Notes under the pieces: model-generated
What the model was told of the DNA's origin: nothing
Database searches by the model: none
Seen by the model: only the letters and a program-made list of their open reading frames with translations
Shown here: positions 1 through 64,000 of the stretch, in pieces
Position numbering within the stretch: the stretch's first letter is position 1
Layout: the number at the start of each line of letters is the position of its first letter
Assembly: GCF_030013595.1 (NCBI RefSeq)
Contig: NZ_CP122768.1
Reading direction: 5' to 3' (one strand)
Length of the DNA: 64,000 nt
Source of the DNA: Escherichia coli
Lineage (GTDB): Bacteria; Pseudomonadota; Gammaproteobacteria; Enterobacterales; Enterobacteriaceae
Position numbers and translations under genes: made by a program

Positions 1-1
1 G

Positions 2-442
2 CTTGATGCTGAAGATCAGGAGGCTGTACGTCAGCATGCTATCGCCGCCCTTAACCTCACGCAGCAGGCCAAGCGTCTTGCCACCGACGATAACGATGGG
101 ACGCTCAATACTGCTCTTATTGACGGAGTGCGTCGCTTTGCGATGGATGTGCGCGATTTAGACATAGACCTTATCGACCGCATCAATCCCTTTGGTGAAG
201 CCTACGCTATCCTTGCTAAGACGATGAGTGAAGACAGTTTGAAGCAGGTCGCGGCGGCAATCTCGGCCAAGCGTACCTCGATCACACCTGAAGATGCCAA
301 GGTGATCGCCAAGCGTGCCGCTGAATTCAAACGTGAACGTGGCCGCCTCCCATCGTTAACTTCGCCGGATGCTTGGGAAAAACACCTTGCTGAAGGTGCA
401 GCTGCGTTTATGCGTTTTAGGGCGGAGGGACGTTATGAATAA
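2..442 (+). CDS. 3' portion of a gene that starts upstream of the window; hypothetical protein
   Basis: Frame of ORF 128..442 stays open back to the window start (LDAEDQEAVRQHAIAAL...); stop TAA 440-442 overlaps the ATG of the next gene (ATGAATAA), suggesting a co-translated pair. Confidence 0.5.
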   Translation, partial: LDAEDQEAVRQHAIAALNLTQQAKRLATDDNDGTLNTALIDGVRRFAMDVRDLDIDLIDRINPFGEAYAILAKTMSEDSLKQVAAAISAKRTSITPEDAKVIAKRAAEFKRERGRLPSLTSPDAWEKHLAEGAAAFMRFRAEGRYE

Positions 443-1613
443 TTCTGATTTAGACGATTTGGCAGCAGAACTTGCCGAGTTTGCACCACCTGAGAAGAAA
501 AAAGGACGTCCAGCCAGCGAGGAACGCATCATAGCCGGTTTTGAAGAGATCCAGCGCTTTACTGAGCAACATGGGCGTGTCCCGCAACATGGCGAAGAGC
601 GTGATATCTTCGAGCGTCTCTATGCAGTGCGGCTCGACCGCCTACGCAGTCTCCCAGACTGCCGTGCCTTGCTAGAGCCACTGGATCATCAGGGCTTATT
701 AGCTGGAGGGGGCGATGTAGCGGAGTCTGCGGACGAAATTATCGATATCGATAACTTGGCTGCCGAACTGGCGGATGTTTCCAGCGAGGACGATATCACG
801 GTCTTGCGTCATGTTCGTGCTAGCACCGAAAAGCGCGTTGTACAAGGAGTTGCGGATCGCAAGCCGTGCGAGGATTTTGATGCGTTCAAACCACTATTTG
901 AGCAGGTACGCAATGATCTAAGTTCAGGGTTAAGAGTGACCCGACCTTTTGGGCAGTATGCAACGATTGAAGTGGGTCATTGGTTTATCCTGGATGGTCA
1001 AACGGCTTATGTGTCTGAGGAAGGTGAAGAGTTCGATTCTCCACAGGGGAAGAAAGATGCTCGGCTGCGTGTCATTTATTCGAATGGTACAGAAAGCAAC
1101 CTACTTCGGCTGTCATTGGTTCGTGCTTTGTATAAAGACGAAACAGCGCGTCGAATTACCGATCCAGACATGGGGCCTTTATTCAGCGATGCTCTAGAAG
1201 AGAGCGATCTAGAAAGTGGCACTATTTATGTGTTGCGTTCGCTATCTGATAACCCTTATGTAGCTGAACATCGTGATGTCATTCACAAGATTGGAGTGAC
1301 TGGCGGCAAAGTAGAGGCGCGTATTGCCAATGCGGAACACGATTCCACCTATCTGTTAGCGAAAGTCGAGGTGGTAGCTTCATACAAGCTTGCAGGCATC
1401 AACAGCACCCGGATGGAAAACCTGTTTCACAGGTTGTTTGCACCCGCAAGGCTTAACATTACCATTAACGACCGTTTCGGCCATCCAGTGCAGCCCGAGG
1501 AATGGTTTCTCGTTCCGTTATTCGTTATCGATGAGGCTGTTGCACGTATTAAGGATGGTAGCATCATTGGGTATGTTTATGACCCCATGTCTGCGAAACT
1601 GGTGAAGGCATAG
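435..1613 (+). CDS. hypothetical protein with GIY-YIG/T5orf172-like motif region
   Basis: ATG 435 preceded by GGAGGGA; 392 aa; segment TIYVLRSLSDNPYVAEHRDVIHKIGVTGGKVEARI resembles the T5orf172 signature (G.VYVL...KIG.T); assignment by motif recall only. Confidence 0.5.
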   Translation: MNNSDLDDLAAELAEFAPPEKKKGRPASEERIIAGFEEIQRFTEQHGRVPQHGEERDIFERLYAVRLDRLRSLPDCRALLEPLDHQGLLAGGGDVAESADEIIDIDNLAAELADVSSEDDITVLRHVRASTEKRVVQGVADRKPCEDFDAFKPLFEQVRNDLSSGLRVTRPFGQYATIEVGHWFILDGQTAYVSEEGEEFDSPQGKKDARLRVIYSNGTESNLLRLSLVRALYKDETARRITDPDMGPLFSDALEESDLESGTIYVLRSLSDNPYVAEHRDVIHKIGVTGGKVEARIANAEHDSTYLLAKVEVVASYKLAGINSTRMENLFHRLFAPARLNITINDRFGHPVQPEEWFLVPLFVIDEAVARIKDGSIIGYVYDPMSAKLVKA

Positions 1614-1639
1614 TGAAGTGACACACTGAATTTGGCCAC

Positions 1640-1672
1640 CTGTTCTGAGGTGAGTATATCACCTCAGAACAG
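1640..1672. terminator. perfect 14-bp inverted repeat hairpin (5-nt loop) 27 bp after the stop of the preceding gene; no T-tract
   Basis: ctgttctgaggtga-gtata-tcacctcagaacag read directly; could be a terminator or a recombination/insertion target. Confidence 0.4.
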
Positions 1673-1841
1673 CACAGGAATAAAAGATACTGATTTGAAT
1701 GTGCCTATACTTTGTGATGTGAGGATCAATGAATAGTAACCTGATCAAGATATGTTACCGTGGTGAGACTGGTGAAAGTGGTGAAAGTGATCTAAGAACA
1801 TTGATACTTGGTGAGATTCTATATATCTCACTATGAAGTGG

Positions 1842-2261
<420 letters not shown>

Positions 2262-2448
2262 GTAAGCGTCGTCTGAGTACCGTCTGGTCCCGAATCCAGG
2301 ATCCTGTAACTTAAGCACCCACTTATTTTGCAGGTGGACACCTCATGCGCACCAAAGAACGACTCCCCCGGAAACGCTATTCTCCTGAATTTAAAATGGA
2401 ACTGGTCAGGCTGGCCCTTGAACAAGATATCACGAACGGTGCAATAGT

Positions 2449-4171
2449 GGTTCTTCCGCAACTTGGGTGGAAGAAAATGGATGAAACTTTCTGGTGAACA
2501 AGGATCTAAGCTGTTTTAAGTTATGGGCAACGCAATGCACTCTCTTAAGACACTTCTACAGTTACCTTGCGGATGGCGATGCAGTCGACAAATTATTAGC
2601 TCTGACGGTATCACCCTCCATCTCCACGGAAAACGCAAAACAGCACAATGTCCTGAATGCTCTAAGCGTAGCGACTCTGTTCATAGTTCTCGTCGGCGCC
2701 GGATACAGCATCTACCCTGCTCCGGGCAGACGCTATGGCTTGTATTTTCCGTCCGCCACTGGTACTGCCGTAACCCGGCTTGTTCACGTAAAATTTTTGC
2801 CGAGTCGCTTGCTCCCTTCGCCGGTTCACACCAGCAGTCTTCACAGGCGTTACAAAATTTACAACGTCAACTGGGATTAATAGCTGGAGGTGAGGCTGGA
2901 AAACGGGCTGCAACGGCAGCGGGTCTCCGTTGCAGTGCTGATACTCTTCTTCGCAGGGTTATCAATACCCCGGAGACGAAACAGTCAGGCGCGCCTCATG
3001 TCGGTATTGATGAGTGGGCGTGGCATCGGGGCCACTGCTGCGGTATGTTAATAGTCAATCTTGATACTCACCGTCCCCTCGTCCTGCTTCCCGGCCGTGA
3101 TCAGCGTACGCTGGCGACCTGGTTCAGAAAATATCCGGAAATACAGGTTGTCTCGCGTGATCGCAGTGGAGTCTATGCGACAGCAGCACGTGAAGGTGCA
3201 CCTCAGGCCAGACAGGTGGCCGATCGATGGCACCTGCTAAAAAATATTGGTGATGAGCCTGAACGAATGATGTACAGACATATACCTCTGATACGTCTTG
3301 TTGCCAGTGAGTTGTCACCAAAGAAATCACCTGAGCCAGAACTGTCTGTGCCTGCAGCATCGCTCCGTCGTCCGGAACGCCTTAAACAGCAAACCCGCAA
3401 AAAACGGCATCAGCGTTGGACAGAGGTTATGGCCCTGCATAACAAGGGATGTAGTTTCAGGGAAATATCCCGTATTACAGGCCTGTCGCGTGTGACAGTC
3501 AGTCGCTGAGTACGTTCAGGAACATTCCCTGAAATGTCAACCCGACCTCCAAAGCGAGGGCTTTTGGACCCATGGAGGGAGTGGTTAAAAGAGCAACGAG
3601 AAAGTGGGAATTATAACGCCAGCCGGATAATGGCGGGAAATGGTGGTCCGGGGGTTTACAGGCAGTGAAACCATTGTCAGGGATACTGTTGCCAAATGGC
3701 GTAAAGGCTGGATCCCACCGGTTACTACTGCCGTCAGACTTCCTTCAGTGTCCCGGGTAAGGCGCTGGTTGATGCCCTGGAGAATAATCAGGGATGAAGA
3801 AAATTATGCTTCCCGATTTATTAGTCTGATGTGTGAAAAAGAACCGGAGCTGAAAATAGCGCAGCAACTGGTACTCGAGTTCTACCGTATTCTGAAAACC
3901 CAAAATAAATCACAGCTTAGCAGCTGGTTCACTCGAGTCCACGAAAGCGGTTCAGCAGAACTTCGGCGCGTGGCTGCGGGGATGGAAGCTGATGCTGCGG
4001 CTATATGTGAGGCAATCAGCAGTCGCTGGAGTAATGGTGTTGTCGAAGGTCATGTAAATCGCCTGAAGATGTTGAAACGCCAGATGTATGGTCGAGCCGG
4101 ATTTGAACTGCTCAGGCAGAGGGTCATGAGTCCACTGGCATGAAAATCTCCACCCAAGTTGCGGAAGAACC
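2449..4171 (+). mobile_element. ISL3-family insertion sequence with ~24-bp terminal inverted repeats, nested inside the IS66 orfA
   Basis: Left end ggttcttccgcaacttgggtggaag (2449-2473) is the reverse complement of the right end ctccacccaagttgcggaagaacc (4148-4171); the transposase reading frames lie between. Confidence 0.7.
2523..4143 (+). pseudogene. ISL3-family transposase, disrupted (at least two frame changes between 3509 and 3640)
   Basis: N-terminal zinc-finger-like CPEC...C..PAC, central GIDEWAWHRGHCCGMLIVNLD...VSRDRSGVY...VADRWHLLKN, C-terminal SNGVVEGHVNRLKMLKRQMYGRAGFELLRQR split across ORFs 2523..3509 and 3640..4143. Confidence 0.65.
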
Positions 4172-4498
4172 ACTTTTCATCCGTCGTTGACACAAGAGGG
4201 CAGTATCGCTGCTCTGGCCCGTCAACATGACGTCAACGATAATCTGCTCTTTAAATGGATAAGGCTCTAGCAACGTGAAGGGCGGGCGGGTCTGTCGACC
4301 CCGAAAAAATGCATCGTCGCTTCCTGCCCTGATACCCGTGCAACTTCAGGCGGAGCCTTCTCTCCCGGCATTCGAACCACCATCCTGTTCACCTACCACT
4401 GCCTGCCACATAAAATGTCGGGGCGGAGAAATAACACTGACCTCTCCCTCAGTTGAGCTTATGAGCACTGTCCTGCGCGAACTGATGCGGGGGTCTGT

Positions 4499-4864
4499 AT
4501 GATAAATCTTCCCGCAGGCACAAAAATCTGGCTGGTTGCCGGTATCACCGATATGCGCAACGGCTTCAATGGTCTCGCCGCAAAGGTGCAGACAGCGTTG
4601 AAAGATGACCCGATGTCCGGCCACGTCTTCATCTTCCGGGGCCGCAGCGGCAGTCAGGTCAAACTGCTGTGGTCCACCGGCGACGGACTGTGCCTGCTGA
4701 CCAAAAGGCTGGAGCGTGGCCGCTTCGCCTGGCCGTCGACCCGCGATGGCAAAGTGTTCCTGACGCCGGCGCAGCTGGCGATGCTGATGGAAGGTATCGA
4801 CTGGCGACAGCCAAAGCGGTTACTGACGTCCCTGACATGTTGTAGCCCAGGTCTTCTTCGTTGA
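4499..4864 (+). CDS. IS66-family orfB (TnpB-like accessory protein)
   Basis: MINLPAGTKIWLVAGITDMRNGFNGLAAKVQ...FIFRGRSGSQVKLLW...DGLCLLTKRLERGRFAWP matches the conserved IS66 Orf2 family. Confidence 0.75.
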   Translation: MINLPAGTKIWLVAGITDMRNGFNGLAAKVQTALKDDPMSGHVFIFRGRSGSQVKLLWSTGDGLCLLTKRLERGRFAWPSTRDGKVFLTPAQLAMLMEGIDWRQPKRLLTSLTCCSPGLLR

Positions 4865-5684
4865 TAAAGTTCACATCCAGAGGATGGATACTTCCTGTAG
4901 CCCGTAATATCGTCGGTTCAATATCCTGCACATTCATCGGGATCACCGATGCAAGAAAAGCCCATTGATCAGAATAAGGCTGGAAATTAATATCAACAAA
5001 AACGCTTCCCCCCGATGCACGCGGTCTTTTTTGCAGAGGTAACGCGATAAGATTACCAAATCCTCCTTTTGGCATAGTATCCTGATTAGGAAATAATCGG
5101 TCATAAGAACTCAATTGCAGCTGTCGGGTCCGGCTGCACGTATAGCTAATAATAGCAGTCCCCAGACGGCGAGCTTCGCGGGCCGAAACTCGTGAAGCAA
5201 AAAATATCCAGACATGCGCTCCCTGACGTGAGCGGGATATTTCCAGCGCAGCAGGTACACTCAGCTCATCACAGGCTCGCATGAACGCGGATGCATCCTT
5301 CTGCCATTCAGCTTTATCAAAATCAACAGCCAGAAAATAACAGGAATCATCTTCCAGCAACGGATATAACCCGGCAGTATGCGTGCCTGCCAGATGCTGG
5401 TAGATGACAAGATCAGATACAGGGAGTAACTGACGGTGCGTACAGTCCCCGCATTTTATCCGGGGTTTACCGCATATTCTCGCCTGCCATTCGTTAGCGC
5501 AGGCAGGAGAGTACCCTGATTTGCCGCTGGTTTTACTTTCCCAACGAAGGGCCCATATATCATCACGCCCACGAAACAACCGACGAAATAATGCAACCTT
5601 CTCGTCGGTGGATAATACGGAAACGCGCTGCACAGGGCTCGGCGGTTTACGTCGCCATTCCAAGTAATGAGACCAGACGGGCAT
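4850..5684 (-). pseudogene. archaeo-eukaryotic-type primase-polymerase-like protein, N-terminal fragment; C-terminus replaced by the IS66 remnant (boundary approximate)
   Basis: ORF 4659..5684 contains DxD-like YFLAVDFDKAEW and sGxH-like SRQGAHVWIFF motifs plus Cys cluster CGKPRIKCGDC; its last ~60 codons are antisense to IS66 orfB, so the gene is truncated near 4850. Confidence 0.35.
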
Positions 5685-5887
5685 TTTCTGCCCTCAATGC
5701 AGCTAATTCATCGCTGTCAGATTTATGAACCATATTCGTTACCTGTATCCGATCCACTGAGGCACCACGGCAGAAATTCGGGTCCCCTACACTGATGACA
5801 AAGCGCCCCGCCCTCTTCTGCCTATTAACTCAAGCACCTCCCAACAACTTACAGAAACTTAATTCTAATACCTAATACAGCTGTAAT

Positions 5888-6451
5888 TCAGTTGTGTCGT
5901 GGTCGGCCCCGGTTACTTTTTTCGGGAAGCCTGCTACGGCCCAGAATAATACCGTGTTCTTTCTGATCCTGTTTAGCCAGGTAGCTGAGGGCGTAACGTA
6001 AGTCGTCTACCGCGGACTTATCACTATAGTGAATCACGTGATCGATACGCACCGGGTATTTATCTTTAGCCCGGCACAGATGAAAATAACCATCCCCTTC
6101 CGTGATCCGCCTCCAGATATCTCCCAGTTGCCTGGATATCTGATAAGAGTTCTTGTGACGTTGTCCATCCAGGTAGCCGATAAAATGAATATGAAGCCCT
6201 TTGTCTGGTGTATATTCCATAACCCAGTAATATCCTGCCAACATCGTTTGGTTTTCGCTAAGTAAACGGTATATTTCCATACACATACTGTGCTTACAGG
6301 AATGCCCGAAACTGGGCGTGTATTTCCTGTAGGCAAAATCAATTCTGAAAGGTAACAGTTTAGAAAAACGTTGAAACAGACCTTCCATGTGTTCATTCAC
6401 ATCTTTCAGAATCGCGAAATTCATTTCGTAATTGGGATTGGCATTATACAT
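5888..6451 (-). CDS. YagK/YfjJ-family (inovirus Gp2-like) prophage protein
   Basis: 187-aa ORF; resemblance to the YfjJ/YagK C-terminal domain family found in CP4-type cryptic prophages (by recall). Confidence 0.5.
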   Translation of the reverse strand: MYNANPNYEMNFAILKDVNEHMEGLFQRFSKLLPFRIDFAYRKYTPSFGHSCKHSMCMEIYRLLSENQTMLAGYYWVMEYTPDKGLHIHFIGYLDGQRHKNSYQISRQLGDIWRRITEGDGYFHLCRAKDKYPVRIDHVIHYSDKSAVDDLRYALSYLAKQDQKEHGIILGRSRLPEKSNRGRPRHN

Positions 6452-7423
6452 TTTATAGTCCTTACTTTATAAAATTCACAGGAAGAGGGAATTACGTAAA
6501 TACTGAGAGTACATAAACGCCGTACCACGGCATTAATAAACGAGGTAACCAGCAGTACAGACAACCTGATAAAACTGTTTGGTATTACCTCATTACAATG
6601 AGGTAATACTTCAGAATACAGTGAGGCTCTCTTAAACAGAGGACTAGTAAGAATTACAATGGCAAAAACACACCTCATAGAATTAAGTTTAAGGAAGTAC
6701 CATTCAATCACTTACAGGAAGTAATCTGATCTTCACAAAAGTCAGCTATCGAATAGCCACAGGCAACATCGCTATTAATATTGCCGTACCATTAAGTAAA
6801 AACAGGGACTCTGCAGAGAGAGCCTACAGATATTTAACCTCACAATAAGAAGATTATTTTATACAGAAAATATTATATTTACCCATACTTATAAACTGTA
6901 ATGGAGCTATAACATACGAACTAAAGACAATATACTCTAATAGTGTTCTGGTACGTAACTAGTGTTAAATACAAACCAGACATACATTCAGTGGATTAAC
7001 TATCTCAATATTACGCTATGAGCGTAGTAACATAATTTACACATAACTAAACCCCATACACCTCCACACTGTAGTATATGGGATAGACGCATTACGCACA
7101 TACAGAATACTCAGCATAACATAAAGAGGAGTGACATTACGATAAAAAGAGACAACATAACAGATAACATAACTCCCATTAATAATACTAATTAACCTAA
7201 ATTATTTATTGAATACGAAAACAATGAAGGCCCCACCTCACCTCAGACTAAAGCCGACAATATCCTGAGCAACAGGATATCCAATAGTAAATAGTGGTTA
7301 CACCAGTTATATTTACTGACTGACCTGTACCAGAGTTTTCTAATACAACGCTGACATGGTAAAGGCATTAGTCTCCTCCGCAAGTAGCAGAGGAGACTAT
7401 ATGTTAGTCAACGATTAAGTTGT

Positions 7424-8874
7424 TCAGAGGTCAAAGTTAGGTGCGACACACAACGTTTTTCCCTCAATAACCGGTACAACTCTGTTTTGTTCATACAGTA
7501 AATCCAGTAACCAGTTGATTTTATCCTTTTTCCGGAAACGGTTCGGACCACGCTGTAAAATGTCATTTTTTTTCATACAGAGGATCCCCTTCTCAATGCA
7601 ATAGCTTTTTATCCAGTTGAAAAGTTCAAGCTCCTCTGGAATGAGTCGCACAGGTACGGTCAGGGCAGGGTTGTCAAAAGTTAACGGATTAGACAACCGC
7701 ACATACTCATTACCGTACCATATTGCTAATTCTCTCGCCATTTCTGCAATGTAAGGGGAAATCTCCCCCTCCTCACCGCTCGAATGGTAAATAAGTCCTG
7801 CCAGTCTTGCCATATACTCTGCATTTTTAGCAGCATATTCCCGGCAATGTCTTAAAGGCCCCAATCCCCCCAGCTTCGATTCCACATCATTGTAATAATC
7901 CGTCCAGATTCTGGCAGCCTGAGGAGAAAAGTGAAGGCAACGTCGTTCACCACTCATCGCCAGACTTTCATCAATAAGCTCATTGATCCTCTGTTCAAAC
8001 AAATCCTGATACTGTGATGAATAATTATCTCCGGTTATTATCCTTGTCCCCTGCGTTGATGTTGGTTGACACATCAAAAACCTTGCATGATGTCCTGACG
8101 TTTTCACAAGTTCTTTTTTTCGCGTACAAAAACCTTTGTGGTAAACATCAGGCTGAATCATCGCCGACATCGTCAGTCTTGGCTCCTTCAAATTAATTCC
8201 GGGAGATGATTTCCTGTCGATGAAAAGAGAACCTCCATCCCACAAAGTGTTAATAATTCCCAGTTTACTCATGGCCCGGCTGTCAAAAATTCCCCCCCTT
8301 CACTGGATACAAGAGCAAAAGAACGATTGCTATCGGAGTAATATTTTAACATTCCCTCTATCGTTGTCTCATTAAAAATTGTTCGACGTATCTGCGGCGG
8401 AACAGGAGACTTATTCAGATGCGTTTCAAGCTCTGATTCTGTTGCCTTGTAATCTTTACCGGCACGAATCTCTTTATGAAATTTTGATTCCAGCGCTTTT
8501 TGTTTTTGCTCCCATATTTCCTTTTCTGTGCTGTAATTCTCAACCAGTTTCGCGTATTCTTCCGCCAGGGCTTCATCCCTGAGATAAAATGCTTTCATAA
8601 ACACTTTATCCACGGTCGTTTTCCTTTCACCAGAATCAGCCAGAATCAGAGAGTAAAGATTAACAGGCCCACGTAAATTTCCAGGTCTGCACACGTCAAT
8701 CTGATTCTGACAGGCAATTGAGATCGCTGTTAATGCGGATGTCGCCACCATAGCCAAAGGTGCCTGTGTATTTTTTTGAGTTTCAATTATTGCATTTCTC
8801 ACCAGCGGTGGTAGTGCATATATCGGATAAGGATTTTCTGGTGCAAGTAAGCACATAAAAGCCTCTCTTTTCAT
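7424..8874 (-). pseudogene. DUF3987 (YfjI-like) protein split into 201-aa and 282-aa reading frames at a G7 homopolymer/ATGA junction
   Basis: ORFs 8269..8874 and 7424..8272 lie in different frames; coding-strand G7 tract (plus-strand C7 at 8292-8298) sits 20 nt before the junction; adding one G would fuse them into ~483 aa. Confidence 0.55.
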
Positions 8875-9104
8875 TAATGGGTTAGTAAAGTAGCAGCAAC
8901 TCCCGCTATAATAGCGAAATAGCTGCTGTTCAGACCTAATGTTCTGAGAAATACAGAATATCTGTAGATCTGATGTTTAATAAACCGATAAGGTTAATTC
9001 AGTTCATACTGTGTTATTTACCACGAAATATCATTCATGTTTCTCATTCTTAACACCTCCTAAAATTATTTCACTAACACCTTCCCCCCGGTCTTTTTCC
9101 TTTC

Positions 9105-9332
9105 TCAGGAATCAGCCAGAACCATAGTGTAAATATTAACGGGCCCACGTAAATTTCCGGGGTTGCACACGTCAATCTGATTCTGACAGGCAATTGATAT
9201 CGCTGTTAATAATGATGTTGTAGTCATAGCCAGAGATGCTTTTTCATTGTGTTGAGTTTCAATTATTGCATTTCCAGTCATTGATGGTTGCGCATATACT
9301 GGATACGGAGTATCCGGTTTGATGTAAGACAT
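9105..9332 (-). pseudogene. truncated duplicate of the N-terminus of the DUF3987 gene
   Basis: 75-aa ORF ...GNAIIETQHNEKASLAMTTTSLLTAISIACQNQIDVCNPGNLRGPVNIYTMVLADS parallels ...RNAIIETQKNTQAPLAMVATSALTAISIACQNQIDVCRPGNLRGPVNLYSLILADS of ORF 8269..8874. Confidence 0.5.
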
Positions 9333-9437
9333 AAATATTTCCTTTTTTCGTAATAACTTTCGGTTATAGCAGCTATTTCCGCTACAATAGCAACAATAGC
9401 TGCTATACAGACTGGATATACTGAAAATACAGACAGT

Positions 9438-9686
9438 TCATCTGGTCTGTATCCAGCAGAGAAGGTCACTTAACAACCATCCGCAAGATTTCTTTCCGAT
9501 AGACTTACGTGGTGGAAATGTTCCCTCCCGTTCAAGTTTCCACGCTTGTGTACGAGAAATTGACGTGATCTCATATCGTTCCTTTTCACGTACCAGTCTG
9601 TCGCATTCAATCCCATAAGCTTTCAAAATGACCAGACGCTGTTCATCTGTTAATGGAAGCCACATACTACCCTCCTGATATATCAA
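9438..9686 (-). CDS. AlpA-family phage/island transcriptional regulator (HTH)
   Basis: C-terminal ...ITSISRTQAWKLEREGTFPPRKSIGKKSCGWLLSDLLCWI matches the AlpA pattern (helix-turn-helix followed by ...G...W...W); position next to the DUF3987 gene as in CP4-57-type islands. Confidence 0.6.
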   Translation of the reverse strand: MIYQEGSMWLPLTDEQRLVILKAYGIECDRLVREKERYEITSISRTQAWKLEREGTFPPRKSIGKKSCGWLLSDLLCWIQTR

Positions 9687-10355
9687 TACTTTTTATTTCC
9701 GGCATGAGCATGAAATGACTAAGTTTCCCGGATAAACAATGAGTGAAAGTCACTATCATTCATCCAGTCAACACCTTACAAATAAAATGTAATACTATGA
9801 TTTTTATAGGTCAAAATACTGAATTGAAATGTTAAAATGGCTTTTAATAGAAAAAATAAAGACATATAGAACCAAATAAAAACAAGCCGCGACCAATAAA
9901 AACAAAAATTAATATTAAAAATCCATTATGACGATTTTTGTTGACTAAAATTAGGTTGGGATATATAAATAAATCCATGTAAAATTCAAACAAAGCATGG
10001 AGGAGTCGCAGGAAGGTGAAATATTTCCATCTAATTTGTGATAATCATCACAAAAATAAGCTACAACAAGCGGAGGAAAAGACAATCTGTTGCTGAACAG
10101 ACAGAAGCAGGCTACGAATGATCGGAAAATGAAGCAAATACGCTTATACAGAAGACGCAGAGGTAACTGACGGAGACAATCACAATCAGGAGAAAATTAT
10201 CGTAAATAATGTATAAAATCTCAGGATATAAACAAATGTACACAAGCTATCCACGTAATCAGCGGCTGGCTCAGGATTAACGTTTCATTTCAGTGGACAA
10301 CATCGATTCTGTCTGACAGCGGACCAATATGTAGCAAGCAGAAACTTCTGACATC

Positions 10356-11954
10356 ATGGTAACTCGGACAATGCAACAAAAGTATCAGTATGATCGTGTT
10401 TTATCCGGCGAACTCCACCCATTCCCTGGCATATACGAGGCGGTTTCCGAACAAATCCTTTTGCTCATTTTTAAAGCACGTCAACTATATCAGGATCCAG
10501 AATATCGCCCCTGGTTTGAAGAACAGCACAGAGTACTCTCTGCATTACGTGCCAATACAGAGCTCCTGAGAATCTTTAGAGAACAAAGAAGCGCTGAAGA
10601 ACCAAAGCTTACTATTGAAGAGTCTACCTCCCCCCAACCCACTCCTTCTGCTCTTACAGATGCGCTTAATGTGATGTGCCATTTATACAATGGTTTTGAT
10701 GAAGGAAATATCAGTCTGAAAACTTGGGGGGCGATGCAAGAGGTACAGACAACATCAACCTTTATCAGCCCAGGACCGAGAACCTGGAAAACACCTGAAC
10801 TGGCAAAGTTTGTAGGAGATGATTTATTTAATATTCTGACTGAATGTAAGGCCTGGAGTTCACCAATTCCAGCAGAAACCCGACAGGGGTATTGCCATCA
10901 GGATCTGTCTGTTGCACACTCCTGCACCTCAGAGTTACTGGCACACCTGAATCAATATCATGAAATTGATGAATCAGCAATACTTGCCAGAGTTATTGGT
11001 ATAACAGTTAACGGATTCTACAAGAAAAATAATACAGACCTTCCAGAATGGCTATCCCCCTTTAAAGAGGAACATAAAATATTCAGAGATTGTCCGGAGC
11101 AAAATACCGGGGATGTAATCAGACGGAAAGAACAACTGTTGAAAACAGGACGTACAGAATTCGTGAATAATTTGTGTCGGGTCGCCAACTGGTATGAAAT
11201 TGAGTCAATATACGATGAATACGTCCGTCTTTATGCCAATGAAATCATTGACTGGTTCAACAAAACCATGAAGTATTTTAAACCAACAGATTTTATCCGA
11301 TATACATGGAAATTCGCAACAGTTACTCCGGATAAAGATACAGAAACCGGGCATACAACTGCATGGGAAAAGGATTATTGCCAGATAACCATACAACGTG
11401 ATGAACTTCTGAGGTTGATTCACACCAATACCCTTCAGGATGCAGTAATTTATCTTTGTCATTGTCTACAGAAGGAATACAAGAAATCATCCCAAAATGA
11501 GATAGAGTTCCCAGGAATAAAACCTCCGACATCAGAGAGTAAAATTAATATAACAAATAATATTAAATTTCATTCTCTCCTGGAGCTCAGTAAAGATAAT
11601 GAGAAGCGTCTGGAAACATTTCAAAAATGGTATGAAAAAAATAAAGTTTTGTTAGAAAGTCATAAACAAAAACGAACAGAGAAGATTGACGTTGCCGTAC
11701 GACTTGTAGGGCTGAAAGCCTATGATCTGCATGAAGGGATTCCGGATAGTCCAAAACGAAAAGTTAAAGATGGCATAAATGAAGACATCAAAGCCGATAC
11801 CAGTTTACGCCTGTCAAAGACAAATATAAGTGATACGTCGCTAAACCGTTATCGCCGCACTGTTAAGGAGATTATCAATAACGAAATTGACGCATTCCTG
11901 TTGGAACAGAAGAAAAAAATAAAAGATTTCCCTACAGTGAAGATAGAGATGTGA
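10356..11954 (+). CDS. hypothetical protein, 532 aa, AT-rich island cargo gene; no recognisable domain
   Basis: Long ATG-initiated ORF with no stops in a visibly AT-rich block, preceded by ~670 bp of AT-rich non-coding DNA; lysine-rich C-terminal third. Confidence 0.6.
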   Translation: MVTRTMQQKYQYDRVLSGELHPFPGIYEAVSEQILLLIFKARQLYQDPEYRPWFEEQHRVLSALRANTELLRIFREQRSAEEPKLTIEESTSPQPTPSALTDALNVMCHLYNGFDEGNISLKTWGAMQEVQTTSTFISPGPRTWKTPELAKFVGDDLFNILTECKAWSSPIPAETRQGYCHQDLSVAHSCTSELLAHLNQYHEIDESAILARVIGITVNGFYKKNNTDLPEWLSPFKEEHKIFRDCPEQNTGDVIRRKEQLLKTGRTEFVNNLCRVANWYEIESIYDEYVRLYANEIIDWFNKTMKYFKPTDFIRYTWKFATVTPDKDTETGHTTAWEKDYCQITIQRDELLRLIHTNTLQDAVIYLCHCLQKEYKKSSQNEIEFPGIKPPTSESKINITNNIKFHSLLELSKDNEKRLETFQKWYEKNKVLLESHKQKRTEKIDVAVRLVGLKAYDLHEGIPDSPKRKVKDGINEDIKADTSLRLSKTNISDTSLNRYRRTVKEIINNEIDAFLLEQKKKIKDFPTVKIEM

Positions 11955-12078
11955 TTCGACCTTTATGGGGAAAATGCCTGACCGGGCAGTAGATCACAGA
12001 TGGGATAACATCCCGGTTATCCCCTGTTTGTTCTGCTTCAGGTTGCCAGAGCTCCAGGAACACGAGGCAATCGGCAAA

Positions 12079-12675
12079 TTATGCGGCTTTTCCATTAACA
12101 GATTCGGCCACAAGAACAACACCGTGTTTGTTTCGATCAGGATGTTCACTCCAGATTTCTGATTCAGGAATACTTTCCCCATCATAGCAGATCCGATCAC
12201 CATCAAACGGATAATACCGTGCGGAATCTGTATCTAAGATAAACACCTTAAGATTCGTTGAACGACGCGCTATATGCTGCCAGAGGGCTTTACCTCCTTC
12301 ATATTGCTCGTTATCACTTAATAGTATAACGCCTGCTTTTGTGGCTATTGTTTCATAAACAAACGTAGCAAGGCTAACATCACGTACAGCACCATCGACA
12401 ACAATCCCTTCAATCTGAGCAACGTCCTGTTCTTCCCAGAATTTCCGGACAAACACCCCTTCAAGCTGTGAACGACGCTGAAGCTCCAGAGTGGCAACAA
12501 CCTTATGGCGAATATCACCATCAATAACAGAAGGTGCAGCTTCGATTACCGCAGCGAACGGAGTCTTTGGATCCCAGATGATCTGGTAAAGCACACCCTG
12601 AATAGTTACTCCATCCAGTATCGAAAAACGACGAGCTACAGTAGCAGGGGAGTAAGACATTGGAATGACAGCCAT
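12079..12675 (-). CDS. hypothetical protein, 198 aa, adjacent to the tRNA 3' end
   Basis: ATG-initiated ORF convergent with the 532-aa gene; no recognisable motif; no clear Shine-Dalgarno upstream. Confidence 0.5.
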   Translation of the reverse strand: MAVIPMSYSPATVARRFSILDGVTIQGVLYQIIWDPKTPFAAVIEAAPSVIDGDIRHKVVATLELQRRSQLEGVFVRKFWEEQDVAQIEGIVVDGAVRDVSLATFVYETIATKAGVILLSDNEQYEGGKALWQHIARRSTNLKVFILDTDSARYYPFDGDRICYDGESIPESEIWSEHPDRNKHGVVLVAESVNGKAA

Positions 12676-12985
12676 TTTATGGCCTAAAATTTGAAAACAT
12701 CAGTATCAATACTGACCTCATCAGTCTGAGCATATATTGATAAAGTTTTTATGTTTACACTCAATAAATACCTTACCAAACAACTAATAGCGATGTCTAC
12801 ATTGCCATTCGACATGCTTACAATTTTTGTCAACAAGAAAGTGAATTTATATCAACGGTAAGAAGTAAACACGAGGACACCAAAACCAAATGTACACACT
12901 TTTGTGCTTTGTGTCCCCTGTGTGTACCCAAATGACAAACTGCAAGAAAATCTAGGCACACACTTATCTAACTTATTGATTTAAA

Positions 12986-13061
12986 TGGTGCCGATAATAG
13001 GAGTCGAACCTACGACCTTCGCATTACGAATGCGCTGCTCTACCAACTGAGCTATATCGGC
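12986..13061 (-). tRNA. thrW: tRNA-Thr (anticodon CGU), thrW-like; island integration site at its 3' end
   Basis: Reverse complement reads GCCGATATAGCTCAGTTGGTAGAGCAGCGCATTCGTAATGCGAAGGTCGTAGGTTCGACTCCTATTATCGGCACCA: cloverleaf-compatible, anticodon loop ttCGTaa, CCA end. Confidence 0.93.
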
Positions 13062-13175
13062 CCTGAAAGGACATGTTCACGAACGTGAATCACGGTGGAC
13101 AAGGTTAAAACTAACCGGGCGATGCGTCAATGGCCTTGTGAATCAAATGGCTACTTTTGCATCACCCGGTTTTAT

Positions 13176-14429
13176 TTACGCACGAATGGTGTAATCACCA
13201 ATGCCGATCCACTTGTAAGTGGTCAGTGCTTCCAGCCCCATTGGGCCACGCGCGTGGAGTTTTTGTGTGCTTACCGCCACTTCCGCACCCAGACCAAACT
13301 GGCCGCCATCGGTAAAACGCGTAGAGGCGTTAACGTAAACAGCGGACGAATCCACTTCGTTAACAAAACGCTGGGCGTTGCGCATATCGCGGGTCAGGAT
13401 CGCATCGGAGTGTTGTGTGCCGTGTTCACGAATATGGGCGATGGCATCGTCAAGATCGCTGACGATTTTAACGTTCAAATCTAATGACAGAAACTCATCG
13501 TCATACTCTTCGGCTTTAACAGCCACCACCTTCGCGGGGCCTGCCTGCAACTGCGCCAGCGCAGCTACATCTGCGTGTAATGCCACGCTGCTTTCCGCCA
13601 TTTGCTTGCTTAATGCGGGCAGGAAGCTATCGGCGATGTTTTTATTTACCAGCAACGTTTCTACCGTATTACATGTGCTCGGACGCTGAGTTTTTGCGTT
13701 GACGATTACTTTCAGGGCTTCAGCGATCTCTGCACTTTCATCAACGTAAATATGGCATACGCCTATACCGCCTGTGATCACTGGGATTGTCGACTGTTCG
13801 CGGCACAGCTTATGCAGGCCAGCGCCTCCACGCGGGATCAGCATGTCGATGTATTTATCCATACGCAGCATTTCACTGACCAGCGCACGGTCAGGATTAT
13901 CAATCGCCTGCACGGCACCCGCCGGTAAGCCGCAGGATTTCAGGGCGTCCTGAATCACCGCTACCGTTGCAGCGTTAGTGCGACAGGTTTCTTTGCCACC
14001 ACGCAGGATCACCGCGTTACCGGTTTTCAGGCACAGCGAAGCGACATCAACCGTCACGTTCGGGCGCGCTTCATAAATCACGCCAATAACCCCCAGCGGT
14101 ACGCGACGACGCTCAAGACGCAGGCCGCTGTCCAGTACGCCGCCATCGATTACCTGCCCCACCGGATCGGCGAGATTACACACCTGACGCACATCGTCGG
14201 CGATGCCTTTCAGCCGTGCGGGCGTCAGTGCCAGACGGTCAAGCATCGCTTCGCTAAGGCCATTGGCACGCGCGTCAGCAACATCCTGGGCGTTAGCGTT
14301 GAGGATGATTTCGCTTTGTGCTTCCAGTTCATCGGCGATTTTTTCCAGCACGCGATTTTTTTCGCGGCTGGAGAGTTGCGCTAATTTATACGAGGCTTGC
14401 TTCGCGGCAATGCCCATTTGTTCCAGCAT
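13176..14429 (-). CDS. proA: gamma-glutamyl phosphate reductase
   Basis: 417-aa ORF, recognised as E. coli ProA; followed by proB in conserved operon order. Confidence 0.95.
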
Positions 14430-14440
14430 CGGCCAGCTCC

Positions 14441-15544
14441 TTAACGGGTAATCATGTCATCACGGTGAACGGCAACCGGGCCATATTCATATCCCAGTAT
14501 TGCATCAATTTCTTGCGAGTGGTGTCCGGCAATGCGGCGTAACGAATCGCTGTTGTAACGACTGACGCCGTGAGCGATATCGCGACCTTCGAGGTTGCAA
14601 ATGCGGATGACTTCACCACGCGAGAAATTGCCAGTCACGCTTTTAATGCCTTTCGGCAACAGGGAGCTGCCGCGTTCAAGAATGGCGGCAGTTGCGCCTT
14701 CATCTACCGTGATTTCACCCGCCGGCGGCGCACCGAAAATCCAGCGTTTGCGGTTTTCAAGCGGAGTCGCCTGGGCATGGAACAACGTACCGACGGAGAT
14801 GCCTTCCATCACATCACCAATAACGCCCGGCTTGCTGCCCGCGGCAATAATGGTGTCGATACCCGCACGGCAAGCCACGTCCGCGGCCTGCAATTTGGTA
14901 CTCATGCCGCCAGTTCCGAGGCCTGAAACGCTGTCGCCAGCAATCGCTCGCAGTGCGTCATCAATGCCGTAAACATCTTTAATCAGTTCTGCCTGCGGAT
15001 TGCTGCGCGGGTCAGCGGTATACAAACCTTTTTGATCGGTCAGCAGCAACAGTTTATCGGCACCCGCCAGAATCGCCGCCAGCGCAGAAAGGTTATCGTT
15101 ATCGCCGACCTTAATCTCTGCAGTCGCGACAGCATCGTTCTCATTGATTACCGGAACGATATTGTTATCGAGCAACGCACGCAGGGTGTCGCGGGCGTTC
15201 AGGAAGCGTTCACGGTCTTCCATATCAGCACGGGTCAGCAGCATTTGCCCGACGTGAATGCCATAAATCGAAAACAGCTGTTCCCACAGTTGAATCAGTC
15301 GACTCTGCCCTACCGCCGCCAGCAGTTGTTTCGAGGCGATAGTCGCTGGCAGTTCTGGGTAACCCAGGTGCTCACGTCCGGCGGCAATCGCGCCCGACGT
15401 CACAATAACAATCCGATGCCCGGCGGCATGTAACTGCGCGCACTGGCGAACGAGTTCAACAATATGGGCACGGTTCAGGCGGCGCGATCCGCCTGTTAGC
15501 ACACTGGTGCCGAGTTTTACCACCAGCGTCTGGCTGTCACTCAT
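14441..15544 (-). CDS. proB: glutamate 5-kinase
   Basis: ORF 14441..15631 trimmed to the ATG giving [16 protein letters not shown]... (367 aa). Confidence 0.93.
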
Positions 15545-15732
15545 GATTCTCTGCCATTCAATTTTAGGAAAAATGATATCAAACGAACGTTTTAGCAGGA
15601 CTGTCGTCGGTTGCCAACCATCTGCGAGCAAAGCATGGCGTTTTGTTGCGCGGGATCAGCAAGCGTAGCGGCAGTTGTTTACGCTTTTATTACAGATTTA
15701 ATAAATTACCACATTTTAAGAATATTATTAAT

Positions 15733-15750
15733 CTGTAATATATCTTTAAC
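15733..15750 (+). promoter_or_regulatory. Pho box (PhoB binding site) of the phoE promoter
   Basis: ctgtaatatatctttaac resembles the Pho box consensus CTGTCATA(A/T)A(T/A)CTGT(C/A)A(C/T), ~80 bp upstream of phoE. Confidence 0.55.
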
Positions 15751-15831
15751 AATCTCAGGTTAAAAACTTTCCTGTTTTCAACGGGACTCTCCCGCTGAAT
15801 ATTCGCGCGTTAATTAAAATCAGGAATGAAA

Positions 15832-16887
15832 ATGAAAAAGAGCACTCTGGCATTAGTGGTGATGGGCATTGTGGCATCTGCATCCGTACAGGCCGCAGAA
15901 ATATATAACAAAGACGGTAATAAACTGGATGTCTATGGCAAAGTTAAAGCCATGCATTATATGAGTGATAACGACAGTAAAGATGGCGACCAGAGTTATA
16001 TCCGTTTTGGTTTTAAAGGCGAAACACAAATTAACGATCAACTGACGGGTTATGGTCGTTGGGAAGCAGAGTTTGCCGGTAATAAAGCGGAGAGTGATAC
16101 TGCACAGCAAAAAACGCGTCTCGCTTTTGCCGGGTTGAAATATAAAGATTTGGGTTCTTTCGATTATGGTCGTAACCTGGGCGCGCTGTATGACGTGGAA
16201 GCCTGGACCGATATGTTCCCGGAATTTGGTGGCGACTCCTCGGCGCAGACCGACAACTTTATGACCAAACGCGCCAGCGGTCTGGCCACTTACCGTAACA
16301 CTGACTTCTTCGGCGTTATCGATGGCCTGAACTTAACCCTGCAATATCAAGGGAAAAACGAAAACCGCGACGTTAAAAAGCAAAACGGCGATGGCTTCGG
16401 TACGTCATTGACATATGACTTTGGTGGCAGCGATTTCGCCATCAGTGGGGCCTATACCAACTCCGATCGCACTAACGAGCAGAACCTGCAAAGCCGTGGC
16501 ACAGGCAAGCGTGCAGAAGCATGGGCAACAGGTCTGAAATACGATGCCAATAATATTTATCTGGCAACTTTCTATTCTGAAACACGCAAAATGACGCCAA
16601 TAACTGGCGGCTTTGCCAATAAGACACAGAACTTTGAAGCGGTCGCCCAATACCAGTTTGACTTTGGTCTGCGTCCGTCGCTGGGTTATGTCTTATCGAA
16701 AGGGAAAGATATTGAAGGCATCGGTGATGAAGATCTGGTCAACTATATCGATGTTGGTGCTACGTATTATTTCAACAAAAATATGTCGGCATTTGTTGAT
16801 TATAAAATAAACCAACTGGATAGCGATAATAAGCTGAACATCAATAATGATGATATTGTCGCGGTTGGCATGACCTATCAGTTTTAA
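15832..16887 (+). CDS. phoE: phosphate-starvation outer membrane porin PhoE
   Basis: [37 protein letters not shown]... with C-terminal ...VAVGMTYQF porin signature; second ATG of the ORF chosen. Confidence 0.93.
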
Positions 16888-16894
16888 TGGATAT

Positions 16895-16917
16895 TGCCGG
16901 ATGTGATGCATCCGGCA
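16895..16917. terminator. hairpin between convergent phoE and crl (probable bidirectional terminator)
   Basis: tgccggatgtgatgcatccggca palindrome immediately after the phoE stop. Confidence 0.55.
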
Positions 16918-16925
16918 CATTTCAC

Positions 16926-17384
<459 letters not shown>

Positions 17385-18629
17385 TTAACACAATCGTTTT
17401 TCGATCCAGTCGGTGATTTCCTGAAGACCTTTGTCAAAATTCCGATACACCGGGTTAAATGGGATCTCTAATAATTTACCGTCAGCAGATGATGAGGTGA
17501 TTAAGCGTGAGTCCTCTTCCGGGCTGAACGGATCGTTCTTCCAGTAGCCTGATAACATTGGCGTTGGGCAGCGACGTCCCAGCAATCCTTGCACTTTTAA
17601 TGAATAGCGATTCAGCTCCACGCGCAACGCTTCGTCGGAAGCATCATGCATCCCCAAACGGCTCGCCAGAACGTCAAGATACATTTCCGGCACCTGTTGC
17701 TGGCACTTAAAATCACTCAACAGGGTATGAACTACCGGACCAAGACAGGCAACCGCTTTCAGACGCGGCGATTCAAGGTATGCCAGACGTACGGCAACGT
17801 TAGCGCCGAAACGGAAACCAAAGGCCGCGACACGAGTGTGATCTACCCACGGAACGTTAGGCAGCGCCTTTAAAACGTGCTGATGCAACAGGCTGGAGTC
17901 CTGGGTGAGCTTCCATTTTGAAGAAAAGCCCACCGACGGCATATCAATAGTCAGCATCGCAATGCCGCGCGGCGCAAAATAACGTTCATACAGGCTGTAA
18001 TAGTCCGTCTGCATCGCATCCAGACCACCACACATTAATACTGTCGGGAACGGGCCATCACCTTTCGGCATATGCAAAAAGCCGGTGATGGGCGCACCGC
18101 CGGGTACGGTAAACTCCATCTGCCGCATCGTGCCCGGCAGACGCTGAGCGGCCTCTTCATAGGCGCGGTTTGACAAAGCTTGCGCTTGCTCGGCCAGGTC
18201 ATCTCCTTTCAGATGAGGATAGGCGGCAATGTTGTACAACGTAGCCGCATGCAGCCAGTGTCGACCACTGAGTTGCGGATCTTCTTCCGCACAGGCTTTT
18301 TGTTGCCACACCATCGCCTGGGTGGCCCACTCATAAATCCAGTTGCCGCCGCGGTAGCCAATCACCGTATCGTATAAATCATCGTCGGTACGTTCGGCAT
18401 CGCTCATCACAATACGCGCCTGGACGTCGAGGATTTCACGTGGGTCAATGCCGCGCCAGATCCACATCAAACGGTTAATCATGCGATACCAGTGAGGGAT
18501 GGTTTTACCATCAAGGGCCGACTGCACAGGCGGTTGTGCGCCGTGATTAAAGCGGCGAACTAGCGTCGAGGTTTCAGGATGTTTAAAGCGGGGTTTGAAC
18601 AGGGTTTCGCTCAGGTTTGCCTGTGTCAT
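17385..18629 (-). CDS. frsA: esterase FrsA (fermentation/respiration switch protein)
   Basis: 414-aa ORF recognised as FrsA; conserved position between crl and gpt. Confidence 0.92.
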
Positions 18630-18720
18630 GGATGCAGCCTCCAGAATACTTACTGGAAACTATTGTAACCTGCCTGAAGTTAAAAAGAACAACGCCCGGC
18701 AGTGCCAGGCGTTGAAAAGA

Positions 18721-19179
18721 TTAGCGACCGGAGATTGGCGGGACGAATACGACGCCCATATCCCACGGTTGTTCGATCCAGGTATCTTGCGGGATATCAA
18801 CAACATAATCATCAACCAGCGGACGACCGGCCGGTTTTGCGAAGATGGTGACAAAGTGCGCTTTTGGATACATTTCACGAATCGCAACCGCAGTACCACC
18901 GGTATCCACCAGGTCATCAATTACGATGAAGCCTTCGCCATCGCCTTCTGCGCGTTTCAGCACTTTAAGCTCGCGCTGGTTGTCGTGATCGTAGCTGGAA
19001 ATACAAACGGTATCGACATGACGAATACCCAGTTCACGCGCCAGTAACGCACCCGGTACCAGACCGCCACGGCTTACGGCAATAATGCCTTTCCATTGTT
19101 CAGAAGGCATCAGTCGGCTTGCGAGTTTACGTGCATGGATCTGCAACATGTCCCAGGTGACGATGTATTTTTCGCTCAT
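18721..19179 (-). CDS. gpt: xanthine-guanine phosphoribosyltransferase
   Basis: 152-aa [26 protein letters not shown]... with PRTase motif [14 protein letters not shown]. Confidence 0.93.
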
Positions 19180-19439
19180 GTGAAGTGTCCCAGCCTGTTT
19201 ATCTACGGCTTAAAAAGTGTTCGAGGGGAAAATAGGTTGCGCGAGATTATAGAGATCTGGCGCACTAAAAACCAGTATTTCACATGAGTCCGCGTCTTTT
19301 TACGCACTGCCTCTCCCTGACGCGGGATAAAGTGGTATTCTCAAACATATCTCGCAAGCCTGTCTTGTGTTGACAACATTTTCTGCTAACCCTGTGACCT
19401 GCAATACTGTTTTGCGGGTGATCGACAAGGAGACTTAAC

Positions 19440-20897
19440 GTGTCTGAACTGTCTCAATTATCTCCACAGCCGCTGTGGGATATTTTTGCCAAAATCTGTT
19501 CTATTCCTCACCCGTCCTATCATGAAGAGCAACTCGCTGAATACATTGTTGGTTGGGCAAAAGAGAAAGGTTTCCATGTCGAACGCGATCAGGTAGGTAA
19601 TATCCTGATTCGTAAACCTGCTACCGCAGGTATGGAAAATCGTAAACCGGTCGTCTTACAGGCCCACCTCGATATGGTGCCGCAGAAAAATAACGACACC
19701 GTGCATGACTTCACGAAAGATCCTATCCAGCCTTATATTGATGGTGAATGGGTTAAAGCGCGCGGCACCACGCTGGGTGCGGATAACGGCATTGGTATGG
19801 CCTCTGCACTGGCGGTTCTGGCTGACGAAAACGTGGTTCACGGCCCGCTGGAAGTGCTGCTGACCATGACCGAAGAAGCCGGTATGGACGGTGCGTTCGG
19901 CTTACAGAGCAACTGGTTGCAGGCTGATATTCTGATTAACACCGACTCCGAAGAAGAAGGTGAAATCTACATGGGTTGCGCGGGGGGTATCGACTTCACC
20001 TCCAACCTGCATTTAGATCGTGAAGCAGTTCCAGCTGGTTTTGAAACCTTCAAGTTAACCTTAAAAGGTCTGAAAGGCGGTCACTCCGGCGGTGAAATCC
20101 ACGTTGGCCTGGGTAATGCCAACAAACTGCTGGTGCGCTTCCTGGCGGGTCATGCAGAAGAACTGGACCTGCGCCTTATCGATTTCAACGGCGGCACACT
20201 GCGTAACGCCATCCCGCGTGAAGCCTTTGCGACCATTGCTGTCGCAGCTGATAAAGTCGACGCACTGAAATCTCTGGTGAATACCTATCAGGAGATCCTG
20301 AAAAACGAGCTGGCAGAGAAAGAGAAAAATCTGGCCTTGTTGCTGGACTCTGTTGCGAACGATAAAGCTGCCCTGATTGCGAAATCTCGCGATACCTTTA
20401 TTCGTCTGCTGAACGCCACCCCGAACGGTGTGATCCGCAACTCCGACGTGGCAAAAGGTGTGGTCGAAACCTCCCTGAACGTCGGTGTGGTGACCATGAC
20501 TGACAATAACGTAGAAATTCACTGCCTGATCCGTTCTCTGATCGACAGCGGTAAAGACTACGTGGTGAGCATGCTGGATTCGCTGGGTAAACTGGCTGGC
20601 GCGAAAACCGAAGCGAAAGGCGCATATCCTGGCTGGAAGCCGGACGCTAATTCTCCGGTGATGCATCTGGTACGTGAAACTTATCAGCGTCTGTTCAACA
20701 AGACGCCGAACATCCAGATTATCCACGCGGGCCTGGAATGTGGTCTGTTCAAAAAACCGTATCCGGAAATGGACATGGTTTCTATCGGGCCAACAATCAC
20801 CGGTCCACACTCTCCGGATGAGCAAGTTCATATCGAAAGCGTTGGTCATTACTGGACACTGCTGACTGAACTGCTGAAAGAAATTCCGACGAAGTAA
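19440..20897 (+). CDS. pepD: cytosol non-specific dipeptidase (aminoacyl-histidine dipeptidase)
   Basis: 485-aa ORF starting at GTG; VSELSQLSPQPLWDIFAKICSIPHPSYHEE... recognised as PepD. Confidence 0.92.
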   Translation: MSELSQLSPQPLWDIFAKICSIPHPSYHEEQLAEYIVGWAKEKGFHVERDQVGNILIRKPATAGMENRKPVVLQAHLDMVPQKNNDTVHDFTKDPIQPYIDGEWVKARGTTLGADNGIGMASALAVLADENVVHGPLEVLLTMTEEAGMDGAFGLQSNWLQADILINTDSEEEGEIYMGCAGGIDFTSNLHLDREAVPAGFETFKLTLKGLKGGHSGGEIHVGLGNANKLLVRFLAGHAEELDLRLIDFNGGTLRNAIPREAFATIAVAADKVDALKSLVNTYQEILKNELAEKEKNLALLLDSVANDKAALIAKSRDTFIRLLNATPNGVIRNSDVAKGVVETSLNVGVVTMTDNNVEIHCLIRSLIDSGKDYVVSMLDSLGKLAGAKTEAKGAYPGWKPDANSPVMHLVRETYQRLFNKTPNIQIIHAGLECGLFKKPYPEMDMVSIGPTITGPHSPDEQVHIESVGHYWTLLTELLKEIPTK

Positions 20898-20909
20898 TTA
20901 TTTGATTTG

Positions 20910-20941
20910 CTGCCGGATGGCGTTTAATCGTCTTCCGGCAG
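20910..20941. terminator. hairpin downstream of pepD
   Basis: ctgccggatggcg...cgtcttccggcag stem-loop right after the pepD stop. Confidence 0.45.
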
Positions 20942-20953
20942 TTTCATCCTTCA

Positions 20954-21508
20954 TTATCCTTCGATAAAAGCCATCCCTGTAAATGTCCGTCTCGGGTTGC
21001 CACGTTCAATCTGGTGATGGAACATTCGCCGCTGCGATTTCAGCACCGCGCTATTTTCCTGTTGCTGTTGTTCCAGCTTCCAGGCAATCAGCAATCGCGC
21101 CAGCAGCTTGTTAGCATGCCCAGAAACCAGTTTTTGCGCCCATGATGAGGCCGATACGGACTCGGACAAATCCACTGAATAGTGCCGCACCAACTTTCGC
21201 TTAATGCCCATGCGTTATCGCCATCCAGAGAAATCAGCGCCGAACGCAGCGTGTCAGAGTAGCGGCCCGTTTCTGTTTCCAGCACCGTTACCGCGACGTC
21301 TTGCCGGGTAAAAACGACCAACAGAGAATAACGCTGCGCCAATCGGGTAGCCGCGTCCGGGGTGTAAATCTGGCATCCCTACTACGCGCTGCATGTTGGG
21401 TAAATTTGCCGTGGTGTGTAATTGTTGAATCGCTAAACTCTCGATCCGCAGGTCATCAGATGCGATGGTAAATACCGCATCGGATAAGGGACGAATATAT
21501 TTGCCCAT
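20954..21508 (-). pseudogene. prfH: rtcB-like 5' fragment and prfH (release factor H) remnants, frameshifted
   Basis: 21254..21508 encodes an RtcB-like N-terminus (...[16 protein letters not shown]...); 20954..21342 encodes PrfH-like segments in two frames (...[51 protein letters not shown]). Confidence 0.65.
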
Positions 21509-21752
21509 GTATCATTCCATTTATACTCGTCATACTTCAAGTTGCATGTACTGCGACTCGAATTATTTAGAGTATATAAATATAAAAATCAGGAAATGGC
21601 AGACGAATCCAGGGCAAGAAAAAAGAATTAATCCTGGAAAGGTCTGCAAAGAGTCATTGATAAAGGATTTGTCATGATTTACCTCCTTGCAGTTTGTGGA
21701 ATAAGAAAACGCGCACATACCAGGCGGGTGTTATTTTCATTGCAAGCTGGAT

Positions 21753-22205
21753 TTAATGTTGCGGTTTATATCGCATAGAAAAATTAGTAAACCACGCTCC
21801 CCTGCATTCAACGCGCTGCTGCTTAACTGTCTGAAAACCATAACGTTCAAAAAAGGGTTTTGCGGTTATGCTGGCGTCCACCGTAAGTTCGGATTCAGAC
21901 TTAATCAAAGGTTTTAACAAAGCGCTGGCAACCCCACGGCGGGTGTATTCAGGGTCAACAAATAACATATCGATATAATGTTCAATGCGGGAAATAAAAC
22001 CAACCGGTTGTGCATTAATGATCGCAACCCACACTTGTGATTTCGCGAGTTTCTCCTTCCAGCGAGATTCGTCAATCTGCGCCCAGGCGGCAATTTGTTG
22101 TGGTGAATAATGCTGACTGGCGGTCATCGTAACCGCTCTAATGAAAATAGCGCATAGTTGCTGAAAATCGCCAGGCTGATAATCTCTTATTTGTATGTTA
22201 TTCAT
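21753..22205 (-). CDS. yafP: GNAT-family acetyltransferase YafP
   Basis: 150-aa ORF; last gene of the dinB-yafN-yafO-yafP arrangement. Confidence 0.85.
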   Translation of the reverse strand: MNNIQIRDYQPGDFQQLCAIFIRAVTMTASQHYSPQQIAAWAQIDESRWKEKLAKSQVWVAIINAQPVGFISRIEHYIDMLFVDPEYTRRGVASALLKPLIKSESELTVDASITAKPFFERYGFQTVKQQRVECRGAWFTNFSMRYKPQH

Positions 22206-22214
22206 AATATAAAT

Positions 22215-22613
22215 TCAAAAACGCATGCGAAACGCTTCTGCCATTTTTCCAATTTTATGCATTTGGTTGTTATCTCGAGCCAGTTTATGAGGTTCAGGCT
22301 TCAGAATGGCAATGAGCAACCATGCTTGCTCATCAAACGCACCCTGACAATATACCAAATGCGCTTCGTCATTCGTTCTGCTGAATTGGCGCAACTGTGG
22401 CGGAAATGGATTATTCACATTTGCCAGATGAATATGAGCAACTCGCTCAAATTTGATTAATGGCCAGGTAAACGAGTCGTCGTAGAGTGCATCGCGACCA
22501 AATATATCTGGCAAAATACCGTCACGCTTATAGGAAATAAAATCCGCCGTTAACGCATCAAGTTCCTCTGCTGTAAGTTGCAGGCGAATAAGTTTTGTTT
22601 TGAATACCCGCAT
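22215..22613 (-). CDS. yafO: mRNA interferase toxin YafO
   Basis: 132-aa ORF immediately downstream of the yafN antitoxin gene (3-bp spacing). Confidence 0.85.
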   Translation of the reverse strand: MRVFKTKLIRLQLTAEELDALTADFISYKRDGILPDIFGRDALYDDSFTWPLIKFERVAHIHLANVNNPFPPQLRQFSRTNDEAHLVYCQGAFDEQAWLLIAILKPEPHKLARDNNQMHKIGKMAEAFRMRF

Positions 22614-22615
22614 CC

Positions 22616-22909
22616 TTATTCCTTAAAGTCATTGAAATCATCATCCGTCATATCATTAAGATATTGTTCAGCGCGGCGTGTAATTTCCTCTAATCTTGCG
22701 GCACTCGGACGGAAGCGCGCCTTCACCAGTTTTTTCTCCTCTTGTTCTGCAAGCATGTCCATTAACGCTTCGAATGCGCTGGCACTTAAGAGATATCCTG
22801 CGGGGCGATTATTAGAAAGAACCGCAACCGGTTGATCAATAAAGTATTTTGCTGGATTTTTACGTAACTCAGTGATATTGACCGATTTTTCAGCGAGAAT
22901 TCGATGCAT
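22616..22909 (-). CDS. yafN: antitoxin YafN (Phd/YefM family)
   Basis: 97-aa ORF MHRILAEKSVNITELRKNPAKYF... typical Phd/YefM-type N-terminus. Confidence 0.85.
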   Translation of the reverse strand: MHRILAEKSVNITELRKNPAKYFIDQPVAVLSNNRPAGYLLSASAFEALMDMLAEQEEKKLVKARFRPSAARLEEITRRAEQYLNDMTDDDFNDFKE

Positions 22910-22960
22910 ACAGTGATACCCTCATAATAATGCACACCAGAATATACATAATAGTATACA

Positions 22961-24016
22961 TCATAATCCCAGCACCAGTTGTCTTTCCATTTGCGGGTCA
23001 AGCAACGTCACATGCAGCCCCACCAGCCGCACACCGCGCCCGCCGCGACGTTCATCCCAGGTTTTACGCGCGGTGGCAATTAAGTCAGCTTTATTCAGCC
23101 GCGGCCAGACGTGCTCCTGAGTGGTTTGCTGAAAATCGTCGAACTTTAATTTCACCCCCTGGCGAGCAATCAGTAAATCAGGTTTCACCTTTGCCAGACG
23201 GCGTTCAAGTTCCGGATACAGCCGCTCGATAATCGCTTCACATTCAGACCAGTGATGAATATCTTCCGCCATCGTGCGTTCCACGCCGACGGATTTTCGT
23301 AACCGTTCGCTGTTAACGTCGCGCTCGTCAATCCCCTGACTACGCTCCCACAAAATGCGGCCAAATTTGCCAAAACGTTTGAGCAGAGTCACCAGATCAC
23401 ACTTTTGCACATCACCGCAGGTCCGCAGCCCCATCGCTTCCAGTTTTGCCGCCGAGACTTTGCCGACGCCGGGAATTTTTGCCAGCGGTAAGGTTTGCAG
23501 AAATGCCGGAACTTCTGCCGGCGTAATCACAAACTGGCCGTTGGGTTTATTCATGTCGGAGGCGATTTTAGCGAGAAACTTTACTGGTGCCACGCCCGCA
23601 GACGCCGTCAGTTGCAGCTCGTTGAAGATTGTCTGGCGGATTTCCTGGGCGATGAGGGTCGCAGAACCGTGGCAATGGACGCTATCAGTAACATCGAGAT
23701 AGGCTTCATCCAGTGACAACGGTTCAATACGCGAGGTGTAGCGCGAGAAGATTTCACGGATATGATTTGAGGCTTCTTTGTAGGCGTCAAAGCGCCCCGG
23801 AAGCAAGGTGAGATGTGGGCATAATTTGAGCGCCATCCCAGTAGGCATAGCGCTACGTACGCCAAATTTACGCGCGGGATAATTGGCGGTGCTGATCACC
23901 CCCCGACGTTCGCGGCTGCCGCCAATAGCAATAGGGATATCGCGCAGGGCGGGATTGTCGCGCATCTCCACTGCGGCGAAAAAGCAGTCCATATCCACAT
24001 GAATGATTTTACGCAT
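22961..24016 (-). CDS. dinB: DNA polymerase IV (Y-family translesion polymerase)
   Basis: 351-aa [36 protein letters not shown]... classic Y-family motifs. Confidence 0.95.
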
Positions 24017-24030
24017 TGCTCACCTCTCAA

Positions 24031-24050
24031 CACTGGTAAAGTATACAGTG
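24031..24050. promoter_or_regulatory. LexA (SOS) box upstream of dinB
   Basis: cactggtaaagtatacagtg = CTG-N10-CAG palindrome 15 bp upstream of the dinB start. Confidence 0.8.
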
Positions 24051-24086
24051 ATTTCAGGGTTTGAGAAATGCGTAAAGATTCAGCAT

Positions 24087-25010
24087 CTAGCGCGTTCGCT
24101 GCGAAAGCACCTGCTGCTTATCCAGCTTTTGCACCAGCGGCTGCACCACTTTATCCCCATGCTGACCAAAGTATTGATACAGCGTATCGGACGCACTTTT
24201 GGTCAGCACCATAATCTCAATGCGTCGGTTGCCCGCGCTTTGCGGATTTTTCGCGTCCAGCAGCATCTGGTCCGCCATCGCGCTTACCTGCATCACTTTA
24301 TCTTCCGGCATTCCGGCCTCTTCCAGCACCCGACGGGCCGAAAGCGCGCGATCGCCCGAAAGGTTCCAGTTGTTGTAGATATTGTTTTTGTAGGCCATCG
24401 CATCGGTATGCCCGGTAATAATAATTTTGTTATCGAGCGAGTCGAACACTGGCGCGAGCTCCACCAGCAAAGTTTTAAAGAACGGCATAATCTGCGCGCT
24501 GCCGCGTTCAAACATATTGCGGTTCTGGTCATCTTTAATCAGCACGCGTAATCCCTGCGGGACAATCTCCATCTCCAGATTCGCTTCCATATGTGCATCA
24601 CGGGCAATGGTGTTGATACTGGTTGCCAACTCGCCAAGCTCGGTGGCGGATTTCTTCTTCAGCAGCGCCGGTTTCTCATTCACATCACGCGCTTTTTTCT
24701 CCGTCTCTTCCGGCACCGCTACGGTGGCAGGTTTTGGCGGATGAGACGGGCTGATTTTATTTAACGGCGACAGCCCACCACCGTTAAAAATCGACTGCCC
24801 GTGCAGCGCGGCGATAATGCTTTCACGCTCGGATTTACTGACGCTGTTGACAATCCACAGCGTCATAAACAGCGCCATCATTGCCAAAGTAAAGTCGGCG
24901 AACGTCACCTTCCGCGCCCCGCCGTGGTGCCCGGCATGATTCTTTTTGATCTGCCGCCGGACGATGGTGGTTTTTGCCCCACGCTCGCGGCGGTTGCCCG
25001 TCTTTCTCAT
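24087..25010 (-). CDS. lafU: lateral-flagellar stator protein MotB-like (OmpA-like C-terminus), intact
   Basis: ORF trimmed to MRKTGNRRERGAKTTIVRRQIKKNHAGHHGGARKVTFADFTLAMMALFMTLW... (MotB N-terminus with TM helix); C-terminal peptidoglycan-binding region; follows the MotA-like gene. Confidence 0.85.
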   Translation of the reverse strand: MRKTGNRRERGAKTTIVRRQIKKNHAGHHGGARKVTFADFTLAMMALFMTLWIVNSVSKSERESIIAALHGQSIFNGGGLSPLNKISPSHPPKPATVAVPEETEKKARDVNEKPALLKKKSATELGELATSINTIARDAHMEANLEMEIVPQGLRVLIKDDQNRNMFERGSAQIMPFFKTLLVELAPVFDSLDNKIIITGHTDAMAYKNNIYNNWNLSGDRALSARRVLEEAGMPEDKVMQVSAMADQMLLDAKNPQSAGNRRIEIMVLTKSASDTLYQYFGQHGDKVVQPLVQKLDKQQVLSQRTR

Positions 25011-25012
25011 GC

Positions 25013-25876
25013 TTATTCTTGCTCCAGCATCGCATTCACCCACGCGTCGAGGTTGGCGAAGGTCGGTTTAGATGCCAGATGCAGCAGCTTACGCCCGGCG
25101 TCCACCGCCAGCAGGGTCGGTTTGCCGCCTGCCTGCGCCACCAGCACGGTGCGCACGCATTCCAGCAAAGAATGTTCCGCCCGTGCCTGTTGTTCCATGG
25201 CGTTGGCAAGCGGGTCCATCAGGCAGTAGCAGATAAAGACGCCTAAAAACGTCCCCACCAGAGCCGCCGCCACTTTCAGGCCAATCAGGGCGATAGATCC
25301 ATCAATCGACTGCATGGTGATGATGATGCCCAGCACCGCCGCGCAAATACCAAATCCCGGCATCGCTTCGGCAGTACGTTGCAGCGAGCGCGACGGCGTT
25401 AACAGGGACTCTTCCGCGGTGTCCAGTTCCTGATCGAGAATGCCTTCCAGTTCGTGGGCGTCGATTTTGCCCATCGCCATCAGGCGAAAGTTATCGGCAA
25501 TAAAGGTCACCAGCCGCTTCTGGGTTAATACCAACGGGTATTTCTGGAAAACGGTGCTATCTTCCGGTTGCTCAATATGCTGATCCAGCATGCGCAGGCC
25601 GCCGTTTTGTACCATTTCAAGCAACTCATACAGGCACATTAATAGCTGACGCTGAAACTCCGGCCCGAGCTGTTTTTTACTGATCACGCCTTTAATTTGA
25701 TGGGCAATCTCTTTCAGCACATGTTTCGGGTTACCAATAATCATCGCCCCAAAACCGGCACCCAAAATAATGATCATCTCCGCCGGTTGCCAGATAGCCA
25801 CTAATTGCCCGCCCGCTTCAAAATAACCGCCAAATACGCAGCCGAGCACCACCAGTAAACCTAATATTTTTTGCAT
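25013..25876 (-). CDS. lafT: lateral-flagellar stator protein MotA-like
   Basis: 287-aa four-TM MotA-type protein ending ...AALVGTFLGVFICYCLMDPLANAM... Confidence 0.85.
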   Translation of the reverse strand: MQKILGLLVVLGCVFGGYFEAGGQLVAIWQPAEMIIILGAGFGAMIIGNPKHVLKEIAHQIKGVISKKQLGPEFQRQLLMCLYELLEMVQNGGLRMLDQHIEQPEDSTVFQKYPLVLTQKRLVTFIADNFRLMAMGKIDAHELEGILDQELDTAEESLLTPSRSLQRTAEAMPGFGICAAVLGIIITMQSIDGSIALIGLKVAAALVGTFLGVFICYCLMDPLANAMEQQARAEHSLLECVRTVLVAQAGGKPTLLAVDAGRKLLHLASKPTFANLDAWVNAMLEQE

Positions 25877-25888
25877 GATTTCTTCACT

Positions 25889-26605
25889 TTAATTCGGATA
25901 GACAAAATCACGAATTTTCTGCGCGATCTGTTTATTCAGTTGACAAATTCGGGCCTCGGTTAGCCCTAATACCAGCGCAATTTCTTTGAGATTCATCTCA
26001 TGCTGGTAATACATGGAGAGGATCAGTTGCTCTTTTTCGCTTAATTGTGAAAGCGCCTGTTGCAACATTTGCTGGGTGACAAACTGATCTTCCAGTTCCC
26101 GGCCAGCAAGCGGAATGCCAGGCCCTTCGCCGTTCAGCAGTTCGTCAAGGCTGGCGAGCGTTTCCGCCCCTTCCAGTTGCTGATATTCGAGATAATCTTC
26201 ATGCGAGATCCCTTCCACGGCCAGTTCTGGCCACTCCGGTTCGTGCCCCAGTTTTTTACGCGTTTCGCGAATCAGGTCTTTCATCTGATGATATTTCTGT
26301 CGCAGCTGGCGCGGTCGCCAGTCGAGAGCGCGCAGCTCATCAAGGATCGCGCCGCGAATACGGTGCACGGCATAGCCGGCAAAACCTTCGTCCGGCAGCC
26401 CGTAGCGGCGAATGGCGTTAAGCAGCCCCATTAACGCCGTTTGTTCCATATCCTGACGGTCAATAATGCAATTACACTGCGGGGCAAGTTGCCGCACCAC
26501 TTTACGCACCAGTGGTAAATAGGCCTGCAAGTAGTGGCTCTCCTGCTGCGGGGTTAATACCGGCGCGGCAGCAAATTCTTCTGACTCGAATACGTCCTGT
26601 AGCAT
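25889..26605 (-). CDS. lafS: sigma-28 (FliA-like) sigma factor of the lateral system
   Basis: 238-aa sigma-70-family protein with region 2 and region 4 HTH (...EIALVLGLTEARICQLNKQ...). Confidence 0.85.
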   Translation of the reverse strand: MLQDVFESEEFAAAPVLTPQQESHYLQAYLPLVRKVVRQLAPQCNCIIDRQDMEQTALMGLLNAIRRYGLPDEGFAGYAVHRIRGAILDELRALDWRPRQLRQKYHQMKDLIRETRKKLGHEPEWPELAVEGISHEDYLEYQQLEGAETLASLDELLNGEGPGIPLAGRELEDQFVTQQMLQQALSQLSEKEQLILSMYYQHEMNLKEIALVLGLTEARICQLNKQIAQKIRDFVYPN

Positions 26606-26624
26606 GTTTATATCCGCCTGGTGA

Positions 26625-27092
26625 TTACTGGAAGACCACTTTTTTCACCAGCAAATCCTTATACGGTGCGCTCATTTTGCGACGTTGAAGATCTTTCTTT
26701 AACGCATCCGAAATCAGTTTGCGGATGGCAGATATTTTCATGCCGCGCAAATCTTCAAATTTCATTTCCGTCAGGCATTCAACCGCAATACTTTGATACA
26801 GCGGCTCCTGATGTTTTATTTTTTCCGCTTCTTTGTCACTGGCAACCACCATCACTAATTCCGCCGACAAATAATGGTCCGCGCCGTTGTTGTCATGCAG
26901 CGTGACAATGGTTTCCGGCAACGTCACAAACACGCTTTTGCTTTCATCCAGGGTTTCCACCGTTTCCGTCTGCGCGGCGGCAGTCGGTTTTCCTTTTCCG
27001 GCATAATGATGCCAGACACCCCATCCAGCTCCGACCCCCACCACCAACGCCAGAACGGCGCTGACCACGCCCGCCACCACGATTTTCTTCAT
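26625..27092 (-). CDS. lafF: FliL-like flagellar basal body-associated protein
   Basis: 155-aa protein with a single N-terminal TM segment, FliL-like. Confidence 0.75.
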   Translation of the reverse strand: MKKIVVAGVVSAVLALVVGVGAGWGVWHHYAGKGKPTAAAQTETVETLDESKSVFVTLPETIVTLHDNNGADHYLSAELVMVVASDKEAEKIKHQEPLYQSIAVECLTEMKFEDLRGMKISAIRKLISDALKKDLQRRKMSAPYKDLLVKKVVFQ

Positions 27093-27099
27093 ATTGCCT

Positions 27100-28161
27100 T
27101 TACACTTTGATCAAAACGGATTCGTTCTGTTGAAATTGAGGCGCATCATCAAGCTGTAAGGCGGCACTCACCTCTTCCTGCTGATGGCCCGACTGTTGTT
27201 GTTGCTGCGACTGCCCTTCGGAGGAAACCTGTACGTTCACCTCCATAAAATTTTGCGCCGTCAGATGCTGGCGGAGATCGTCGCTAAACTGTTGTAACGC
27301 GCGGCAAACTTCACTTTGGTTCGCGCCGATATGCACCATCAGTTTGCCGTTATCGAGTTGTACGGCGATCTCAAGCTTGCCAAGCGACGGTGGATCGAGA
27401 CGGATGGTGGAGATCTGCTGTTGTTTGTTGAGCTGAAAGTGGATCTGATCTTTCAAAAGCGTCGTCAGTTTTTCGCCCAGTTCGTCCATCGAAAGCGTGG
27501 CTGGTTTGGCGACAATCTCCTGATGTTCGCTGACCAGATCCGGCGTCTTAACCTGCAACACCGCACGCGCAATAACCGGTTCGCTGTCCGGCACTTTTTC
27601 CGTTTTACGCTCGACCTGCGGGCGCGCGTTCACACGGGTTAGTTCAGGTTTCGGGCGAGCTGGCTGTGTTGAGACGCGCGGCTGCGTCGGCGCAATGGCA
27701 TGTAAATATTCACTGGCGTAAGTCGCCAGTCTGGCCTGCTGTTCGGGTTTCGCCTGCGGCAACTGACTGATCAGTTCCTGCAACTGCGGCGGCAACGGCG
27801 TGAGTTCCTGCTGCTGCGTCGGGCGTTGCGGCGCGTTTTGCACCACCGCTTTCGTCAATTGCTGGATAACCGGCGATGTTGCGACGTTTCGCGGCTGCGG
27901 CGTGTCCTGATGCGGCGCGGCAGGTTGCGGAAGTAACAGCGCCATTAGCGCCTGCATCGCCACCAGATCGTTCTCCTGCGGGCGCGTCGCCTGTTGCTGA
28001 CTGGTTTTAGCGCTATGAACGCGCTCCGCCACCGCCGCGACCGCCATTTTCGGCAGGGTAAACGCGGGCGCGTTTTCACCGCTCACCGGCGGTAAAATAT
28101 CCGCCTTCAACGAAGCGGTTTCCGCAAGCGTTCCGAGCGTGGCAAGCAATGCCGGATTCAT
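27100..28161 (-). CDS. lafE: FliK-like hook-length control protein
   Basis: 353 aa, Pro/Gln-rich central region and conserved C-terminal hook-length domain. Confidence 0.75.
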   Translation of the reverse strand: MNPALLATLGTLAETASLKADILPPVSGENAPAFTLPKMAVAAVAERVHSAKTSQQQATRPQENDLVAMQALMALLLPQPAAPHQDTPQPRNVATSPVIQQLTKAVVQNAPQRPTQQQELTPLPPQLQELISQLPQAKPEQQARLATYASEYLHAIAPTQPRVSTQPARPKPELTRVNARPQVERKTEKVPDSEPVIARAVLQVKTPDLVSEHQEIVAKPATLSMDELGEKLTTLLKDQIHFQLNKQQQISTIRLDPPSLGKLEIAVQLDNGKLMVHIGANQSEVCRALQQFSDDLRQHLTAQNFMEVNVQVSSEGQSQQQQQSGHQQEEVSAALQLDDAPQFQQNESVLIKV

Positions 28162-28469
28162 GACTTCTCCGAAAGTAAATTAACAATTGAGTAGGCCAGT
28201 ACGCCTTCCTGATGCCGCTGATGCTGTTCCATACGCGCTTTCAACACTTCTGCGCGCTGCTCGCGCCGTTTAATCAGGGCGTTAAACGCGTCATACAGTC
28301 GCGCTTTCACTGCATCCAACTGCGCCGCATCGGTTTCCGCCGCCGCGTAATCGTGAAACTGGCGTATCAACTGCTGATGCAGTGCCGGAAGGCGTCGCCA
28401 GCGTTGCTTGTCGAGGGCTTCATTCATCGCCTCGACCAGTGCGAAAAGTTGCCTGCGTTGTTTTTCCAT
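28158..28469 (-). CDS. lafD: FliT-like flagellar chaperone
   Basis: 103-aa helical protein between the FliS-like and FliK-like genes. Confidence 0.6.
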   Translation of the reverse strand: MEKQRRQLFALVEAMNEALDKQRWRRLPALHQQLIRQFHDYAAAETDAAQLDAVKARLYDAFNALIKRREQRAEVLKARMEQHQRHQEGVLAYSIVNLLSEKS

Positions 28470-28473
28470 CGTC

Positions 28474-28866
28474 TTAACCCAGCTTGCCCGAAAGCCCTTC
28501 CCAGCCTTCGCGCAGGTTGCTTAAGATCAGCATCACTTCATCGATTTTCTCTGCCGACAGTTCGCCGCTGGCCTCATACAATCGGTAAACGCAGTGGTCA
28601 TAGAGTCGCGAAAGGTTGACCACCAGCTCGCCGCCAGTTTCAAACTCCAGCGAACTGGTGAGCGCATTGAGAATGTCGATGCATTTATTGATGCTCTGGG
28701 CTTTCTTCTCGAAACGCCGCCCTTCAATATGGCTTTTGGCGCGTTCCAGCTCGTCCATCAGGCCAGAAAACAGCACCAGCACCAGTTCCAGAGGCGATGC
28801 CGCCGCAGTACGCGCCGCGAGATCGATCTCTTTATATTGCGAATAGCCGTCCTGTACTTGGTACAT
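28474..28866 (-). CDS. lafC: FliS-like flagellin chaperone
   Basis: 130-aa protein MYQVQDGYSQYKEIDLAARTAAASPLELVLVLFSGL... FliS family. Confidence 0.8.
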   Translation of the reverse strand: MYQVQDGYSQYKEIDLAARTAAASPLELVLVLFSGLMDELERAKSHIEGRRFEKKAQSINKCIDILNALTSSLEFETGGELVVNLSRLYDHCVYRLYEASGELSAEKIDEVMLILSNLREGWEGLSGKLG

Positions 28867-28888
28867 CTTTAGGGATATTCCTTCTGAG

Positions 28889-30205
28889 TTACGCGAATGC
28901 CGCCATGCTGGCTTTCATGGTGTACACCTCGACCAGCGTGTTGGTGTACTCCTCGAGATAACGGTCGTAGTTGGCGTTATAGGTATCAGTAAGCTGATCG
29001 CCTTCGTCCTGAATTTTGCTCATCTGATCGTCAATGTTCTGCTGGCGCAGGGTGATGATGCCGTTGCTGGAGTCCGTGTAGGTGTTAATCAGGTCGTCCA
29101 TCTGCGCTACCATGCTGTTGTCGCCAACGAAAATAGAGGTCAGACCGTCAGGATTTTTCGCCATTTCGTCGTTGAACTGGTCGGAGTCAATCTGTAAGTG
29201 GCCGTGAGAATCGAGGGTGATGCCATAGTCAACAATCGACACGCCGTTGTAGCTGGCATGGGCGATGTCATCGAGCTGGTTCGCCAGTGAACTGAGTCCG
29301 GCGTCGCCTGCAAATACCCCGGCGCTGGTACTGTCATCACCGTGAGTGGTTAGCGAATCAACCGTATCGATCAGGGTGTTATAGGCATCGACAAAGGTCT
29401 GCACTTTCTCCTGGCTGGCGCTGGAATCTTCGCTAATGTTAAAGGTAGTGAGGTCGCTGTCAGAATCGCTGACTTCGGTGAAAGTCATGGTGACGCCGGG
29501 GATCACATCATCAAACGTATTGCTGCTGTTGGTGATCTCAGGCCCCGTGGCGCTGCCAAGATGAATAATCGCGTCCTGAGCGGAGGAAACATCCGTGGCA
29601 ACGGGCGCGCTGGTGCTATCGTTGCTGCCGTCATGCCCCGTTACGCTCACCGAAAATGCGCTCTGCGCCCCGGTGCTATCGGAGGTGAGCATAATCGTGG
29701 TGGTGCCGTCGGTTTTTACCAGTGCCGCCGACACGCCCGGATTGTCATCAGAGTCGTTAATCGCATTCACCAGCTCGCTGGCGTCGATAAAACCGTCGCC
29801 GTCACCGTTCTGATCTGCCGCCGACAGATCAATATCCATGGTGCTGTCGCCCATCGTCAGTTCAAAAGTGCCGGTGGCGGAAAAGGTGTCGTCGCCCATA
29901 CTGAACGTGGTTTGCTGCCCCTGCGCCAGTTGCTCAACGAAAAACGAGTAGCTTCCCGCCTGTGCCTGCGAGTTAGCAGAAACGGTCGCCGAGTCATTAT
30001 TGCTGGTGGCGGCAAAAGTCACCGGGCCGTCGGTATCGCTGTTCAGCGCGTCAACGGCGCTCTGAAAATCGCTTAACGCCGAGCTGAGCGAGTCCAGGCC
30101 GCTGCTTTCAGCGTCCAGCTCGGTCTGCTTCTCCTGCAAATTTGCCGCCTGGGTGGCGACATCCGCATAAGCAATTTCTTGCGCAATGGTTCTTGGGTTA
30201 ATCAT
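28889..30205 (-). CDS. lafB: FliD-like filament cap protein
   Basis: 438-aa Ser/Thr/Asp-rich axial protein with cap-like terminal heptads. Confidence 0.8.
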   Translation of the reverse strand: MINPRTIAQEIAYADVATQAANLQEKQTELDAESSGLDSLSSALSDFQSAVDALNSDTDGPVTFAATSNNDSATVSANSQAQAGSYSFFVEQLAQGQQTTFSMGDDTFSATGTFELTMGDSTMDIDLSAADQNGDGDGFIDASELVNAINDSDDNPGVSAALVKTDGTTTIMLTSDSTGAQSAFSVSVTGHDGSNDSTSAPVATDVSSAQDAIIHLGSATGPEITNSSNTFDDVIPGVTMTFTEVSDSDSDLTTFNISEDSSASQEKVQTFVDAYNTLIDTVDSLTTHGDDSTSAGVFAGDAGLSSLANQLDDIAHASYNGVSIVDYGITLDSHGHLQIDSDQFNDEMAKNPDGLTSIFVGDNSMVAQMDDLINTYTDSSNGIITLRQQNIDDQMSKIQDEGDQLTDTYNANYDRYLEEYTNTLVEVYTMKASMAAFA

Positions 30206-30235
30206 TGATGACTCCGGGTAACGATGTCAGGTTAA

Positions 30236-30252
30236 TGGCAAAAGGCGTGCCA
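30236..30252 (-). promoter_or_regulatory. sigma-54 promoter core (-24/-12) for the lafB operon
   Basis: Minus strand reads TGGCACGCCTTTTGCCA = TGGCAC-N5-TTGC, placing the predicted start site ~15-20 nt before the lafB ATG (30205). Confidence 0.65.
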
Positions 30253-30387
30253 ATATTTTTTATGTGAATAATCAATAGATTGAAAAACAGGCGGAAATGG
30301 TGTTTCCGGTCTGGCGGAAAAAAGCCTGCCGCTGAAAGCACAACACCGCCTGCAGGCGGTGTTGAGACTGATGACAAACGCAACACT

Positions 30388-30488
<101 letters not shown>

Positions 30489-30495
30489 TCCGCCA

Positions 30496-31410
30496 TTACT
30501 GCAGCAGGCTGGAAACCATGCTGGACATGCTGTTGGACTGTTTCAGCATGGTGATGCCGGTCTGCATCAGCACCTGCTGTTTGGTCATGTTGGACGCTTC
30601 CGTCGCGTAGTCGGTATCCATGATGTTACCGATAGCAACTTCGGTGTTGTCCTGCATGCTGGTCAGGTTATTAGCCGTGTCGTTCAGACGGTTGATAGAC
30701 GCACCCAGTTTGGACTGGATCTGAGACACGTCATCCATCGCGGTAGAGATGCTGGTGATCATCTGGTTAGCCGAGCCAGACGCAGTCAGCTCAGTACCGC
30801 CAGAAACGCCTGCGGTGCCCGTGGTGTCAGCCTGATCCGCACTAAAGGAGTTGCTGATAGCAGAAAGATCAGTCACCAGGGTATTCAGCTGGCTTGAAAT
30901 ATTCACGGTCATGGTGTCGGAAGATTCCGCGCCCACCTGGAAAGTTACCGCGCTCTGGAACAGACCGTCAGTACCGGTGTTGCTGGTGCCGGAAACACCG
31001 AACAGGTTGGTGCCGCCGTAAGTGGTGTTTTGCAGCATGTCAGACATCTGCTGGCCCAGTTCGTCGTATTCGTCCTGCATCGCCTGCAGGTCGTCGTCGC
31101 TGTAGGTGCCGTTCGCTGCCTGAGTTGACAGGTCTTTCATACGACCCAGCACGTCAGACATTTCGTCGAACATGCTGTCAGCGGTTTGCAGCATCGCGGT
31201 GGCATCATTGATGTTGCTCAGCGCAACACCCATACCGCTGGACTGTGCTGTCAGACGGTTAGCAATTTGTTTGCCTGCGGCGTCATCGGCAGAAGAGTTA
31301 ATCCGGTTACCCGTTGCCAGGCGTTCCATAGATGTAGACAGAGAAGAGCTGCTTTTGCTGATTGCATTAACGGCGGCCATTGAGGCGTTATTGGTGTTAA
31401 TAGATAACAT
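30496..31410 (-). CDS. lafA: lateral flagellin
   Basis: ORF trimmed to MLSINTNNASMAAVNAISKSSSSLSTSMERLATGNRINSSADDAAGKQIANRL... (flagellin N-terminus) with C-terminal ...QTGITMLKQSNSMSSMVSSLLQ; AAGGA 8 nt upstream of ATG 31410. Confidence 0.9.
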   Translation of the reverse strand: MLSINTNNASMAAVNAISKSSSSLSTSMERLATGNRINSSADDAAGKQIANRLTAQSSGMGVALSNINDATAMLQTADSMFDEMSDVLGRMKDLSTQAANGTYSDDDLQAMQDEYDELGQQMSDMLQNTTYGGTNLFGVSGTSNTGTDGLFQSAVTFQVGAESSDTMTVNISSQLNTLVTDLSAISNSFSADQADTTGTAGVSGGTELTASGSANQMITSISTAMDDVSQIQSKLGASINRLNDTANNLTSMQDNTEVAIGNIMDTDYATEASNMTKQQVLMQTGITMLKQSNSMSSMVSSLLQ

Positions 31411-31455
31411 GATACTGCTCCTTGGGATTAATCGTTTTCGTTTCGATACCCTGTA

Positions 31456-31482
31456 AAAACGACACCTCGGGAGCAAACTTAA
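31456..31482 (-). promoter_or_regulatory. candidate sigma-28-type promoter for lafA (weak -10)
   Basis: Minus strand TTAAGTTT-N11-GTCGTTTT versus consensus TAAAGTTT-N11-GCCGATAA; -35 7/8, -10 only 4/8. Confidence 0.3.
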
Positions 31483-31843
31483 AACCGCTATGAAAAAAAT
31501 TCGCTACGTATTATCCGATGCCACTTTTAGCTAAAAAAAGCAGAGTTTAAATTCAGATAAAAAGATTATTAGCAATATCTGCCACATGGCCAGGTATCAA
31601 AATATGTCTTAATCAAACGCTTGATATAGTTAAGATTGTCATCAATTATCGCGTTTTGTTCTCAATGTACTGATGCCAAAATTTACATTGCGTTGCAAAT
31701 AGCACACATTTGGCTATTGTACCTGTCCTGTCATTTCGTTACATTTCCACGCCATATAGTGATTAAGAATAATCCTATTACCGTAAAATATTAATTATCA
31801 CGCAGAAAAATCATCTTCTCAGGGACGTATAAGACTGTGCTTT

Positions 31844-32737
31844 ATGCAAAGCACTATCAGGAAACATTTATCCCTTGCTAAGGTAAACTCAACTATGAGT
31901 ATTATTATCAACAACTGGCGGATGGACCCGTCGCTTAATGCCTTAATACATTGCGAAACGGGTGAAACACGTCGTCTCGGCGAATACCATTTTATTTTGC
32001 TGGAAACATTAGCAAAAAATGCCGATGTGGTTTTATCGCGATCTTATTTATGTGCCGAAGTATGGAAGAACCGTATTGTCGGCGGAAACAGCCTACCGAC
32101 GGCGATCCATGCATTGCGCGTTGCTATCGATGATGATGGCAAACAACAGAACATTATTAAAACCATCCCGAAAAAAGGTTACCTGTGCAATAAAGAGTAT
32201 GTGTCTTTGCCGGAGTCATCGCCTGCAGAAGCGCTGATTATTACCGACCAGATACAGGATACAGCCCCAGAAGAGATATCTTCGACAACACCGCCTGTGC
32301 CTGTCAGAAAAAAACATAAAGGACTGATGGGGTTAGCCTTGACCGCGGCTGTTATATTTATTGGCTCGACCGTGGGGTATTCACACTTGAAAAATACACC
32401 TGACGCCCCGCAGCTGGTAAAAGAGTCAATTAACAGTCCAAGAATAAAAATATTTCATCTTAGTTCTGGAAAAGAAAATAATTCTGTACCGTTACTGTCA
32501 CAAACCCTCGCACCAGGAAAAGACAAACTCGATAATTTATTGTCAGCGCATAATATGACAATGACAACCTATTATAAATATGTTCGTAACCGACTGGAGA
32601 GTGATATTGTTCTGCGCAACCAGTGCAACGGTAGCTGGCAATTAACTTTTAATGTGGATAGCTGGCAGAATAGCGATATTAATAGCGCGATGTATCAGAA
32701 TTTAGAGAAGTTGTTAAATACTGTGCAGAAGTGCTGA
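31844..32737 (+). CDS. lafZ: membrane-anchored ToxR/CadC-like transcriptional regulator (winged-helix N-terminus, one TM segment)
   Basis: N-terminal winged-helix-like region (...RLGEYHFILLETLAKNADVVLSRSYLCAEVWKNRIVGGNSLPTAIHALRVAIDDD...), then hydrophobic GLMGLALTAAVIFIGSTVGY segment; divergent from lafA. Confidence 0.7.
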   Translation: MQSTIRKHLSLAKVNSTMSIIINNWRMDPSLNALIHCETGETRRLGEYHFILLETLAKNADVVLSRSYLCAEVWKNRIVGGNSLPTAIHALRVAIDDDGKQQNIIKTIPKKGYLCNKEYVSLPESSPAEALIITDQIQDTAPEEISSTTPPVPVRKKHKGLMGLALTAAVIFIGSTVGYSHLKNTPDAPQLVKESINSPRIKIFHLSSGKENNSVPLLSQTLAPGKDKLDNLLSAHNMTMTTYYKYVRNRLESDIVLRNQCNGSWQLTFNVDSWQNSDINSAMYQNLEKLLNTVQKC

Positions 32738-32750
32738 TGAGTGCCAATAT

Positions 32751-32788
32751 ATGCCGGATACGACGCTAAAGGCGTCTTATCCGGCTGA
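32751..32788. repeat. REP-like palindrome between lafZ and lafW
   Basis: atgccggatacgacgctaaaggcgtcttatccggctga. Confidence 0.6.
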
Positions 32789-32791
32789 TAA

Positions 32792-33769
32792 TTACCCCAA
32801 TAAATTCCTCACCGTCTGGCTGGAAATTCGCGCCTGACCGTTCACCGCCTGCAATAAAACCTGATAGTTATGATTGGCGCTATCCAGCACGCCGCCGAGA
32901 TTTTCCGACGCCTGCACGGCGCTTTCCGTTTGCGGGAAGCGCGACATGCCGTCGATCAACTGCCGCGCCTTTTCCTGCTGTACCGCCATCTGCACACGCT
33001 GCTGATTAATGCTTTCTAACGTCTGAGAAATCCCCGCTCCGCCCTGTTGCAGGCTTTGCACTAAGCGGTCCGCCTGCGACGGTTCGGCAAAGGTTTTTAG
33101 TGGCATAAACGCTGATTTATCACCATCGGTGCGCACGCTTAGGGTGCTTTCAATGTTGGGCCACTGTTTTTCAGTGGTGGAGAAACTTATACCATCGGCG
33201 TTTTGATGCATCTGCACGCCCACGCGGCGCAGGGCGTTGGTCAGCCGCGTTTGATACTGCGCGGCGCTGTCATCCTCAGACAGCATCACCGCCGAAAGCT
33301 GAGTCTGCCGCCCGTCAGAGACGCTGAACATCCGCGTTCCCGGCGTGGGATTGTGTACCAGATTCGCCAGATCCGGCGAGTGAAAGCTCACCCGCGCTTC
33401 CCCCTGCAACACTGGCTGCAACTGGCGGTCCACCGCACCGCCGGAAAGCGCGGTGCGTTTGTCCAGCATCTGCATCAGCGCCGTACTCTGCGCCTGCCCG
33501 CCCTTACGCTGGCTGTGACGGTAATCGAGCAACTGCTGCTCCAGTTGCCCGAGATAATGATCCGCCTGCTGCAACGTGGTGAGCTGGTCGTTAAGCTGCA
33601 CGCTGTAACGCTGCGGGCGAGTGGTAATCAGCGGCGAGGCCGGATATTCACTCGCCGTCGCCGGGAGTTTTTGCCGCACCGCCTGAGTGGGCGCAACGGT
33701 TGACGACGATACCGCAGCGCTATGCGCGCCGCCGGTGGTGAGTGACGAAGAAGTAAGTCCGACCTGCAT
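32792..33769 (-). CDS. lafW: Flag-2-specific axial-protein-like protein (LafW)
   Basis: 325-aa Gln/Ser-rich protein with axial-protein-like C-terminus ...ISSQTVRNLLG; GGAG upstream; located after lfgL. Confidence 0.6.
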   Translation of the reverse strand: MQVGLTSSSLTTGGAHSAAVSSSTVAPTQAVRQKLPATASEYPASPLITTRPQRYSVQLNDQLTTLQQADHYLGQLEQQLLDYRHSQRKGGQAQSTALMQMLDKRTALSGGAVDRQLQPVLQGEARVSFHSPDLANLVHNPTPGTRMFSVSDGRQTQLSAVMLSEDDSAAQYQTRLTNALRRVGVQMHQNADGISFSTTEKQWPNIESTLSVRTDGDKSAFMPLKTFAEPSQADRLVQSLQQGGAGISQTLESINQQRVQMAVQQEKARQLIDGMSRFPQTESAVQASENLGGVLDSANHNYQVLLQAVNGQARISSQTVRNLLG

Positions 33770-33785
33770 ACTGCTCCTGAAAGAG

Positions 33786-34715
33786 TTAGAGAACGCTGAA
33801 TAAATTCAACTCACTCACTTTCGAGTAAGTCTTGAGGGTAGCTTCCATTGCTACTTCCAGTCCGGTAAAGGTGATCGACGCCGGGCCGTAATCGAGATCC
33901 TGTAATGAACCAATCAACTCATCATTAGAAGTAGAGATATCGGTCTGCGCATCGCTCAGCATCGACATGGTGTTCTGCGTCTCGCCGAGCGACGCAATCG
34001 AGGCGTTGAGGTCGTCCGAGGCGGTGTCCACCACGTTAACTGCGTTCTGAATATCGCTCTGCATCTGCGGATCGGCCGGGTCAACGTTTGGGTCTTGCAA
34101 CTCCTGCGACAGGGTATTCAGTGTGTTGAGCACATCTAAATTGCTGCCGAAGAAATCGCTCGCCGCCACGTTGGTATCCACTTCCACGCCGTTCGACACC
34201 GTGGTCTGGCGGTGGTCGCTGTTGCCCTGATAGCTGTAGCTGTCGGTCACGCCATCGCCGTCATCGTCCACCGCCACAATCGGCGGCTGATCGTTGATGG
34301 TACCGCCAAACACGTAATGCCCGTCTTCGTCCTGATAGTTCAGCGCCGCGACCATTGATTCGGTGAGCGACTCAATATCCTGCCCGAGACTTGCGAGCGA
34401 ATCGGCGGTATTGGTGCCATTCGCCGCTTCCAGCAGGTCGTCGCGCACCGCCAGCAGGCTGTTGTTGACGCCATCAAGGATTGATTCCTGCTGACTTAAC
34501 CCCGCCGACGCGGAGTCGATATTGCTCTGATACTGCTCAATCGCCGACTGTTGGCGGTTCAACTGGGTGATGCGCGTGGCGGCGATCGGGTCATCCGACG
34601 GCTGCAAAATTTCCTTGCCGGTTGCCATCTGCTCGACCACATGCGCCAGATCGCCGGAGAGATTATTAAAACTTTGCGTCATCGAGACGTAGGTTTGTTG
34701 GGTGGTTACTCGCAT
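33786..34715 (-). CDS. lfgL: FlgL-like hook-filament junction protein (HAP3)
   Basis: ORF trimmed to MRVTTQQTYVSMTQSFNNLSGDLAHVVEQMATGKEILQPSDDPIAATR..., FlgL-like N-terminus. Confidence 0.8.
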   Translation of the reverse strand: MRVTTQQTYVSMTQSFNNLSGDLAHVVEQMATGKEILQPSDDPIAATRITQLNRQQSAIEQYQSNIDSASAGLSQQESILDGVNNSLLAVRDDLLEAANGTNTADSLASLGQDIESLTESMVAALNYQDEDGHYVFGGTINDQPPIVAVDDDGDGVTDSYSYQGNSDHRQTTVSNGVEVDTNVAASDFFGSNLDVLNTLNTLSQELQDPNVDPADPQMQSDIQNAVNVVDTASDDLNASIASLGETQNTMSMLSDAQTDISTSNDELIGSLQDLDYGPASITFTGLEVAMEATLKTYSKVSELNLFSVL

Positions 34716-34729
34716 TTTCGCGCTCCCGC

Positions 34730-36106
34730 TTAGCTGCACATTTCCAGCACCGAATCGAAAATCTCGGCCCCGGCGGAAATGACTTTCAGATTGGCTTCAT
34801 AAATTTGTTGATAGGTGATCAGGTTAACCGCCTCTTCGTCCATGCTGACGCCGCTGACGCTGCTCTGCTGGTTTTGCGCTGCGGAATAGACATTGGACGC
34901 GGCATCGACTTCCGTCTGGTTTTGCTGGCTGTAAATGCCGATATTGCTGATGATTGACGAGCACGCCTGCCCGACCGTCACGCTGCCGAGGTTGGCTATC
35001 TCCAGCGGTTCGGTGGAGATATTGATCAGCGCCTGTAAGTTGTCGCTGTTACCGCTTTCGTCCGGTGAACTGGAAAACGCCAGCTCATCGGCGGTGATAT
35101 CCGGGTTGACGGTCAGCGGGCCATCGGCGTTGCTGGCGTCATAAATAAACAGCGGCTCGCCGGGGTTGCCGTTGAGATCGTAGCCCTGCGCCAGTTGATT
35201 GTTGACCGCATCGGCAAACTGCGACGCCATGCTGTTGATGGTGTCGGTCAGCGGCGTCAGCACGTCGTTTTGATAATCAAACAGTGCGCCTAATGAACCT
35301 CCAGTGTCGGTGGTCATCGTCGAGGTGGTTCCGGCGAAGGTCAGCGACATGGTCGGCGTGCCGTCGGCGTTGGTTTCCAGCGCGATGGTCGAGCTTTGCT
35401 GCCCGCTCACCAGCGGTTGACCGTTTTTCAGGGTAACGTTGTAGTTGCCCTGGTCGTCGATATTGACCTGCACATCCATCATCCCGCTGAGTTCTTCCAC
35501 CATCTGGTCGCGGGCGTCGTACAGCGCGGAGGCGTTATCGCCGTTGGCTTCGGCCTGAGCGATTTGCTGGTTATAGCTGGCGATGCCGCTGGTGAGCGTG
35601 TTGATTTGCGACACCATCGCCTGCTGCTGGCTGATGATTTCCGTGCTTTGCGAGTCGATGTAATCCAGCGTGTTGTCGATACGCAGCGACAGCGCCCCGG
35701 CTTCGCTGATCACCTGTTCGCGCAGGGCGGAATCGTCAGGGCTGGTGGTCGCTTCGTTAAGGGCGGCGAAGAAGTTATCGAACCCGCCGCTCAGGCTGCT
35801 GTTATCGTCGCTCAGTACCGCTTCCAGTTGCGTGAGATACCCCTGCTGGGTGCTGTAATAGCCGTAATCGCTGGCGGCATACCACACCTGATTCACCTGA
35901 TACTGGTTAGAGACGCGGCGAATGCTGTCGACCTGCACGCCGTTACCGGCGCTGTTCGGCGAACCACCGCTGGCACCGATGGTGCTGATTTCTGCCACCT
36001 GACGGGTGTAGCCCGTAGTCATGGCGTTGGCGGTGTTTTGCGCCGTGACGTTCAGCTCCACCTGCGCGGTTGATGCGCCGCTGTAGCCGATGTTAATCAT
36101 GTCCAT
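34730..36106 (-). CDS. lfgK: FlgK-like hook-associated protein (HAP1)
   Basis: 458 aa, ...NTANAMTTGYTRQ... N-terminus and ...YQQIYEANLKVISAGAEIFDSVLEM C-terminus. Confidence 0.85.
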   Translation of the reverse strand: MDMINIGYSGASTAQVELNVTAQNTANAMTTGYTRQVAEISTIGASGGSPNSAGNGVQVDSIRRVSNQYQVNQVWYAASDYGYYSTQQGYLTQLEAVLSDDNSSLSGGFDNFFAALNEATTSPDDSALREQVISEAGALSLRIDNTLDYIDSQSTEIISQQQAMVSQINTLTSGIASYNQQIAQAEANGDNASALYDARDQMVEELSGMMDVQVNIDDQGNYNVTLKNGQPLVSGQQSSTIALETNADGTPTMSLTFAGTTSTMTTDTGGSLGALFDYQNDVLTPLTDTINSMASQFADAVNNQLAQGYDLNGNPGEPLFIYDASNADGPLTVNPDITADELAFSSSPDESGNSDNLQALINISTEPLEIANLGSVTVGQACSSIISNIGIYSQQNQTEVDAASNVYSAAQNQQSSVSGVSMDEEAVNLITYQQIYEANLKVISAGAEIFDSVLEMCS

Positions 36107-36182
36107 GTTGGATCCTTACCGGTAAATCGTGCCGGTTAAAAGCGGCGTGAAGATGGGGATTCTTAAGTGGATAATGGTGCGC

Positions 36183-36298
36183 GCTGATGCCCTCACCCCG
36201 GCCCTCTCCCACAGGGAGAGGGAGAAAACCTGCGCCATATTCACCTCCGCGCTCAATCGGTCCCCTCGCCCCTTTGGGGAGAGGGTTAGGGTGAGGGG
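36183..36298. repeat. GC-rich composite palindromic intergenic repeat (Box C-like class; name uncertain), copy A
   Basis: ccctcaccccggccctctcccacagggagaggg ... cccctcgcccctttggggagagggttagggtgaggg; inverted relative to copies at 38461 and 48730. Confidence 0.7.
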
Positions 36299-36311
36299 CA
36301 AAGCGCGCCCC

Positions 36312-36611
36312 TCATTTCCCCTTCGGCGACAACTGCTTCACAATCATCGCCGCGATCCCAATCCCGTGCTGCTGCGCCAGGGTGTTACACAACTCATCGT
36401 CATAAAACCCCTGCATCATGCGCACCGAATCGCTGTTAAACGGGTTATCTTTCGAATCGAACAACTCGTTGGTTTTGCGCATCTCTTTGAGCATATTGCG
36501 TAAAAAAATCGCCTCAAACTGTTCGGCGGCCTGCCTGATATCATTGGCCTGAACCTTCGGCCCCATTAACGCATCGCTGCCGTCAATCCCGCCGCTGCCG
36601 TTAACTTTCAT
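36312..36611 (-). CDS. lfgJ: FlgJ-like rod-binding domain protein, no muramidase domain
   Basis: 99-aa protein ...QFEAIFLRNMLKEMRKT...DSVRMMQGFYDDELCNTLAQQHGIGIA matching only the FlgJ N-terminal rod-binding domain. Confidence 0.75.
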   Translation of the reverse strand: MKVNGSGGIDGSDALMGPKVQANDIRQAAEQFEAIFLRNMLKEMRKTNELFDSKDNPFNSDSVRMMQGFYDDELCNTLAQQHGIGIAAMIVKQLSPKGK

Positions 36612-37711
36612 CAGATCACCTCCAGGTCGGCATCCAGCGCGCCCGCTTCATGCAGCGCCTGCAAAATCGACATAATGTCGTCCGGCGTCGCACCTAAACT
36701 GTTCAACGCATTAACCAACGTTTTCAGGCTGCTCGACTCCGGCAAACTTACCACGCCCGGACGGGCATGATTCACCGCAATATTGCTCTGCGGCGTTACC
36801 GCCGTGCGCCCGCCCGCAAAGGCATTCGGCTGGCTGACGTTGCTGGTTTCGTTAATCGAAACGGTCAAACTACCGTGCGACACCGCCGCCGCGTGCAGCG
36901 CAACGCCATCGCCCATCACCACCGTGCCGGTGCGCGAGTTAAACACCACGCGGGCGCGGATTTTCTCCGCCTGAACCTGCACATCGTCCAGTTGCGACAT
37001 AAACGCCACCCGCGCGCCGGGGCTGGTAGGCGCACGCACGGTAACGTTGGTGGAACTCTGCGCGGTGGCAATGCCGCCAAACGAGGCATTAATCGCCGCC
37101 GCAATGTTGTTGGCATCTTTAAACGACGGGCGTTTCAGGTTGAGGGTGATGGTATCGCCCATCTGAAAATCGCTGGGGATCTCGCGCTCCACCGTTGCGC
37201 CGTTAGGAATTAACCCGGCGGTTGGTGTATTAACCGTTACGCTCGAGCCGCTGGCCCCGGTGGCATTCATCCCACCCACCACCACGCTGCCCTGCGCCAG
37301 GGCATACACTTCGCCATCCGCGCCGTGCAACTGCGTAAGCAATAAAGTGCCGCCGCGAATACTTTTGGCATCTCCAATCGACGAAACGGTGACATCAATA
37401 GTCTGCCCGCGCGAGTACATCGGCGGCAATGTGGCGCTCACCGCCACCGCGGCGACGTTTTTCACCTTCGGGTCGATTTTATTCGGCAGCTGCACACCGA
37501 ACTGGCGCAGCATATTGGTGATGGTCTGGTTGGTGAATTTGACCTGATTTTTATCGCCGGTGCCGTCGAGGCCGACCACCAGGCTGTAGCCGACCAGTTG
37601 GTTTTCGCGCACACCCTGTACGTTGACCAGCGACTCCAGCGATTGCGCCAGCGCCACACCGGGCAGCGCCAGGCTTACGGCTACGACCACCGTCTTTATC
37701 CAGTTTTGCAT
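36611..37711 (-). CDS. lfgI: FlgI-like P-ring protein
   Basis: ORF trimmed to [22 protein letters not shown] signal peptide (GGAG upstream); FlgI family. Confidence 0.85.
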
Positions 37712-37725
37712 TGCACTCTCCGGCA

Positions 37726-38391
37726 TTAGATCGGGAACAGAGGATGGTTAAACAGCCGCGTCAGCCAGCCTGCGGCGTTGGCGTCGCTTAACGCGCCGCG
37801 TCCGGCATAGGAAATGCGGGCGTCGGCGATCCGCTGGGAGGAAACAGAGTTGTCGTTCTGGATATCGTCGGCGCGTACCAGGCCGCTCAAGCGGATGTAC
37901 TCATCGCCCTGGTTGAGGGTCAGCCATTTTTCGCCGCGAATTTCCAGGATGCCGTTGGGCTGCACCGCATGGACGGAAACGGTGATCTCCCCGCGCAGGC
38001 TGTTCTGCTGCTGGGAAGTGGCGCTGCCGTCAAAGTCGCGGTTGGCATCGATGGAGCCGGAAAGCTTATCTTTGGTGTGACCAAAAATGGTCGGTGCGCC
38101 GATGTCGACGGTGTTGTTTTTACCGAAGTTGGTTTTCGCCTGTTTGCTCGACTGGGTGGATTCTTCGAGGATCACCGTCAGGATATCGCCCACGCGGTAA
38201 GCCCGCCTGTCGGCGGTGAGCGACCAGTTGTAGCCAGTTTCAAACACGCCCCCGGCACGCCCGTCTGCCGGAGGCGGCGCTTCGGTTTTCGGTGGCGCAA
38301 AGTATGCGTCGTCTTTTTTGACCAGAATGGCCTGCGATTCACACCCGCTAAGCAGGGGAAGCAGCGCCACCAGCCAGAAATAATTTTTCAC
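37726..38391 (-). CDS. lfgH: FlgH-like L-ring lipoprotein
   Basis: [17 protein letters not shown] lipoprotein signal with lipobox; FlgH family. Confidence 0.85.
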
Positions 38392-38460
38392 GTTCTGCCT
38401 GTTTAGTGTTGCAGGCCACGGGGTGGCCGTTTTTTTGGTGGGTGCGGAGCCGATTTGTTC

Positions 38461-38576
38461 CCCTCACCCTAACCCTCTCCCCAAAGGGGCGAGGGGACCG
38501 ATCGAGCACAATGTTGCATACAGCGCCGGTCTGCTCCCTCTCCCTGTGGGAGAGGGCCGGGGTGAGGGCATCAGAC
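38461..38576. repeat. GC-rich composite palindromic intergenic repeat, copy B
   Basis: ccctcaccctaaccctctccccaaaggggcgaggggacc ... ctccctctccctgtgggagagggccggggtgaggg; reverse complement of copy A. Confidence 0.7.
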
Positions 38577-38596
38577 CGCACGTTGCCCCCACGCCC

Positions 38597-39382
38597 TTAC
38601 AGCGTCTGGCTGATGTACTGCAACATATCGTCCGCTGCCGACACCATTTTGGCGTTCATCTCGTACGCGCGTTGCACCGTAATCATCGCCACCATTTCGT
38701 TGACGATATCCACGTTCGAGCCTTCCAGTGCGTTGTCCTGCAAAGTGCCAAGCCCATCTTCGCCCGGCACACCTTCTGTCGGCTGACCGCTGGCGGCGGT
38801 TTCCAGATAGAGGTTGTCACCCTCGGCGGAAAGCCCCGCCGGGTTAGCGAAGTTAACCAGCGTCAGTTGCCCTAACTCGGTCACGTCGCTGTCGCCAGGT
38901 AAGATCGCCGTCACCGTGCCGTCCTCACCAAAAGCAACATTAGTCGCCCCCGCCGGAACGTCGATTTCCGGTTGTAACGGCAAGCCCTGCGAGTTGGTCA
39001 GCACGCCGTCGGCGTTCACCTGCAAGTTGCCGTCGCGGGTATAGGCGATATCGCCGTTGGCCTTTTGCACCTGTAAAAATCCCTGCCCCATAATGGCGAC
39101 ATTCATCGCGTTGTCGGTGGTTTCAACGTTGCCTTCGGTGAAGGTTTTCTGGGTGCCGACAATGCGCACGCCGCTACCGAATTGCAGCCCGGTCGGCATG
39201 ATGTTGTTCTGGTCGAGCATCGCGCCCGGCGCTTCCTGGGTCTGGTAGAACAGATCCTGAAACATCACCCGGTCGCGCTTGAAGCCGGTGGTGTTAACGT
39301 TGGCGATGTTGTTGGCAATCGCGCTCATTTCAGCATCCTGCGCCGAGAGGCCGGTTTTGCTGATCCATAGTGCTGCGTTCAT
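38597..39382 (-). CDS. lfgG: FlgG-like distal rod protein
   Basis: 261 aa, MNAALWISKTGLSAQDAEMSAIANNIANVNTTGFKRDR... and ...ITVQRAYEMNAKMVSAADDMLQ. Confidence 0.88.
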   Translation of the reverse strand: MNAALWISKTGLSAQDAEMSAIANNIANVNTTGFKRDRVMFQDLFYQTQEAPGAMLDQNNIMPTGLQFGSGVRIVGTQKTFTEGNVETTDNAMNVAIMGQGFLQVQKANGDIAYTRDGNLQVNADGVLTNSQGLPLQPEIDVPAGATNVAFGEDGTVTAILPGDSDVTELGQLTLVNFANPAGLSAEGDNLYLETAASGQPTEGVPGEDGLGTLQDNALEGSNVDIVNEMVAMITVQRAYEMNAKMVSAADDMLQYISQTL

Positions 39383-39415
39383 GGTGGTAAATTCCGTATT
39401 GTTTTGGGCCGCGGT

Positions 39416-39447
39416 TGCCGGATGCGGCGTGAACTTATCCGGCCTAC
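39416..39447. repeat. REP element between lfgG and lfgF
   Basis: tgccggatgcggcgtgaacttatccggcctac. Confidence 0.75.
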
Positions 39448-39456
39448 GATGTGCGG

Positions 39457-40194
39457 TTACGAGCCGCGCAATAAGCGGTTGCCCGCGTCGCTGATATCTT
39501 CGGCGGTTTTCATCATCTTGATTTGCGCTTCAAACTGGCGGTTCATGGCGATGGACGACATCATCTCGCTCACCGCCGAGACGTTGCTGCCTTCGAGAAA
39601 ACCGCCACTGACTTTGATATTTTCATCGCGCTGGGCCGGAACGCCGTCGGCAGTTATCAGCATCCCTTCAGGATTTTTCGCTAGGTTAGCAACCGGAATA
39701 TCCACCAGCTTCAGGCGGTCGATATCCATCGTCGCGGTCACGTCGCCGTCATCGGGCGTCACCGACAGCGTGCCGTCGCTGCCAAACGAGGCGATGGCGT
39801 TCGGCGGCAGAATGATCGGCCCGTTATCCCCCTGCACCAGATTGCCGTCGATGACCAGTTGCCCCTGGTCGTCCTGCTGAATGTTGCCGTTGCGGGTATA
39901 CACTTCGTTGCCGTTTTTATCCTGCACCGCAATGTAACCCGCGCCCTGAATCGCCACGTCCAGCGGGCGTTCGGTTTTCTCCGCTACACCCGTGCTGTCG
40001 TTCACGCCGCTGGCCCCTTCCTGCGCCATATAGCGCGTGTCGAAGCCACCGCCTTTCACCTTGTCGTTGGTCGCCATCGCCATATCGGCACGAAAACCAT
40101 TGGTGTTGACGTTCGCCAGGTTGTTGGCGCTGATCTGCTGCTCGTACAGGGTCTGAGAAGCACCGCTCAGGGCGGTATAAATCAAACGGTCCAT
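39457..40194 (-). CDS. lfgF: FlgF-like proximal rod protein
   Basis: 245 aa, MDRLIYTALSGASQTLYEQQISANNLANVNTNGFRAD... Confidence 0.85.
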   Translation of the reverse strand: MDRLIYTALSGASQTLYEQQISANNLANVNTNGFRADMAMATNDKVKGGGFDTRYMAQEGASGVNDSTGVAEKTERPLDVAIQGAGYIAVQDKNGNEVYTRNGNIQQDDQGQLVIDGNLVQGDNGPIILPPNAIASFGSDGTLSVTPDDGDVTATMDIDRLKLVDIPVANLAKNPEGMLITADGVPAQRDENIKVSGGFLEGSNVSAVSEMMSSIAMNRQFEAQIKMMKTAEDISDAGNRLLRGS

Positions 40195-41396
40195 TACATT
40201 GCCTGGAACAGCGCGTCATCGAGCTGCGTGCTGGTAGCGATAACTTTGGTGTTGGCCTGATAGTTACGCTGGGCGGTCATCAAGTTGACCAGTTCGCTGG
40301 TGATATCGACGTTAGAGCTTTCGAGCACGCCGGACGACAGCGTGCCGCAGGTGCCGGAGCCGGGAACGCCAATCAGCGGGGTGCCGGACTCGCCCGTTTG
40401 TACCCACGCGGTGCCGCTCACTGCCTCCAGGCCGTTTTCATTCGGGAAAGTCGCCAGCACCACCTGCCCCTGCAACATGCGCTCGCCGTTGCTGTAGGTG
40501 GCGTAAACTTTGCCATCGTCATCAACCTGCACACCGTTTTGCGTTGCGGAGGCGTAGCCGTTGGCAGCGTTGGTGGTGACCGAGAAGTCCGAGCCGTATT
40601 GCGTACAAGTGGTGTAATCGACGGTTAAGTCGATGGGTGCGGCGGCGTCGGTCTGAAACTCAATGGTCTGCGGTGTGGTTGGCGAGGTCAGCTTCCCGGT
40701 ATTCGGGTCGAAAGTTAAGGTCGTCGCCGGAACGCCAGTCTGCTGCTGACCGTCGAAGGTGTACTGCACTTCCCAGGTGTTTTCGCTGGTTTTGGTGAAA
40801 TACTGGCATACCGAGTGTTCGTTACCTAATGAGTCATACACCGTGGTGGTGTAGCTGTCGGTGTACGAGCTGCTGTTGGTCGGGTCGAACGGTACGGTGG
40901 TGCGATCGATAGCTTCATCGCTGGCGTTGAAGTTAGCGGTAAAGGTCAGGCTGCTGCTGGCCTGCGCCGGGATATTGCCGGTTTTGATCTGGATATCGGT
41001 GACCGTACCGGTTTGCAGAGTGCCCGTGTCATCGACCGGATAACCCTGTAAATAAGCGCCCGAGGCGTTGACAATATAGCCGTTTTTGTCGGTTTCAAAC
41101 GATCCGGCGCGGGTATAAGAAATGTTGCCCGCGCTGTCGCAGGTCACAAAAAAGCCATCGTTGTTAATCGCCAGATCCAGCGCGTTACCGGTGGAGACCA
41201 GCGAACCGCCGCGCGAAATGCTTTGCGCGGTGCCTGCCACGCTGACGCCCATCGCCTGACTTCCGGCATACATGGCTGAAAACTGGGTGGTCATCGACTT
41301 ATAGCCTACCGTTCCGGCGTTGGCGATGTTGTTACTGATCCCGTCGAGCTGTTCGTTAACGGCATTCAGCCCCGTTGCGGCAATTTCATAACTCAT
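40194..41396 (-). CDS. lfgE: FlgE-like hook protein
   Basis: 400 aa, MSYEIAATGLNAVNEQLDGISNNIANAGTVGYK... and ...VNLMTAQRNYQANTKVIATSTQLDDALFQAM. Confidence 0.88.
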   Translation of the reverse strand: MSYEIAATGLNAVNEQLDGISNNIANAGTVGYKSMTTQFSAMYAGSQAMGVSVAGTAQSISRGGSLVSTGNALDLAINNDGFFVTCDSAGNISYTRAGSFETDKNGYIVNASGAYLQGYPVDDTGTLQTGTVTDIQIKTGNIPAQASSSLTFTANFNASDEAIDRTTVPFDPTNSSSYTDSYTTTVYDSLGNEHSVCQYFTKTSENTWEVQYTFDGQQQTGVPATTLTFDPNTGKLTSPTTPQTIEFQTDAAAPIDLTVDYTTCTQYGSDFSVTTNAANGYASATQNGVQVDDDGKVYATYSNGERMLQGQVVLATFPNENGLEAVSGTAWVQTGESGTPLIGVPGSGTCGTLSSGVLESSNVDITSELVNLMTAQRNYQANTKVIATSTQLDDALFQAM

Positions 41397-41441
41397 TGTT
41401 TCGTCCTGTTAATTCAAATTTTGACAGCGTGCCCGTTGTTT

Positions 41442-41524
41442 TGCCGGATGCGGCGAACGCCTTATCCGGCCTACAAAACCATGCAGTTTCATGTAGGCCT
41501 GATAAGCGAAGCGCATCAGGCAAT
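41442..41524. repeat. BIME (paired REP elements) between lfgE and lfgD
   Basis: ttgccggatgcggcgaacgccttatccggcctaca ... tgtaggcctgataagcgaagcgcatcaggca. Confidence 0.8.
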
Positions 41525-41537
41525 TTGGCACCGGACA

Positions 41538-42251
41538 TCACGCCACATCACTGTCGGCATCGGGTACGCCAAACTGGCTAATCATGGTGAACGGCACTTC
41601 GCCCACGCCTGCAACATTGAGCACCGGAGAGCCGCCGTCGAGCGGGATGCGTACATCTTCCACTTCGCCGGAAACTTCAATCGGCACCTCTTCTTCCCCG
41701 GTGTTGGTCACCACCGAGACGTCGTAATCACCCGGCGGGATACCGTAATCCGCCGGATTAATCGAGAAATCCACCTGGCCTGGCCCGACGGACGAACTGC
41801 CTTCCGGGATCAGCGACACCGTATAGTCATCGCCTGCGGCATCGGTAAAGTGGAGATCGGCGGTGGTACAGGCGTCGTCAAGCGTGGCGCGACCATTAAT
41901 GGTCTGGTCGCTCACCTGCAAGGCGGTGGTCTGCACCATAATGTCGTCACCCACCAGGTTGCCGAGCGCCATTACCTGAATGTTGCTCATCAGCACCGCG
42001 TTGGTGTTGGCCTGCACGCTCATCTCTTCCATCATCGCCACCTGCGCCATCGACGAAAGCTGGTCGATGTATTCGGTGGCGTCAGTCGGGTCGGTCGGGT
42101 CCTGGTTTTGGATCTCGGCGACAAACAGCGTCAGGAAGGTATCGACGGGCGAGCTATCGCTGCTGCTTGTCGTGTCGCTGGCCGCCACGTTGTTGCTTTC
42201 CGCCGTGGCGGTCGGCTGCGGCGATTGCGCATTCAGCACCAAGGTATTCAT
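41538..42251 (-). CDS. lfgD: FlgD-like hook capping/scaffold protein
   Basis: 237 aa with FlgD-like N-terminus ...VDTFLTLFVAEIQNQDPTDPTDATEYIDQL. Confidence 0.8.
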   Translation of the reverse strand: MNTLVLNAQSPQPTATAESNNVAASDTTSSSDSSPVDTFLTLFVAEIQNQDPTDPTDATEYIDQLSSMAQVAMMEEMSVQANTNAVLMSNIQVMALGNLVGDDIMVQTTALQVSDQTINGRATLDDACTTADLHFTDAAGDDYTVSLIPEGSSSVGPGQVDFSINPADYGIPPGDYDVSVVTNTGEEEVPIEVSGEVEDVRIPLDGGSPVLNVAGVGEVPFTMISQFGVPDADSDVA

Positions 42252-42682
42252 CAGGCTTCTCCCAGTTTCAGCAAACTTTGCTGCATACTTTTCACGTTGT
42301 TGAGCACATCGACATTGGTTTCGAAATCGCGCGAGGCCGACATCATGTCCGCCATCTGTTCCACCACGTTGACGTCGGGATACCAGACATCCCCGTTAGC
42401 ATCCGCCAGCGGCGAATGCGGTTCATAGCGTTTCACCGCCCCGCCGGTTTGCAGCACGTCCTGCACCTGCACGCTGGCACCATCGATCGCATGGCGATGC
42501 GTTCCCGCCAGCAAGCTGTGGTGATACACCGCCGCAAACACCGGGCTGCGCGCTTTATACGCCTGTGCCTCGCTGCCGGCAGGTGCATTGGCATTCGCCA
42601 GGTTACTGGCAACGGTATTCAGACGTAGCGTTTGCGCCGTCATCGCCGAACCGGAAATCTGATAGATATCAGTAAATGACAT
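42251..42682 (-). CDS. lfgC: FlgC-like rod protein
   Basis: 143 aa, MSFTDIYQISGSAMTAQTLRLNTVASNLANANA... Confidence 0.88.
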   Translation of the reverse strand: MSFTDIYQISGSAMTAQTLRLNTVASNLANANAPAGSEAQAYKARSPVFAAVYHHSLLAGTHRHAIDGASVQVQDVLQTGGAVKRYEPHSPLADANGDVWYPDVNVVEQMADMMSASRDFETNVDVLNNVKSMQQSLLKLGEA

Positions 42683-42684
42683 GC

Positions 42685-43020
42685 TTATTTCCCTTCAATG
42701 GCCTCTCTGATGCCGCTGATTTGCAGATTCAGAAAGGTCAGACTGCTTTGATAATCCATACTATTTTGTGAAAACCGCGCCTGTTCACTGTTCAGCTCCA
42801 CGGTGTTGCCATCTTCCGACGGCTGCATCGGCACGCGGTACTGGACATCCACCGCCGCGTTATTTGCCCGTTGCATCTCCCTGGCAAAATCAATATCTTT
42901 AGCCTTGAAATTTGGCGTATCGACGTTCGCCAGATTCGCAGTCAGTAGCTCGGTCCTCTCAAGACGTAACTTCACTGCCTGCGGATGCACTCCCAATGCT
43001 TGTTGAAAACTGATCCCCAT
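42685..43020 (-). CDS. lfgB: FlgB-like rod protein (start moved downstream of the sigma-54 promoter)
   Basis: MGISFQQALGVHPQAVKLRLERTELLTANLANVDTPNFKAKDIDF... FlgB-like; the upstream ATG at 43050 lies inside the predicted promoter-to-start-site interval, so ATG 43020 (GGAG upstream) is preferred. Confidence 0.75.
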   Translation of the reverse strand: MGISFQQALGVHPQAVKLRLERTELLTANLANVDTPNFKAKDIDFAREMQRANNAAVDVQYRVPMQPSEDGNTVELNSEQARFSQNSMDYQSSLTFLNLQISGIREAIEGK

Positions 43021-43056
43021 TCTCTGCGTCACTCCTGCTTCAATCCGCATACGCTA

Positions 43057-43072
43057 AGCAATCGCTGTGCCA
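43057..43072 (-). promoter_or_regulatory. sigma-54 promoter core (-24/-12) for the lfgB rod/hook operon
   Basis: Minus strand reads TGGCACAGCGATTGCT = TGGCAC-N5-TTGC, ~35 nt upstream of the lfgB start. Confidence 0.7.
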
Positions 43073-43101
43073 TTTTTTAAGTGACTGATGAGAAAGGGTT
43101 T

Positions 43102-43839
43102 ATGAGTTTTCAATTTTGCAGGCGGAAGTTTTATTTCCTCCTGGCGCTGACCTTACCGGGCTACGCCGCCGTCCACCCCGTGCAACACAGCGCGCGGGAA
43201 CAAGTCAACGCCCAGGTACTGAATGCCGCGAGCCAGGAAATTGAATCGCTGGCGCAACAGCGGCGCTGGCATGACTATCGCTACACCTTTAAGGTCTATA
43301 TTCCCTCGCAGATTGCGACCGCCGCCCCCTGTGCGACTACACCCGGCGTCACGCTCACTTCGCCTGCGGAAATCACCCTCAACCGGATGAACTTCACCGT
43401 CAGTTGCCCGCAAAGCTGGCAGATGAACGTGGCGGTGCGCCCGGATGTTCTGGTGCCGGTGGTAATGGCGAAGTCACTGGTTGCCCGCGACACGCCGCTC
43501 ACGGCAAATGATGTGGAGTTGAAGCCCTACAACGTCAGCGCCCAGCGCCGCAATGTGTTGATGGATCCCGATGACGCGATTGGTTTCAGCAGTAAACACG
43601 CGCTGCAACCGGGCAGGCCCATCACCAAAGAAGAGCTGGTTTCGCCAGTGCTGGTCGAACGCGATCAGCCGGTGATGATTGTTTACCAGAGCGCGGGGAT
43701 CACCGCCTCGATGCCCGGCGTGGCGCTGAAAAATGGTCGCAAAGGCGAGATGGTGAAAGTGCGTAACGCCAGCAGCCAGCGGGTCATCAGCGCGATGGTG
43801 GCGGAAAGCGGCGTGGTAACAACGGTAAGCGCGGAGTAA
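43102..43839 (+). CDS. lfgA: FlgA-like P-ring assembly chaperone
   Basis: ORF trimmed to MSFQFCRRKFYFLLALTLPGYAAV signal peptide; divergent from lfgB. Confidence 0.75.
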   Translation: MSFQFCRRKFYFLLALTLPGYAAVHPVQHSAREQVNAQVLNAASQEIESLAQQRRWHDYRYTFKVYIPSQIATAAPCATTPGVTLTSPAEITLNRMNFTVSCPQSWQMNVAVRPDVLVPVVMAKSLVARDTPLTANDVELKPYNVSAQRRNVLMDPDDAIGFSSKHALQPGRPITKEELVSPVLVERDQPVMIVYQSAGITASMPGVALKNGRKGEMVKVRNASSQRVISAMVAESGVVTTVSAE

Positions 43840-44026
43840 TTTGCTGTAATACCGCGTAGCATATGTATGACTAGCTCCCAATATTCTGACTTTCTGACAA
43901 ATTTCATTGTGTATTTTGGATAATTATTGAGCACTCAATCACTACTGTTTAAATATCCAGATGATAACTATTTCATCTGGGTCAAATGAGTGATATTGTA
44001 TCACCAATAAGACCTACGGGGGTGCT

Positions 44027-45451
44027 ATGTCTGAATTTGAATTGCTCGTGAAAGATCTTCTTTTAAAATCAGAAGAAGACGAGAAAAAGCGACAAGAAAA
44101 AGATCGAGAATTAATTTCAAAGGTTCTTGAAATCTATGATCAAAAATATGTTGCAGAACTCCTACGAAAAGTAGGAAAAAATGAATGGAGCAGAGAAACA
44201 CTTAACCGTTGGATAAATGGTAAGTGTAACCCTAAACAATTAACTTCTGCTGAGGAAACTTTACTTCGAAAGATGCTTCCAGAACCTCCCGAACATCATC
44301 CTAACTATACATTTCGTTTTATTGATTTATTCGCAGGGATTGGTGGTATTCGTAAAGGCTTCGAAAATATTGGTGGGCAGTGTGTTTTTACTAGCGAATG
44401 GAATAAAGAAGCGGTAAGAACCTACAAAGCTAATTGGTTTAATGATGAACTAAATCATAAATTTAATCTTGATATACGAGAAGTCACTTTAAGTGATAGA
44501 GATGATGTTTCCGAAATGGAAGCCTATAATCATATAGACAAAAATATTCCAGATCATGATGTCCTTCTGGCCGGTTTTCCATGTCAGCCCTTTAGTCTGG
44601 CTGGGGTAAGCAAGAAAAATTCTCTGGGGCGTGCACATGGTTTTGAATGTGAGGCACAAGGAACACTATTTTTTGATGTCGCTCGAATTATTAAATCAAA
44701 AAAACCAGCTATTTTTGTGCTTGAGAATGTGAAGAACCTTAAAAGTCATGATAAAGGTAAGACTTTTAAAGTCATCATGGAAACACTCAATGAATTAGGG
44801 TATGAAGTCGCCGATGCTGGTGTGACTGGCTCAGATGATCCTAAAATTATAGATGGAAAACATTTTTTACCCCAACATCGTGAGCGTATAGTGTTGGTAG
44901 GATTTCGTAGGGATCTAAATATTCACAAGGATTTCACGTTACGAAATATTAACCGCTTTTACCCTCAAAACAGGCCAACATTTGGTGAATTATTAGATCA
45001 TGATGTTGACGACAAATATATTTTGACTCCAAGGTTATGGGAATATCTTTACAATTATGCAAAAAAACATGCAGCAAAAGGAAATGGATTTGGTTTTGGT
45101 TTAGTGGATCCTAAAAATCCAGATAGTATCGCACGAACGCTGTCTGCTCGTTACCATAAAGATGGCTCTGAAATACTGATCGATCGTGGCTGGGATAAGG
45201 CTGTCGGTGAAATCGATTTTAGTAATCCAGCGAATCAAGAGAATCGACCAAGAAGACTGACACCTCATGAATGTGCCAGGTTAATGGGTTTTGAAAAACC
45301 AGGGGGAAGACCTTTTAGAATACCTGTATCAGATACTCAAGCTTATAGACAATTTGGGAACTCAGTTGTTGTGCCAGTATTTGAAGCTGTAGCAAGATTA
45401 CTAGAACCGTACATACAAAAGGCTGTCAGCATGCAAGTTATTAACGATTAA
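44027..45451 (+). CDS. DNA (cytosine-5)-methyltransferase, Dcm/M.EcoRII-like (predicted CCWGG specificity)
   Basis: 474 aa with motifs [15 protein letters not shown] (I), [10 protein letters not shown] (IV), ENVKNL (VI), [10 protein letters not shown] (X); collinear with E. coli Dcm as recalled; ACGGGGG RBS; AT-rich compared with flanking flagellar genes. Confidence 0.85.
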
Positions 45452-45474
45452 TAATAATTAACTTTCACTATTGT

Positions 45475-45498
45475 GAGGCCTTTTTTATTAAAGGCCTC
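45475..45498. terminator. bidirectional hairpin between the convergent methyltransferase and endonuclease genes
   Basis: gaggccttttttattaaaggcctc perfect stem-loop in the 87-bp convergent intergenic region. Confidence 0.6.
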
Positions 45499-45538
45499 TA
45501 AATATATAATCATAAGTTATTATAAGTATACTTTTATA

Positions 45539-46744
45539 TTATATAAAATCTTCATACAGCGTTATTAACTGTGTGATAAAACCCTCTAACGTTAATAATC
45601 CATCCCTGATTTCCTCCGGATATTTTTTATGAAGAGGGGAAGGTACAACCAAGGTGACACCTTCAGCTCTCATTTCGTTAAATTGAGCAACTGAGACACC
45701 CTCTTGTAAGGTAAACAAATATATTTTGTTGATTTTATTTGCTTCATTGAGTGCCTGACGCCACCGATCCTTACATGTTGTTTTTACAGCAAGCATACGG
45801 AGTTTTTCTCTTGGAAAGTGATCATCATGGTAAGCTGCCGCTGATGGAAAAAGAAAATCGGGTTTCTTTTTTCCTTCAGTAATACATTGAGTAGCAAAAT
45901 GATGCAGTCCATGCTCAATAAAAATTTGCTCAAGATGTAGCTCCAGTGATTTCCCGGCTCGAGATTTTCTTCGATTACTAACAGAGTTAGCCATAGCTAT
46001 AAAATCATCTACAGAACCAAACCCTTGACGGATGATGTCCAGTACGTGAATTTCTTCAACCATTAGAAAGAGATCATATTCAATACGGCGGCGTTCTAAA
46101 AGTTGGTCATCTGGACTGGTTACGCCTGTTGGGTAATAACCCGCAGCATATTGAATAATCTCTAAGCCAGAAGGAAAGCTATGTTTCCAGCTTTCCGGAA
46201 TAACATATTCCTTTTGAGAGATTTTTGGCCTTGATGCGAGTACACCAAGTATTTCACTGGCAGGCCCAAACATTAAAGTTCCAGGAATGATCTCCCCAAT
46301 AGCTGATTCCAGTACATCCTCTTCTTCTGGGCTAACACAAACCCATACATCAACACTTTTGCTGTCTCTCCCTGGCTCATGTTCAAACGCAAGCACAGAC
46401 AAAGCACCTGTATTTTCCGGATCCTGTAGGGGACTGCCAGCCCCCCACCGAGTGATGCGTTTTTCATTTCTTGTTTGCCCGAAATACTTATTATTGTAGT
46501 AAATAGCGCGAACCTCACTGTCTACACATTCATGAGAGGAATAAGTTGCGCGCAATAAAACCGAAGGATTTTTTTCTGACGTATGATCTATAGATGGGAA
46601 AAGTTCAGCGACGATACCAGAAGGGATATATACCCCCACTTGATGCCCTCCTGTTGCACCAGTGTCGTTTGCTGAAAGACGTTTAATATAGAGATAGTTG
46701 TTACCACCGACCTTATCAAGCAGCCAATCTTGTAATCCTGACAT
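45539..46744 (-). CDS. type II restriction endonuclease, EcoRII-like
   Basis: 401 aa; N-terminal ...YIKRLSANDTGATGGHQVGVYIPSGIV... and overall collinearity with R.EcoRII as recalled; convergent partner of a Dcm-like methylase. Confidence 0.65.
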   Translation of the reverse strand: MSGLQDWLLDKVGGNNYLYIKRLSANDTGATGGHQVGVYIPSGIVAELFPSIDHTSEKNPSVLLRATYSSHECVDSEVRAIYYNNKYFGQTRNEKRITRWGAGSPLQDPENTGALSVLAFEHEPGRDSKSVDVWVCVSPEEEDVLESAIGEIIPGTLMFGPASEILGVLASRPKISQKEYVIPESWKHSFPSGLEIIQYAAGYYPTGVTSPDDQLLERRRIEYDLFLMVEEIHVLDIIRQGFGSVDDFIAMANSVSNRRKSRAGKSLELHLEQIFIEHGLHHFATQCITEGKKKPDFLFPSAAAYHDDHFPREKLRMLAVKTTCKDRWRQALNEANKINKIYLFTLQEGVSVAQFNEMRAEGVTLVVPSPLHKKYPEEIRDGLLTLEGFITQLITLYEDFI

Positions 46745-46797
46745 AAGACATCCTTATTTTTGCATAGTATCCGATTCAGATTTTTCCACATATCCAT

Positions 46798-46831
46798 CAG
46801 AACGACCAGAACGACCAGAACGACCAGAACC
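46798..46831. repeat. tandem 9-bp repeat (CAGAACGAC, three full copies plus one partial) in the endonuclease/lfgM divergent region
   Basis: cag-aacgaccag-aacgaccag-aacgaccag-aacc read directly, 54-87 bp upstream of the endonuclease ATG. Confidence 0.9.
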
Positions 46832-46934
46832 AACATATCTGAACAAAAAGTAAATATGCGATAACGATTAAAGTTTTGCCGCCTGTTAACCGCTTTACCG
46901 GAGTAACCCACCTAAATACCGAGACGAGGTTGCG

Positions 46935-47210
46935 ATGAAAATCACCCCGACTATGCCAGGCAATCGCCCGACAGTCACAACGGCAGGCTCCAGCCAGCCG
47001 CGCAAAGGCACGGCGACCACCACGACGCTAAGCGCCGACGACATTACCCAGGCGGGATTGCAGTCTGCCCAGCAAACACTGAACGACCAGCAAGAGAGCG
47101 ATATCGACAGCGATAAAGTGGCGCAAATGCAGGCGATGCTGGCCTCCGGCAGCCTGCAAGTGGACACCGAACAGTTAGCCAGCGACATGCTGAGTTTTTT
47201 CCAGAACTAA
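46935..47210 (+). CDS. lfgM: FlgM-like anti-sigma-28 factor
   Basis: 91 aa; C-terminal ...VAQMQAMLASGSLQVDTEQLASDMLSFFQN matches the FlgM sigma-28-binding region; GAGG RBS. Confidence 0.8.
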   Translation: MKITPTMPGNRPTVTTAGSSQPRKGTATTTTLSADDITQAGLQSAQQTLNDQQESDIDSDKVAQMQAMLASGSLQVDTEQLASDMLSFFQN

Positions 47211-47222
47211 GAGGCCGATGAA

Positions 47223-47651
47223 GTGAGTATCAGGTTACAACAGGTGAAGGCGTTGTTGCAGGGAATTCGTGACGATGACGCGCTGTATGATTCCCTGCGC
47301 GAACTTCTCCAGCGCCAGCGGATCTGCATGATTCGCCGCGCCAGCGAAGAGCTGCTGGCGGTAAACGAGGAGATAACCCATCACTATGAGCAGTTGCATG
47401 GGCATAGCCATCAGCGACACAGCCTGCTGAAAATGCTCGGTGTTAGCGTAAATCGTGACGGTCTGGCGCAGGTATTTGCCTGGCTTCCGGCGGTACAAAA
47501 AGCGGCAGCACAACAGTTGTGGCAACGCCTTGAGCAAAAAGCGGAACGCTGCAAAGCCTACAACGACAAAAACGGCGAGCAGTTGATTCGCCAGTATGAA
47601 TTTATTCAGTCTTTTTTAGGCAGCGAAGCGGATTTTCTGTACCAGGAATAA
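47223..47651 (+). CDS. lfgN: FlgN-like chaperone
   Basis: 142-aa helical protein starting at GTG 47223 with AGAGG upstream; follows lfgM as in flgM-flgN pairs. Confidence 0.7.
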   Translation: MSIRLQQVKALLQGIRDDDALYDSLRELLQRQRICMIRRASEELLAVNEEITHHYEQLHGHSHQRHSLLKMLGVSVNRDGLAQVFAWLPAVQKAAAQQLWQRLEQKAERCKAYNDKNGEQLIRQYEFIQSFLGSEADFLYQE

Positions 47652-47778
47652 CGACCATTCCTTCCCCCATCGCGGAAACGGATTTTCCGCCTGATTCACA
47701 ATCCTTTGTTTTTGATTATAAAAAATCACGGCACGCTTATTGCACATTCCGCAAAGTAATAAAGACTGGAAGCCACCT

Positions 47779-48609
47779 ATGAGTTTTATTGAATGTTACG
47801 AACCGGAATACGTGCGCAATTTTATGACGCAATATCCCGATTCGCCTTTGTACATCCGCAAGGTGTGGAAAAACGAGATTCGCCTGAGCCTGATGCTGAC
47901 AGAGCCAGAAAGTTGCGAAGCGGTGCTCAACGATGCCAGGGCCTTTGATTTACAGCTCACCTACCGCCCGGCGGAAGAAAATGCCGCAGAGCTTTCCGCG
48001 CGCGATGCGATAGTAAACCAGGTCATTTTGAGTACCCTCACGCTCCCCGATTTAACCCCAGAGCTTTCACTATATGCCATCGGGATTTTACTCTCCCGCG
48101 CCAGCAAAATGCCGGGCAGAGACGGAGATATTCTTGCCCGTTTGACGACGCTGCCGCAGGCGCTGGCCGATCATGCGAAAAAAGGCACGCTACAGGCACA
48201 GTTCGCCCAACTTCCGCCCGTGCCACAGCTGGCGCGTCACCTGGCCACGCTACTCGGGAGTTTTACGTTTGACTGGTCGATTTTGCCGGAAAGCCCGCGC
48301 AAAACTTCGCTGCCGTTGCAGATGCCTTTGCTGGCGCTACATGACGCCAACAGCGAAGCCCTGGTGCAACAGCAGCTTCAGGCTCAGTGGCAAACCACCT
48401 GGCAACAGCATTTTGCCACCGCGCCCTGGATGATGCGTAACTGGCTGATTTACCGCGTTTACCATGAGGTGATTGGACAGGCAGACGGAGCAGATTATTG
48501 CCCGCTGGTGTGCGATTTTTATCTTATCCGCACGTTAATCAGTTTTATGGACGCTGGATGGTTCTCCGCTGCGACAGGAGGATATTTTCGCCCTTTTTGC
48601 GGTGTTTGA
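47779..48609 (+). CDS. hypothetical protein in the Flag-2 variable region
   Basis: ORF 47740..48609 begins at a TTG; first ATG with GGAAG RBS is 47779 (MSFIECYEPEYVRNF...); no recognisable domain. Confidence 0.55.
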   Translation: MSFIECYEPEYVRNFMTQYPDSPLYIRKVWKNEIRLSLMLTEPESCEAVLNDARAFDLQLTYRPAEENAAELSARDAIVNQVILSTLTLPDLTPELSLYAIGILLSRASKMPGRDGDILARLTTLPQALADHAKKGTLQAQFAQLPPVPQLARHLATLLGSFTFDWSILPESPRKTSLPLQMPLLALHDANSEALVQQQLQAQWQTTWQQHFATAPWMMRNWLIYRVYHEVIGQADGADYCPLVCDFYLIRTLISFMDAGWFSAATGGYFRPFCGV

Positions 48610-48729
48610 ACGCTGGCGAGAGAGTGAAAATGCGCTGTTTATTCGCCAGCAAATTCAGTCGTTATGTGCGGCAGAGCCGCTGCTTTCAGCATTTTCGCTG
48701 CTGACGTGAGTCGCTCTGTGCGCGCTTTT

Positions 48730-48845
48730 CCCCTCACCCTAACCCTCTCCCCAAAGGGGCGAGGGAACCGATCGAGCACGGTGTTAAAATCGGCGCTGGT
48801 TTTCTCCCCTCTCCCTGTGGGAGAGGGTCGGGGTGAGGGCATCAG
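48730..48845. repeat. GC-rich composite palindromic intergenic repeat, copy C
   Basis: ccctcaccctaaccctctccccaaaggggcgagggaacc ... cccctctccctgtgggagagggtcggggtgaggg, same orientation as copy B. Confidence 0.7.
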
Positions 48846-48888
48846 CACGCACATTCATCACATTCACCCCTTAACTCACCCAGACACC

Positions 48889-51360
48889 ATGCCAACACAA
48901 ACCATCATCAAAACACTCGCCACCCACCGCGAAAAACCGTTTGTCAGCGTCGTCACGCCAACCTGGAACCGTGGCGCATTCCTGCCGTACCTGCTTTATA
49001 TGTACCGCTATCAGGATTACCCGGCAGACCGCCGCGAACTCATCATCCTCGACGACTCGCCGCAAAGCCATCAACACATCATCGACCGCCTGACCAATGG
49101 CACACCGGAAGCCTTTAACATCCGCTATATTCATCACCCGGAAAAACTGCCACTGGGCAAAAAACGCAACATGCTCAACGAACTGGCGAGCGGCGAATAC
49201 ATCCTCTGCATGGACGATGACGACTACTACCCGGCAGATAAAATCTCCTGGACCATCGCCATGATGCAAAAACATAGGGCGCTCATCTCCGGCTCCGACC
49301 AGATCCCCATCTGGTACAGCCACATCAACCGCATTTTCAAAAGCCGCAGCTTTGGCCCGCATAACATCCTCAACGGCACCTTTTGCTATCACCGTAACTA
49401 CCTGAAAAAGCACCGTTACGACGACGATAGCAATTTAGGCGAAGAGAAAAGTTTCACCAACAATTTCAGCGTTAACCCGCTACAACTGCCCGGCGAGCGC
49501 ACGATTCTGTGTATCTCGCACAGCCACAACACCTTTGATAAAGACTTTATTCTCGGGGCCAGCACGCCTGTAAACGCGGCGCTTACGGATATCGTCCGCG
49601 ATCCGCTGCTCCGCAATGCTTATCTGAGTCTGCATAACGCCACTCATCACCAGGCGATCAACCATCAGGCGATCGATCAGATCGTTCTGCTGAATCTGGA
49701 TAAACGCCCGGATCGCTTACAACAGATCCGTGAAGAACTGGCATTGCTGCATATTCCACCTGAGAAGATCACCCGCCTTGCCGCCAGTGAAGATCAAAAC
49801 GGTCAACGGGGTCGCCGCCAGTCGCACTTGCAGGCGCTGCGCCTGGCGCAACAGCACGGCTGGCAAAACTATCTGCTGCTGGAAGATGACGCGGTTATTC
49901 TCAAGCAGGAGAAACATATTCAGGTGCTGAACACGCTGCTGGCGAGCCTGGCGAAAATTCCCTGGCAGGTGATGATCCTTGGCGGCGAAATTTCGCAAGG
50001 AACTATGCTAAAAAGTTTGCCGGGGCTGGTGCACGCGCGGGACTGCCGCAAAGTGTGCGCTTATCTGGTGAACAGCCGCTACTACCCGCAACTGGCGCAG
50101 CAGATGAGCAACGATGAGCACTCGCTGGAAGCCTGCTGGCAGCCGCTGCTACACGCCGACAAATGGCTGGCCTGTTACCCGAGCCTTTGTTACCAGCGAC
50201 CGGGCTTTAGCGATATCGAGAAAAAAGTCACCGACAACATTAGTCACTATTTCAATAAGTTACACGTAACCACCAAGCCATCCACGTTACCCATCGCCGA
50301 CACCATCGGCTTTTTTATGGAAACCTCATTCCACTACGCGCTGTATCGCCCAATCATCACCGCTCTACAGGCGCAGGGGGAGAGCTGCACGCTGGTGATC
50401 AACGACCGCGTGTTTAAACCGTTTCTGGATGAAATGCTGGAGACGCTAAAAAGCATCGACGACCCACAGCTTAAAGGTATGCGCTTGTCTGAGATGCAGG
50501 CACACGGCCAGCGGATGAAATGCCTGGTCAGCCCCTACCACACGCCCGCGCTCAATGGCCTGGCAGCGGTGAACGTTCGCGCCATGTATGGCTTAGCCAA
50601 AGAAACGTGGAACCACGCCGACTGGAACCGTTTTTATCAGCGCATTTTGTGTTACAGCCACTACAGCCAGCAGGCGCTGGCGCATTTCGGTAGCGCAAAA
50701 GTGGTCGGCAACCCACGCTTCGACGCCTGGCATAACGGCACGTTCGACCGCACTCTGCCGGAAAATATCCAACCCGATTCCTGTAAACCTACGGTGCTCT
50801 ACGCCCCTACGTTTGGCGCACTAAGCTCCCTGCCCCACTGGGCAGAAAAATTAGGCCGCTTAAGTGGCAATGTGAATCTGATTTGCAAACTGCACCACGG
50901 CACCTGCTCGCGCCCGGAAGAAACTGCATCGCTGGCACTGGCGCGCAGGCATTTAAAACGGCGCACCGACTCCGCCCGCCACACGCTGGCGCTGCTGGCA
51001 AAGGCCGATTACGTGCTGACCGATAACAGCGGCTTTATTTTCGATGCTATTCACGTTGATAAGCGGGTGATCCTGCTCGACTTTCCGGGCATGAGTGAAT
51101 TGCTCGACGGCGAGAAAAGCTACTCCACGCCGGAGAGCGCCGATCAGCAAATCCGCGAAATATTGCCGGTGGCTCATGATATGGCAGAGTTGCGTTACTT
51201 GTTGTCAGAGGCGTTTGACTGGGGGGCGGTGCAGACACGGCTTAAGGAGATTCGTCATCACTATTGCGATGCGTTTATGGATGGCAAGGCGGGAGAACGG
51301 GCGGCGATGGTGATTGTTGAGGCGCTGGCGGACAAGGAACCGTCAGGGATATGTCGATAA
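48889..51360 (+). CDS. three-domain glycosyltransferase: N-terminal GT2-like, central GT25-like, C-terminal CDP-glycerol glycerophosphotransferase (TagF)-like
   Basis: 823 aa from ATG 48889; VVTPTWNR...CMDDDD (GT-A/DXD); IVLLNLDKRPDRLQQI...LLLEDDAVIL (GT25-like); VLYAPTFG and YVLTDNSGFIFDAIHV (TagF-family signatures). Confidence 0.7.
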   Translation: MPTQTIIKTLATHREKPFVSVVTPTWNRGAFLPYLLYMYRYQDYPADRRELIILDDSPQSHQHIIDRLTNGTPEAFNIRYIHHPEKLPLGKKRNMLNELASGEYILCMDDDDYYPADKISWTIAMMQKHRALISGSDQIPIWYSHINRIFKSRSFGPHNILNGTFCYHRNYLKKHRYDDDSNLGEEKSFTNNFSVNPLQLPGERTILCISHSHNTFDKDFILGASTPVNAALTDIVRDPLLRNAYLSLHNATHHQAINHQAIDQIVLLNLDKRPDRLQQIREELALLHIPPEKITRLAASEDQNGQRGRRQSHLQALRLAQQHGWQNYLLLEDDAVILKQEKHIQVLNTLLASLAKIPWQVMILGGEISQGTMLKSLPGLVHARDCRKVCAYLVNSRYYPQLAQQMSNDEHSLEACWQPLLHADKWLACYPSLCYQRPGFSDIEKKVTDNISHYFNKLHVTTKPSTLPIADTIGFFMETSFHYALYRPIITALQAQGESCTLVINDRVFKPFLDEMLETLKSIDDPQLKGMRLSEMQAHGQRMKCLVSPYHTPALNGLAAVNVRAMYGLAKETWNHADWNRFYQRILCYSHYSQQALAHFGSAKVVGNPRFDAWHNGTFDRTLPENIQPDSCKPTVLYAPTFGALSSLPHWAEKLGRLSGNVNLICKLHHGTCSRPEETASLALARRHLKRRTDSARHTLALLAKADYVLTDNSGFIFDAIHVDKRVILLDFPGMSELLDGEKSYSTPESADQQIREILPVAHDMAELRYLLSEAFDWGAVQTRLKEIRHHYCDAFMDGKAGERAAMVIVEALADKEPSGICR

Positions 51361-51504
51361 AATTCGATTTTTTAAACATGTCGTTGGAATACGTTTATGC
51401 CATCGACATGTTTTGGCGATATGTCGAAAAAACACGATTTTTTAAACATATTTAACATAGCCAAACGGCAGACGGCATCATCTTCTCTCACAGCGGGAAT
51501 TAAA

Positions 51505-51909
51505 TCAGTAGGTGGCTGATTTACCCCTAATCACCTCAATGATCCCCGTCGTCGACACCGACGGCGTGCGGGGGAAATACACCACCTCACAAATATACGC
51601 AAAGCTGTCAAACTTCCCTGCCCAATCATCACCCATCACCAGAATATCCGCACCGTACCCCCGCAGATACTCCGCTTTCTGCTCCAGCGATTCTTCCAGA
51701 AATACGCCATCCACGCACGCCAGCCCGGCGATGATCGCCATGCGGTCATCCTGATGGTAAACCGGCGCTCTGCCCTTTTTGGCAATATTTAAGGCGTCGG
51801 ACGATACGCCGACCAGCAGCCGTTCGCCCAGCGTGCGGGCGCGTTGTAAAAGGCGCAGATGACCGACGTGAAACACATCGAAGGTGCCAAAGGTGATGAC
51901 CGTTTTCAT
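51505..51909 (-). CDS. glycerol-3-phosphate cytidylyltransferase (TagD-like; CDP-glycerol synthesis)
   Basis: 134 aa MKTVITFGTFDVFHVGHLRLLQRA...VMGDDWAGKFD...EVVYFPRTPSVSTTGII with HxGH and C-terminal motifs matching TagD; ATG directly follows the lfiJ stop with GGAG RBS. Confidence 0.85.
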   Translation of the reverse strand: MKTVITFGTFDVFHVGHLRLLQRARTLGERLLVGVSSDALNIAKKGRAPVYHQDDRMAIIAGLACVDGVFLEESLEQKAEYLRGYGADILVMGDDWAGKFDSFAYICEVVYFPRTPSVSTTGIIEVIRGKSATY

Positions 51910-51911
51910 GG

Positions 51912-52346
51912 CTACTCCGCTAATTTGTGCCGCAGCCAGCACTGAACGGCGATATCGTCCACCGCTTTTTGCGCTTTCGCGTTGGCGCTTTCCTGCTGCT
52001 CGCGGCGTTTGTCGTCCAGCGTCAGGGCCACCACTTTCTCTTCGCACGCCGCCGCCGTCAGGTTTTTCTGCATTCGCGTGGCTTTGATGTTAGCCAGCGT
52101 TTTTTCCTGCTCCTGCCATGCGATCACCTTGCGCAAAGTGCCTTTGTAGCCGCTGACGTTTTTCAGCGATTCCACCGACGCCGCCGCGCCCGCAGACGTT
52201 TTCTCCACAAGGTAGCCTAACGCCTTGATATTGTTGTCATAGCCCGCGCAGATCTGTTTTTGCTTTGCCAGTTCGACGGTTTTGTCTTTGACCGATTTAT
52301 CCCGCAGGCGCTGCAACTGCGCCAGGGTGTCGATGATTTGTCGCAT
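51912..52346 (-). CDS. lfiJ: FliJ-like export apparatus protein
   Basis: 144-aa coiled-coil protein following the FliI-like ATPase gene. Confidence 0.7.
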   Translation of the reverse strand: MRQIIDTLAQLQRLRDKSVKDKTVELAKQKQICAGYDNNIKALGYLVEKTSAGAAASVESLKNVSGYKGTLRKVIAWQEQEKTLANIKATRMQKNLTAAACEEKVVALTLDDKRREQQESANAKAQKAVDDIAVQCWLRHKLAE

Positions 52347-52348
52347 GG

Positions 52349-53686
52349 TTACTGTTCTGCCTTTTTGGCGGTGGGAAAGAGAATTTGCAGGCGGCTTTGC
52401 ACCAGTTCCAGGGAGGCGGGTTCGCGCATCTCCTGGCGCAAAAATCGCTCGATAGCCGGGAACATTTTCACCGCTTTGTCGACGCTGGCATCCGCGCCTG
52501 CCACGTAGCCGCCGAGTGGGATCAGCGGTTTGATCTCCATATAGGCGGCGTAGTTTTGCTTTAACGCGCGGGCGGATTGCTGATGTTCCAGGCTTGTGAC
52601 CTGGTTCATGCAGCGGCTGATCGACTGACCGATATCAATGGCCGGATAGTGCCCCGCTTCCGCCAGTTTGCGGGTTAATACGATATGCCCGTCCAGCACC
52701 GCGCGGGCGCAGTCAACGATGGGATCTTGCTGGTCGTCGCCTTCCGCCAGCACGGTGTAGATGGCGGTCATCGATCCCGCGCTTTCGCTGTTGCCTGCGC
52801 TCTCGACCAGTTTGGGGATCATGCCGAATGCCGATGGCGGATAGCCTTTGGTGGCGGGCGGTTCGCCGAGCGAGAGAGCAATTTCCCGCTGTGCCATCGC
52901 GTAGCGGGTCAGGGAATCCACCAGCAGTAAAACGTGATGCCCGCGGTCACGAAACCAGGCGGCGATGGAGTGGCACAGTTCGGTGGCTTTCAGGCGCATC
53001 AGCGGCGATTCATCGGCGGGCGCGACAACAACGATAGACTTTGCCAGCCCGTCCGCGCCCAACGAGTGGTCGATAAACTCTTTCACTTCGCGCCCGCGTT
53101 CGCCAATCAGCCCGACCACCACGATGTCTGCTTTGGTCTGGCGGGTGATCATCCCCAGCAGCACACTTTTCCCGACGCCGCTGCCCGCCATCAGACCGAC
53201 GCGCTGGCCTTTGCCGATGGTCAGCAGGCCGTTGATCGCTTTCACGCCCACGTCCAGCGGTTCGTCCACTGAACGGCGGGTTAAGGGATTAACCGAGGGC
53301 GGCAGCGGCGGCAGAAGGTCATTGCCGTTCAGGCGGCCTTTGCCATCCAGCGGTTCGCCGAGGCCATTCACCACGCGGCCTAACCAGCTTTCGCCAATCA
53401 GGATGTCGTGGGCTTTTTCTTCCGGGAAGACGCGTGCGCCCGCCATCAGGCCGACCGGCAGTTTAAACGGCATCAGGTAGGTGATGTCGCGATTAAAGCC
53501 TACGGCCTGCGCGTCGATAAGCGTGTGGTTGGCGCTTTCGATGCGGCACAGCTGCCCGGTCATTAGCGGGCAGCCGACGCTCTCCAGCAGGATGCCGTTT
53601 AGGCGCACCAGCCGCCCGGCGACGCGGGCCAGCGGGATCGACTCCAGCGAGCGCAGGGCGTTATCGAAAGCGGAAAAATCACTCAC
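52349..53686 (-). CDS. lfiI: FliI-like flagellum-specific export ATPase
   Basis: 445 aa with Walker A GSGVGKS and FliI/F1-ATPase-like architecture. Confidence 0.9.
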   Translation of the reverse strand: MSDFSAFDNALRSLESIPLARVAGRLVRLNGILLESVGCPLMTGQLCRIESANHTLIDAQAVGFNRDITYLMPFKLPVGLMAGARVFPEEKAHDILIGESWLGRVVNGLGEPLDGKGRLNGNDLLPPLPPSVNPLTRRSVDEPLDVGVKAINGLLTIGKGQRVGLMAGSGVGKSVLLGMITRQTKADIVVVGLIGERGREVKEFIDHSLGADGLAKSIVVVAPADESPLMRLKATELCHSIAAWFRDRGHHVLLLVDSLTRYAMAQREIALSLGEPPATKGYPPSAFGMIPKLVESAGNSESAGSMTAIYTVLAEGDDQQDPIVDCARAVLDGHIVLTRKLAEAGHYPAIDIGQSISRCMNQVTSLEHQQSARALKQNYAAYMEIKPLIPLGGYVAGADASVDKAVKMFPAIERFLRQEMREPASLELVQSRLQILFPTAKKAEQ

Positions 53687-54389
53687 CCTGCGACTCCGGC
53701 GTTAGGGTTTCTTTCAGTGCGGTCATGCACTGTTCCAGGCGGTGCTCGCAGCCGATATCCAGTTCTGATTTATCAGTGATCACCCGGCATTCCCCCGGCG
53801 GCAAATCCGGCGAAGGCGTCAGCCCCCATTCGCTGACCTTTTCCGGCACCGCGTCGCGCAGGCGGTTAAACTCTTCCGTGCTCAGCATTACTTGCAGGGT
53901 CTCCGGCATCGCCGGGAAGGCCGCCAGCGCCTCTTCCACCAGCGCCAGCAACTGCGTCGGTTGCAGCGCAAGCTCGCAGCGGATCACCTGGCGGGTGACT
54001 TTTTCCACCAGTTGCAGCAAATCTTCCCGCTGTTTACGTTCGATATGGGCGAGGAAGTCGTTCACTTTTTCGGTGATGGCTTCCAGCGGTTGCGCCGCCT
54101 CAACAAACTGTTTGCGCCCTTCCTGCTGCCCGGCGAGGCTACCTTCGGTGTAGCCCTGGCGTCGCCCCTCGGCAAAACCTTGCTGATGACCTTCGCTAAA
54201 GCCCTGCTCCTGACCTTCGGTCATTCCCTGAGCAAACCCTTTTTGCAGCCCTTCCTGAAAACCGTCCATCAGCTGGCGCTGGTAATCGGCGGCGCTGATG
54301 CTGGCGGTGAGCGGTTCTCCGGTCACCGCACGCTGGCGCGGCGGAAAACGATGCAGGCGATAGCGCCCGCGCAGTGTTTCAATGGTCAT
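53679..54389 (-). CDS. lfiH: FliH-like export ATPase regulator
   Basis: 236 aa with repeated QG(F/Y)AEG-type segments, between FliG-like and FliI-like genes. Confidence 0.7.
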   Translation of the reverse strand: MTIETLRGRYRLHRFPPRQRAVTGEPLTASISAADYQRQLMDGFQEGLQKGFAQGMTEGQEQGFSEGHQQGFAEGRRQGYTEGSLAGQQEGRKQFVEAAQPLEAITEKVNDFLAHIERKQREDLLQLVEKVTRQVIRCELALQPTQLLALVEEALAAFPAMPETLQVMLSTEEFNRLRDAVPEKVSEWGLTPSPDLPPGECRVITDKSELDIGCEHRLEQCMTALKETLTPESQGE

Positions 54390-54392
54390 GGG

Positions 54393-55403
54393 TTACTCCG
54401 CCGTCTGTTCCGCAAAGAGCTGTAGCTGAATTTCGCCCGCCTCTTCCAGTTCACGGGCGATGCCCATGATTTCGCGGCGGATCTGTTCGATACGGCTGAC
54501 CGGCACCGGCCCCAGACGCGCGGTAATGGCTTCCAGTTGCTGCGCCTGACGTTTTGGCATTACCGCGTAAATCGAGCGGCGCAACAGGGCTTCGGTGCCT
54601 TTCAGCGCCACCGCCCAGTCTTCCATCGGCACTTCGTCGAGCAGACGTCGACGCACCTCTTCGTTCTGGCGGCTGAGGATAAAGAAGTCGTACATCTCAT
54701 CCTGGAGCTGCTCCAGCACCTCTTCGTCGCGCTCGCGCATCTGGTCGAGGATCACCTGCTGGTTACCCTGGAAGCGGTTGACGATATCCGCCGCCTGTTT
54801 GATGCCTTTTACCTTCGAGCCGTGTTCCGAAAGTACCGACAGACCGCGCTCGATCAGGCGGTCCAGTTCATCCACCACGTCGCGGTTAACATCGTTGAGT
54901 TTCGCCACCCGATAGAGAATTTCGTTTTGCACCGATTCGTTGAGATACGAGAGCACCGCCGCCGAGATTTCCGGCGTCAGAAACGCGAGGAACACCGCCT
55001 GCAATTGCAGATGTTCTTCGGAGATCAGCATCGCCAGCTGGCGTGGTTCCACCCATTGCAGGCGCGCCATCCGCGAGCGGATCTCATCGCCATAAATGCC
55101 GTTGATCACGCTGCTGGCGATCTCGGTGCCGAGGGCTTTGTTGAGAATGCCCTGCAACATGGATCGCGACGCACCGTTGATCCCGCTCTGCTCCCTGAAT
55201 TCATCAAAGAAGTTGTTGATCACTTTGCGCGCCATGCTGGTTTTAACGCCGGAAAGCCGCGCCATGTTTTCGCTCAGGCGCACCACTTCTTCGCGGCTGA
55301 GTTTTTGCATCACCGTCGCCGCCGCTTCTTCGCCAAGGCACAGCAGCAGGATCGCCGCCTGTTCCAGGTAGCTGTTGCTCTTATTTGTTGTCAATTCGCT
55401 CAT
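54393..55403 (-). CDS. lfiG: FliG-like rotor/switch protein
   Basis: 336 aa, FliG-like C-terminal charged helix region. Confidence 0.85.
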   Translation of the reverse strand: MSELTTNKSNSYLEQAAILLLCLGEEAAATVMQKLSREEVVRLSENMARLSGVKTSMARKVINNFFDEFREQSGINGASRSMLQGILNKALGTEIASSVINGIYGDEIRSRMARLQWVEPRQLAMLISEEHLQLQAVFLAFLTPEISAAVLSYLNESVQNEILYRVAKLNDVNRDVVDELDRLIERGLSVLSEHGSKVKGIKQAADIVNRFQGNQQVILDQMRERDEEVLEQLQDEMYDFFILSRQNEEVRRRLLDEVPMEDWAVALKGTEALLRRSIYAVMPKRQAQQLEAITARLGPVPVSRIEQIRREIMGIARELEEAGEIQLQLFAEQTAE

Positions 55404-57027
55404 TGCTGGTGATCCATTGTCTGAGAACTTCGGCTACGCGATCGGTGTCGCTCATGGCCAGTTTTTGCAGGAACTCGAGTTTTACTTCGAGGCCGGAACT
55501 CTGGGACGGCAGGCTGTCATCACCAGGCAGCGACGGCAGGTCGACGTTTTTGCGCTCCTCTTCCGGCATGGCAATCCACGGTTCGCTGACAGCTTCCGGT
55601 TCTGGTGTGATAACTGGCGCACGTACCGCCGTCAGCCGTTTCATCAGTGGGCGCACCACGAACAACAGCAACAACAGCGCCAGCAGGCCACAGCCAATCA
55701 GCCGCACCCAGGCCAGCACGCTGTCATCTTTCCACAGCGGAATAATTGGTTCGACCGGCATCGCCTGCGGGACAAAGTTAAGCAGCGATAAGGTGAGATT
55801 GTCACCGCGCTGGACGTCAATCCCGGCGGCATTGTTCAGCAACGCGGTCAGTTGCGCAGTCTGCTCCGGCTTCCAGTTTTTCAGCGCCGGGGCGTTTTGA
55901 TTGAGCACCACCGCCACGTTAAGGCGTTTCACCGCAAATCCGGGATGCTGAATATGCTGGACGCTGCGGTCGTAAGAGTAATCGCGCTTGCTTTCGCTGT
56001 GTTTCGAAAGCGCTTCCGGCGAGCGGTTTTCTTCCGTGCCGTTGGTCATTTGATTCGCCGCAACCGGCGGGCGGTTGCTGAGCGAACCGGGCACGCCCAT
56101 CGCCACCTGGTTAGTGTCGCTGTCCAGCACGCTCTCTTCGCGGTTGATTTTCGGCGCGTCGCCGTAGTGTTCCTGGGTTTCGTCGATGGTACTGAGGTCG
56201 AGATCCGGCATCACGCTGACGCGGTAATTCCCCGTACCAACCAGCGAATCCAGCACGTTCGCCACGCTGGCGCGGGTTTTGTCCTGGATATCTTTGAGGA
56301 TCTGATCGCGTTTACGGGTGGCGGCAGAAACCGCCTCGCCTGCGCCAATGCCGTCGGTCAGCAGATTTCCCGCCTGATCGACGACGCTAACTTTGCTGGC
56401 GTGCAGCCCCGGAATGCTGTCGGACACCAGATGCACAATGGCGTTCACCTGGTCCATATTCAGCTTCGCGCCGTAGTGCAGGCGCACCACCACCGAGGCG
56501 CTGTTTTGCGGCTCATCGCTGACCACAAACGAGCTTTCTTCGTTAAGCGCCAGATGCACCCGTGCGCTCTCCACCGCGTCCAGCGACATAATGCTCTGCG
56601 CCAGCTCCCCTTCGAGGCTGCGTTTGTAGCGCACGTTCTGCACGAACTGGCTGCTGCCGAGCACTTCGTCTTTGTCCATCAGCTCGTAGCCGCTGGGCAA
56701 TATCGCCTGCACGCCTTTGGCGGCAAGGGTCATGCGCGTTTTCGACAGTTCATCTTCCGGCACCAGAATTTGCCCGCTCTGCGGGTCAATGCGGTAGCTG
56801 AGCTTTTCACCGTCCAGCACGGTGACAATCTGCGACACAGGCAGATTTTCCTGGCGTCCGTAGAGCGAGACGTAGCCGCGATTACCGGTCCACAGCACAC
56901 TAACGATAATCGCCGTCGCCGCAACGGCAAGCCCCACTCCCGCCATCAATGCCCAGCGTTTGTTATCTGCAAGACGCAGTCGAAACGCCGGAAACGCCTG
57001 GGTTAACTTATTTATTTGTGCATTCAT
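55381..57027 (-). CDS. lfiF: FliF-like MS-ring protein
   Basis: 548 aa with N- and C-terminal TM segments, FliF family. Confidence 0.88.
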   Translation of the reverse strand: MNAQINKLTQAFPAFRLRLADNKRWALMAGVGLAVAATAIIVSVLWTGNRGYVSLYGRQENLPVSQIVTVLDGEKLSYRIDPQSGQILVPEDELSKTRMTLAAKGVQAILPSGYELMDKDEVLGSSQFVQNVRYKRSLEGELAQSIMSLDAVESARVHLALNEESSFVVSDEPQNSASVVVRLHYGAKLNMDQVNAIVHLVSDSIPGLHASKVSVVDQAGNLLTDGIGAGEAVSAATRKRDQILKDIQDKTRASVANVLDSLVGTGNYRVSVMPDLDLSTIDETQEHYGDAPKINREESVLDSDTNQVAMGVPGSLSNRPPVAANQMTNGTEENRSPEALSKHSESKRDYSYDRSVQHIQHPGFAVKRLNVAVVLNQNAPALKNWKPEQTAQLTALLNNAAGIDVQRGDNLTLSLLNFVPQAMPVEPIIPLWKDDSVLAWVRLIGCGLLALLLLLFVVRPLMKRLTAVRAPVITPEPEAVSEPWIAMPEEERKNVDLPSLPGDDSLPSQSSGLEVKLEFLQKLAMSDTDRVAEVLRQWITSNERIDNK

Positions 57028-57031
57028 AGGG

Positions 57032-57373
57032 TTAGATCGACATACTCATCAGATCGTTAAATCCGGTGGCGATTTTGTTGCGCACCTGCACCAGCGCGGA
57101 GAACGAGAGCGATGCCTGCTGGCTGGCGATCATCGCGCCGGCCAGGTCATCGCTTTTACCCAGGTCGATTGCCGTTTGCTGCTGCTCCGCCACCTGCTGG
57201 AACTGGTCAACGTGACCGAGCGCACCGCTCATAATGCGGTTAAACGACACGTCCGGGTCGGTGGAACTGAAGGTCATGGCGGGCAGCACCGGTGCCTGGG
57301 CGTTGGCCTGCATCCGCTGCACGTCCTGCATGATTTGCGCCTGCATGGTGCTGTTGATTGTGGTAATGCTCAT
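57032..57373 (-). CDS. lfiE: FliE-like basal body protein
   Basis: 113 aa, ...FNDLMSMSI C-terminus, FliE family. Confidence 0.8.
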   Translation of the reverse strand: MSITTINSTMQAQIMQDVQRMQANAQAPVLPAMTFSSTDPDVSFNRIMSGALGHVDQFQQVAEQQQTAIDLGKSDDLAGAMIASQQASLSFSALVQVRNKIATGFNDLMSMSI

Positions 57374-57387
57374 TTTTAACTTCCGGG

Positions 57388-58374
57388 TCAGGAGAAAACT
57401 TCAATACCGTGCTTGCGCATGGAGGCCAGTCGATAGCGCAGTGCGCGCGGGGTAATGCCTAACAGGTCGGCAATTTTGCTGCGGTTGCCCTGATATTTAC
57501 GCATCAGGTCGGCGATATATTGATACTGGGCGCTACGTCCGGCCTGGCCTAAATCGCTGGTTTCCGCAACAGATACGGAGGGCTGAATGGGCCATTGCAG
57601 TTCGCTGTGGTCGGCAATGTCATTTTCCGGCAGGCCTAACGCGTCCGGGTAAATCACGCCGTCGCGATTTAAAATCATTCCCCGCTGAATGGCGTTTTCC
57701 AGCTGGCGCACATTACCCGGCCAGCGGTAATTCAGCAGCGCACGGCGGGTAGATTCCGAAAGGGTGATATTTTTCACCAGCACCGTGGAGTATTTTTTAA
57801 TAAATGACTCTGCCAGCGGAATAATATCGTTCAGACGTTCACGCAGCGGCGGCATGGTAATAGGAATAACCACCAGACGATAATAGAGATCTTCACGAAA
57901 ACGCCCTTCGGCGACTTCCTGCTCAAGGTTTTTATTGGTGCAGGCAATCAGGCGAAAATTGAGTTTAATTTGTCGGTTGCTGCCTAATCGCTCAACCTGT
58001 TGTTCCTGCAATACGCGTAATATTTTGGCCTGTAATGCCAGCGGCATATCGCCAATTTCATCGAGCAATAAGGTGCCGTTATTTGCCAGTTCCATTTTGC
58101 CTGGCACGCTGGCAATTGCGCCGGTAAATGCGCCTTTGTCGTAGCCAAATAATGTAGCTTCCAGCATGTTTTCCGGGATCGCCGCGCAGTTCACGCCGAC
58201 ATAGGGTGCGCTTTCATTTTCACCAAAGGCTACGGTGTGAATATATTTTGCCACGCACTCTTTGCCCGCGCCGGTTTCGCCCTGAATGAGCACCGGCACG
58301 TTAAATGCGGCGACACGCTTTGCCAGAGTAAAAGCGTTAATGCTGGAAGCGGCAGTTGCAATAAGTTCAGACAT
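57388..58374 (-). CDS. lafK: sigma-54-dependent transcriptional activator without an N-terminal receiver domain (AAA+ plus C-terminal HTH only)
   Basis: 328 aa; Walker A GETGAGKE ~30 residues from the N-terminus, GAFTGA loop, C-terminal HTH ...SKIADLLGITPRALRYRL. Confidence 0.85.
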   Translation of the reverse strand: MSELIATAASSINAFTLAKRVAAFNVPVLIQGETGAGKECVAKYIHTVAFGENESAPYVGVNCAAIPENMLEATLFGYDKGAFTGAIASVPGKMELANNGTLLLDEIGDMPLALQAKILRVLQEQQVERLGSNRQIKLNFRLIACTNKNLEQEVAEGRFREDLYYRLVVIPITMPPLRERLNDIIPLAESFIKKYSTVLVKNITLSESTRRALLNYRWPGNVRQLENAIQRGMILNRDGVIYPDALGLPENDIADHSELQWPIQPSVSVAETSDLGQAGRSAQYQYIADLMRKYQGNRSKIADLLGITPRALRYRLASMRKHGIEVFS

Positions 58375-58526
58375 AGGGTGAACGATATAAGTAGCGACAA
58401 TAATCAGGATGTTCTGAAGCGTATCACCGGCGGGATTAACAAGTTCGAATTAAACGATAATAAAAATATTATTTGATGGTAAACAATGAGTTAGATATTA
58501 ATACTGTTAATTTGGACATCTGTGAT

Positions 58527-58567
58527 GCCCCCTCACCCTAACCCTCTCCCCGGATGGGGCGAGGGGA
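58527..58567. repeat. partial copy (one arm) of the GC-rich palindromic repeat, copy D
   Basis: ccctcaccctaaccctctccccggatggggcgaggggaca in the lafK-lfiM divergent intergenic region. Confidence 0.65.
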
Positions 58568-58746
58568 CAGACCGCAGACTGATTGGCGAAAATCACTCCC
58601 ATTAAGCAATTAATCGATTAATTATTTTTTCATCCTATTAATAATTTGCCCCTTTCACTCCCCCTCTATTTAATACCTCACCTTGTGTCACTGCCGGATT
58701 TGCGTGCACAAAATCGCCCATACCATTACAGCAGAGAAAGTAAGCC

Positions 58747-59598
58747 ATGCTGAAGTACAGTAAAACGCCAGGCATCTTTAAATTAGAAGGTAATCGGCTC
58801 GGACGCCCCTACCATCGCCTGCCGACCCTGTTTACGGGGAATTTTGACGTGATTGATTCGCATCTTGGCAGCTACTTTCTCAAAAAGCATCGCAGCAATA
58901 TCACCTTAAAAAAGATTGGCTGCGAAATGGATATTATTAATAAAAACGCCGAGCTGATGGTTTCCCAGGTCGGGCATCTGGCGTTTGATATTGATCGCTC
59001 CTTGCTGTTAATGCTGCTGGGCAATTTTTATGGTCTGGAGTCGTCTCTTGAAGAGGCGAAAGACCATAATGGCCTGCCGACCAAAACCGAAACGCGGTTA
59101 AAGAACCGCCTCGCGCTGGATATCTGCACGCTGATTTTTAATCTGCAAACCTCCGGTATTGCGCTGAAATTAAAGCTGGATAGCAGCACGGTGATTACCC
59201 ACTGGGCGTATCAATTAACCTTTACCCTCGCGGGTGATGAAGAGAGCAGTTTTCGTATTTTGCTCGACGACGCCCATACCGATTTTATTTTAAATCTGAT
59301 CCGCCACAGCGAGCACAGTAAACCGCAGCAGGTGGCAAAATCGGTTAATAAACCGGCCCTGATTAAAGAAATCATCCGCTCCCTGCCGCTGACCCTGAAC
59401 GTCAAAATCGCCGAGCTGTCGATGAATGTCGCCGATCTGGCGCAGATAAAAGCCGGGGATATTTTACCCATCTCGCTGGGAGAAACGTTCCCGGTGGCGA
59501 TTGGGCAATCTGAATTATTTAGCGCCCTGATTGTGGAAGACAAAGACAAACTGTTTTTGTCGGAGCTGGCGGGCAAAAATGAGAATAGCCATGAGTAA
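58747..59598 (+). CDS. lfiM: FliM-like switch protein
   Basis: 283 aa; precedes the FliN-like gene with overlapping stop/start. Confidence 0.65.
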   Translation: MLKYSKTPGIFKLEGNRLGRPYHRLPTLFTGNFDVIDSHLGSYFLKKHRSNITLKKIGCEMDIINKNAELMVSQVGHLAFDIDRSLLLMLLGNFYGLESSLEEAKDHNGLPTKTETRLKNRLALDICTLIFNLQTSGIALKLKLDSSTVITHWAYQLTFTLAGDEESSFRILLDDAHTDFILNLIRHSEHSKPQQVAKSVNKPALIKEIIRSLPLTLNVKIAELSMNVADLAQIKAGDILPISLGETFPVAIGQSELFSALIVEDKDKLFLSELAGKNENSHE

Positions 59599-59962
59599 GC
59601 AAGAAGATATTTTAGCCGGGGATTTTGGCCTCACCGATGAAGTTGCGCCTGTCGCGAAATCCGCCGACGCTGAAACGCTGGTCACCCGCCTGGAAGACCG
59701 CTTTTCCGACTCGATGACGCTGCTGAAACGCATTCCGGTGACCTTAACGCTGGAAGTGTCGTCGGTGGAAATTATGTTAGCCGACCTGCTTAACATCGAC
59801 GACGACACGGTGATTGAGCTGGATAAGCTCGCCGGGGAGCCGCTGGATATCAAAGTGAACAATATCCTGCTGGGCAAAGCGGAAGTGGTGGTGGTCAACG
59901 AGAAGTACGGCCTGCGCGTGCTGGAGTTTAACACCCGCGATATCAACGACCTGGCACCATGA
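59591..59962 (+). CDS. lfiN: FliN-like switch protein
   Basis: MSKQEDILAGDF... C-terminal SpoA-like ...GEPLDIKVNNILLGKAEVVVVNEKYGLRVLEF; ATG overlaps the lfiM stop (alternative ATG at 59579). Confidence 0.8.
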   Translation: MSKQEDILAGDFGLTDEVAPVAKSADAETLVTRLEDRFSDSMTLLKRIPVTLTLEVSSVEIMLADLLNIDDDTVIELDKLAGEPLDIKVNNILLGKAEVVVVNEKYGLRVLEFNTRDINDLAP

Positions 59963-60711
59963 AACGCCGCACTCAACTGACGCTGGGCCTTGGGCTGCTG
60001 GCGCTTGCGCCGCTGGCGTTAGCCCAGGGTGGCGATATTGCGCTGCTTAACGTGGTCACCCACGGCAACACTCAGGAGTACAGCGTCAAAATCCAGGTGC
60101 TGATTCTGATGACCCTCGTCGGTTTGCTGCCGACGATGGTGCTGATGATGACCTGCTTTACGCGCTTTATTATCGTGCTGTCGCTGCTGCGCCAGGCGCT
60201 GGGGCTGCAACAAACGCCGCCAAACCGTATTCTGATTGGTATTGCGCTCTCACTCACCATGCTGGTGATGCGCCCTATCTGGCTCAATATTTACGACCAT
60301 GCGGTGGTGCCGTTCGAAAACGATCGGATTACGCTGACCGATGCGTTAAGCATCGCCGCGACGCCGCTGAAACGCTTTATGCTGGCGCAGACCGACAAAA
60401 AAGCGATGGCGCAAATCATGACCATCGGCGGCGCAAAGGGCAATGCCGCCGACCAGGATCTCTCGATTGTGGTGCCCGCCTATGTGTTGAGCGAGCTGAA
60501 AACGGCCTTCCAGATTGGCTTTATGATTTACATCCCGTTTCTGGTTATCGACCTGATTGTCGCCAGCGTATTGATGGCGATGGGGATGATGATGCTGTCG
60601 CCGCTGATTGTTTCGCTGCCCTTTAAACTGATGCTGTTTGTGCTGATCGACGGCTGGTCGCTGACAATCGGTACGCTCACCACCAGCATTCGCGGGCTGG
60701 GGCTGGGCTGA
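59959..60711 (+). CDS. lfiP: FliP-like export gate protein
   Basis: 250 aa with signal peptide and FliP TM pattern; ATG overlaps the lfiN stop. Confidence 0.88.
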   Translation: MKRRTQLTLGLGLLALAPLALAQGGDIALLNVVTHGNTQEYSVKIQVLILMTLVGLLPTMVLMMTCFTRFIIVLSLLRQALGLQQTPPNRILIGIALSLTMLVMRPIWLNIYDHAVVPFENDRITLTDALSIAATPLKRFMLAQTDKKAMAQIMTIGGAKGNAADQDLSIVVPAYVLSELKTAFQIGFMIYIPFLVIDLIVASVLMAMGMMMLSPLIVSLPFKLMLFVLIDGWSLTIGTLTTSIRGLGLG

Positions 60712-60713
60712 TT

Positions 60714-60986
60714 ATGTTGACCGTAGACGTAGCCGCCGACATTGTCGCGAGCGGCATTAAAGTGGTGATTTTACTGGTTTCGGTACTGGTAGTGCCAAGC
60801 CTGCTGGTTGGCCTGCTGGTGAGCGTGTTCCAGGCGGTGACGCAGATTAACGAACAGACCCTGAGTTTTTTGCCGAGGCTGATTGTCACGCTGGTGGTGC
60901 TGGGCGTGTGCGGCAAATGGATGATTATCCAATTGCATGATCTGTGTATTCATCTGTTTACCCAGGCCGCGTTGCTGGTGCATTAA
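60714..60986 (+). CDS. lfiQ: FliQ-like export gate protein
   Basis: 90-aa two-TM protein. Confidence 0.85.
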   Translation: MLTVDVAADIVASGIKVVILLVSVLVVPSLLVGLLVSVFQAVTQINEQTLSFLPRLIVTLVVLGVCGKWMIIQLHDLCIHLFTQAALLVH

Positions 60987-60987
60987 G

Positions 60988-61770
60988 ATGCGCACAAGCG
61001 ACGTTACGCAACTGATGGATCTGGCGATGGGGCTGTGGTTTCCCTTCGTGCGCATTATGGCGTTTCTGCGCTATGTGCCGGTGCTGGATAACAGCGCCCT
61101 GACCGTGCGCGTGCGGATCATTTTGTCGCTGGCGCTGGCAATCATCATCACGTCGTTGATCCCCCATCCCATTCCCCATGATTTGCTATCGCTCAACAGC
61201 CTGATCCTGACGGTGGAGCAAATTTTATGGGGCATGTTGTTCGGGCTGATGTTTCAGTTTCTGTTTCTCGCGCTACAACTCGCCGGGCAAATTCTCTCGT
61301 TCAATATGGGGATGAGCATGGCGGTGATGAACGACCCGAGCAGCGGCGCATCGACCACCGTGCTGGCGGAGCTTATCAACGTCTACGCGATCCTGCTGTT
61401 TTTTGCCATGGATGGGCATCTGCTGCTGGTGAGCGTGCTGTATAAGGGTTTCACCTACTGGCCGATCGGCAACGCGCTGCATCCGCAAACCCTGCGCACC
61501 ATCGCGCTAGCCTTTAGCTGGGTGCTGGCGTCCGCATCGCTGCTGGCGCTGCCGACCACCTTCATTATGCTGATTGTGCAGGGCTGCTTTGGCCTGCTTA
61601 ACCGTATTGCACCGCCGCTGAACCTCTTTTCACTGGGCTTTCCCATCAACATGCTGGCGGGGCTGGTCTGCTTCGCCACCCTGCTCTACAACCTGCCGGA
61701 TCACTATCTGCATCTGGCGAATTTTGTCCTGCAACAACTCGACGCGCTGAAAGGTCACTATGGCGGATAG
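60988..61770 (+). CDS. lfiR: FliR-like export gate protein
   Basis: ORF trimmed to ATG 60988 (MRTSDVTQLMDLAMGLWFPFVR...), polytopic membrane protein. Confidence 0.85.
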   Translation: MRTSDVTQLMDLAMGLWFPFVRIMAFLRYVPVLDNSALTVRVRIILSLALAIIITSLIPHPIPHDLLSLNSLILTVEQILWGMLFGLMFQFLFLALQLAGQILSFNMGMSMAVMNDPSSGASTTVLAELINVYAILLFFAMDGHLLLVSVLYKGFTYWPIGNALHPQTLRTIALAFSWVLASASLLALPTTFIMLIVQGCFGLLNRIAPPLNLFSLGFPINMLAGLVCFATLLYNLPDHYLHLANFVLQQLDALKGHYGG

Positions 61771-62899
61771 CAGCAGCGAAGAAAAAACAGAGAAACCCTC
61801 GGCGCAAAAGCTGCGTAAAGCGCGTGAAGAGGGGCAACTGCCACGCTCGAAGGATATGGGGCTGGCGGCGAGCCTGTTTGCGGCGTTTGTGGTGATCTCC
61901 AGTAGCTTCCCGTGGTATGCCGATTTTGTGCGCGAGAGTTTTATCAGCGTGCATCAGTACGCGCAGGAGATTAATAACCCGGATGTGATCGGCCAGTTTC
62001 TGCGCCATCACCTGTTAATTCTCGGCAAGTTTATTCTCACCTTGCTGCCGATGCCCGCCGCCGCGCTGCTCTCCTCGCTGGTGCCCGGCGGCTGGCTGTT
62101 CTTGCCGAAAAAAATCCTCCCGGATTTCAGCAAAATCAGCCCGTTAAAAGGCATTGGGCGACTGTTTTCCAGCGAACATCTGGCGGAAACGGGAAAGATG
62201 ACGGTGAAGTCGGTGGTGGTGCTGGTGATGCTGTGGGTAAGCCTGCGCAATAACTTTGTCGCCTTTCTCGGCCTGCAGGCACTGCCGTTCAAAGTAGCGA
62301 TGAATGACGGTTTATCGCTCTACGCCAGCGTGATGCGCAACTTTGTCATCCTGTTTATCTTCTTTGCGTTAATCGACGTGCCGCTGGCGAAAGCCCTGTT
62401 CACCAAAGGGCTGAAGATGACCAAACAGGAGCTGAAAGAAGAGTATAAAAATCAGGAAGGCAAGCCGGAAGTGAAGGCGCGCGTGCGGCGGCTGCAACGG
62501 CAGCTGGCGATGGGGCAAATCCGCAAAGTGGTGCCGAAAGCCAACGTGGTGATCACCAACCCGACCCACTACGCCGTTGCGTTGCAGTACGACCAGTCGC
62601 GCGCCGCCGCGCCGTTTGTGGTGGCGAAAGGCACCGATGAAATCGCCCTCTATATTCGCCAGGTCGCCACGGAGAATCAGGTAGAAGTGGTCGAGTTCCC
62701 GCGGCTGGCGCGCTCGGTTTACTACACCACCCAGGTGAACCAACAAATTCCGTTTCAGCTTTACCGGGCCATTGCCCACGTTCTGACCTACGTCCTACAA
62801 ATGAAACACTGGCGCGAGGGCGCACAGCCGCGCCCGGCCCTGAACAGACATATTTCCATTCCCAAAGAGGTGCTTAAACTGGATGGCGAAAACAACTAA
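61760..62899 (+). CDS. lfhB: FlhB-like export switch protein
   Basis: 379 aa, MADSSSEEKTEKPSAQKLRKAREEGQLPRSKD... with NPTH autocleavage motif (...VVITNPTHYAVAL...). Confidence 0.9.
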   Translation: MADSSSEEKTEKPSAQKLRKAREEGQLPRSKDMGLAASLFAAFVVISSSFPWYADFVRESFISVHQYAQEINNPDVIGQFLRHHLLILGKFILTLLPMPAAALLSSLVPGGWLFLPKKILPDFSKISPLKGIGRLFSSEHLAETGKMTVKSVVVLVMLWVSLRNNFVAFLGLQALPFKVAMNDGLSLYASVMRNFVILFIFFALIDVPLAKALFTKGLKMTKQELKEEYKNQEGKPEVKARVRRLQRQLAMGQIRKVVPKANVVITNPTHYAVALQYDQSRAAAPFVVAKGTDEIALYIRQVATENQVEVVEFPRLARSVYYTTQVNQQIPFQLYRAIAHVLTYVLQMKHWREGAQPRPALNRHISIPKEVLKLDGENN

Positions 62900-64000
62900 A
62901 TCGTTCCTCGCGCTGCTGCGCGGCGGCAATCTCGGCGTGCCGCTGGTGATACTTTGTATTCTGGCGATGGTTATTCTGCCGCTGCCGCCTGCGCTGCTGG
63001 ATATTCTGTTCACCTTCAACATTGTGCTGGCGGTGATGGTGCTGCTGGTGGCGGTGTCGGCGAAACGACCGCTGGAATTCAGCCTGTTCCCGACCATTTT
63101 GCTGATCACTACCTTAATGCGCCTGACGCTCAACGTTGCTTCTACGCGCGTGGTGCTGCTGCACGGGCATCTCGGCGCGGGCGCGGCGGGTAAGGTGATT
63201 GAGTCGTTTGGTCAGGTGGTGATTGGCGGCAACTTTGTCGTCGGTTTCGTGGTGTTTATCATCCTGATGATCATCAACTTTATTGTCGTCACCAAAGGGG
63301 CCGAGCGTATTTCCGAGGTTTCTGCCCGCTTTACCCTGGACGCGATGCCCGGCAAACAGATGGCGATTGACGCCGATCTTAACGCCGGGTTGATCAACCA
63401 GGCGCAGGCGCAAACCCGGCGTAAAGATGTTGCCAGCGAGGCCGATTTCTACGGCGCAATGGACGGGGCATCGAAGTTTGTGCGCGGGGACGCCATCGCC
63501 GGGATGATGATTCTGGCGATCAACCTGATCGGCGGCGTCTGTATCGGGATCTTCAAATACAACCTGAGCGCCGATGCCGCCTTCCAGCAATATGTGCTGA
63601 TGACCATCGGCGACGGCCTGGTGGCGCAGATCCCGTCCCTGCTGCTCTCCACCGCGGCGGCAATTATCGTCACCCGCGTCAGCGACAACGGCGATATCGC
63701 CCATGACGTGCGCCACCAGCTGCTGGCAAGCCCGTCGGTGCTCTACACCGCCACCGGGATCATGTTTGTGCTGGCGGTGGTGCCGGGGATGCCGCATCTG
63801 CCGTTTTTGCTGTTCAGCGCCCTGTTGGGTTTTACCGGCTGGCGGATGAGCAAACGCCCGCAGGCGGCGGAGGCAGAAGAGAAAAGCCTCGAAACGCTGA
63901 CCCGGACTATCACCGAAACCAGCGAGCAACAGGTCAGTTGGGAAACCATTCCGCTGATCGAGCCTATCAGTTTAAGTCTCGGCTACAAGCTGGTGGCGTT
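62883..64000 (+). CDS. lfhA: FlhA-like export gate protein, 5' portion (continues beyond the window)
   Basis: ATG 62883 (MAKTTKSFLALLRGGNLGVPLVILCILAM...) open to the window end; FlhA TM domain motifs (...FTLDAMPGKQMAIDADL...). Confidence 0.88.
   Translation, partial: MAKTTKSFLALLRGGNLGVPLVILCILAMVILPLPPALLDILFTFNIVLAVMVLLVAVSAKRPLEFSLFPTILLITTLMRLTLNVASTRVVLLHGHLGAGAAGKVIESFGQVVIGGNFVVGFVVFIILMIINFIVVTKGAERISEVSARFTLDAMPGKQMAIDADLNAGLINQAQAQTRRKDVASEADFYGAMDGASKFVRGDAIAGMMILAINLIGGVCIGIFKYNLSADAAFQQYVLMTIGDGLVAQIPSLLLSTAAAIIVTRVSDNGDIAHDVRHQLLASPSVLYTATGIMFVLAVVPGMPHLPFLLFSALLGFTGWRMSKRPQAAEAEEKSLETLTRTITETSEQQVSWETIPLIEPISLSLGYKLVA

Follow-up and report, generated by a model that had tools for sequence, protein, structure and literature searches.

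The window, as we call the whole 64,000-nucleotide stretch of Escherichia coli DNA analysed here (contig NZ_CP122768.1), carries a restriction-modification cassette in its Flag-2 region, and a short tandem array lies close to the right end of that cassette, between two divergent genes. The features that frame the array are as follows.

~43845 to 46848, no strand: 3.0-kb restriction-modification cassette, inserted between lfgA and lfgM
44027 to 45451, plus strand: gene for a cytosine-5 DNA methyltransferase of the M.EcoRII/Dcm type (Pfam), convergent with the endonuclease gene
45469 to 45504, no strand: inverted repeat between the convergent stop codons, with 15-nt arms, 87% complementary, and a 6-nt loop
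45539 to 46744, minus strand: intact gene for an EcoRII-family type IIE restriction endonuclease of 401 aa (Pfam, PDB 1NA6)
46798 to 46830, no strand: tandem array (Tandem Repeats Finder and allele census), present at 1.67 copies in other E. coli
46831 to 46858, no strand: AT-rich tract at the right end of the cassette, shifted 18 bp from the predicted promoter core by two extra repeat units
46935 to 47210, plus strand: lfgM, the Flag-2 anti-sigma-28 factor, 91 aa (Pfam FlgM)

An EcoRII-family cassette in the Flag-2 locus

The endonuclease contains the Pfam domains EcoRII-N (2.8e-60) and EcoRII-C (3.5e-70) and aligns along its whole length with the EcoRII crystal structure 1NA6 (E=3.8e-188), and the methyltransferase contains DNA_methylase (4.9e-79) and an N-terminal DNA_meth_N domain (3.9e-27). 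An endonuclease with both EcoRII domains and a convergent C5-cytosine methyltransferase partner together define an EcoRII-family Type IIE cassette. The two genes lie on opposite strands with their stop codons 87 bp apart, and the inverted repeat between them is probably a bidirectional terminator, to judge from its arms and loop. EcoRII and Dcm cargo has already been published for the flag-2 loci of 21 Escherichia strains (De Maayer et al. 2020, PMC6993521), and the cassette in the window resembles that cargo in domain architecture, gene order and size (401 aa, 474 aa); the repeat that we describe here is absent from the text of that paper.

The cassette has a GC content of 38%, against 54-57% in its flanks. 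Comparison of empty with occupied sites places its left junction at AGTAATTTGC and its right junction at AGTAAATATGC, and these two sequences form an imperfect direct repeat. In the empty site of genome L003, lfgM directly follows lfgA and homology with the window starts at 46849. The array is therefore cassette DNA, lying about 20 bp inside the right end. The Flag-2 segment is present in 1278 of 5426 RefSeq complete E. coli genomes and the cassette in 28 of those 1278; E. marmotae carries it too, at the corresponding position.

Two copies of TTCTGAC with a period of 8 bp stand upstream of the methyltransferase gene, at 43884-43898. A -35-like CTGACA, 19 bp from GATAAT, overlaps the second of them, and the two copies might be an autoregulatory operator for the M.EcoRII-type N-terminal domain. 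Beyond the other end of the cassette, a 3-bp indel leaves lfgM with 91 aa in the window's lineage, compared with the 92 aa of most other E. coli and E. marmotae.

A perfect 9-bp tandem array

The array is a perfect head-to-tail repeat of the unit CAGAACGAC (GTCGTTCTG on the sense strand of the endonuclease gene), comprising 3.67 copies in 33 bp. Tandem Repeats Finder reports it at 46798-46830 with period 9, 3.7 copies, 100% matches, 0% indels and a score of 66, the highest of 22 rows for the 64-kb window. Read along the window, the sequence is CAT, then three copies of CAGAACGAC, then CAGAAC and CAACAT. Base 46831 is C where the unit would have G, so the array ends at 46830; the first-pass annotation, which had described 3.7 head-to-tail copies at 46798-46831, was right about the repeat and its copy number and one base long at the end. 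Its placement of the array upstream of the endonuclease ATG (46744, minus strand) likewise holds, with the range corrected from 54-87 to 54-86 bp, and the gene coordinates (45539-46744 on the minus strand, 46935-47210 on the plus strand) bear out a position between the divergent endonuclease and lfgM starts, 105 bp upstream of lfgM. Four exact copies of the 9-mer are present in the window, where 0.43 would be expected; three of these belong to the array, and a perfect 33-bp array is far beyond chance. The 3.7-copy allele is also found in the assembly GCA_053634795.1, separated from the window by 1 SNP and 1 indel across 21 kb; as this second assembly is independent, the allele is not the artefact of a single assembly.

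Other kinds of element were sought at the same position. A search of 46600-47000 against Rfam at E<=1 returned just a chance tmRNA fragment of 10.5 bits and left the array without a match, so an RNA element was rejected. Folded as single-stranded DNA, the array reaches -1.2 kcal/mol (z = -0.11) and forms no hairpin or cruciform. Two small ORFs run over it, one of 51 aa on the plus strand (containing ERPERPERP) and one of 107 aa on the minus strand (containing LVVLVVLVV). We regard both as by-products of the repeat; each runs across the endonuclease start in another frame, and every annotated genome examined shows this region as non-coding. The exact string CAGAACGACCAGAAC had no match in the literature searched.

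Copy number among isolates

The array is longer in the window than in almost every other cassette. In all 28 cassette-bearing RefSeq complete E. coli genomes, the matching segment is 73 bp long against a 91-bp query, that is, two units fewer or 1.7 copies, and in the 13 of these that were read directly the sequence is CAGAACGAC-CAGAAC. The same 1.7 copies are found in four of four metagenome contigs, scanned with a variable-gap pattern that detects 1.7 to about 7.7 copies, in nine places with endonuclease variant P0003, and in many draft genomes. Contigs encoding the window's exact endonuclease protein are more varied: among the matches listed, GCA_053634795.1 has 3.7 copies, GCA_026547985.1 and GCA_030347985.1 have 2.7, and three others have 1.7. 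The 3.7 allele is thus known from the window and one other assembly and the 2.7 allele from two assemblies; copy number in the 3.7 clone was read in two assemblies, and 13-14 further similar contigs were grouped with it and are not among the matches listed. Outside E. coli, the array position in E. marmotae (ten places) is occupied by the non-repetitive sequence GTTCTGGTTGTCCTT, read along the sense strand of the endonuclease gene. A search of genome contigs with the endonuclease protein, at one genome per species, added only two further Enterobacterales relatives.

Delimited by fixed anchors, the array segment measures 18, 27 or 36 nt and its flanks are identical, so the alleles differ by whole units, as they do at variable-number tandem-repeat (VNTR) loci. 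Comparison among isolates, the check that the first-pass annotation had proposed, therefore finds a copy number that varies (1.7, 2.7 or 3.7) rather than an invariant one. Whole-unit steps of 9 bp are also what its suggested mechanism, slipped-strand mispairing, predicts.

Descent of the longer alleles

A 21-kb alignment around the cassette comprised the window, L044 (3.7 copies), L046 (2.7 copies) and three 1.7-copy strains, L045, L047 and the pig strain HCP5S3_I2 (L048). The window, L044 and L046 have 8 SNPs and a 2-bp indel in common against the three 1.7-copy strains, the window and L044 have one further SNP and a 3-bp deletion in common, and L046 carries five private SNPs. The two longer alleles (2.7 and 3.7) sit nested inside a single clade. 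The simplest history is a change from 1.7 to 2.7 copies at the base of this clade and from 2.7 to 3.7 on the window's branch. Because a 1.7-copy tract can misalign by one unit only, two steps are required, and the intermediate allele exists. Neither the 21-kb comparison nor the allele census revealed any homoplasy, recurrence or reversal of copy number. Two repeat events, set beside some 25 substitutions in 21 kb, give a rate of ~1e-6 per generation, a crude and uncertain figure that depends on assumptions about recombination and the clock. At that rate the array would change orders of magnitude more slowly than classical contingency loci, and more slowly too than the promoter tandem repeats of M. 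tuberculosis considered below.

This pattern bears on the proposal that changes in copy number could switch expression of the endonuclease (or lfgM). Taken in full, the proposal makes the array a contingency locus, at which frequent and reversible 9-bp slippage switches one or other gene within a population. A perfect tandem array in a predicted promoter region is a suitable substrate, and its unit number does vary among isolates with an identical endonuclease protein. Nevertheless, the array has only 3.7 copies of a 9-bp unit, every one of the 28 complete genomes and many drafts stand at 1.7, and the variant alleles are monophyletic and nested, the 3.7 allele being common to two assemblies. 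The variation sampled, which includes few members of the expanded clade, shows neither high frequency nor reversal, and we consider a switch of this kind quite improbable.

Small indels occur elsewhere in the same neighbourhood. Between flgF and flgG and between flgD and flgE, REP elements (GCCGGATGCGGCG...CCGGCCTAC) at ~39433 and ~41454 contain indels of 3 bp and 2 bp, which separate the same close relatives as the 9-bp array does. Since close relatives differ by indels in these nearby REP-type elements as well, small indels appear to be part of ordinary divergence here. 

Several other differences distinguish the lineages. At methyltransferase codon 349 (position 45071), the expanded-array clade reads GCA (Ala) and its 1.7-copy relatives read ACA (Thr). 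The intergenic region that separates the FliB-like gene from a glycosyltransferase gene holds a GC-rich, imperfectly palindromic repeat, CCCCTCACCC...GGGAGAGGGTCGGGGTGAGGGC (48728-48842), whose C-run near 48806 is one C longer in the window than in any of the four closest relatives; with this extra C the mechanically called glycosyltransferase ORF is 898 aa long, against 823 aa called elsewhere. Downstream of lfgN, at 47740-48609, the FliB-like lysine-N-methylase ORF has a TTG start and 289 aa, against 309-310 aa in most strains, and the gene is annotated as frameshifted in HCP5S3_I2. It is probably a pseudogene in the window's lineage.

A conserved promoter-like layout and the position of the array

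A sigma-70 consensus scan of 43700-47300 gave no match in the endonuclease-lfgM intergenic region, with an overall count below the shuffle expectation, and the promoter was therefore sought by comparative alignment. We compared the upstream regions of seven EcoRII-family cassettes, from E. coli, E. marmotae, Klebsiella spallanzanii (whose endonuclease is 78% identical in amino acid sequence), a Pantoea plasmid, an E. coli plasmid, an EcoRII-type plasmid and a Phytobacter plasmid. Two elements stand out from upstream DNA that is otherwise largely unalignable. The motif TG[GA]AAAAAT ends 34-42 nt before the ATG in all seven cassettes, and in all seven (the window, L026, L040-L043 and L051) exactly 17 bp separate T[GA]G[CT][CT]G from the AAAAAT hexamer downstream of it. 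This conservation suggests that EcoRII-family endonuclease genes have an extended -10 promoter with a weak -35, laid out as T[GA]G[CT][CT]G, 17 bp, TGnAAAAAT. Other -10 candidates (TACTAT, and a GGATAT/TATAAT-aligned hexamer) were set aside; their sequence and position are less consistently conserved than those of TGnAAAAAT. A mapped endonuclease promoter for the EcoRII family was not found in the literature accessible to our search. Binding at the EcoRII promoter was reportedly the subject of work by Som and Friedman in 1994.

In the window, the predicted elements, together with a candidate promoter for lfgM, fall as follows.

46780 to 46788, minus strand: putative extended -10 element TGGAAAAAT, with the hexamer at 46780-46785 and TG at 46787-46788
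46803 to 46808, minus strand: putative -35 hexamer TGGTCG, assigned by conservation and spanning a unit junction (CTG on one side, GTCG on the other)
46869 to 46897, plus strand: sigma-28-like candidate promoter of lfgM, read from the sequence as TAAAGTTT, 12 nt, ACCGCTTT

Transcription of the endonuclease gene is predicted to start near 46773, which would put the array at about -25 to -57 and the added units at about -40 to -57. On this promoter model the tract lies in or beside the promoter, as the tracts of simple-sequence contingency loci do; unit number, though, would alter neither the -35/-10 spacing nor a defined site. Since the -35 hexamer is made up where two units meet, and neither the 17-bp spacer nor the -10 element falls within the added units, all alleles would retain the same core promoter. 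The first-pass annotation had argued from a change in promoter spacing of about one helical turn per copy. On the predicted promoter, the -35/-10 spacing is the same in all alleles, and a 9-bp unit is 0.86 of a turn, so that phasing of upstream DNA would not be preserved. Both points count further against switching by copy number. The plasmid EcoRII system (L042 type) has the conserved -35 and extended -10 in common with the window but lacks the repeat.

What the two extra units would alter is the DNA upstream of the core. They displace an AT-rich tract (ATATTTACTTTTTGTTCAGATATGTTG; displaced tract also given as ATATTTACTTTTTGTTCAGATATG) from -40 to -57, 18 bp away, and widen the gap between the putative endonuclease and lfgM -35 elements from 42 to 60 bp. 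It is possible that selection favored the expansion because it shifts promoter strength quantitatively or alters the coupling of the two promoters. The 18 bp of GC-richer DNA at -40 to -57 would remove an UP-element-like tract from the contact zone of alpha-CTD, and the gap between the divergent promoters would be wider; either change could leave endonuclease expression in this clone lower or higher, or uncouple the two promoters. The span of the array (-25 to -57), the AT-richness of the displaced tract ATATTTACTTTTTGTTCAGATATG, the two successive expansions in one lineage, and the intactness of both the endonuclease and methyltransferase genes, which makes regulation more plausible than loss, are all consistent with this reading. 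Against it, the DNA upstream of about -45 is unconserved among EcoRII-family cassettes, and plasmid L041 has a terminator hairpin directly next to its -35 element, which argues that no upstream element is needed.

On the lfgM side, the sigma-28 consensus is TAAAGTTT-N11-GCCGATAA, and promoters of this class generally need no upstream activator, a second point against a selected effect. The sigma-28-like lfgM promoter itself lies outside the cassette and is common to cassette-free strains. On balance we judge selection for an altered promoter to be a less likely but reasonable reading, and it is the alternative to which we give most weight.

The comparison also bears on the suggestion that the array is an iterated operator, a series of regulator-binding sites. 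TTCTG-containing direct repeats do occur upstream of the methyltransferase gene as well (TTCTGAC twice, as described above). Known direct-repeat operators follow a helical phasing of 10-11 bp, and the 9-bp period is off that phasing. Moreover, E. marmotae has only a degenerate second copy (GTTCTGGTTGTCCTT), and no such motif stands in the promoters of K. spallanzanii, Pantoea, Phytobacter or the EcoRII-type plasmid. That the extra copies match one another at 100% and occur in a single lineage marks them as recent duplications rather than conserved operators. Inspection by eye turned up no convincing LexA, OmpR/PhoB-type or TorR-type box, and a period of 9 bp would not suit any of these. M.EcoRII is reported to repress its own gene with no effect on the endonuclease gene (review, PMC12707154). 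The array thus lacks both the conservation in orthologous promoters and the 10-11 bp spacing of iterons, and we think it very improbable indeed that it serves as a set of binding sites.

Comparison with known repeat loci

The closest counterparts of the array are the VNTR loci used for MLVA typing in E. coli and other bacteria, which vary by slipped-strand mispairing. The array resembles them in its perfect short head-to-tail units, in whole-unit differences between identical flanks, and in having long alleles derived from a shorter proto-repeat. It differs in its very low copy number (1.7-3.7), in having expanded in one lineage, and in its location: it is not an existing typing locus and lies in the putative promoter of a horizontally acquired restriction-modification cassette.

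Repeats in promoters that act as contingency loci are well established in other bacteria. Phase-variable TA repeats lie between the -35 and -10 elements of hif in H. influenzae, phase-variable 7-bp repeats occupy the promoters of hmw1A and hmw2A in the same species, and TAAA repeats lie upstream of the -35 element of nadA in N. meningitidis. In M. tuberculosis, promoter tandem repeats are described (PMC12817950) as polyphyletic and as varying in isogenic cultures at 1e-2 to 1e-3 per chromosome, a contrast that weighs further against frequent switching at the array. Like all of these, the array is a tandem tract in or just upstream of a (predicted) promoter, with a strain-dependent number of units. 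The other tracts, however, are longer or demonstrably hypervariable, and they change spacing, a regulator site or promoter dosage, whereas variation in the array is nested in one clade and would leave the core promoter unaffected.

The association of a repeat tract with a restriction-modification gene recalls the Type III mod and Type I hsd phasevarions (PMC12707154). Known phase-variable restriction-modification systems are of Type I or III, mostly from Haemophilus, Neisseria and Helicobacter, and vary through frame-shifting repeats in coding sequence. The array differs in all these respects, being non-coding, with a unit that is a multiple of 3, in the putative promoter of a Type IIE endonuclease in E. 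coli.

Origin and significance of the array

Taken together, these observations lead us to favor the view that the array is probably a young, VNTR-like length polymorphism, neutral or nearly so, that marks one sublineage of E. coli. The starting point would be a 15-bp proto-repeat, CAGAACGAC-CAGAAC, in which a 6-bp direct repeat recurs 9 bp on, as it does in almost all cassette-bearing E. coli. Replication slippage in one sublineage may then have added one unit to give 2.7 copies, and a later, second slippage one more to give the 3.7 copies of the window. The added units would leave the -35 element, the 17-bp spacer and the extended -10 element untouched, and would only shift non-conserved AT-rich DNA and the divergent sigma-28-type promoter of lfgM 18 bp further off. 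The effect of the expansion on expression of the endonuclease or lfgM is expected to be nil to modest. On this account the alleles are likely to be stably inherited lineage markers and not a reversible switch.

Two considerations temper this view. The array has expanded twice in succession within a short branch but not once in about 27 other E. coli assemblies, a contrast that selection for longer arrays in that clone could also explain. In addition, the gene whose putative promoter the array overlaps is potentially toxic, and even a modest shift in its expression could matter. It is tempting to speculate that the array is an incipient contingency locus, a microsatellite arising from a 6-bp direct repeat that slips often once it has reached 3-4 units and so produces subpopulations differing in endonuclease expression or in coupling with the lfgM promoter. 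We hold this to be a long shot. If it were true, the array would be the first repeat-controlled promoter of a Type II restriction enzyme described in E. coli, caught at its origin. More generally, an array that modulated restriction would offer E. coli an unusual route to heterogeneity in phage defence; the present evidence points elsewhere, to the neutral or nearly neutral polymorphism that we favor.

In summary, the array is a short tandem-repeat polymorphism in a promoter region, of an already familiar kind. If our VNTR reading is right, it will be useful mainly as a lineage marker for one E. coli clone carrying the Flag-2 EcoRII cassette. It also offers a natural example of the birth of a tandem repeat from a short direct repeat, with the 1.7, 2.7 and 3.7 alleles all still present in the databases. 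The more reusable by-product of the comparison may be the promoter architecture itself, which appears to be conserved among EcoRII-family endonuclease genes.

Follow-up and report, generated by a model that had tools for sequence, protein, structure and literature searches.

How can lfgM, the anti-sigma factor gene of a lateral flagellar (Flag-2) locus, be expressed in an Escherichia coli strain in which restriction–modification (R-M) genes have come to lie between it and lfgA? The window analyzed here, a stretch of 64,000 nucleotides, comprises a complete E. coli Flag-2 locus, whose gene order was mapped from the annotation of a 99.6% identical genome. On the minus strand lie lafU, lafT and lafS (24087–26605), lafB (28889–30205), lafA (30496–31410), lfgK (34730–36106) and lfgB (42685–43020). 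On the plus strand lie lfgA (43102–43839; Pfam FlgA), lfgM (46935–47210; a 91-aa product, Pfam FlgM, E = 6e-10) and the export chaperone gene lfgN (47223–47651; Pfam FlgN, E = 1e-18), the latter two also identified by the RefSeq annotation of that genome. Salmonella has two sources of flgM transcript, read-through from flgA and a dedicated sigma-28-type promoter, an arrangement that establishes negative feedback on the sigma factor, and a sigma-28-type late promoter ahead of the anti-sigma gene is to be expected of a flagellar system. The first-pass annotation recognized an R-M insertion here: the genes for a Dcm-type methylase (44027–45451, plus strand; Pfam DNA_methylase) and an EcoRII-type endonuclease (45539–46744, minus strand; Pfam EcoRII-N and EcoRII-C) separate lfgM from lfgA. 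That annotation held that the insertion obliges lfgM to have a promoter of its own, and pointed to a perfect sigma-28 −35-like octamer about 60 bp upstream that seemed to lack a matching −10 element.

The octamer is indeed present: TAAAGTTT occupies 46869–46876 on the plus strand, 58 nt upstream of the lfgM ATG (46935), and agrees at all eight positions with the E. coli FliA −35 consensus, TAAAG(TTT). By itself, it is not beyond chance. Five exact copies occur in the window against 1.69 expected, a count reached by 9 of 100 shuffles, and the remaining four copies all lie away from flagellar promoter positions. The FliA −10 consensus GCCGATAA, with up to one mismatch allowed, has 87 matches in the window and is too common to be informative. 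The significance of the lfgM element therefore derives from its conservation and its paired −10 box, not from the octamer. At the 11-nt spacing of FliA promoters, the octamer downstream is AACCGCTT (46888–46895), which agrees with GCCGATAA at one of eight positions, so the reported −10 mismatch is real, even though the sequence then given for it (aaccgctt) was read one base out of register. At a 12-nt spacing the octamer becomes ACCGCTTT (46889–46896), which agrees at four of eight positions, with the CG present and a C in place of the A.

We consider it likely that 46868–46897 constitutes a bipartite late (class 3) promoter of lfgMN, TTAAAGTTT-N12-ACCGCTTTA, recognized by the RNA polymerase holoenzyme of the lateral sigma factor LafS. 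Its predicted −35 element, TTAAAGTTT (46868–46876, plus strand), stands out in sequence and alignment, with about 1.5 bits per position compared with about 0.5 in the flanks. The 12-nt spacer (46877–46888) is unconserved except for its leading T, at 0.49 bits per position. The predicted −10 element, ACCGCTTTA (46889–46897), follows the consensus G(C/T)CG(C/T)TTT(T)A, with C46891 and G46892 invariant and T46894 conserved in at least 90% of sites, and the same box is found upstream of lafA and lfgK. In kind, it would be a commonplace late promoter of a flagellar gene, set apart by its variant −10 consensus.

LafS holoenzyme would bind this bipartite element and initiate near 46902–46906, a start region predicted by applying to ACCGCTTT the numbering of the Pseudomonas aeruginosa sigma-28 open complex, in which GCCGATAA spans −15 to −8 (PMC12784957). 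It is thereby assumed that the −10 box stands in the same register to the melted or flipped base as in the FliA structures. An AGTAAC/ATAACA motif is conserved across orthologues at the predicted start region. The transcript would carry a leader of about 30 nt, whose predicted folding gave no significant RNA structure (z = −1.0), and within it a ribosome-binding region, GACGAGGTTGCG (46923–46934, plus strand), with GAGG at 46926–46929; in the alignment, the ACGAGGTTG ribosome site is kept from Escherichia to Citrobacter and Phytobacter. The transcript would encode LfgM and LfgN, the predicted promoter thus serving an operon at 46935–47651 (plus strand). By analogy with flgM in Salmonella and E. 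coli, we infer that LfgM made from this promoter would feed back on LafS once hook–basal bodies are complete and LfgM is exported.

The comparative evidence comes from Flag-2 loci of one genome per species, fetched with an LfgI probe, in which lfgM, lafA and lfgK were placed by tblastn. Two boxes at fixed spacing, amid diverged surroundings, precede late genes in Escherichia spp., Pseudocitrobacter, Citrobacter spp., Phytobacter, Enterobacter, Leminorella and Rahnella. The tblastn search found no LfgM match in the Rahnella locus, and its boxes are those of lafA and lfgK only. Upstream of lfgM itself, the pattern T(T/A)AAGTTT-N12-(G/A)(C/T)CG(C/T)TTT, again with diverging flanks, occurs in Escherichia, Pseudocitrobacter, Citrobacter, Phytobacter, Enterobacter, Leminorella and Rosenbergiella, and Tatumella carries the variant CTTAATTTA-N-GTCGTTATA. 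Rosenbergiella and Tatumella share a related variant, CTTAATTTC-N12-GTCGTTGTA at lfgM and CTTTATTTT...GTCGTTATTA at lafA. The spacer measures 12 nt in 23 of the 25 lfgM orthologue sites and 11 nt in the other two. Information content reaches 1.2–1.55 bits per position in the boxes and 0.4–0.7 in the flanks and spacer, box values that are inflated by the selection of sites with a regular expression. As a control, 14 lfgM upstream regions from seven genera were aligned with MAFFT in an unbiased manner. Ahead of the ribosome site and start codon, this alignment leaves no invariant columns other than T46869, A46871, A46872, T46875, T46877, C46891 and G46892, all within or adjoining the two boxes. 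The first-pass annotation had left two options for the mismatch: a lateral sigma factor with a different −10, or no promoter at this place. The comparison disfavors the latter, and the lateral sigma factor does appear to use a different −10, (G/A)(C/T)CG(C/T)TTT at a 12-nt spacer.

The pattern recurs at other late operons. Inspection of the sequence ahead of the expected late genes lfgM, lafA and lfgK revealed it in all three, in the form TTAAG(N3)-N12-G(C/T)CG(C/T)TTT at lafA and lfgK. The predicted promoter of the flagellin gene lafA (31484–31453, minus strand) consists of TTAAGTTT (31482–31475), an 11-nt spacer and GTCGTTTT (31463–31456); that of lfgK, which encodes a hook-associated protein (36168–36136, minus strand), of TTAAGAAT (36166–36159), a 12-nt spacer and GCCGCTTT (36146–36139), where lfgM has TAAAGTTT, 12 nt and ACCGCTTT. 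Both the lafA and lfgK sites are conserved in orthologues, and the motif always has the orientation of its downstream gene, usually about 55–120 nt before the start codon of a late gene. Half-site position weight matrices (PWMs) built from non-Escherichia sites only, with spacers of 11–13 nt allowed, were then scanned over both strands of the window. The three sites took the top ranks, with lfgK at 28.2, lafA at 23.7 and lfgM at 22.3 bits; the fourth score, 16.9 bits, fell in AT-rich cassette DNA. Maxima in 100 random 64-kb sequences averaged 14.7 ± 2.5 bits, the highest being 22.7. Since the training sites are orthologues of the sites being scored, these high scores partly reflect common descent. 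A PWM from the lfgM orthologues alone placed lafA and lfgK at ranks 2 and 3. One from the lafA and lfgK sites alone placed the lfgM site only fourth, at 16.1 bits, inside the range of the random maxima. Of the three E. coli sites, that of lfgM is thus the weakest: it has TAAAG (as in Citrobacter) versus the TTAAG of lafA and lfgK and an A versus a G at the first −10 position, and its assignment rests mainly on orthologous conservation.

The age of this promoter can be read from genomes with and without the R-M genes. A 5.4-kb query around the lfgM region matches 1279 of 5426 complete E. coli genomes. Pfam matches and a junction alignment against cassette-free genomes delimit a cassette of about 3.0 kb (43845–46859), which sits just beyond the end of lfgA, at its stop codon, between two imperfect direct repeats, AGTAATTTGC (43835–43844) and AGTAAATATGC (46849–46859). 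Its GC content is 34–44% compared with 52–60% in the flanking flagellar genes, and its right edge lies 8 nt upstream of the −35 box. Of the 1278 Flag-2 E. coli genomes with a match to the region upstream of lfgM, 28 possess the cassette; in the others, the match begins at 46849 or 46865. In the two cassette-free genomes compared, 80 bp separate the end of lfgA from lfgM, and the spacer reads TAATTTGCGC(T/A)(A/G)(A/G)CGATTAAAGTTTTGCCGCCTGTTAACCGCTTTAC. The block from GATTAAAG through CCGCTTTAC is identical in the window and in the cassette-free genomes, with variation on both sides. As TTAAAGTTT-N12-ACCGCTTTA is present in the lfgA–lfgM spacer of the sampled cassette-free E. coli (about 1250 of the 1278 genomes lack the cassette) and is conserved in other genera, the predicted lfgM promoter is ancestral and older than the cassette. 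The earlier argument that the insertion made an own promoter necessary is not supported, given that the same element exists where there is no cassette. A 401-aa EcoRII and a 474-aa Dcm have been described in the Flag-2 loci of 21 Escherichia strains (PMC6993521); these are the same two genes, and to that description the present analysis adds the insertion site and promoter context, from the lfgA stop codon to 8 nt short of the lfgM −35 box.

What the cassette probably did change is the supply from lfgA. Between the convergent methylase and endonuclease genes lies a hairpin with a 9-bp stem, GAGGCCTTT-N6-AAAGGCCTC (45475–45498); the 111-nt stretch folds at −22 kcal/mol (z = −4.7), and none of 200 shuffles folds as well. 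It is possibly a bidirectional terminator of the cassette; the hairpin has no clear U-tract, and a simple terminator scan did not call it. The hairpin and the convergent transcription together make read-through from lfgA unlikely, and a block of lfgA-to-lfgM read-through in this strain is plausible. In cassette-free strains, lfgM may also receive lfgA read-through. Here that supply was probably cut. The predicted LafS promoter was left intact, the cassette having inserted 8 nt ahead of it, and lfgM probably depends on this promoter for most or all of its expression. The answer suggested for the opening question is thus an ancestral promoter of lfgM's own, still intact after an R-M insertion that probably severed read-through from lfgA.

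The cassette has features of its own. Escherichia sp. MOD1-EC7003 (L009, 1300–4400) harbors a derivative in which the 474-aa methylase gene is kept as an orphan and no endonuclease ORF of at least 70 aa remains in the lfgA–lfgM interval. We considered an independent insertion in that strain and rejected it, as the insert is the same cassette minus the endonuclease gene. The upstream sequence there, ...aaaaccgaaggaCGATTAAAGTTT, points to a deletion whose end lies 3 nt short of the lfgM −35 box, with the promoter again spared. In the window, a perfect 9-bp tandem repeat, CAGAACGAC, present 3.7 times at 46798–46830, separates the start codon of the endonuclease gene from the lfgM promoter. The spans that include this repeat are 18 bp shorter in other genomes with the cassette, a difference, placed to within those spans, that is consistent with two fewer units; the repeat looks like a variable-number repeat upstream of the endonuclease gene. 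On the strand of that gene the unit reads GTCGTTCTG and resembles the LafS −10 box, and the PWM scan gave no match of at least 10 bits at the repeat.

Could the lfgM element instead be a canonical promoter of FliA, the sigma-28 of the primary (Flag-1) flagellar system, or a point of cross-talk at which the perfect TAAAGTTT recruits that factor to lfgM? The −35 box, with its eight of eight matches and its TAAAG unlike the TTAAG of lafA and lfgK, would suit such a reading. The −10 box, however, lacks the CGA core and the A at −11, the base that is flipped in sigma-28 complexes (PMC12784957), and its agreement with GCCGATAA amounts to one position at spacer 11 and four at spacer 12. What the genera have in common at this box is GYCGYTTT rather than GCCGATAA. 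An exact GCCGATAA stands at the expected place upstream of E. coli fliA, so the host has kept this consensus elsewhere. We regard a FliA promoter at lfgM as highly unlikely. When the FliA consensus was scanned across the entire window at spacers of 10–12, no Flag-2 intergenic region yielded a convincing canonical site. That TAAAGTTT stands upstream of lfgM by accident and has no function is the least credible reading of all: the octamer count alone would allow it, but neither the element nor its partner box varies among genera in which the surrounding sequence has been randomized, and both recur at two other late operons.

It is also quite improbable, in our estimation, that the conserved blocks serve to bind a regulator (e.g., LafK or LafZ) or represent some other conserved element, with lfgM transcribed by read-through from lfgA or from an unrecognized promoter. 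The spacer string CCGCCTG, which also adjoins candidate LafK upstream sites at lafB and at the methylase gene downstream of lfgN, invites this idea. Yet that string is not conserved in lfgM orthologues, and the inverted repeat CGGAAA-N5/6-TTTCCG that accompanies sigma-54 promoters is absent at lfgM. Two short boxes at a fixed distance of 12 ± 1 nt around a free spacer are the architecture of a sigma-70-family promoter, and a regulator site would agree poorly with boxes always oriented with the downstream gene at their usual distance from a late start codon. A read-through transcript in this strain would moreover face 3 kb of foreign DNA as well as a strong hairpin and a gene in convergent orientation. 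As for other promoter types, the 190 nt upstream of lfgM (46745–46934, plus strand) contain no GG-N10-GC, the core of a LafK-activated class 2 sigma-54 promoter (TGGCAC-N5-TTGC), which excludes a promoter of that type, and a consensus scan of 43700–47300 found no plus-strand sigma-70 site (TTGACA-N16-18-TATAAT-like) within 46745–46934. We retain the LafS-dependent promoter as the preferred reading.

Sigma-54 promoters do occur elsewhere in the locus. Near-perfect matches to (T/C)GGCA(C/T)-N5-TTGC precede lafB (30252–30237, minus strand), lfgB (43072–43057, minus strand) and a lysine-N-methylase gene (47729–47744, plus strand), and a fourth sigma-54-type site lies inside lafS (26120–26105, minus strand), about 230 nt before lafT. 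The CGGAAA-N5/6-TTTCCG inverted repeats upstream of the lafB and lysine-N-methylase promoters are candidate LafK binding sites. The CCGCCTG string in the lfgM spacer was examined as a LafK upstream site and rejected, being unconserved in orthologues and lacking an inverted-repeat partner.

What, then, would read the variant −10 box? LafS (25889–26605, minus strand), the presumed reader, is a FliA/WhiG-family sigma factor by RefSeq annotation and by a clade-specific residue pattern, and its gene is the only sigma gene of the locus. Its best matches among solved structures are the FliA proteins of P. aeruginosa and E. coli (E of about 1e-31). LafS-dependent late genes are known in Vibrio, Aeromonas and Plesiomonas. 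In Plesiomonas shigelloides, deletion of fliA_L lowers expression of fliC_L, flgMN_L, flgKL_L and the fliD–lafTU cluster (PMC11242183), the first three of which are the counterparts of the three motif-bearing units here.

Structures of sigma-28 RNA polymerase provide a frame for the comparison of LafS with FliA. In the P. aeruginosa open complex, A−11 is flipped out, stacks on Y76 and touches the D66 backbone; R80 contacts G−12, D87 contacts C−13/G−12 and R97 contacts the G/C pair of the extended −10; H100, R101 and R104 act on the template strand near −11 and −12; and S224 and Q228 contact the −35 box (PMC12784957). We aligned 15 LafS sequences with three FliA sequences, using the P. aeruginosa numbering. 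R97, D87, R80, R82, D93 and Q228 are invariant among the 15, and the position of the stacking aromatic Y76 holds Y or F. D66 is replaced by G and R101 by Q in all 15, R104 by H in 14 of 15, and S224 by A or P, and the specificity loop is shorter by one residue. All 15 LafS proteins thus keep the residues that contact G−15/C−14 and C−13/G−12. LafS promoters, as predicted here, share the G-CG core of FliA promoters, followed by a pyrimidine and a T-run instead of ATAA, with a spacer one base longer; it is this pyrimidine and T-run after the CG, together with the longer spacer, that would make the FliA consensus fail at lfgM. There is a correlation between the two comparisons: the shared G-CG matches the conserved contacts, and the differences from −11 onward and at the second base of the −35 match the substituted residues.

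The pattern extends beyond the enterobacteria. In beta-proteobacteria (Aquincola, Ideonella, Comamonas, Craterilacuibacter, Parazoarcus and Methyloversatilis), TTTAAGNN-N12-GTCGC(C/T) lies upstream of lfgK and/or lafA homologues, and the same pattern is present ahead of the lfgK homologue in Pseudomonas otitidis. The top 120 matches of the LafS homologue search comprised Enterobacterales alone, and Vibrio is represented by a single chromosome 2 of Vibrio campbellii. There, the motif TTAAT(N3)-N12-(G/A)(C/T)CGCCT is found at lafA (TTAATCAT, 12 nt, ACCGCCTC), flgM_L (TTAATGTT, 12 nt, GTCGCCTA) and flgK_L (TTAATCCC, 12 nt, GTCGCCTC), and differs from the TTAAG...GYCGYTTT of enterobacterial sites. 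The LafS late-promoter consensus derived from these comparisons is TTAA(G/T)N3-N12-(G/A)(C/T)CG(C/T)(C/T)T. The lfgM site conforms to it in the bipartite 12 ± 1 nt spacing, the orientation toward a late gene, the conservation across genera and the recurrence at lafA and lfgK. A full-text literature search, whose range did not extend to the older Vibrio and Aeromonas papers, found no stated consensus for the lateral sigma-28; those papers may or may not already have printed a LafS-type consensus and its contrast with FliA.

These observations raise the prospect, which we advance tentatively and as a little less than an even bet, that the LafS-type factors of lateral or secondary flagellar systems, across a range that runs from Vibrio through the Enterobacterales as far as beta-proteobacteria, represent a promoter-specificity class of their own within the sigma-28 family. 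Such factors would keep G-CG, take a pyrimidine and a T-rich run in place of A−11 and TAA, prefer a TTAAG −35 and use a spacer one base longer, a shift that would be tied to D66G, the shorter specificity loop, R101Q, R104H and, in region 4.2, S224A. If so, the two flagellar regulons would be insulated from each other in cells that possess both systems. If the −10 difference holds at the step of base flipping, it would represent a natural case of two sigma-28 paralogues in one cell separated by promoter specificity, of interest both for the study of sigma-factor recognition and for orthogonal transcription parts. The LafS-type consensus is in any event concrete and testable, and would allow the LafS regulon to be annotated in Flag-2 loci, where FliA-based scans come up empty.

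The predicted lfgM promoter is best appreciated beside its known relatives. Like the class 3 flgM promoter of Flag-1 in Salmonella and E. coli, it is a late promoter directly upstream of an anti-sigma gene and downstream of flgA/lfgA. The Flag-1 promoter, by contrast, resides inside the flgA coding region and reads TAAAGTTT-N11-GCCGATAA, whereas the lfgM promoter lies, in the cassette-free layout, in the 80-bp lfgA–lfgM spacer, has a 12-nt spacing and the −10 element ACCGCTTTA, and is presumably read by LafS. With the lateral systems of Vibrio parahaemolyticus, Aeromonas hydrophila and P. shigelloides, it shares the gene set of flagellin, flgMN_L and flgKL_L, which is FliA_L-dependent in Plesiomonas (PMC11242183). 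Relative to the sigma-28 RNA polymerase structures of P. aeruginosa and E. coli (9WSM, 6PMI), the likeness lies in the G-CG core at G−15 and C−13/G−12 and in the conserved LafS equivalents of R97, D87, R80 and Y76. The lfgM box differs in having a pyrimidine where alignment with −11 would place the flipped A, and TTT for TAA; LafS itself differs in that D66, R101, R104 and S224 are replaced by G, Q, H and A, respectively, and in its shorter specificity loop.

Several further observations concern the wider locus and its relatives. Upstream of the V. campbellii lafB homologue (L079, 8100–8345), a LafS-type motif, TAAATCTT-N12-GTCGCCTT, is accompanied by a sigma-54 promoter, GGCAC-N5-TTGC, whereas the E. 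coli lafB region has the sigma-54 promoter only; the wiring of late operons may differ between the Vibrio and E. coli lineages. Many 400-aa E. coli proteins in the databases fuse a FliL (LafF) domain to a LafS that is 98–100% identical to that of the window, where lafF and lafS (25889–27092) are separate genes in different frames, with a TAA and 19 nt between them; such joined proteins may exist as true variants or may stem from errors in gene calling. Downstream of lfgN, the lysine-N-methylase-like gene (47779–48709) measures 931 nt and is a frameshifted pseudogene in the annotation of the 99.6% identical genome, and cassette-free strains have an intact 930-nt ORF. Finally, a GC-rich imperfect-palindrome repeat, ...CCCTCACCCTAACCCTCTCCCC...GGGGAGAGGG...GGGTGAGGG..., occupies four intergenic regions of the locus, at about 36107–36312 (lfgJ–lfgK), 38392–38597 (lfgG–lfgH), 48709–48870 (methylase–glycosyltransferase) and 58500–58620 (lafK–lfiM), and looks like a chromosomal intergenic repeat family.

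Follow-up and report, generated by a model that had tools for sequence, protein, structure and literature searches.

Which genes does a lateral-type flagellar locus carry between its chaperone and export-apparatus genes? We examined this question in a window of 64,000 nucleotides from Escherichia coli (GCF_030013595.1 NZ_CP122768.1). The segment at 47779-51909 is an already described part of the lateral-type Flag-2 flagellar locus of Escherichia, its variable region 1 (VR1). As read from its sequence, VR1 holds a broken flagellin methylase gene, a predicted three-module sugar/glycerol-phosphate transferase and a predicted CDP-glycerol synthase, and open reading frames were present at all of the positions given in the original prediction. 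The catalogue of VR1 between lfiJ and lfgN published by De Maayer, Pillay & Coutinho (BMC Genomics 2020; PMC6993521) records TagD (133 aa) from 235 strains, GT2-1 (~828 aa) from 222 and also LafV1 (~311 aa), and proposes teichoic-acid-type glycopolymers on flag-2 flagellin, so that the genes and the hypothesis, whose novelty had been implied, have both been in print since 2020. In that catalogue GT2-1 was annotated only as pfam00535 and TagB-type transferases were counted as separate proteins in 65 strains. Our sole addition to it is the placement of a TagF-like module within GT2-1, where a GT25-like module is also located, and this placement accounts for the much lower frequency of stand-alone TagB compared to TagD. 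The window further differs from the catalogued VR1 in that lafV is frameshifted and an EcoRII-type restriction-modification pair has been inserted nearby, 1 kb from the module genes.

The left border of VR1 is formed by lfgN (47223-47651, plus strand), a FlgN-type chaperone gene that gave no match in the NCBIfam search and whose identity was taken from the RefSeq annotation ('flgN') of matching genomes; it follows lfgM (46935-47210), which matches the NCBIfam FlgM model. The right border is the export-apparatus gene lfiJ (FliJ; 51912-52346, minus strand), which passed the cut-off of TIGR02473 (E 2.4e-16). The slot beside lfiJ and lfgN is kept in Escherichia, Citrobacter, Enterobacter and Pseudescherichia, and a synteny comparison found the module genes in this placement in all four genera. 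A 5.5-kb stretch spanning the region shows 99.9% identity with E. coli isolates from pigs and 95% with the original Flag-2 strain, E. coli 042, where the same three genes occur. Of 5426 complete E. coli genomes, 1269 contain this stretch. The Flag-2 of 042 is inactivated by a frameshift in lfgC; in a near-identical strain of the lineage studied here, lafV is the only pseudogene across Flag-2 and the other Flag-2 genes are intact. The lateral flagellin gene lafA (30496-31410, minus strand; NCBIfam NF033376, E 3e-201) lies ~17 kb from the module genes and encodes a protein of 304 aa with 80 Ser and Thr residues and 6 Lys residues. No promoter could be assigned, and a literature search did not find experimental data on LafA mass or Flag-2 expression in Escherichia.

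The first gene of VR1, an open reading frame of 276 aa (47779-48609) originally described as unknown, proved to be a frameshifted form of the known lafV, which encodes a FliB-like flagellin lysine N-methylase. Alignment to the 309-aa lafV of E. coli 042 placed the pseudogene at 47779-48709 on the plus strand, with the frame broken by one additional T (four at 48543-48546 compared to three in 042), such that translation stops at 48609 instead of at 48709, where the intact frame would end. The gene thus lacks the intact frame of a FliB/LafV methylase, and its match to NCBIfam NF038110 (E 2.5e-9, 37 bits) is below the cut-off of 85. Homologues of lafV carry the Pfam FliB_C domain, and in the 99.9%-identical strain HCP5S3_I2 the gene is labelled 'lysine-N-methylase, frameshifted' by RefSeq. 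In this lineage lafV is a pseudogene, and the methylation of flagellin is therefore predicted to be lost. In related loci lafV is constantly adjacent to glycosyltransferase (GT)/tagD-type genes. The spacer between lafV and the GT gene contains a non-coding, GC-rich interspersed inverted repeat (48717-48853, assigned to neither strand) with 48-nt arms that are 75% complementary; the 5.5-kb query had a median of 8 matching places per E. coli genome. An 898-aa reading frame in the ORF list was rejected as a spurious upstream extension across this repeat, the real protein being 823 aa long.

This 823-aa protein is encoded at 48889-51360 on the plus strand and is composed of three modules. Module 1 (aa 1-250; 48889-49638) is a GT2-family GT-A glycosyltransferase, as indicated by a match to Pfam PF00535 at residues 20-133 (E 2e-16), a PDB match to PglI (E 1.5e-8) and a DDD motif at 109-111 that is invariant in 24 homologues; its predicted structure is confident only for residues 14-128, the AlphaFold2 confidence being poor at residues 129-252. 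Module 2 (aa 251-465; 49639-50283) is a GT25-like GT-A glycosyltransferase with a DxD-type EDD motif at 332-334 that is invariant among homologues. Pfam GT25 (PF01755) did not match the 823-aa sequence even at E<=10, and was passed by only one of the 24 homologues, a distant one from Plesiomonas (5.4e-6). The GT25-like label was given because the top Foldseek match is COLGALT1, a GT25 enzyme (E 5e-11), and because the module is 34% identical to a stand-alone GT25-like homologue that itself matches PF01755 weakly.

Module 3 (aa 466-823; 50284-51360) is TagF-like with a GT-B fold, and is a putative CDP-glycerol glycerophosphotransferase. The match of the 823-aa sequence alone to Pfam Glyphos_transf (PF04464; residues 605-728) was marginal (E 0.023), but the model was matched at E<=1e-3 by 9 of 24 orthologues (best 5e-8), and the module shares 54% identity with a stand-alone protein for which a PF04464 match is recorded. 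In structure comparisons it is closest to TagF and TarL, and the C-terminal-lobe motifs of TarL are kept (LLYAPTFG for ILFAPTFR, and VLTDNSGFLFDA for LISDYSSLIYEY), with YAPT at 638, KLHH at 667 and TDNSGFIFD at 711. TagF has two catalytic histidines, H444 and H584 in the S. epidermidis enzyme; candidates for this pair in module 3 are H482, which is invariant, H576, which is at least 90% conserved, and as a third H669, which on inspection of the sequences is conserved in the tagD-linked clade and absent from some homologues. The earlier assignment of GT2-like, GT25-like and glycerophosphotransferase-like regions to this protein therefore stands for GT2 by Pfam, while on the sequence alone the third region is marginal and the second fails in Pfam, all three modules nevertheless being backed by homologues, predicted structure and gene context. 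None of the module proteins contained a transmembrane segment (maximum KD19 1.42). The GT modules gave dN/dS values of 0.08-0.16 and tagD gave 0.05-0.08, and both genes are thus under purifying selection.

The convergent GT and tagD genes are separated by a spacer in which two 32-nt direct repeats flank an 18-nt inverted repeat (51348-51449, assigned to neither strand), the first 32-nt copy being the source of the GT stop codon. The tagD-like gene (51505-51909, minus strand) encodes a CTP:glycerol-3-phosphate cytidylyltransferase-like protein of 134 aa. Its position directly after lfiJ and its own ribosome-binding site were confirmed: the ATG lies 2 nt past the lfiJ stop codon and is preceded at a distance of 6 nt by a GGAG within the final codons of lfiJ, and the gene is probably translationally coupled to lfiJ. 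The protein matched TIGR01518 at E 3.5e-33 with 114.4 bits, which is below the NCBIfam equivalog cut-off of 165.4, and the only model whose cut-off it passed was the generic cytidylyltransferase domain model TIGR00125. It aligned over its full length with B. subtilis TagD (PDB 1COZ; E 1.4e-32), with 62 of 127 residues identical (49%). According to the residue roles described for TagD (PMC8262930), the HxGH motif (His14, His17) is present as FHVGH at 13-17, where 1COZ has LHWGH, and the RTxGISTT motif (Arg113) is present as RTPSVSTT for RTEGISTT, in which Arg, Thr and STT are kept and GI is replaced by SV. Lys44 and Lys46 of TagD contact the CDP-glycerol phosphates (PMC8262930); at this site the TagD-like protein has KKGR for KQKK, such that Lys44 is kept and Lys46 is replaced by a Gly flanked by Lys45 and Arg47, and the P. 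vulneris flag-2 orthologue has KKAR.

The distribution of the two genes links them further. Among 28 related loci fully bracketed by fliJ and flgN, tagD was present in 20 of the 21 with this TagF-like clade, and all 7 loci without the clade lacked it (Fisher p 7e-6, with no correction for phylogeny). The exception, L028, has the fused module and lacks tagD, as do four further, more divergent tri-domain homologues, and tagD was also absent from loci with a KpsC/S-type module in place of the C-terminal module. The TagF/TagD assignment was thus not refuted by the profile searches proposed for it, given the 49% identity to B. subtilis TagD, the TagF and TarL matches of module 3 and this co-occurrence across genera.

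Taken together, we somewhat favor a reading in which VR1 is a cytoplasmic module that modifies LafA, the flagellin of Flag-2, post-translationally via a CDP-glycerol route, on the premise that Flag-2 is expressed here. The TagD-like enzyme, translated together with LfiJ, would convert CTP and sn-glycerol-3-phosphate to CDP-glycerol. The soluble 823-aa enzyme would then place one or two sugars, presumably from housekeeping UDP-sugars, onto Ser/Thr residues of LafA through its GT2 and then its GT25-like module, both with intact DxD motifs, after which the TagF-like module would transfer glycerol-phosphate from CDP-glycerol to the LafA-linked glycan. The decorated flagellin would be exported via the flagellar type III apparatus, and where the locus is intact, lysine residues of the flagellin would also be methylated by LafV.

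It is unlikely, in our estimation, that the genes are cargo merely residing in the flagellar locus and acting on a non-flagellar acceptor (LPS core or another surface protein), or non-expressed remnants of a silent Flag-2 system. Flag-2 loci are known as hotspots for the insertion of cargo, with the EcoRII-type pair close by, and both the inactive Flag-2 of 042 and the broken lafV would fit such an origin; however, the conserved lfiJ-lfgN position, the 2-nt spacing of tagD from lfiJ, the steady adjacency to lafV and the otherwise intact Flag-2 of this lineage all speak for a flagellar role, and dN/dS values of 0.05-0.16 argue against decay. We rate slightly lower the chance that another CDP-activated phospho-donor (phospho-amino acid, phosphoethanolamine or another polyol phosphate) is used, parallel to FtaB/FtaD of C. 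difficile, so that the modification would not be glycerol-phosphate. The sub-threshold equivalog score, the substitutions at Lys46 and within RYVDEVI, and the example of FtaD, a TagF-like enzyme that uses CDP-(methyl)threonine in a flagellin pathway, are compatible with this, as is a PDB match to ethanolamine-phosphate cytidylyltransferase (E 5e-16). That match is nevertheless the next one after two solved glycerol-3-phosphate enzymes, which lead by 16 orders of magnitude; the identity to TagD extends over the full length with VMGDDWxGKFD conserved, and SerB-type genes for phospho-amino-acid supply are absent from VR1 here.

The same enzymes could also act as a polymerase, in which alternating GT-A and TagF-like action builds a teichoic-acid-like poly(glycosyl-glycerol-phosphate) on LafA or another acceptor, as Cps3D, Cps7D and Bcs3 do, and we give this about the same low probability as a different donor. 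Against it, genes for an ABC transporter or for kps-type export are absent from the region, a TPR or lipid-anchor module was not seen, and a short glycan of defined structure agrees better with two different GT-A modules. The narrow flagellar export channel would also be difficult to pass for unfolded flagellin bearing a long anionic polymer. The more specific version, in which the tri-modular enzyme and TagD build the repeating chain covalently on the lateral flagellin, seems to us a shade less probable again; if true, this would be the first case of a Gram-negative flagellum carrying a protein-anchored polymer of the teichoic-acid type, and the module swaps observed in other genera (TagF-like or KpsC/S-like, with or without tagD) would represent combinatorial diversification of a flagellar surface antigen.

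If instead LafA receives glycerol-phosphate through the CDP-glycerol route that we favor, a second flagellum could bear an anionic glycerol-phosphate glycan in roughly one in four complete E. coli genomes and in many strains of Citrobacter and Enterobacter. This would alter the surface charge and antigenicity of the filament and its recognition by phages and the immune system, and TagF/TagD chemistry, familiar from cell walls and capsules, would then also serve protein glycosylation in Enterobacteria. The added value of our analysis is narrow, in that it pins the likely CDP-glycerol-using module to residues 466-823 of GT2-1 and shows that this module covaries with tagD across genera. The pig-associated lineage, whose Flag-2 is seemingly intact save lafV, is convenient for mass spectrometry of LafA.

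Compared to known systems, the TagD-like protein resembles the glycerol-3-phosphate cytidylyltransferases B. subtilis TagD (1COZ), S. aureus TarD (2B7L) and A. pleuropneumoniae Cps3B/7B in length, and shares HxGH, RTxxxSTT, VMGDDWxGKFD and Lys44 with this family, whereas it has ACVDGVF for RYVDEVI and Gly for Lys46, and its gene lies in a flagellar export operon rather than in a cell-wall or capsule cluster. A precedent in Gram-negative capsules is the pairing of polymerases made of GT-A and TagF-like parts with a cytidylyltransferase encoded in the same cluster. The sequence similarity of the 823-aa protein to TagF/TarL and the capsule polymerases Cps3D, Cps7D and Bcs3 is nonetheless marginal (E ~0.01), and it differs from them in its order (GT-A, GT-A, TagF-like), in that no membrane-association/TPR region was seen, and in its neighbors, which are only flagellar, in contrast to the group 2 capsule clusters with kps genes of Cps3D, Cps7D and Bcs3; their acceptor is a lipid-linked polymer, while that of the 823-aa protein is presumed to be a protein-linked glycan. 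The GT25 enzyme COLGALT1/GLT25D1 was the top Foldseek match to the tandem GT-A layout and to the middle module here, and the EDD is conserved. The C. difficile type A flagellin glycan pathway (FgtA/CD0240 and FtaA-D/CD0241-0244), in which the TagF-like FtaD puts a CDP-activated phospho-group on flagellin GlcNAc, uses CDP-(N-methyl)threonine, separate enzymes and a Gram-positive host, and its likeness to VR1 is one of logic: a GT2-type flagellin glycosyltransferase followed by a TagF-like phosphotransferase.

The window contains the second, lateral-type flagellar locus of Escherichia (Flag-2), which is flanked by dinB and whose gene order was read from a scan of open reading frames (ORFs). On the plus strand, lfgM (46935-47210; NCBIfam FlgM) and lfgN (47223-47651; named from the RefSeq annotation, with no NCBIfam match) are followed by a 276-aa ORF (47779-48609) and an 823-aa ORF (48889-51360). 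On the minus strand lie a 134-aa tagD-like ORF (51505-51909) and, from 51912 onward, lfiJ, lfiI, lfiH, lfiG and lfiF, of which lfiJ matched the NCBIfam FliJ model and the others were named from the RefSeq annotation. The lateral flagellin gene lafA was found at 30496-31410 by its match to the NCBIfam LafA model. The scan thus confirmed the genes that the original prediction had placed at this locus. The surrounding 5.5 kb (46900-52400) share 99.9% identity with two E. coli assemblies from pig faeces and 95.1% with E. coli 042, the original Flag-2 strain; of 5426 complete E. coli genomes, 1269 contain at least 80% of this region. In matching genomes, RefSeq labels the 276-aa gene a lysine-N-methylase or hypothetical protein, the 823-aa gene a glycosyltransferase, and the tagD-like gene an adenylyl/cytidylyltransferase-family or 'FAD synthase family' protein.

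The tagD-like gene begins with an ATG 2 nt beyond the lfiJ stop codon and is preceded by GGAG, 6 nt upstream and within lfiJ. Its proposed membership of the TagD family was supported: the protein aligned end to end with B. subtilis TagD, for which a structure has been solved (E 1.4e-32, 62 of 127 residues identical), and with S. aureus TarD at E 1.6e-27, and it matched TIGR01518 at E 3.5e-33, although its 114 bits fall below the 165-bit equivalog cut-off. The third-ranked PDB match was an ethanolamine-phosphate cytidylyltransferase (E 5e-16). The protein retains HxGH, the Arg and STT of RTxGISTT, VMGDDWxGKFD, and Lys44. The position of Lys46, which contacts the CDP-glycerol phosphates in TagD-type enzymes (PMC8262930), is occupied by Gly in a KKGR context.

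The 823-aa protein had been proposed to combine GT2-like, GT25-like and CDP-glycerol glycerophosphotransferase-like (TagF-like) regions. From its sequence alone, Pfam supported the GT2 domain (residues 20-133, E 2e-16), gave a marginal Glyphos_transf match (605-728, E 0.023) and did not match GT25; the case for three modules comes from homologues, predicted structure and stand-alone counterparts. PF04464 and PF00535 occur together in many full-length relatives from Escherichia, Citrobacter and Enterobacter, one of which NCBI names a 'bifunctional glycosyltransferase family 2 protein/CDP-glycerol:glycerophosphate glycerophosphotransferase'; a Plesiomonas relative carries PF01755 (GT25). When Pfam was run on 24 aligned homologues, nine matched Glyphos_transf at E<=1e-3 (best 5e-8), a single one matched GT25 (5.4e-6), and Epimerase_2 matched no homologue. 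DDD 109-111 and EDD 332-334 are among the invariant alignment columns and correspond to the DxD motifs of two GT-A modules. The AlphaFold model (mean pLDDT 75) is confident at 14-128, 255-458 and 470-817 and poor at 129-252; against the PDB, Foldseek ranked the tandem-GT-A collagen galactosyltransferase COLGALT1 (GT25) first (E 5e-11), and the C-terminal GT-B module retrieved epimerases, TagF and the A. pleuropneumoniae Cps3D multienzyme. A PDB search with the single sequence returned GT2 relatives only, and TarL was reached only through the family profile, where the C-terminal module matched at E 0.008 with the YAPTF and TDxSxxxFD motifs aligned. The protein's C-terminal 358 residues have a free-standing counterpart in a 357-aa protein from a Flag-2 locus of Pseudescherichia vulneris, which has a Glyphos_transf match on record and shares 54% identity with them from end to end (E 8e-130). 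For the middle 215 residues, the counterpart is a small free-standing Leminorella protein with a weak GT25 match on record (34% identity, E 7e-41). Many 460-480-aa proteins resemble only the first 55% of the protein, and in two relatives a Capsule_synth (KpsC/S-type) domain takes the place of the C-terminal third. No 19-residue window reached transmembrane hydrophobicity, and the enzyme is therefore predicted to be cytoplasmic.

The 276-aa ORF, originally described as an unknown gene, proved to be a frameshifted lafV, the gene of a FliB-like flagellin lysine methylase. It aligns base for base with a 930-nt gene (309 aa) of strain 042, the sole exception being a T-run at 48543-48546 with four T in the window and three in 042; the extra T shifts the frame so that the ORF ends at 48609 instead of 48709. 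Pfam did not match the 276-aa ORF, and the NCBIfam FliB lysine-N-methylase model matched weakly and under its cut-off (E 2.5e-9). FliB_C (PF27117) is listed in the precomputed Pfam matches of lafV homologues from other loci, and RefSeq flags lafV as frameshifted in the near-identical strain HCP5S3_I2, where it is the sole pseudogene of the whole Flag-2 cluster. The alignment, the FliB match, the homologues and the RefSeq flag together identify the ORF as lafV, which, as read here, is broken in the window, barring a homopolymer sequencing error at the extra T. Since lafV is the only Flag-2 pseudogene in this lineage, the system may be functional. lfgC (42251-42682; 1365-1798 in the comparison locus L001) is intact in the window and in HCP5S3_I2 and frameshifted in 042.

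To compare related loci, eight were obtained by exact protein look-up and 31 by scanning species-representative genomes; each module was searched by tblastn, KpsC/S-type modules were identified from precomputed Pfam matches, and loci were counted only where fliJ and flgN both lay within the fetched DNA, so that variable region 1 (VR1), between lfiJ and lfgN, was complete. tagD was present in 20 of the 21 loci whose TagF-like module, fused or stand-alone, was at least 54% identical to that of the window, and in none of the seven where the module was missing or only divergent (33-42% identity; Fisher's exact p 7e-6, uncorrected for shared ancestry, many loci being from Escherichia or Citrobacter). 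The exception was a metagenome-assembled Enterobacteriaceae genome (L028). A local tagD is missing beside the divergent homologues of Leminorella, Atlantibacter, one C. freundii strain and Plesiomonas, and is absent from loci with a KpsC/S-like third module. The Glyphos_transf gene that directly adjoins tagD in Paramixta is stand-alone and of a different kind; it was rejected as a counterpart of the window's module because the two are dissimilar (E 0.007), indicating at least two TagF-like lineages in VR1.

Further variation was seen among these loci. L004, L006/L029, L007 and L030 encode tri-domain homologues whose third module is divergent (33-42% identity), with no tagD nearby. The Plesiomonas copy adjoins motAB and genes for an NTP_transferase, a PEP-utilising enzyme and a glutamine amidotransferase, neighbours that hint at a different activated donor there. 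L003, L009 and L033 combine a KpsC/S-type (Capsule_synth) third module, fused or stand-alone, with a small GT25-like protein and lack tagD, a pattern that suggests exchange of the terminal transferase as a module; L003 additionally encodes a hexapeptide acyltransferase. In two Citrobacter loci, L020 (11639-12673) and L031 (11825-12694), the fused module and tagD are joined by a further TagF-like gene that stands alone and is 46% identical to that of Paramixta. In records titled Pseudocitrobacter (L011, L016 and L036), VR1 proteins are 91-94% and FliJ 98-99% identical to those of Escherichia, which suggests recent transfer or mislabelling; L022 itself is titled Chryseobacterium with a Citrobacter-like locus, likely through contamination or mislabelling.

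Several repeats and an insertion accompany the region. An EcoRII-type restriction-modification pair (44027-46744; Dcm-like methyltransferase, PRK10458, E 7e-275; endonuclease, PDB 1NA6 (EcoRII), E 4e-188) is inserted between lfgA and lfgM, with a GC content of 35-44% against 55-60% in its surroundings and none at the same place in 042. At the junction of the endonuclease gene and lfgM (46800-46827), the 9-bp unit GAACGACCA occurs in three tandem copies. The spacer between lafV and the 823-aa gene (48717-48853) holds a GC-rich 48-nt imperfect inverted repeat of the CCCTCTCCC...GGGAGAGGG type. Judged by the number of places that the 5.5-kb query matched, a median of 8 per E. coli genome, it looks like a repeat interspersed in E. 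coli genomes. A 75-codon upstream extension of the 823-aa ORF was rejected as a spurious product of this repeat. Between the convergent 823-aa and tagD genes (51348-51449), a 32-nt sequence is repeated directly at a distance of 70 nt, on either side of an 18-nt inverted repeat, and the first copy supplies the last codons and stop of the 823-aa gene. A conserved '...LLxSLQxKLF' tail in the homologues of other genera is absent from those of Escherichia, suggesting that an insertion clipped the end of the gene.

The analysis shows the identities of the genes, their module structure, the co-variation and the selective constraint. The region is most likely a cytoplasmic flagellin-modification module, for which we infer the donor, the acceptor, the sequence of steps and expression. 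The TagD-like enzyme would supply CDP-glycerol, the two GT-A modules would transfer sugars onto LafA, the TagF-like module would add glycerol-phosphate, and LafV, if intact, would methylate lysines. Scans for sigma-70 promoters and terminators and a search for sigma-28-type patterns returned no more than chance. A rival explanation is that the genes are non-flagellar or silent cargo. dN/dS between the window and 042 was 0.12-0.16 for the three modules of the 823-aa protein, 0.08 for tagD and 0.03-0.04 for lfiH, lfiI and lfiJ, with similar values against three further Escherichia-type VR1 loci (L014, L015, L036); these ratios indicate that the genes are maintained by selection. Another rival is a different CDP-activated donor. 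The same enzymes might also work in polymerase mode.

VR1 was defined between lfiJ and lfgN by De Maayer, Pillay and Coutinho (BMC Genomics 2020; PMC6993521), whose catalogue includes GT2-1 (~828 aa, 222 Enterobacteriaceae strains, annotated solely as pfam00535), TagD (133 aa, 235 strains), TagB1-8 (65 strains), LtaS and LafV1-10, and who concluded that the flag-2 flagellin glycan probably includes teichoic-acid-type glycopolymers. The glycerol-phosphate flagellin glycan of the original prediction is plausible, and the profile searches that could have refuted its TagF and TagD assignments did not do so; it is not new, and both the observation and its interpretation are essentially a rediscovery. 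A 2024 study of E. albertii noted the VR1 glycosyltransferase and lysine-N-methylase genes as conserved, and our literature search turned up no experiments on LafA glycosylation in Escherichia. Our own contribution is modest. It places the TagF-like and GT25-like modules within 'GT2-1', which explains why TagD is much commoner than stand-alone TagB, and it describes natural fission and fusion variants with module swaps, the co-variation of tagD with one TagF-like clade, and the lafV frameshift in the window's lineage.

The proposed flagellin-modification module is comparable in its mode of working to the experimentally characterised type A flagellin glycan pathway of C. difficile, in which the TagF-like FtaD moves a CDP-activated phospho-group onto GlcNAc-FliC (bioRxiv 10.64898/2026.02.12.704994). 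It is likewise comparable to the experimentally characterised TagF-like capsule polymerases of Gram-negative pathogens, in which a GT-A or GT-B module is fused to a TagF-like module and which use a cluster-encoded glycerol-3-phosphate cytidylyltransferase (PMC8262930).

Follow-up and report, generated by a model that had tools for sequence, protein, structure and literature searches.

The direct repeats between the glycosyltransferase gene and the tagD-like gene of this Escherichia coli DNA are very probably a scar, i.e. the surviving upstream part of a SoFic cassette which once lay between the two genes, and this was the best explanation overall. The window, meaning the whole analysed stretch of 64,000 nucleotides, is an E. 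coli Flag-2 (lateral-flagella) locus. On one side of the repeats a family-2 glycosyltransferase gene of the Flag-2 variable region was found as an open reading frame on the plus strand (48664-51360; Pfam Glycos_transf_2, 8e-17); in a genome of 99.7% identity PGAP places its start at the counterpart of 48889. On the other side lies, in convergent orientation, a tagD-like cytidylyltransferase gene on the minus strand (51505-51909; Pfam CTP_transf_like, 4e-19), which was annotated by PGAP in near-identical genomes and in genomes with the intact cassette. An EcoRII-type restriction-modification pair was observed approximately 5 kb from the repeats, so that the Flag-2 variable region stands out as a place where defence genes settle.

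The first repeat copy, L1, spans 51348-51379 (GATATGTCGATAAAATTCGATTTTTTAAACAT; core 51351-51379, ATGTCGA-N15-TAAACAT) and the second, L2, spans 51418-51449 (GATATGTCGAAAAAACACGATTTTTTAAACAT; core 51421-51449), both on the plus strand. The two copies are identical at 29 of 32 positions (91%), with a start-to-start distance of 70 bp. Using the degenerate 32-mer with up to 3 mismatches, only these 2 sites were found in the 64-kb window, with 0.00 expected from 100 dinucleotide-preserving shuffles; the 32-bp direct repeat described in an earlier note on this DNA is therefore real. The inverted atcgacat copy which that note placed between the repeats was recovered as well (ATCGACAT, 51402-51409), and so was the overlap of the first copy with the end of the glycosyltransferase gene, whose last four codons and stop codon TAA (51358-51360) fall within L1. 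Its repeated ATGTCGA motifs stood as a local cluster, but not as an enrichment across the window, where the bare heptamer was counted 13 times versus 8.1 expected and at least 13 times in 7 of 100 shuffles, which is not significant. The non-random part is the local cluster together with the long repeat, and not the heptamer as such. In the core of L1 two half-sites ATGTYKA, inverted relative to each other, enclose an A-tract/T-tract, and the inverted ATCGACAT is part of a short palindrome, S1, on the plus strand (51391-51409; ACGTTTA-TGCCA-TCGACAT, half-site-N5-half-site).

The origin of these elements became visible in related loci. Three 70-bp units, followed by an intact gene for a SoFic protein of 358 amino acids, occupy the space between the glycosyltransferase gene and the tagD-like gene in Pseudocitrobacter faecalis, Escherichia sp. 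E1V33 and E. coli EC1515; the same order of glycosyltransferase, array, fic and tagD was found in one metagenome-assembled genome (MAG). The earlier note had named a lack of conservation in related Flag-2 loci as an argument against its reading; the same repeats are present there, with the gene still attached. The cassette gene, named "protein adenylyltransferase Fic" by PGAP in EC1515, was assigned to SoFic by NCBIfam NF046030 (1e-179) and PADLOC SoFic (4e-121), matches PDB 3EQX/9VJC, and carries the Pfam domains Fic_N, Fic and SoFic-like_C. SoFic belongs to the Fic AMP-transferases, and its gene is known for anti-phage defence. In the pairwise alignment to P. faecalis the window was collinear over the glycosyltransferase gene, the three units, fic and tagD, except for two gaps of 1011 bp and 74 bp. 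The larger one, with its junction at 51452-51453 (alignment columns 201-1211), took the latter half of unit 2, unit 3 with its promoter and roughly the first 315 codons of fic. Directly behind it an internal fic remnant was found on the plus strand (51454-51489; NIAKRQTASSSL), corresponding to SoFic residues 316-327 of the C-terminal winged-helix domain. By blastn this remnant showed 94% identity over 36 bp to the fic gene of locus L035 and 100% over 28 bp to that of locus L075, and by tblastn it matched Fic residues 316-327. The 74-bp deletion parts it from a 3'-terminal remnant on the plus strand (51494-51511; CGG GAA TTA AAT CAG TAG, i.e. RELNQ and stop). Position 51493-51560 of the window is 98.5-100% identical to the fic end and the tagD end of loci L032, L035 and L075. 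The intact SoFic gene overlaps the stop of the tagD-like gene, and the 7-nt overlap between the last codons of the tagD-like gene and the fic stop region is the same in the window and in the intact-fic loci. An intact fic gene was absent from the window, in which tblastn detected fic fragments only. These fragments at 51454-51489 and 51494-51511 fix the direction of the change as deletion, not insertion. At the other end, the glycosyltransferase homologue of P. faecalis stops 12 nt earlier (CCGTAAGG versus CCGTCAGG in the window). Its alignment identifies L2 with the L of the second unit in the intact array, where it corresponds to the TCGAAAAAAC variant in the three-unit arrays of L032, L035 and L075.

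An upstream S/L module of SoFic genes was defined in the present analysis. The L consensus, ATGTCGAT-AAAA-N5-TTTTT-TAAACAT with 24 specified positions, was derived from 98 unique L motifs that lie upstream of SoFic genes; units have a period of 70 bp, with one S palindrome (half-site-N5-half-site) between successive L motifs. The genome-wide motif search that had been suggested earlier was carried out as a pattern scan of public genomes and yielded 108 loci, most of which carry a SoFic gene beside the motif. We are aware of the fact that the collection was seeded with a pattern taken from the motif itself, so that ascertainment inflates some of the conservation figures below. Within L, conservation reaches 88-100% at the box positions, and the central 5 nt are free to vary. 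From Enterobacterales to Betaproteobacteria, L abuts the SoFic start codon; its end coincides with the ATG at an offset of 0 or -2 in 43 of 54 cases (63 distinct upstream regions), and in Halomonas/Billgrantia the L motifs are found on the opposite strand. The spacing between L motifs is 70 bp in 62 of 76 intervals, as it is in the window. Most loci contain 0-4 copies, and 8-9 copies were found in two near-identical loci of the E. coli O104:H4 C227-11 type. In the gene-proximal unit only, the 17 bp between the hexamers of a sigma-70-like promoter (GTGACA-17-TATTAT/TATGAT) are taken up exactly by S, and the L that follows spans approximately the region from the predicted transcription start to the ATG; for EC1515 an independent scan returned GTGACA-17-TATGAT with 10/12 matches. 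Transcription is predicted to start about 7 nt behind TATGAT, where the proximal L begins. The flanks of proximal S palindromes matched the -35 and -10 hexamers with means of 4.7/6 and 4.0/6 (A2 and T6 in 55 of 61), versus 2.9/6 and 2.3/6 for distal ones (A2 and T6 in 4 of 73).

Measured against this module, L1 shows 0 and L2 shows 1 mismatch to the 24 specified positions, both fit the pattern used for the scan, and S1, with 1 mismatch to the S definition, lies between them as in the module. S1 is flanked by GGAATA (2/6 to TTGACA) and TGTTTT (3/6 to TATAAT, position 2 not A) and is of the distal type without adjoining promoter hexamers, like distal units elsewhere. A last unit with -35/-10 hexamers abutting a SoFic start codon is lacking in the window. 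Having lost the unit with the promoter and about the first 315 fic codons by deletion, the window represents a truncated, orphan member of the module family. The near-perfect state of L1 and L2 despite the loss of the gene could reflect a recent deletion or residual constraint, which are indistinguishable here.

What the module does in its intact form is suggested by work on Shewanella oneidensis, where dimeric but not monomeric SoFic binds its own upstream DNA, best within the 100 bp beside the ATG (bioRxiv 10.64898/2026.07.09.737422). That preprint maps binding to a 100-bp fragment, and the definition of L and S is ours; the bound fragment F1 (Table S2 of the preprint) was found to contain one S (ACATGTCGATTGAATCGACAT) and one L (TATGTCGATAAAAGAAGGTTTTTTTAAAC). 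As L abuts the start codon, S fills the promoter spacer and SoFic binds a fragment with both, the repeats most likely represent operators for autoregulation by SoFic, which in the window are orphans that lack a promoter. We infer that L and S are the actual SoFic contact sites which mediate autorepression. The SoFic gene of S. oneidensis (SO_4266, mloA) belongs to the same family as the deleted equivalog, and its upstream DNA carries the same L as the 32-mer of the window; it differs in having single or few modules with the gene present, compared to 70-bp tandem units with gene and promoter deleted. A related arrangement is known for CccR of Yersinia pseudotuberculosis, a structurally related Fic toxin whose C-terminal domain is of the winged helix-turn-helix type and which as a dimer represses its own gene through widely spaced inverted repeats over its -35/-10 region (PMC9755527). 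However, the CccR operator reads AGATAATCAT-N26-ATGATAATCT, compared to ATGTYKA-N15 or N5-TMRACAT in the SoFic module, it is a single operator and not a tandem array, and CccR is a T6SS effector and not a SoFic equivalog.

In the proposed model, dimeric SoFic would bind pairs of half-sites through its C-terminal winged-helix domains and, once bound, would repress its own toxic gene, with the promoter-less units further upstream providing additional binding sites. In the lineage of the window the 1011-bp and 74-bp deletions eliminated the unit with the promoter together with almost the whole of fic, leaving L1-S1-L2 and two short fic fragments. This remnant has neither a gene to regulate nor a promoter, and its present roles would be incidental: the glycosyltransferase gene takes its final codons and its stop from L1, and the palindromes can form a modest hairpin between the convergent genes. 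The earlier note had offered binding sites or a mobile-element footprint. An origin as binding sites agrees with the reported binding of SoFic to such DNA, and the footprint is one of a deleted fic gene, not of a transposon. Since modules of S and L also occur without a fic gene, namely in Vequintavirinae phages and at other bacterial loci, another protein could be the reader, or the sites could be independent of SoFic. Among the 102 open reading frames flanking fic-less motif copies no recurrent neighbour protein was detected (84 singletons), and no alternative reader protein was found.

The hairpin leads to another reading, in which the palindromes have been exapted as a 3'-end element that terminates or stabilises the convergent glycosyltransferase and tagD-like transcripts, a task which in most other Flag-2 loci of E. 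coli would fall to the BIME (a REP pair). The repeats do lie between convergent genes, and the alternative allele has REP elements at the same place: among approximately 1276 E. coli genomes that contain this part of Flag-2, only 107 have the repeats and most have the BIME instead, with no homology between 51329 and about 51527 in the alignment of the two alleles. Roughly 9 E. coli genomes have the cassette in its intact form. The RNA fold of 51340-51480 (-39.5 kcal/mol) was more stable than that of shuffled sequences (z = -4.1). An imperfect hairpin at 51374-51413, built from the end of L1 and S1 (arms AAACATGTCGTTGGAATA and TATGCCATCGACATGTTT, 89% complementary) and followed by TTTTGG, was present in the minimum free energy fold. 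However, this hairpin is allele-specific and does not appear when 72 homologous units are folded to a consensus, folding is weaker on the minus strand (z = -2.6), G-C pairs are few in the A/U-rich stems, and a consensus scan found no terminator-like site on either strand in 51360-51505, in agreement with the earlier view that this is not a simple terminator. The structure is an automatic outcome of the palindromes which the half-sites form. The repeats also lack the approximately 35-bp G+C-rich palindromes in inverted pairs by which REP and BIME are recognized. They share with these elements the intergenic position in Flag-2 and the nature of palindromic extragenic repeats between convergent genes, but REP sequences are G+C-rich (GCCTGATGCG...CTTATCAGGCCTAC; TGTAGGCCGGATAAGGCG...), while the repeats of the window are A+T-rich, belong to a gene-linked family and show no sequence similarity to REP. 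Overall, a 3'-end function was considered unlikely. A scan of 51200-51650 against Rfam 15 gave as best match a plant miRNA model with 23 bits versus a gathering score of 120, i.e. a chance match. In the promoter scan of the region the sole match was TTAACA-18-CATCAT (51452-51481), a weak 9/12 site made at the deletion junction and held to be fortuitous.

We also considered the 70-bp unit as a small mobile or recombinogenic, MITE-like element which was inserted independently of fic. Orphan arrays without fic exist at several bacterial loci, and, compared to phages FV3, rV5 and nomine, phage vB_EcoM-ECP26 has a precise insertion of one 70-bp unit with a duplication of 13 bp at its flanks. However, these 13 bp are native to the phage and also part of a unit in the array of E. 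coli C227-11, and the phage insertion is compatible with a single period having been copied from a host array through microhomology; we estimate that a 137-kb phage and such an array would share about 0.6 13-mers by chance. At the Flag-2 site neither a target-site duplication nor a terminal structure was found flanking 51348-51449, no transposase is associated, and the relatives contain a gene cassette in place of an empty site, so that the definition of a MITE or transposon does not apply. As the units of the window adjoin fic fragments and are collinear with the intact cassette of the relatives, an independent insertion is needless there, and we regard it as highly improbable.

A still active site for a Flag-2 or host regulator acting on the lateral-flagellar genes, either a promoter of the LafS/sigma-28 type or an H-NS nucleation site, would suit the location in a flagellar locus. 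In its favour we counted GTCGATAA, which presumably resembles the sigma-28 -10 element GCCGATAA, and TCGATAAAAT, which we take to resemble the high-affinity H-NS motif tCGATAAATT. On inspection, a sigma-28 (LafS/FliA) promoter at GTCGATAA was rejected for want of a properly spaced -35 element and on account of the convergent genes. Both flanking genes converge on the repeats, so that there is nothing to drive; the low frequency of the repeats among Flag-2 loci compared to the BIME and the association of the motif with SoFic genes in non-flagellar contexts of many genera likewise speak against live regulator sites, for which we see only a very remote chance.

Least credible of all, and rejected, was a type III toxin-antitoxin arrangement in which a repeated RNA encoded by the array would neutralise the Fic toxin, leaving an orphan antitoxin in the window: like ToxI of ToxIN, the SoFic arrays are tandem short direct repeats of variable copy number immediately upstream of an abortive-infection toxin gene, but they lack the promoter ahead of the array, the terminator before the toxin gene and the covarying structure of a ToxI-type array. 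The sole promoter-like site lies inside the last unit, which places the distal units upstream of the predicted start. In addition, the consensus fold is negligible (-4.9 and -6.5 kcal/mol) without compensatory changes, the conserved positions 5-6 (CG) stand opposite 24-25 (AA) and are unable to pair, the L motifs of Halomonas/Billgrantia are on the opposite strand, and a protein antitoxin, AS1, was reported for EcSofic (PMC12249575). A plasmid replication or partition element was rejected as well. Only 3 plasmid records contain the array, all linked to fic, with two upstream of Fic (Cedecea, Pantoea) and one by the start of a fic pseudogene (Pseudomonas megaplasmid). Iterons and tandem centromere repeats such as sopC of F (12 x 43 bp) are similar in being direct repeats of variable copy number, each with a small inverted repeat for a dimeric DNA-binding protein; however, the SoFic arrays have no consistent replication or partition gene, and their constant partner is SoFic, whose start codon is abutted by the last unit.

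For the Flag-2 locus, the deleted SoFic cassette means that the repeat of the window is a case of ordinary gene decay, in which a toxic defence gene was lost from the lateral-flagella variable region and its control DNA was left behind, now providing the stop codon of the neighbouring glycosyltransferase gene. Literature searches found neither the operator module nor its tandem arrays (up to about 9 units), and full-text searches gave no pertinent occurrence of the motif strings, as the one ToxIN paper that matched did so through an unrelated primer. In Vequintavirinae the S+L modules are intergenic and located among small uncharacterised genes, directly upstream of a small-gene operon in phiTE. 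It is conceivable, though rather doubtful, that the ATGTYKA modules serve as a DNA "address" for the winged-helix domains of SoFic beyond autorepression, for the sensing of phage DNA or for titration by phages, with arrays as threshold-setting sponges; if so, multi-unit and orphan arrays, including that of the window, could act as sponges which set the threshold of abortive infection. For the SoFic family, whose DNA binding was previously localised only to a 100-bp fragment, a precise and testable candidate operator is provided, consisting of the half-site ATGTYKA in two spacings, N5 within the promoter spacer and N15 across the leader. The sites are arranged in 70-bp tandem units of variable copy number, with orphan arrays common and related modules in phages.

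The two 32-bp repeats described in the earlier note were found exactly at 51348-51379 (copy 1) and 51418-51449 (copy 2), 70 bp apart and with an identity of 29/32. The inverted copy reported between them was located at 51402-51409 (ATCGACAT in inverted orientation), and the overlap of copy 1 with the stop codon of the family-2 glycosyltransferase gene (GT; 48664..51360, + strand) was likewise borne out. Searching with a degenerate 32-mer and allowing up to 3 mismatches, only these two copies were detected in the window (0/100 dinucleotide-preserving shuffles), and the heptamer ATGTCGA alone was not significantly enriched window-wide (13 found versus 8.1 expected). The convergent neighbour is a cytidylyltransferase (tagD-like) gene (51505..51909, - strand), followed by fliJ and fliI; the locus is that of the E. 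coli Flag-2 lateral flagella. Strain HCP5S3_I2 matches the window at 99.7% identity over the tested 311 bp. In this strain a lysine-N-methylase gene just upstream of GT (window region 47740-48710) is annotated as frameshifted; its window counterpart, the open reading frame 47740-48609 (289 aa, TTG start), gave zero Pfam matches and may be a pseudogene.

Scanning the GTDB representatives (one genome per species) for TGTCGAWWAANNNNNNTTTNNTWAACAT yielded 108 loci. In most of them a SoFic-type fic gene adjoins the motif, usually with its ATG directly after ...TAAACAT. Three of the 108 are Flag-2 loci (Pseudocitrobacter faecalis, a MAG and Escherichia sp. E1V33) with the order GT, three 70-bp units, fic, tagD-like gene; E. 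coli EC1515 has the GT/array/fic/tagD-like order too and is annotated accordingly. The conservation in related Flag-2 loci to which the earlier note had looked was thus found in all four. Aligned pairwise with P. faecalis, the window corresponds to the fic cassette with two gaps. The first, of 1011 bp, takes the second half of unit 2, the whole of unit 3 and the first ~315 codons of fic; the second, of 74 bp, lies further downstream and is flanked by fic sequence on both sides, namely an internal remnant between the gaps (51454-51489, + strand; translation NIAKRQTASSSL, Fic residues 316-327) and a 3' remnant after them (51494-51511, + strand; translation RELNQ-stop). Because these fragments are present, the event was a deletion in the window, where no intact fic was found. 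In place of the TAA used in P. faecalis the window has TCA, and for this reason alone the GT stop falls within copy 1. The 7-nt overlap of the tagD-like gene with the fic stop is as in intact loci.

The deleted gene is a SoFic equivalog. Its family matched NCBIfam NF046030 (1e-179), PADLOC SoFic (4e-121) and the PDB entries 3EQX, 3ZCN, 9TCH and 9VJC, with the Pfam domains Fic_N, Fic and a SoFic-like C-terminal winged-helix domain. SoFic is listed among the anti-phage defence systems, and the E. coli protein has been described as an AMP-transferase that is toxic and works through abortive infection (PMC12249575). An EcoRII-type restriction-modification pair lies inside the same Flag-2 locus between flgA and flgM (44027-46744), consisting of a C5 cytosine methylase (44027-45451, + strand) and an EcoRII-N/EcoRII-C endonuclease (45539-46744, - strand). 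The SoFic relic lies 5 kb from it, so that at least two defence cargos have been accommodated in this Flag-2 locus.

The GT 3' end was matched in 1276 of 5426 complete E. coli genomes, and the repeat-containing intergenic region, a minority allele, in only 107. In the remaining GT-matching genomes homology ends ~20 bp ahead of copy 1 (~51328), and aligned representatives carry a BIME with two classical REP palindromes in the intergenic region. Intact Flag-2 fic is kept in approximately 9 E. coli genomes, an estimate from 45 genomes at ≥80% coverage, up to 36 of which represent a 78%-identical island paralogue. A third junction allele was seen in E. coli SCAID WND1-2021 and similar genomes (L001, 1580-2470): past the BIME, ~130 bp match the stretch upstream of the EC1515 array, then the sequence diverges to a hypothetical gene, and the tagD-like gene is not adjacent. 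In E1V33 (L075, 2470-2790) a partial tagD-like duplicate (3' part, ~residues 31-135) lies between BIME and SoFic array, from which the fic cassette may have come in together with a tagD copy through recombination.

The whole repeat family reduces to the single half-site ATGT(C/T)(G/T)A. In the long palindrome (L, the 32-mer) half-site and inverted half-site are parted by N15 with an A-tract and a T-tract between, in the short palindrome (S, 19 bp) by N5; by inspection, the difference of 10 bp is about one helical turn. In 63 distinct fic upstream regions L occurred in 0 to 9 copies, spaced at 70 bp in 62 of 76 intervals (81 bp in Shewanella), and the last L ended at the ATG in 43/54 regions. 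Conservation of L was 88-100% at the box positions, with free variation at the central five. The S proximal to the gene (n=61) begins with the last base of a -35-like hexamer (mean 4.7/6; GTGACA, TTTACA or TTGACA) and ends with the first base of a -10-like hexamer (mean 4.0/6; TATTAT, TAAGCT or TATGAT; A2 plus T6 in 55/61), thereby filling a 17-bp spacer exactly; the promoter consensus scan scored the proximal EC1515 unit, GTGACA-17-TATGAT, at 10/12. Given these hexamers, the proximal L covers roughly the stretch between predicted transcription start and start codon, in which no Shine-Dalgarno sequence was present. Distal units (n=73 S elements) retain the half-sites but not the promoter (-35 mean 2.9/6, -10 mean 2.3/6, A2 plus T6 in 4/73), which points to selection on binding sites and not on transcription.

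A candidate for the binding protein is SoFic itself. In Shewanella oneidensis the SoFic dimer, and not the monomer, is reported to bind its own upstream DNA, most strongly the 100 bp adjoining the ATG, with a random fragment of equal G+C content left unbound; the authors did not define a motif (preprint July 2026, bioRxiv 10.64898/2026.07.09.737422). We found that this 100-bp fragment (sequence from their Table S2) holds one S (ACATGTCGATTGAATCGACAT) and one L (TATGTCGATAAAAGAAGGTTTTTTTAAAC). CccR, a structurally related Fic-HTH protein, represses its own promoter via 10-bp inverted repeats 26 bp apart, a separation agreeing with the widely parted DNA-binding helices of its dimer (PMC9755527). 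From the bound fragment and this precedent we infer that L and S would be SoFic operators and the system autorepressed. In Halomonas/Billgrantia (L020, L037, L053, L061, L086, L112) the L matching the scan pattern lies on the opposite strand, ~70 bp before the SoFic ATG, and the L next to the ATG has diverged (GTGTCGATTTTT...AAATGAACATG); such indifference to orientation is more in keeping with a DNA site than with an RNA element.

A sensitive search of E. coli with 51335-51475 as query recovered the ~70-bp unit (32-mer plus ATCGACAT segment) also on genomic islands, always ahead of a 358-aa 'protein adenylyltransferase Fic' gene. In E148 and SCU-113 the island encodes a MobH relaxase and carries three tandem units. 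The largest array found, ~nine units in O104:H4 C227-11 (L004, 1010-1607; Tandem Repeats Finder period 70, higher-order period 140 bp with 96% matches), spans the entire gap from a 98-aa XRE-family HTH gene to SoFic. Cedecea and Pantoea plasmids show the same arrangement ahead of fic, and a Pseudomonas megaplasmid has a single unit before the start of a fic pseudogene. Orphan arrays were observed in other genomes, among them Salmonella arizonae, Atlantibacter, Mangrovibacter, Pantoea and Enterobacter asburiae, so that the toxic gene seems to have been lost repeatedly while the repeats upstream of it stayed behind. Four of the fic-less arrays (L051, L067, L079 and L119, from S. arizonae, E. asburiae, Atlantibacter and others), with one or two units, apparently represent one conserved locus. 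Different genera share the flanking sequence, and ATGGGCAGAAATCGATAAAGCC comes after the array.

That the 70-bp unit is a MITE-like mobile element was considered because of phage vB_EcoM-ECP26, where exactly one S+L unit (L009, 2005-2074) is inserted, transposon-like in look, within the 3' end of a small hydrophobic ORF relative to FV3, rV5 and nomine (L013, L014, L015). The unit is present in five Vequintavirus genomes. The ECP26 insertion has TGTTGCCGGAATA on either side, a sequence native to the phage that the C227-11 array unit contains as well. However, the 13-bp 'duplication' at the insertion is native phage sequence with a chance match to the C227-11-type unit, the insertion fits microhomology-mediated copying out of a host array, and the intact cassette of relatives at the Flag-2 site makes such an element unnecessary; we regard it as very improbable. 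Several Vequintavirinae and other viral contigs (L124-L137, L140, L141) hold fic-less S+L-type half-site modules in intergenic positions among small hypothetical genes, for example Escherichia phage 4MG (L125/L141) and Pectobacterium phage phiTE (L124/L140, ~52506-52571 in the record), the latter with an annotated terminator on one side and the beginning of a leftward operon on the other.

In the window a hairpin is formed at 51374-51413 (fold of the surrounding region z = -4.1), which does not qualify as a canonical terminator in the terminator consensus scan. It was not conserved in 72 homologous units, where the consensus fold reached only -4.9 and -6.5 kcal/mol with zero compensatory changes. 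An RNA antitoxin array was rejected on this fold, on the promoter position and on the lack of a terminator between array and toxin gene, and an Rfam scan found zero families. A flagellar regulator site was rejected, since the motif tracks SoFic and not flagella and most Flag-2 loci are without it.

We file the window feature as the truncated, putative autoregulatory operator region of a Fic-wHTH toxin. Its surviving S (51391-51409) is of the distal type, with the flanks GGAATA and TGTTTT, and the promoter consensus scan gave no sigma-70-like site within 51348-51449. The loss of gene and promoter leaves the repeats as orphan sites, which supply GT with four codons and its stop and may play a minor part in 3'-end stability. 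That SoFic genes form a family, serve in defence and encode a DNA-binding protein was already known, and scars left by gene decay are commonplace. The literature searched did not contain the definition of the half-site, the exact fit of S into the promoter spacer, the arrangement in tandem 70-bp units (0-9 copies), the frequency of orphan arrays or the presence of S+L modules in phages of the Vequintavirinae, and full-text searches located the motif strings in no relevant paper. The relic itself is unremarkable, and it yields an operator model for SoFic that is directly testable.
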